Positions 1 to 13,837 of a DNA stretch of 13,837 nucleotides are shown piece after piece. The DNA is from a bacterium. Its GTDB lineage: Bacteria; Zixibacteria; MSB-5A5; GN15; FEB-12. The stretch lies in assembly GCA_043811375.1 (NCBI GenBank), contig JBDRNJ010000080.1:1-13837 (forward strand), read 5' to 3'. The position numbers were made by a program, and so were the translations under genes. The first letter of the stretch is position 1; each line of letters starts with the position of its first letter. Below the pieces are notes generated by a model that worked only from the letters and a program-made list of their open reading frames with translations, did no database searches and was not told where the DNA came from.

Positions 1-662
1 TTCTCCATCAGAGCATGACCCATGAATGCCAGCCGGGATTCCTTGCCTTTCCCCTTACGATACAACCGGGCATCCGGGTCAGTCGTGGACTCATGAGTAT
101 CATTGCGACGCTTCTCACCATGAAAATCTACCGAACGATTATGACCACCCTCAGAGGAAGAATCGTGGCCGTCGTCCTTCGGACGAAAACTCTTCATCGA
201 GGCCCAGGCGTCAATCAATGTCCCGTCTACCGTGAAATGCTCGTCCGATAAAAGACCAGCTTCTTCCGCCCGAGAAACAACACTCGAAAAAAACGCACCC
301 GCCAGATCAGACTCCAGAAAACGATCACGGTTCTTCGTAAATGTCGAATGATCCCAAACCACATCATCCATCGACAAACCCACAAACCAACGAAAAAGCA
401 TGTTGTAATCCAACTGCTCCATAAGCATCCGCTCACTGCGAATCGTGTACAATACCTGAAGAAGCAAGGCCCGAAGAAGACGTTCCGGCGCTATCGAAGG
501 TCGACCAGTATGGGAATACATTGAGGTCAACTCACCTGATAAACCGGCCAGAATCCGGTCTACCATCCGACGAATCGAACGTAATGGGTGGTCCTCGGGA
601 CCCCGGGATTCTAAGGATACATAACTGAACATCGCCTGCTGATCATCATCGGTGCCGCGCAT
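1..662 (-). CDS. IS5-family (DUF772 + DDE) transposase, N-terminal ~220 aa; runs off the window
   Basis: Not in the ORF track because it has no stop in the window. Manual translation from ATG 662 gives MRGTDDDQQAMFSYVSLESRGPEDHPLRSIR...GRPSIAPERLLRALLLQVLYTIRSERMLMEQLDYNMLFRWFVGL...VWDHSTFTKNRDRF...HFTVDGTLIDAWAS...NDTHESTTDPDARLYRKGKGKESRLAFMGHALME. The frame is open throughout. Confidence 0.92.
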   Translation of the reverse strand, partial: MRGTDDDQQAMFSYVSLESRGPEDHPLRSIRRMVDRILAGLSGELTSMYSHTGRPSIAPERLLRALLLQVLYTIRSERMLMEQLDYNMLFRWFVGLSMDDVVWDHSTFTKNRDRFLESDLAGAFFSSVVSRAEEAGLLSDEHFTVDGTLIDAWASMKSFRPKDDGHDSSSEGGHNRSVDFHGEKRRNDTHESTTDPDARLYRKGKGKESRLAFMGHALME

Positions 663-757
663 TGCTGGACCCTCTCATATGGAGATCGTTTTGATCCCCA
701 ACAATACCCCAATGATATATAAAATTCAGCTAAAATGAGGAGTTTTTCAACAGCCTG
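1..757 (-). mobile_element. Insertion sequence (IS5/IS1182-type DDE), left end; truncated by window start
   Basis: Transposase ORF on the minus strand. The end reads CAGGCTGTTGAAAAACTCC inward from 757 (IR-like) and abuts CTAG at 758-761, a typical target tetramer for such elements. The other IR is outside the window, so the exact end is inferred. Confidence 0.8.
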
Positions 758-761
758 CTAG

Positions 762-770
762 TGGTATAAT
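762..770 (+). promoter_or_regulatory. Extended -10 element (TGnTATAAT), candidate promoter of the ATPase
   Basis: TGGTATAAT at 762-770 is a perfect TATAAT preceded by TGn. It lies immediately after the IS end and upstream of the ATPase starts (TTG 785, ATG 797, ATG 815). Confidence 0.55.
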
Positions 771-784
771 AGAGGAATATCTTA

Positions 785-3460
785 TTGAAACAGTGTATGA
801 GTGAAAATAAAACTATGAAGAACGACTGGCACTGTTTGTCTGCAGAACAGGTCTTTCGTGTTACAAAATCTTCCGCTCAAGGTCTTTCCTCCAAGGAAGC
901 GGCCACGCTCCTCTTGGAAAAAGGTCCGAATGAACTGGTAGAGAAGCCTAAGAGAACTCTTTTCGCGATGTTTCTTGATCAGTTCAAGGATTTCATGATT
1001 ATCGTGCTCATTGTTGCCGCAGTTATCGCCGGTCTGACCGGTGATGCGGCGGATGCCATTGCCATTGTGGTAATTGTCATCCTGAATGCCGCGATCGGTT
1101 TTGTCCAGGAGTTCCGCGCGGAAAAAGCGATGGCTGCGCTCAAGAAAATGGCCGCACCCGAAGCCACAGTGTTGAGAGATGGTTTGATGGCTACAGTACC
1201 GGCGTCCTCCCTTGTCCCCGGGGATCTGGTCTTTCTTGATACTGGGAAAATTGTGCCTGCCGATTTGCGGCTTACCGAGGCAGTCAACCTGAAAATGGAG
1301 GAAGCCGCACTTACCGGAGAGTCAGTCCCGGTTGAAAAGAATACCAGCGCAATTTTGGAGAAAGGTCTCCCGCTAGGCGACCGAAGGAACATGGCATACA
1401 AGGGCACTTTTGTGACCTATGGTCGCGGAACTGGAATTGTTGCGGCGACCGGGATGGCTACTGAGATCGGAAAGATCGCGAAAATGCTTCAGGACGAGGA
1501 CGAGGTAAAAACACCTCTTCAAAAGAGGCTGGCTCAATTTGGCAGAAATCTCGCCATCGCGATACTCGCCATATGTGCAATCTTCTTTATTGCCGGACTT
1601 TTGAGAGGTGAGGAGCTTATGCTCATGCTCCTGACAGCAATATCTCTCGCGGTAGCGGCAATCCCTGAAGCTCTTCCTGCGGTTGTAACAATTACTCTGG
1701 CGCTTGGTGCCCGCAAATTAGTGAAGCAAAATACGCTAATTCGAAAACTCCCGGCGGTCGAGACCCTCGGTTCGGTAACCTATATTTGCTCGGACAAGAC
1801 CGGTACGCTAACCATGAACAGAATGACCGTAGAAGAGTTGTACCTGGAAGGGAGTACATTTACAAAAAGTGAACTGAATAAACAGGCTCATGGTCTGGGC
1901 AATGATAGTATTCTATTAACGGCGATGGCCTTGAGCAACGATGCATCGATCGATAAAGATGGCAATATCATTGGTGATCCGACAGAGACGGCGATCTTTT
2001 CGCTTGCACGGAAGTGCGGCTTCGATAAAGGGATTCTTCAGAAAACATTCCCAAGAATCGCAGAATTTACATTTGATTCTGACCGAAAGCGCATGACCAC
2101 CATTCACCGATGGAAAAACGGAACGTATATTTCTTTAACGAAAGGAGCTTTGGAGTCTCTCTGTGAACTGTCCAGCCATACTCTGACGCTGGACGGCTTC
2201 AAGCCGTTCGACAAGAGCGCAATTCTAACGAGTGGTGAACGCATGGCGGCCGATGGTCTGAGAACGCTTGGCTTCTGCTTTCGACATTGGGACAAACTAC
2301 CTGATAACTTAACTCCGGAAATCGTTGAGTCAGGACTCACCATGTTGGGAGTTGCGGGGCTGATGGATCCGCCTCGAGAGGAAGCGGAAGAGTCGGTGGC
2401 CCTGTGTAAATCTGCCGGCATCCAGCCCGTGATGATAACCGGCGATCATCCGGCGACGGCCATGGCTGTGGCCAAAAGAATCGGAATCGTGGATAATGAA
2501 TCGGAAGTGGTTATAACAGGTTCCGAACTCGAACAAATCTCTGATCAAGAGTTCGACGAGCGCGTGGAACAAATTCGTGTCTACGCGAGAGTAGCTCCGG
2601 AACAGAAATTACGGATCATTAAGGCTCTTCAAGATAGGGGTCAATATGTCGCCATGACCGGAGACGGGGTTAATGATGCACCATCCCTGAGAAGAGCAAA
2701 CATCGGTGTCGCGATGGGTATCGCAGGAACAGACGTATCAAAAGAAGCCGCCCATATGATTCTCCTGGATGATAACTTTGCGACGATTGTAAAAGCAGTA
2801 AAAGAAGGGAGGCGCATCTTTGACAATATCCGCAAGTTCATAAAATATACAATGACGAGTAATTCAGGAGAACTTTGGACATTGTTCCTTGCTCCATTCT
2901 TAGGACTGCCAATTCCTCTATTGCCCATTCACATTCTGTGGATCAATATCGTAACAGACGGTCTTCCGGGTCTTGCCCTCGCCGCGGAGCCGGCAGAACG
3001 TGGAGTCATGCAGAAACCTCCAAGACATCCCCAGGAAAGCATATTTGCCCATGGTCTTGGAGTTCACATAATCTGGGTTGGACTTCTGATGGGTCTTGTA
3101 ACCATAGGTTCTCAGAAGTACGCGATCAGCGCTGGAATTGATAACTGGCAGACGATGGTGCTCACTGTGCTGTGTTTGAGTCAGTTGGGACATGTCCTTG
3201 CTATCAGATCAGATAGTGAATCCATTTTCAAGCGGGGGCTACTATCAAATAAACCTCTTTTGAGTGCGCTTATATTTACCTTTGGTTTACAGATGGCAAT
3301 AATATACATACCATTTCTGAATCCTATTTTTCACACGGCACCGTTGACACTCAAAGAACTGATTATCACTCTTGCTCTTTCATCGGTAGTGTTCTTTGTG
3401 GTGGAGGTAGAGAAATTTGTTGTAAGAAGGAATTTTAGGAACAGAGAGAATAGAACATGA
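785..3460 (+). CDS. Cation-translocating P-type ATPase, type II (probably Ca2+-transporting, PMR1/SERCA-like)
   Basis: Motifs: TGES (A domain), AIPEALP (TM4), CSDKTGTLT (phosphorylated Asp), KGALE, MITGDH, ARVAPEQK, MTGDGVNDAP, TM5 TSNSGE, TM6 LWINIVTDGLP. About 890 aa with a ~10-TM layout. The true start may be ATG 797 or 815. Confidence 0.95.
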   Translation: MKQCMSENKTMKNDWHCLSAEQVFRVTKSSAQGLSSKEAATLLLEKGPNELVEKPKRTLFAMFLDQFKDFMIIVLIVAAVIAGLTGDAADAIAIVVIVILNAAIGFVQEFRAEKAMAALKKMAAPEATVLRDGLMATVPASSLVPGDLVFLDTGKIVPADLRLTEAVNLKMEEAALTGESVPVEKNTSAILEKGLPLGDRRNMAYKGTFVTYGRGTGIVAATGMATEIGKIAKMLQDEDEVKTPLQKRLAQFGRNLAIAILAICAIFFIAGLLRGEELMLMLLTAISLAVAAIPEALPAVVTITLALGARKLVKQNTLIRKLPAVETLGSVTYICSDKTGTLTMNRMTVEELYLEGSTFTKSELNKQAHGLGNDSILLTAMALSNDASIDKDGNIIGDPTETAIFSLARKCGFDKGILQKTFPRIAEFTFDSDRKRMTTIHRWKNGTYISLTKGALESLCELSSHTLTLDGFKPFDKSAILTSGERMAADGLRTLGFCFRHWDKLPDNLTPEIVESGLTMLGVAGLMDPPREEAEESVALCKSAGIQPVMITGDHPATAMAVAKRIGIVDNESEVVITGSELEQISDQEFDERVEQIRVYARVAPEQKLRIIKALQDRGQYVAMTGDGVNDAPSLRRANIGVAMGIAGTDVSKEAAHMILLDDNFATIVKAVKEGRRIFDNIRKFIKYTMTSNSGELWTLFLAPFLGLPIPLLPIHILWINIVTDGLPGLALAAEPAERGVMQKPPRHPQESIFAHGLGVHIIWVGLLMGLVTIGSQKYAISAGIDNWQTMVLTVLCLSQLGHVLAIRSDSESIFKRGLLSNKPLLSALIFTFGLQMAIIYIPFLNPIFHTAPLTLKELIITLALSSVVFFVVEVEKFVVRRNFRNRENRT

Positions 3461-3552
3461 AATAGTTGCTAATACTGATGACGTACCCACCATATTTCAG
3501 TCCAGTTCGCAAGCCGAAAACGGATTGGAGGAACTTCGTTGCCCCTATCTCT

Positions 3553-3781
3553 TTGTGACCAAATCGTGACCAGAATGGTGTCACGTTATTTGGTGTTATT
3601 GGGAGTTATTGCAGGGCGGACGGGGGTTCAAGCAAAGAGACCCCTCTGGCCGTTCTCGTAACTGCTTAATTGTCAATAAATCACATGAAGTGGAGGTGGG
3701 GAAATCGAACAGGCATCGCCTGCCTGACGCCCATACTCGCTTTGTGGCACAAGGACTTACACCCTATTGTGACGAAATCGT
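3553..3781. repeat. att-like repeat copy A (left arm + tmRNA/tRNA 3'-end core + right arm)
   Basis: Left arm TTGTGACCAAATCGTGACCAGAATGGTGTCACGTTATT from 3553. Core GTGGAGGTGGGGAAATCGAAC at 3690-3710. Right arm CCCATACTCGCTTTGTGGCACAAGGACTTACACCCTATTGTGACGAAATCG. 3561-3590 matches 12841-12870 at 29/30 positions. Confidence 0.9.
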
Positions 3782-3818
3782 AGTGTTCTCCAATGCCAAC
3801 AGCCATGAACCTGTCTGA

Positions 3819-4943
3819 TCACCATTCCCAAAACCAGGTGGCATTGTCTGTGTAGTATTTGATATAACGTGCAGTGCCGGTCGCTGAGTCGGCTGTTGCA
3901 GTCAAAACCGAATCGTAACCCACCGGATTCAAGTATACCTGAACAATTTCATCATCGTTGGACTCGTAGTTAAATTCGCTTACCAAAGGCGCCCCAAAAC
4001 GAAAAAGGTTCTTTGCCATGTAGCTCTTGTACTGGACAGGGTCATGAGGCGTACCGTTGTAATCAAGGTCGTCGTTCACAACCAACGAATCACCGTTCAC
4101 CAGGGCTTCACGCACCTCCCATGGGCTTAAGAGTACCCCACTCTTGTTCGCGAAATAGCCATCATAGGTTGGATCCATGTACAACCACTTTTCCAGTGAA
4201 TCCGACCACATCATATTCACTACGTGGGCTTCCGTGTCCTGCTTGTCCTGAGGCAGGCAAGTAAGATAGCGTGACTTCAGCCCCACCGCGAGGCAGGCCT
4301 CGTTGAGTACAATTGCCATCATGCGGCAGTTAATGCCACGTCCGGAATCGGCGCAGACTTTGAGAATGTTGAGTGCGTTACGCGGTAATGGACCCGTGGC
4401 GCTGCCGTCGTGACGCACTGCCGTATGTACCCATCGAGTCAAGTTGATCGCGCGGCTTTCATCGGATCCATGACCGGCAATACTATCGAGATTGTACATT
4501 TCGCGGAATCGTACAAGGTTGGAATCATCAGGAGATGAATACTCGAACGGTCCTATCTCGGTCACCGGAGTATCGCCGAATGATGCGAACTCACGTAGTA
4601 TGGCGACTCTCTCATCCAGGTTGTCGTCAGTCCTAAGAAATGCCATTATGAGGTCGAGAGTTATCGACGGACCCTCTAAGACAATGGGTACGAACGGAAT
4701 GGTGTTGTATAAGACCAGCGAATCATCTGCTGTATAGAGAGTCAGCAATTTGGCGTCCCAAATCCGAAGGGTGTCGTGATTGTTCAGGGCACTCAGTGGA
4801 ACTGAGTTGCTCTGACTGCCTGAGGAAATTCTCAGAGTGTCGGCTGGCAGCTTCACGTGAAGGCTATTTTGAACCCCCGAGGCCTGGCCGGCAGCCGTCA
4901 TATTGCACGCTGCAACCAGGAACAAAACTAGATATCTTATCAT
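3819..4943 (-). CDS. Transglutaminase-like (Cys-His-Asp) domain protein, secreted or lipoprotein
   Basis: Catalytic triad pattern GINCRMMA...HVV...W...WLYMDPT. Start reassigned from 5030 to ATG 4943, which has an AGGAG SD upstream. This gives an N-terminal signal MIRYLVLFLVAAC with a possible lipobox (VAA-C). Confidence 0.85.
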   Translation of the reverse strand: MIRYLVLFLVAACNMTAAGQASGVQNSLHVKLPADTLRISSGSQSNSVPLSALNNHDTLRIWDAKLLTLYTADDSLVLYNTIPFVPIVLEGPSITLDLIMAFLRTDDNLDERVAILREFASFGDTPVTEIGPFEYSSPDDSNLVRFREMYNLDSIAGHGSDESRAINLTRWVHTAVRHDGSATGPLPRNALNILKVCADSGRGINCRMMAIVLNEACLAVGLKSRYLTCLPQDKQDTEAHVVNMMWSDSLEKWLYMDPTYDGYFANKSGVLLSPWEVREALVNGDSLVVNDDLDYNGTPHDPVQYKSYMAKNLFRFGAPLVSEFNYESNDDEIVQVYLNPVGYDSVLTATADSATGTARYIKYYTDNATWFWEW

Positions 4944-5074
4944 ACGTCTACTCCTGTAGGAAGTCGGGTGAATAAACTCCGCCCGGAATACCAAGACAAC
5001 ATGGACTTGGTTGCGTATACGCATGGACACTGTGATTGTTTCCCTGTGCGATAATATGCAACAAGTTTATTTGC

Positions 5075-5160
5075 TGGAGGTGGAGAAACGAACCCCATAC
5101 TCGCGTTGTGGCACAAGGTCTAACACCGTATTGTGACCAGATTGTGACCGTTTTTCGGCC
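5075..5160. repeat. att-like repeat copy B (core + right arm only)
   Basis: TGGAGGTGGAGAAACGAACCCC (5075-5096) followed by ATACTCGCGTTGTGGCACAAGGTCTAACACCGTA-TTGTGACC-AGA-TTGTGACC-GTTTTTCGGCC. No left arm is visible. Confidence 0.9.
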
Positions 5161-5264
5161 TTCTCAGAGTAGATTGACCTTCCCCCCTGTATCGTGGTCC
5201 TGCTGAACACACGACTGAATTCCATTATCATGCATTTCATGGTATCATTATATTGCTGTCACAA

Positions 5265-5293
5265 TGTAACAATCAGCAAGAATCGTAGTCTTA
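5265..5293 (+). promoter_or_regulatory. Candidate ECF-type autoregulatory promoter
   Basis: TGTAAC (5265-5270), 17 nt, GTCTTA (5288-5293), directly upstream of the sigma ATG at 5302. The AAC...TCT spacing matches sigmaE-type promoters. Confidence 0.4.
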
Positions 5294-5301
5294 GAGGTTA
5301 G

Positions 5302-5874
5302 ATGAGAAGCTATAACCAGCAACACAACCGCTTCTACGAACTTTTGGAGCCGGAGTTGCCGCGCCTGCAGGCGTTTTGTCAGAAGCTGACCGGCGACCCT
5401 GAAACAGGTAATGACCTCATGCAGGACGCCCTGTATGACGCCTGGAAGGGTTTCGGACGCCTTCGACAGGCCATGGCTTTCAAGTCCTGGCTCTATCAGA
5501 TCACGGTTTACCGGTACCGGACGAATCTGAGGAAGTTCAAGAAGCGGGTAGACTCGACTCTGCCGCTGACTCACGATGTCCCAGACGAAGCACAGTCGCG
5601 CCTGCAGAGTGCTCGCGACAGACTGAGCCTCGCAATGACATGCCTGTCGGCCACAGACCGAGCGCTGGTGACACTTCATGAACTGGAAGGATGGTCATAT
5701 TCGGAACTAGCAATGATGTTCGGCAGCAACGAGGGAGCGCTGCGGACGCGACTTACACGCTGCCGACGCCGGATGCGAGAGACGTTGCAGAAGCATATTG
5801 AACGAACGAATGAGGATTCATTCACAATCGGAGTACGCCAAAAATGGTTTGTCGTGAAGCAAAGAAGAAGCTGA
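5302..5874 (+). CDS. ECF-subfamily RNA polymerase sigma-70 factor
   Basis: 190 aa. Region 2 reads NDLMQDALYDAW...FKSWLYQI. Region 4 HTH reads LHELEGWSYSELAMMFGSNEGALRTRLTRCRRRMR. It overlaps the downstream anti-sigma gene. Confidence 0.93.
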   Translation: MRSYNQQHNRFYELLEPELPRLQAFCQKLTGDPETGNDLMQDALYDAWKGFGRLRQAMAFKSWLYQITVYRYRTNLRKFKKRVDSTLPLTHDVPDEAQSRLQSARDRLSLAMTCLSATDRALVTLHELEGWSYSELAMMFGSNEGALRTRLTRCRRRMRETLQKHIERTNEDSFTIGVRQKWFVVKQRRS

Positions 5875-7169
5875 TTAGGCTCGCGGATGGCCTTCTGGCC
5901 ACCGATGAAGAGAACGCTCTGCGAGAGCACTTGAAGGAGTGTCCGAGCTGTGCGCGATTGGCTTTGGCGGAAGAGTTGCTAACGCACGACATTGAGCAGA
6001 TTCGTGCCGTGCATGTGCCTCATCCGATGACTATTAACCAGATTCGTGAAGAGATCGCCGCTCGCGAGAGAAACCTTAGGAACACGAATATAGGAGTACG
6101 AATCATGCGACAAGTTAGTGACACAGTTTATAGAAAGCCGCGGCTCAGTCTGGCGACAGCTGCGCTATTCATGCTGCTGCTGGCAAGTGTCTTGGTGCCG
6201 GTAAGAACGGAGCAGCCGGTCGGATATGAAGTTGCCTTCGCGGCGCCAGCCAGCGGCCTGATGCTGATTCAGGAAAACGCCGAAAAGATGCTGGCGGCGC
6301 TGGACATAGATGATGCCCTTGTAGAGGTCAGCGAAGCCGACTCCGAAATCGAGTATAGAATCGCGCCGCTGAAGGATTCCGCCCAGGTGCGGAGGCTGAT
6401 TGCGGCGCTCGATTCGCTCGGAGGTCGGCGGGTTCGGAGCACAGTAGCGCCAACCGAATCCAAGGACCGGACAATCTGGCAACTACTACTCAACGATTCC
6501 CGGCCTGCAACCGATGCCTCACCCATATATGTTCATACCGAAAAACGCGCTAGTTCTGCTACCATTGACCTCAAAAAGAGATTCAAGGACGACTTCATCC
6601 TGTGGATGCCGGTCGGCGATCAAGCAGGTGACAGCCTGCGCGGTCTATTGCTGGACAGGCAAGGGGACAAGACGAACATCCAAATCGTCGGCGAGCGTGC
6701 TGGCACGTCCACCGATGATTGTGGCTGGCATCAATACCTGAATAACTCGGTAATGCATACCCAGACCCCTGATGGGGAACAGGGGACCTTTAACCTTTAC
6801 GAGATCGAGGATGTACGCAAGCTGGAGAAGATGGGCTACAACTTTGTGACGATGACATGGGACACGCCGGGGCAAGTTCCCATCCCCGGCATGGGACCCA
6901 AGTTGAACGAGATCAATCCCAAAACATTCTCCGAGAAGACTATTATCGAGTATATGGTCCCGCAAGCGTATGAAGTCCAGTTACAGATATTGGACAAACG
7001 CGGGCGCGAGATCCGCAACCTACTTCAATGTATGCCGCTCGCCGGGATATATCATGTCACCTGGGACGGGTTGGATGCCGACGGCAATCCGGCCAAGCCG
7101 GGGACATACTTGTGCCGGTTCATAGCAGGGGATTATGTGGAGACTCAAAAGATAGTACTCAAGCGTTAG
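5844..7169 (+). CDS. Zinc-binding anti-sigma factor (zf-HC2) with one TM helix and a C-terminal FlgD-Ig/T9SS-type-A-like domain
   Basis: N-terminal C...DG.L...HLKECPSC (HxxxCxxC). TM segment LSLATAALFMLLLASVLVPV. C-terminus IEYMVP...VQLQILDKRGREIRNL...AGIYHVTWDGLDADGNPAKPGTYLCRF. GGAG SD before ATG 5844. Confidence 0.85.
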   Translation: MVCREAKKKLIRLADGLLATDEENALREHLKECPSCARLALAEELLTHDIEQIRAVHVPHPMTINQIREEIAARERNLRNTNIGVRIMRQVSDTVYRKPRLSLATAALFMLLLASVLVPVRTEQPVGYEVAFAAPASGLMLIQENAEKMLAALDIDDALVEVSEADSEIEYRIAPLKDSAQVRRLIAALDSLGGRRVRSTVAPTESKDRTIWQLLLNDSRPATDASPIYVHTEKRASSATIDLKKRFKDDFILWMPVGDQAGDSLRGLLLDRQGDKTNIQIVGERAGTSTDDCGWHQYLNNSVMHTQTPDGEQGTFNLYEIEDVRKLEKMGYNFVTMTWDTPGQVPIPGMGPKLNEINPKTFSEKTIIEYMVPQAYEVQLQILDKRGREIRNLLQCMPLAGIYHVTWDGLDADGNPAKPGTYLCRFIAGDYVETQKIVLKR

Positions 7170-7172
7170 CCC

Positions 7173-7244
7173 TGTAGGGCAGGTCTGTCTTCAAACCTGC
7201 CGTTTTCCCCAAAAAGGCGGATTCGAAGACGGATCCGCCCTACA
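7173..7244. repeat. Inverted doublet of GTAG-family REP sequences (REPIN-like)
   Basis: GTAGGGCAGGTCTGTCTTCAAACCTGCC (7174-7201) and an inverted copy GGCGGATTCGAAGACGGATCCGCCCTAC (7216-7243). Each has a 5' GTAG and a perfect 7-bp stem. Confidence 0.8.
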
Positions 7245-7255
7245 ACTGGACTACA

Positions 7256-7365
7256 TGGTGGAGGTGGGAGGAATCGAACAGGCATCGCCTGCCTGACGCC
7301 CATACTCGCGTTGTGGCAAAAGGACTTATATCCTATTGTGACCACATTGTGACCGTTTTCTGGCC
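7256..7365. repeat. att-like repeat copy C (best-preserved tmRNA/tRNA 3'-end core + right arm)
   Basis: 7256-7279 reverse-complements to G-TTCGATT-CCTCC-CACCTCC-A-CCA (T-loop, 3' T-stem, 3' acceptor strand, discriminator A, CCA). It is followed by the shared right arm with TTGTGACC at 7336 and 7347. Confidence 0.9.
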
Positions 7366-7402
7366 GCCGGTTGGCGTCGGACGAGGTCACACCAACCGGC
7401 GG
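7364..7402. other. GC-rich hairpin between convergent transcription units
   Basis: Perfect 11-bp inverted repeat CCGCCGGTTGG / CCAACCGGCGG. There is no U-tract 3' of the stem on either strand, so it is not called as an intrinsic terminator. Confidence 0.6.
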
Positions 7403-7460
7403 GAAAAGGAATCTTACAAAGAATCGAGGTGATCACCCCGATATTCAAAGCCAAAGCGGT

Positions 7461-7676
7461 TCAATACCCCAATTCCTCTTCGAAAGCATCCGAATCGAGA
7501 TCGTCCTCAAAGTCAAAGCCACTGGTTTTATTCCGTGAAATGGATCCGCCGACCTCGAATTCGTGATCGCAGTCAGCACATACGTATAAATCGATGCCTT
7601 CCTCAAATGAGTCCTGAAGCAGCACATCGCTGCTGTTACAACGTGGGCACTTTCTGTTCTTCTTTGAACGTCCCAT
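7461..7676 (-). CDS. Small Zn-ribbon protein (CxxC...CxxC) with acidic tail
   Basis: 71 aa: CPRC-x19-CADC, basic N-terminus and D/E-rich C-terminus. GAGGT SD upstream of ATG 7676. Confidence 0.7.
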   Translation of the reverse strand: MGRSKKNRKCPRCNSSDVLLQDSFEEGIDLYVCADCDHEFEVGGSISRNKTSGFDFEDDLDSDAFEEELGY

Positions 7677-7746
7677 TGCTACACCTCTCTGAAACTGTTA
7701 ATTTCCTGACGTCACTTCTATGACGGATTAAGGTTTGTCGAATTGT

Positions 7747-9084
7747 TCATGATTTCTGTATACCACTGTCTGGTAGCATGGGTAACTCCGCGCACACCGG
7801 AAGTGGTTTGATAAATTCCTGCCGGAGGCTATAAGTGTATGCTCCCTGGTTCGGAATGAGCAAGACATCGCCTTCCCCTAAACTCTCACCGAAGTAGCCG
7901 TATCCCCAGATGTCGTGTGGAGTGCATAGCGATCCGGCCACCAGACATTCGTGTTCGTAAAGGCTCGGCCGGGTCAAGTTTATTACGGGAAAATAATCTG
8001 TCTCGAACCGTTCCCATCCCACGGCATTCGTGCCACCGTCGGTAATGACTATTTCTGCCGACTTGACGTCGGTAACGGTAAGGAGAATATGCATGGCGTC
8101 ATTGCACAACCATCGGCCAGGCTCGAGGCAGATAGTGCAGTTCATGTCTTTGGGCAAGTGTCTTTTCAACGCAGCAGAGATTTGGGCCGCGAAATCGGAG
8201 ATGAAGCAAGCCGATTTCTTATAGTGACTAAGGCCTTCAATTGTGGCCTCACCCAGTGCCGATTGAAGTACGCCCGAGGGCGTAGCCCCCGGTTGGAGCC
8301 ATTCACCCGGTTCCGGCCAAAAACCTCCCCCAATGTCGAGAAACTTGATGCTGTTCCGATCCGTTTTGTCCAGGCCTCTCAGCCCGGCACCCAGACGGCC
8401 AATGAAAACGACTTGCGCTTCAGGATTGAAATTCCAGCTGAGATGAAACTGAAGTCCGCACAGGTCAACCTGTTCGCACTTGCGTGCTTCGTGGAAAAAT
8501 GACTGCAGTCTGGCGAGCGGTATACCGAATTTTCTCCAGATGCCGGTGTCATCCGCCGCGAGCCGCACCCCGGCGCGGACCAGAACCTGCGCCCGTTTCG
8601 CGGTCTGTTCCAGTTTTTCCAACTCGCTGAAACTGTCAAGGAGAACGGTTACTTTGTCAGCGTGTTCTACGGCGAGCTCCAGTTCGTCCGGTCGCTTGCC
8701 GGGACCACTGAACACAATATCCCGGGCGCCGCACTCGAGAGCGGTCTCCAGTTCCAGGCCGCTTGAAACGTCCAGTCCGAACCCTTCTTGCACCAGGGTA
8801 GTCGCGATAGTCGGATGACTATTACTCTTCAGAGCATAGTAGATCCGGAGATCGGGTAGAACGGCCGCAAAAGCATTCCGGAATTGTCGAGCCTTGTTAT
8901 TGATAGCCTCCGAGTCAATTACATACAACGGCGAGCCATTGCTCTCAATGGCCGCCAGGAAGGCATCTCGTCGATCAAGGAATGATCGAACAAAGTGTCT
9001 GAGCTCCTGGGCGTCAAGCCGTGGGATTTGGTGATGGAGCAGCTCGGCGGCTTGCATTATGGTACCCAGCGAGCCTTTGGTCAT
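7747..9084 (-). CDS. Fold-type III PLP-dependent decarboxylase (Orn/DAP/Arg decarboxylase superfamily; substrate uncertain)
   Basis: Motifs: YALKSN (PLP Lys), DVSSGLE, FSGPGK, KFG, LDIGGGF, EPGRWL, GSLCTPHD, GAYTYS. The start is probably ATG 9084 or 9057 rather than 9174. Confidence 0.9.
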   Translation of the reverse strand: MTKGSLGTIMQAAELLHHQIPRLDAQELRHFVRSFLDRRDAFLAAIESNGSPLYVIDSEAINNKARQFRNAFAAVLPDLRIYYALKSNSHPTIATTLVQEGFGLDVSSGLELETALECGARDIVFSGPGKRPDELELAVEHADKVTVLLDSFSELEKLEQTAKRAQVLVRAGVRLAADDTGIWRKFGIPLARLQSFFHEARKCEQVDLCGLQFHLSWNFNPEAQVVFIGRLGAGLRGLDKTDRNSIKFLDIGGGFWPEPGEWLQPGATPSGVLQSALGEATIEGLSHYKKSACFISDFAAQISAALKRHLPKDMNCTICLEPGRWLCNDAMHILLTVTDVKSAEIVITDGGTNAVGWERFETDYFPVINLTRPSLYEHECLVAGSLCTPHDIWGYGYFGESLGEGDVLLIPNQGAYTYSLRQEFIKPLPVCAELPMLPDSGIQKS

Positions 9085-10369
9085 GGTATTGTTCCACATT
9101 GATAATAATCTTCTGTCTAATATCGTCACACTGCCGGCGATGATTAACGTCGGTTCGGGATTCGAAAATGACATGTCCCAGCAACCAGGAGTCGTAGTTT
9201 TCGGGTGGGACGGATATCACATGTCCCGGGGCGTACTTAATAAAAATTCCCTTCACCCGCAAATCCTCTGAGAGCCCACTGTAATTCACATCAGCAAGCA
9301 CGCCGCTGCGCATCGATAAAAAACGCATGCCGATATGCTCTTTCGACTGGTGCGCGGGAGGAATCTCGCACTTGCCTCCTTCGGCAAAGTCCAGAGCAAG
9401 TCCAATCGTATCAAGCCCACAACTGCATCGGATCAGGGGAGGCAGACAATCACCACCGACCCTTGGTGTTAACTCCAAAAAGACTAACTCGTTCTCGTTG
9501 ACCATGAAGTCTACCATGCAAATGGCACGCGTGAGCCCAAGTGCCTTTGCTGCGTTCCGAAGCCTCTCGGTGAGTGTTCCGCAGGTCACCCCTGCGGGTA
9601 GCTTTGCGGGGACCACGTAAGCCATAGTCGTTCCAAACGGCAGAGCATCGCCGTGAAGCTTTTTTGCTACCCGGATCACACTTACATTATCATCAGCTAT
9701 TATAAAGTCAGCGCTATACTCTCGTCCTTTGATGAGCTCTTCTACCAGTATAGGCTGGTCAACAACGGACCCGCCCGAATGCCCGGAACCGGACGCATAC
9801 AGCGGTGACTGTTGTCGGCTTTGCAGACCATCCTTGATCGTTCGAAAGGCCGCTCCCAAATCATTCTTGTCGTGGCATTGAAACGTTAGTTCACTGCCGC
9901 TTCCGGTGAGCGGCTTGAGCACGACAGGACCACCAAACTGTTCGATGAGCCTGATTACCTGCCATCCAGAATACACCAGTTCGACTTTCGGGCAGCGAAC
10001 CCCATACTCGGCCCATCTCTTCTTTGTAAGAAATTTATCCCGAGATACTTGCACCGATTCCACCGTGGGGAAAGGCAGATCGTAATACTGCGCCAGGCTG
10101 GCCGCTAGACCCAACCATTCACAATCGTAGCAGGCCACTCCCGAAAGGCTCTGGTTCGTTCTTTGCAGGTGCTTTTCCAGCGCGTTCAGAACATCCCCTT
10201 TGTCAGCGAGATGGCAGACAACCTCACTGGTGTGGTCGGGCGCTGTCTCTGTCGAGCCAATTCGCTTGGCCGGGTCCGTCAGGAACAGAGCTCGCCCTGG
10301 ATATCGCTCATGGATGTGGGCGATATAGTCCGGTGTGGTACCTACTACCAGGACACGGCGATCAGACAT
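9014..10369 (-). CDS. ATP-grasp ligase (L-amino-acid-ligase-like)
   Basis: Motifs: RDKFLTK, VVLKPLTGSGS, LVEELIKGREYSAD, VDF...VFLELTPRVGGD. The start overlaps the upstream GNAT stop by 8 bp (ATGTCTGA). Confidence 0.9.
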   Translation of the reverse strand: MSDRRVLVVGTTPDYIAHIHERYPGRALFLTDPAKRIGSTETAPDHTSEVVCHLADKGDVLNALEKHLQRTNQSLSGVACYDCEWLGLAASLAQYYDLPFPTVESVQVSRDKFLTKKRWAEYGVRCPKVELVYSGWQVIRLIEQFGGPVVLKPLTGSGSELTFQCHDKNDLGAAFRTIKDGLQSRQQSPLYASGSGHSGGSVVDQPILVEELIKGREYSADFIIADDNVSVIRVAKKLHGDALPFGTTMAYVVPAKLPAGVTCGTLTERLRNAAKALGLTRAICMVDFMVNENELVFLELTPRVGGDCLPPLIRCSCGLDTIGLALDFAEGGKCEIPPAHQSKEHIGMRFLSMRSGVLADVNYSGLSEDLRVKGIFIKYAPGHVISVPPENYDSWLLGHVIFESRTDVNHRRQCDDIRQKIIINVEQYHDQRLAGYHNASRRAAPSPNPTA

Positions 10370-11360
10370 GTGGGGCTCCCCTTATGCCTTGCCACCATAC
10401 AGTCGGAGAAGAGTAAATGGGGAGGTGAACCTTCTCTCTGGTCACCGATCTGCCATCCCCCTCAATTTTGTAGAGCGGCGCCGGCGTCAGGTGAAAGAGG
10501 GGCTTCCAATTGAAATCACCACAGAGAAAATCGACGCTGTCCAGTTTCTCTTCGCAGGCATAGGTGATGTGGTACATGTTGATAAGTTTGGCAATTCCGC
10601 GAAATCTCTCATCAGTACCACCGGCCAGCATAGTAAGCATGCCGTTGTAAAGGCTACCCATGTCCACAGCCGCCGGTTCACCGTCCACTATCACGGTTAC
10701 CATTCGTAGCAGGTTCCGGTTGCGTAATAGATGCATCAGTGAGCGGAAACTCTCCAGGAAGCGCTCATCACAGAAGTACGACAGCCGACCGAATCTGCTG
10801 CGGTTCATCTCACAGAGCGATTCGAAGTCCGTCGACTGATCGATGCGCCATTCGACTGTGTGATGGTTCCAGGCGGCCAGTTCCTTCTGGAGTTTCTTGG
10901 CGGTCTTGTGCGAGAAGGCTTCAAAGTATCGATCTACATCGTAGCCGTAGGTGGCAGGTATGAAGAGATACCCTACTTCATCTACGAGTTCGTCGGGGCC
11001 GCTCCAGCACCCTTCCTTTCGCAGGTATCGGAGCTGGTAGGGTCCATCCAGACTGGCCAGCATGGTGTAGAGGATGGCGCTGCTGTCGGCGATGATTCTG
11101 TTTTGCTCCAGCCAGGTTTTTCCTTCCCAGGTTTCACCGGGAAAGTAATTGTACTGGCTGATGTCCTCGTTCCAGCTAAGAGGCAGAAACCCTACTACCC
11201 TGCCGTCCTCCGCAGCCACGACAAAGCGCGGCGAGTGATTATAGTGATCGTGAAAACAGGCGCGCACTTCCCAGAGATCGGACACCAACTCGCCCGGCAT
11301 CAACTTCTTCCAGAGGTCTCGACATTCCCCTATGTCGGTTACCGTTTGGATCCGAAACAT
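10362..11360 (-). CDS. GNAT-fold protein, FemAB/CelD-BcsL-like (Acetyltransf_6-like)
   Basis: Two-lobed GNAT pattern: FVVAAEDGRVVGFLPL, YFEAFSHKTAKKLQK, VIVDGEPAAVD, GIAKLI...ACEEKLDSVDFLCGDFNWKPLF. ATG is 2 nt after the SpeD-like stop. Confidence 0.75.
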   Translation of the reverse strand: MFRIQTVTDIGECRDLWKKLMPGELVSDLWEVRACFHDHYNHSPRFVVAAEDGRVVGFLPLSWNEDISQYNYFPGETWEGKTWLEQNRIIADSSAILYTMLASLDGPYQLRYLRKEGCWSGPDELVDEVGYLFIPATYGYDVDRYFEAFSHKTAKKLQKELAAWNHHTVEWRIDQSTDFESLCEMNRSRFGRLSYFCDERFLESFRSLMHLLRNRNLLRMVTVIVDGEPAAVDMGSLYNGMLTMLAGGTDERFRGIAKLINMYHITYACEEKLDSVDFLCGDFNWKPLFHLTPAPLYKIEGDGRSVTREKVHLPIYSSPTVWWQGIRGAPHV

Positions 11361-11362
11361 CG

Positions 11363-11827
11363 CTAGCGCCTCAGGCTCACGTGCGTACTGCAGCGCGAAC
11401 CGCCAAAGAAACTGACCGCGAACTCTTCAACCACTGCCGGGTCGTACGGTTTGCAGCTGAAGACATCCAGATATGTAGTGTTGCTGGCGTTGGCAAAATG
11501 GGCCGAGATCAAAGACGTCTCTATCAACTGGGTCATCGAAAACCCGGCGACACGCTCGTCTTCGCCAAAATTGACTACCACGCATTCGCCGAAACGCTTC
11601 ATCTCAATCAGGTCACAAAGTTCATGAACAAAGCGCTTGATTGCCTCGGCATCGCGGATTGTTTCGGCATCACACTCGTATATATCGAAGCTGCAAGCCA
11701 GACCCCACGCCCCCTCAATATCGTCGGAACTGAACTGGTTCAATTCCCGGTAGGCGGTCAGCCGCGTCACCGCGTCCCTGACAGCCTCTCCGGCCTCGAA
11801 TAATGGTTTCATAGTATTCTTTCCCAC
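11363..11827 (-). CDS. speD: S-adenosylmethionine decarboxylase-like pyruvoyl proenzyme
   Basis: Motifs: FDIYEC, GFSMTQLIETSLISAHF (pyruvoyl-Ser region), YLDVFSCK. Start reassigned to GTG 11827, with an AAGGAG SD at 11842-11837. The family call is solid; the substrate is not. Confidence 0.82.
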   Translation of the reverse strand: MGKNTMKPLFEAGEAVRDAVTRLTAYRELNQFSSDDIEGAWGLACSFDIYECDAETIRDAEAIKRFVHELCDLIEMKRFGECVVVNFGEDERVAGFSMTQLIETSLISAHFANASNTTYLDVFSCKPYDPAVVEEFAVSFFGGSRCSTHVSLRR

Positions 11828-12063
11828 TTGAAGAATCTCCTTAATTTCCAGATCCACAGGGCACACGGCCCTCCGTGGATTCAGACAATGTCTATTAGTT
11901 TCTAGTGGTTGTTGTTATCCTCTGTGAACCTTCCGCCAGGCTCATGGGACACGTGAATCAGACCCTTGAGCCTGAAGCCGCCTTCCCTGCTATCCGGTCC
12001 GCTTCTCCTTACACACTGAACATTGTTGGCGACAAATAAGTATCCTGAGATACTCGTTGACGG

Positions 12064-12711
12064 TTACGGTAGCGCTTCCTTTATAAAGCGCGCCAAACTG
12101 ACGACAAAGGCACTTCTTAGAGCCATAAAGGACCCATCAAGATCGTCCTCTTCAGATGCCACGCTGGCAAAAGAGTAGTAACCCGAGATGAATCCAGCAA
12201 GCGCATAGGCAAGTCGTCGAAGCCGCTCTTTGGAAATCGGTTTAGACAATGCCCCTTCGATCAACTCCTCTATGCAACTCAAATAGTTCAGGAAGGGGGT
12301 TTCAATTCCCTCGAGACTTTCGTTAAGCATGATGTCCGCCCGACCCTGATAGTACAGCACGAAGTCCTCCCAGCGGTTGCTGAAGAACTTGATGTGGGTG
12401 CCGATCATGGCATCCAGGACCTCGTTGATCTCAGTGTGAGAAGCGCAGTCCTCTTTCAAGGCTGCGACTAGCTCCTTGAGCAATTTCTCCATCATCAGAC
12501 GAATCATCTCGTCTTTGGCATCGAAATGGTAGTAGAAGCTGCCCCGGCCCACATCCGCCCGGTCGGTGATGTCCTCCACCGTTGTGGCGGACAACCCCTT
12601 TTCAGCCATGACGGTTTTGGCCGCAACCAACAGCTTCTTGCGGGTCTTGCCGTAGCGTCGTTGCTGACGTGTCTTCTGGGGCTTTTCTGTTTCATTATTC
12701 GCAGATATCAT
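12064..12711 (-). CDS. TetR/AcrR-family transcriptional regulator
   Basis: N-terminal HTH reads TRKKLLVAA...KGLSATTVEDITDRADVGRGSFYYHFDAKDEM; 215 aa. Confidence 0.95.
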   Translation of the reverse strand: MISANNETEKPQKTRQQRRYGKTRKKLLVAAKTVMAEKGLSATTVEDITDRADVGRGSFYYHFDAKDEMIRLMMEKLLKELVAALKEDCASHTEINEVLDAMIGTHIKFFSNRWEDFVLYYQGRADIMLNESLEGIETPFLNYLSCIEELIEGALSKPISKERLRRLAYALAGFISGYYSFASVASEEDDLDGSFMALRSAFVVSLARFIKEALP

Positions 12712-12722
12712 AACAACAACCT

Positions 12723-12772
12723 GACACTATCGTCTTTTTCGACTCTATCGTCAATTCCGACAGTTTAGTCAA
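12723..12772 (-). promoter_or_regulatory. Candidate tetR promoter with three GAC-N6-GTC operator-like palindromes
   Basis: GACACTATCGTC (12723), GACTCTATCGTC (12741) and GACAGTTTAGTC (12759) are spaced exactly 18 bp apart. They overlap a minus-strand TTGACG (12754-12749), 17 nt, GATAGT (12731-12726). Confidence 0.65.
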
Positions 12773-12840
12773 GAACTTTTTTTGGACTCTTTGATTTTTC
12801 TTGATTTTGCGTCACGATCTAGTTCACAGGCTCAGGGGAA

Positions 12841-13042
12841 AAATCGTGACCAAAATGGTGTCACGTTATTCAGTATTATTGGCAGATATAGACTTACGAA
12901 GGTGGGGGTGGAGGGTATAATACCCCCATCCGTCTCGTAACTTATTCTATGATAGTGAGTTAAGGTGGTGGAAGTGGGGAGCGAACCCCATACTCGCGTT
13001 GGGGCACAAGGAGTTACACTGTACTATGACCAAATTGTGACC
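12841..13042. repeat. att-like repeat copy D (left arm + core + right arm)
   Basis: Left arm AAATCGTGACCAAAATGGTGTCACGTTATT. Core TGGTGGAAGTGGGGAGCGAACCCC (12966-12989). Right arm ATACTCGCGTTGGGGCACAAGGAGTTACACTGTACTATGACCAAATTGTGACC. Confidence 0.9.
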
Positions 13043-13141
13043 AATTTTTTCAACCATATTGCGCCTATGTTTCCTGGACTGCCAACGCCTTTCCCTCTTT
13101 GTGAGTGTCAAGCTCGAACACGTAGCGGCACATGGGAACGG

Positions 13142-13837
13142 TTACAGCAGTTCCTTATATCCCGCCCTGCGATAATCAATCTCACCCAAACCTTGTTGAG
13201 CGGCCAAAACGACATAGCTAATTTCACGCCCGGACTTGCCCACGAATTCACTCGCGCGGGAATCGGCGGCTACCTGATCCGTCGCACAAATCACGGAATC
13301 GCATATCATAACATCATCAAAAGAGCCACCGACTGGGCCATGTCGCATGAGCACGCGCGTGGCATCAACCACCGTCAGGGTAGGTCTGAAAAATGCAGCC
13401 AGGTCAACAATAGCCTGGTCGAGTTGGTCATGCAGGCGCCTGCGATCACCCCCGATCGCTCCGAAGAAATTCTTCATCGATGCAGTGCCTAATGCCAAAT
13501 CATGATGTTTTGCTATTGGCATGTTGATGAGGCGATCAACCTCAAAGACATACTTGAGAACCGGCCAATTGTTAATGAGCCGGCCATTAAGATCAGCTTC
13601 GATAAAATCGCCTTCATTGAGAAATACGATCCTTCCGCCGTTTTCCTCGACAGCGTCCTTGATTCCAGAGCGAGAAAACACTTTCCGCGGATATCGGGCG
13701 CCGGAGTTATCGGTCACTATTATATCTGTTGCACCAGCCATCTTGCACTGGCGTGTCATTTCTCCGACGAGAACGGGATTTGTGGTAACACCTTGTTCCG
13801 GTACTCTGGCAAATGCGGCATTCGGCTTAAGGAGAAG
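13142..13837 (-). CDS. DUF362 domain protein (putative Fe-S associated), 5' end outside the window
   Basis: The frame stays open to the window edge: LLLKPNAAFARVPEQGVTTNPVLV...INMPIAKHH...ASMKNFFG...FRPTLTVVDA...DQVAADS. This fits the DUF362 KPN / PxxKxH / KNxxG pattern. Confidence 0.85.
   Translation of the reverse strand, partial: LLLKPNAAFARVPEQGVTTNPVLVGEMTRQCKMAGATDIIVTDNSGARYPRKVFSRSGIKDAVEENGGRIVFLNEGDFIEADLNGRLINNWPVLKYVFEVDRLINMPIAKHHDLALGTASMKNFFGAIGGDRRRLHDQLDQAIVDLAAFFRPTLTVVDATRVLMRHGPVGGSFDDVMICDSVICATDQVAADSRASEFVGKSGREISYVVLAAQQGLGEIDYRRAGYKELL

Follow-up and report, generated by a model that had tools for sequence, protein, structure and literature searches.

Four repeats of the ssrA 3' end in a Zixibacteria contig are probably att junctions of integrase-less gene cassettes

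The window analyzed here is the whole of contig C80 (13,837 nucleotides) of one Zixibacteria genome (G000), and it raises the question of what kind of element is delimited by a series of repeats that resemble the end of a tmRNA or tRNA gene. The sequence-only reading of this DNA had described four such repeats, all in one orientation, and repeat mapping bore this out, placing the cores at 3691, 5075, 7256 and 12966 (copies A to D); the core of copy C reads GTTCGATTCCTCCCACCTCCACCA on the minus strand. Every copy has a short arm on one side of the core, which in B (5131-5149) and C (7336-7354) shows a perfect doublet and in A and D a degenerate one. A and D additionally share a second, long arm, with 49 nt in common at 88% identity; both features had been noted before and were found as described. 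A hidden Markov model of the short arm, trained on related copies that included some from G000 itself, scored the four window copies at 56-78 bits, whereas the best of 200 shuffled windows reached 7.5 bits and the reversed genome gave no match; the repeats are therefore not due to chance. The search of the window for tRNA and tmRNA genes found none, and the scan of 11 window proteins retrieved no recombinase, in agreement with the earlier view that the window lacks an integrase.

From left to right, the contig opens with the 5' part of an insertion sequence (1-765, minus strand) encoding a DUF772 transposase (Pfam PF05598), which we take to be IS5-like; its end recurs at the ends of contigs C8 and C89, and the contig thus breaks just upstream of a P-type ATPase gene (785-3460, plus strand; protein family scan), a further cassette that ends at the long arm of junction A. 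This arm (3553-3690, minus strand; 78 bits) contains a perfect doublet at 3553-3571 and a repeat at 3582-3602, and is followed by core A (3691-3710, minus strand), which matches ssrA from the T-loop to the acceptor end, by a 21-nt insert in the T-arm (3711-3731), also found in core C and in a copy on contig C51, and by the short arm (3730-3785, minus strand). Unit A-B carries a transglutaminase-like gene (3819-4943, minus strand; PF01841). Junction B (5075-5149, minus strand; core 5075-5093) consists of core and short arm, with no long arm. Unit B-C carries an ECF sigma factor and its anti-sigma factor with zf-HC2 and FlgD-Ig domains (5302-7169, plus strand), behind which lies a dispersed, REP-like hairpin (7172-7247) with a 98.7% identical copy on contig C65 and others elsewhere; Rfam returned only chance miRNA-type matches, on the hairpin at 7170-7250. 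Junction C (7256-7354, minus strand) has the best core (7256-7279), the insert (7280-7300) and the short arm. The cargo of unit C-D (7747-12711, minus strand) comprises a PLP decarboxylase, an ATP-grasp ligase, a GNAT protein, an AdoMet-decarboxylase-like protein and a TetR regulator. At junction D, the long arm (12841-12965, minus strand; 98 bits) includes a second core-like site (12907-12931) that starts 37 nt after the core, and the degenerate core D and its short arm occupy 12966-13042 (minus strand). The last gene, DUF362 (13142-13837, minus strand; protein family scan), is the cargo of the next unit, its 5' end lying off the contig. A scan for promoters and terminators at D found nothing above chance, so that the idea of the long-arm hairpin acting as a terminator is unsupported. 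The gene identities proposed for the three modules were all confirmed. Unit C-D is the sole window unit with both arms, while A-B and B-C keep one arm each.

The donor of the core had been proposed to be either tmRNA or tRNA-Ala, and only the former stood: the core has 0/24 mismatches to the ssrA 3' end, as against 6/24 to tRNA-Ala. In 12 of the 14 relatives that could be tested, the copies are found behind ssrA, no more than 100 kb away and on its strand, as predicted; in relatives, the 3' fragment of the target is indeed directly repeated behind an intact gene, to which the long arm is fused without a gap. Among 17 distinct ssrA 3' flanks, nine carry the full long arm in an attL-like arrangement, three a partial arm and five none; with junctions A and D, there are therefore arms on both sides of the core, one of which is fused to the target gene. 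Anchoring at tmRNA thus holds in relatives, but not visibly in G000, where ssrA sits on another contig (C81) with no arm behind it. Attempts to join C80 to ssrA through contig ends were unsuccessful, the ends being either IS repeats or unique, and the linkage of the window array to ssrA in this genome is one that we infer. The expectation that the donor gene would lie at higher coordinates than the window had to be abandoned for this contig, since the window spans all of C80.

The genome contains 13 short-arm copies on six contigs, and some copies are far from ssrA, namely in G105 (830 kb), G101 (286 kb) and on contig C83 of G000, all of which could suggest that the element is dispersed in the manner of a MITE or REP and has the ssrA end in it by accident. 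However, the copies are co-oriented within each contig of G000 and, wherever a region with several copies was mapped, they form a cluster with a single orientation, which settles the check proposed earlier of clustered versus scattered copies; no terminal inverted repeats were found at the copies, and the long arm runs straight into ssrA. As the copies cluster behind ssrA in relatives, the dispersed-repeat reading is refuted for practical purposes and retains a negligible probability. A search of 285 genomes of the phylum found the arm pattern in 59, and in none of the control. Arm counts are biased in that loci were retrieved through the short-arm pattern itself. The strict pattern had no match in viral contigs, nor did the long arm in plasmids.

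Taken together, the repeats are probably att junctions of non-autonomous cassettes, likely inserted serially at the T-loop of ssrA by a tyrosine integrase whose gene lies elsewhere. The acceptor end is retained at 117 of 189 short-arm junctions; TTCGA is missing from 43, and the other 29 break off early, including 12 that do so after 7-8 nt. These junctions point to a crossover at the T-loop heptamer. A cassette circle would carry an attP made of short arm, ssrA end and long arm, and its recombination with ssrA (attB) within the 7-bp T-loop would rebuild ssrA with the long arm behind it, while the short arm and a core would remain at the distal end of the unit. A subsequent insertion would then displace older units outward and generate full junctions such as A and D. 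Half junctions such as B and C may have lost the long arm; for C, the comparison is direct, in that the copy of the ECF unit in G008 retains the long arm where C80 has the REP-like hairpin, and junction C therefore looks secondary. Alternatively, a half junction could arise by entry of a unit into a secondary TTCGATT site, or mark where an array ends. Gene-less and fused units might result when the directly repeated doublets recombine or undergo slippage; three gene-less units and several core-less doublets were observed. These results support the proposed att anatomy of the tyrosine-integrase type, and with it the assignment of A and D as full, attP-type junctions and of B and C as half sites. 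No circle or empty site was found in the contigs of four public sequencing runs, all from other strains; public runs contained at most 16% of the query words, and the habitats of the runs do not enter the evidence. One arm-to-arm joint, from 3761 to 5130 and with a short side of 27 nt, was considered as a circle junction and rejected, because the repeats explain it.

A sign of mobility comes from the ECF unit, which shares 94.7% identity across 1918 bp with a unit of the ssrA array of G008, a member of another genus, whereas the remaining DNA common to the two genomes is 64-74% identical and ssrA itself 85%; the unit thus moves between genera. A unit encoding a 1535-aa protein is common to three genomes from junction to junction, being the unit nearest to ssrA in one of them and lying inside the array in another, and an RRM unit occurs twice in G000, 89% identical from arm to arm. 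In several cases, therefore, units common to genera end at the cores, as the earlier proposal on module boundaries required; a putative core-to-core match of L053 and L065 was left out of the comparison. The array had been taken to extend from 3553 to 13042, but it continues past both ends. An ATPase homologue (87%) lies immediately behind an arm junction in G120 and another (82%) is followed by the long arm in G087, while those in G140, G035 and G133 have no clear arms alongside; the DUF362 region is 78% identical at the DNA level over 884 bp, junction included, to locus L153. On these comparisons, the ATPase and DUF362 genes are evidently cargo too. At a DNA threshold of E<=1e-60, the transglutaminase gene matched none of the 284 other genomes of the phylum, and a 91% identical piece of it was found in sequencing run X2. 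The 5.7-kb operon of unit C-D has homologues in 48 other phylum genomes, mostly with no flanking arms where checked, and ECF homologues also often lack arms.

It is to be noted that integrons are arrays of small, diverse and exchangeable gene units, and the cassettes, also co-oriented as units, share these properties; two of the window modules even occur in opposite order in G104, with degenerate arms between them. An integron-like platform, as had been suggested, would have a dedicated recombinase, folded single-stranded sites and expression set by position. In G000, a 95% complete genome, no IntI scored above the TIGR02249 cut-off; in five folds, core plus short arm gave z-scores of -0.67 to +0.25 relative to shuffles, so that an attC-like site was discarded, although the long arm alone does fold (z about -3); the cargo genes are of mixed orientation, 65 pointing towards the short arm and 33 away from it; and the site consists of the end of a tmRNA plus arms. 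The integron-like array thus fails these tests and is very improbable, and the system appears to work by accretion in the manner of CIMEs and ssrA islands.

Which enzyme serves the junctions was sought on several fronts. In classic tRNA and tmRNA islands the integrase gene lies inside the island; here, tblastn found no tyrosine recombinase on the cargo side of 145 short arms, of which 99 had 600 bp or more, and a scan of 89 of the 98 nearest ORFs gave no match to a recombinase family, the other nine being mostly duplicates or scanned earlier. A candidate source is the local tRNA-Ser/ssrA integrase clade, since it shares the arm doublet, which precedes the start codon in 22 of 30 tRNA-Ser-clade tyrosine integrases, in 11 of them exactly; the enzyme likely comes from this clade or one close to it. 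The doublet does not pin the enzyme, as viral contigs also have it close to integrases that are unrelated (an integrase match at 13 of 31 loci); the viral-contig integrase search gave 12 loci, of which the best (43%) has no doublet. The two clade integrases of G000 (C83, C84) have a variant doublet, TGTGCC. Matches to the clade at E<=1e-60 occur in 76 of 285 genomes, which do not include the arm-rich G100, G029, G105 and G107. Compared with the clade's own islands, the cassette arms run in the opposite direction on the tRNA strand, and the short arm measures about 39 nt versus about 87, as counted from the sequences.

A serine recombinase of the DsiB kind, as in Dehalococcoides, could be envisaged instead, given that G000 holds nine large serine recombinases. 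However, its six array contigs have none, and neither do the arrays of G027, G014, G023 and G029; PF07508, the test for a DsiB module, had no match inside the arrays of five genomes; and among 127 metagenome loci, one has a serine recombinase next to a truncated arm. Moreover, arm doublets and a 7-bp crossover in the T-loop are typical of tyrosine integrases, and we give the serine alternative hardly any credence.

The cassettes could also be classic CIMEs, each unit being the stump of an ssrA island that lost its integrase and is now immobile or mobile only in cis with a neighbor. CIMEs are by definition decayed ICEs or IMEs that move in cis (PMC7563491, PMC5704250), and the definition matches in outline: unit C-D has both att ends and contains cargo but neither integration nor transfer genes, decay is seen at many junctions, and the gene-less units resemble microCIMEs. 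Integrase-bearing ssrA islands do lie within four arrays (G023, G024, L076, L093), but their arms are different and oppositely oriented. No integrase or remnant adjoins any cassette-type short arm and no parent was found in this sample; the arms remain intact and near cargo genes, and single units occur at different positions with different neighbors. We therefore regard this account as unlikely, if well short of negligible. Somewhat more plausible, though still doubtful, is a phylum-wide system kept for a purpose, in which one attP, mirror-image to the local integrase islands and with its second core-like site, would serve hundreds of enzyme-free cassettes, and an unlinked tyrosine integrase would excise, reorder and re-insert single units, one-armed ones included; this would be an integron equivalent built from phage-type att sites, not a set of decayed islands. 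Under the favored reading, that of serially inserted cassettes, the array belongs to a type of gene-collecting island already known, in a form that is unusually uniform and widely shared.

Such arrays would give an uncultured sediment phylum a route to exchange regulators, transporters, secreted proteins and small biosynthetic operons across genera, one that island finders requiring an integrase would overlook. The sites are short and well conserved and have candidate enzymes, so that the choice between relics and units moved singly in trans is directly testable with cargo-free substrates. The cassette family went unmentioned in the literature searched, namely titles and abstracts outside subscription journals and supplements, while integrase-less arrays at ssrA as a general pattern are already published, which limits the surprise.

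The ssrA islands of Dehalococcoides stand in tandem within 100 kb behind ssrA, bounded by copies of about 20 bp of its end; 16 have a serine integrase module (DsiB) and 15, proposed to be CIMEs, have no integration module (PMC3146451). The cassettes resemble them in their tandem arrangement behind ssrA and displaced end copies, but no cassette-type unit has a recombinase, the arms are of the tyrosine type, and the units in the window are mostly 1-6 kb. Streptococcal CIMEs are att-bounded, integrase-less units of 1.2-13 kb with cargo, their gene-less microCIMEs measuring 130-220 bp, in tandem at one target (PMC7563491, PMC5704250); the cassettes are alike in these respects at one gene, but here no parent was found, one arm pair is used phylum-wide, and there are signs of single-unit transfer. 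Tycheposons of Prochlorococcus (bioRxiv 10.1101/2020.12.28.424599) are likewise elements with cargo from which islands at tRNA and tmRNA genes are built, but carry integrase and replication modules, whereas the cassettes carry no integrase. Islander-type islands have their ends marked by the target gene and a displaced 3' fragment, include a T-loop crossover class and have an attP of about 250 bp (PMC4383910); the cassettes share the target gene, the displaced fragment, the T-loop class and the size of the attP. As Islander demands an integrase per island and at least 2 kb, it would reject the cassette units. Unusual in the cassettes are the mirror-image arms, the second core-like site and units with no parent element found.

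The genome carrying the window, G000, measures 3.56 Mb in 92 contigs, of which the window is one entire contig (C80, 13,837 bp). Repeat comparison bore out its four repeats in a single orientation (junctions A, B, C and D, with cores at 3691, 5075, 7256 and 12966), while shuffled and reversed controls were negative; the repeats are a real feature, and their anatomy is established. On the minus strand every repeat runs from a doublet through a short arm to the T-loop and acceptor end of ssrA, and junctions A and D additionally carry a long arm, extending ~125-140 nt beyond the core and closed by a second doublet. The core is identical to the G000 ssrA at 24/24 positions, whereas tRNA-Ala, the other donor considered, has 6 mismatches and was rejected. 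Within the long arm lies a second site that resembles the ssrA T-arm and combines conserved flanks with a variable spacer (~7 nt); it begins 37 nt past the core in 20 of 22 cases among the matches listed, and likewise at junction D. This second site may bind additional integrase, represent a relic core or belong to a terminator; a promoter/terminator scan called no terminator in the junction D long arm. In a KSB1-labelled record (L063), a cassette is inserted at such a site behind tRNA-Gln; this suggests that the second site can itself act as a target and, taking the record label as given, that the arm family extends to other phyla. Short, differing GC-rich inserts occur at the T-loop of some cores (window 3711-3731 and 7280-7300; L045, L088, L110 and L272); this class makes up 12/150 junction cores, and the inserts probably inactivate the site. 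A REP-like palindrome at 7172-7247 belongs to a dispersed family that recurs in G000 at more than 15 further positions.

In G000 as a whole, 13 short-arm copies were found (on C80, C51, C45, C8, C71 and C83), with 5 clear and 2 partial long arms, and their orientation is uniform within each contig. Since IS repeats close C51, C45, C8 and C71, and C80 starts in one, it is plausible that the copies form one array broken by assembly, although linkage is unproven. On C51 (1-1215), the long arm of a junction is interrupted by an IS3-type element. The C83 copy lies near a tRNA-Ser integrase island; behind this island (15500-17800, L006) is a unit encoding a K+ transporter (K_trans), a cassette away from ssrA that has a short arm, a partial long arm and only 6 nt of remaining core.

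Junction D was matched in 19/40 relatives, and the short-arm pattern in 59/285 phylum genomes, against 0 for the control. Many named arm-bearing records are labelled Zixibacteria and others differently. The anchoring to tmRNA that the sequence-only reading had proposed is established in relatives: of the 14 testable cases, those with ssrA and arms on one contig, 12 have the arms on the ssrA strand and within 100 kb behind the gene (G023, G024, G027, G008, G014, G002, G035, G012, G162, L055, L059 and L076), a count that leaves out two loci repeating DNA already included and places G029, G100 and G104 outside the testable set. The exceptions are G105, with at most 7 copies at a distance of 830 kb, and G101, with one copy at 286 kb. 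The local link in G000 is unproven, however, as 279 bp separate its ssrA from the end of C81, a contig that ends in another repeat, and no arm follows the gene there. Among 17 distinct ssrA flanks, the long arm is full in 9, partial in 3 and absent in 5; ssrA joined to a long arm is the attL that an insertion model requires.

Units are shared across genera. The ECF sigma unit (B-C) has a counterpart in the ssrA array of G008, which belongs to another genus: over 1918 bp the two are 94.7% identical, compared with 64-74% for other shared DNA and 85% for ssrA, and the homology begins at the short arm. The dispersed hairpin of the window stands in the place of a long arm that G008 retains, which makes half junction C a likely secondary state. 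A 1535-aa unit is common to G029, G002 and L073 from junction to junction, and an RRM unit occurs twice in G000, where C68 also carries a third, armless copy. The ATPase preceding A is flanked 5' by a junction in G120 and 3' by a long arm in G087, and L153 matches DUF362 together with junction D; the array therefore reaches past the limits first assigned to it. No clear arms were seen beside the ECF homologues of G223 and G224 or the ATPase homologues of G140, G035 and G133. The operon at 7747-12711 (decarboxylase/ATP-grasp/GNAT/AdoMetDC-like) is matched at the DNA level in 48 other phylum genomes. Its best homologue, in G012, covers almost all of the C-D interval at 77% and is located 40 kb behind ssrA without flanking arms; in nine relatives' operon regions, arms were nearby only in G104 and, weakly, G168. 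No NCBIfam equivalog exceeded its cut-off for the operon, the product of which may be a polyamine- or amino-acid-derived small molecule.

The units are also recombinase-free. In G000, 0/10 tyrosine and 0/9 large serine recombinases lie inside any unit. A metagenome scan added at least 127 loci, with full flanks for 80; the cargo sides of 145 different short arms, 99 of them extending for 600 bp or more, gave no tyrosine recombinase by tblastn, Pfam assigned no recombinase family among 89 of the 98 nearest ORFs, and 15 more array or operon regions gave no integrase match. Integrases do stand directly behind the core in G023, G024, L076 and L093, but these are part of another kind of island, whose TGTGCC doublets lie on the ssrA strand. 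Islands of that type also collapse between doublets, leaving gene-less stubs (L055; L272, G105:1696508). Short proteins of the tyrosine-recombinase family (217-241 aa) are encoded away from the arrays at G000:C27:6822, G000:C4:162058 and G023:C3:6270.

Such units would be served by an enzyme supplied in trans, excised as circles, integrated at the ssrA T-loop and accreted in succession. The acceptor end is missing from 29/189 junctions, 12 of which end 7-8 nt into the core, as expected if the T-loop heptamer is the crossover point and some insertions take secondary sites. An integrase clade that mostly targets tRNA-Ser is tentatively the best enzyme candidate, since 22/30 of its integrases have the cassette doublet ahead of their start codon, and the T-arm of its target resembles that of ssrA. 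Against it, the doublet motif also occurs near unrelated phage integrases, both G000 members have a variant doublet, several arm-rich genomes have no clade match, and the cassette arms are mirror-image to those of the clade and different in length. No circle junctions were seen in public-run contigs, which came from other strains. Doublet-to-doublet events have left three units without genes as well as core-less fusions. More speculatively, one-armed units might be excised in cis through recombination of an attB-like site with attP, and reinsert through attR x attL recombination. A tRNA-Leu gene is likely an occasional second target, as tRNA-Leu(CAG) in G000 (C84:97624-97752, L007) runs into the beginning of a long arm, and a short arm is joined to a tRNA-Leu-like end at metagenome locus L204.

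Overall, the feature is largely what the sequence-only reading described, except that its integron analogy fell, integron membership having failed, and that the local ssrA link is unproven. Membership also failed for DsiB islands and for integrase-bearing islands in the Islander sense (PMC4383910). In the open-access literature searched, no description of this arm family was found. In working, the units resemble streptococcal CIMEs and microCIMEs (PMC7563491 and PMC5704250), with CIME status itself depending on descent from an autonomous element. They likewise resemble the ssrA island arrays of Dehalococcoides, for which 15 islands without an integration module are reported (PMC3146451).
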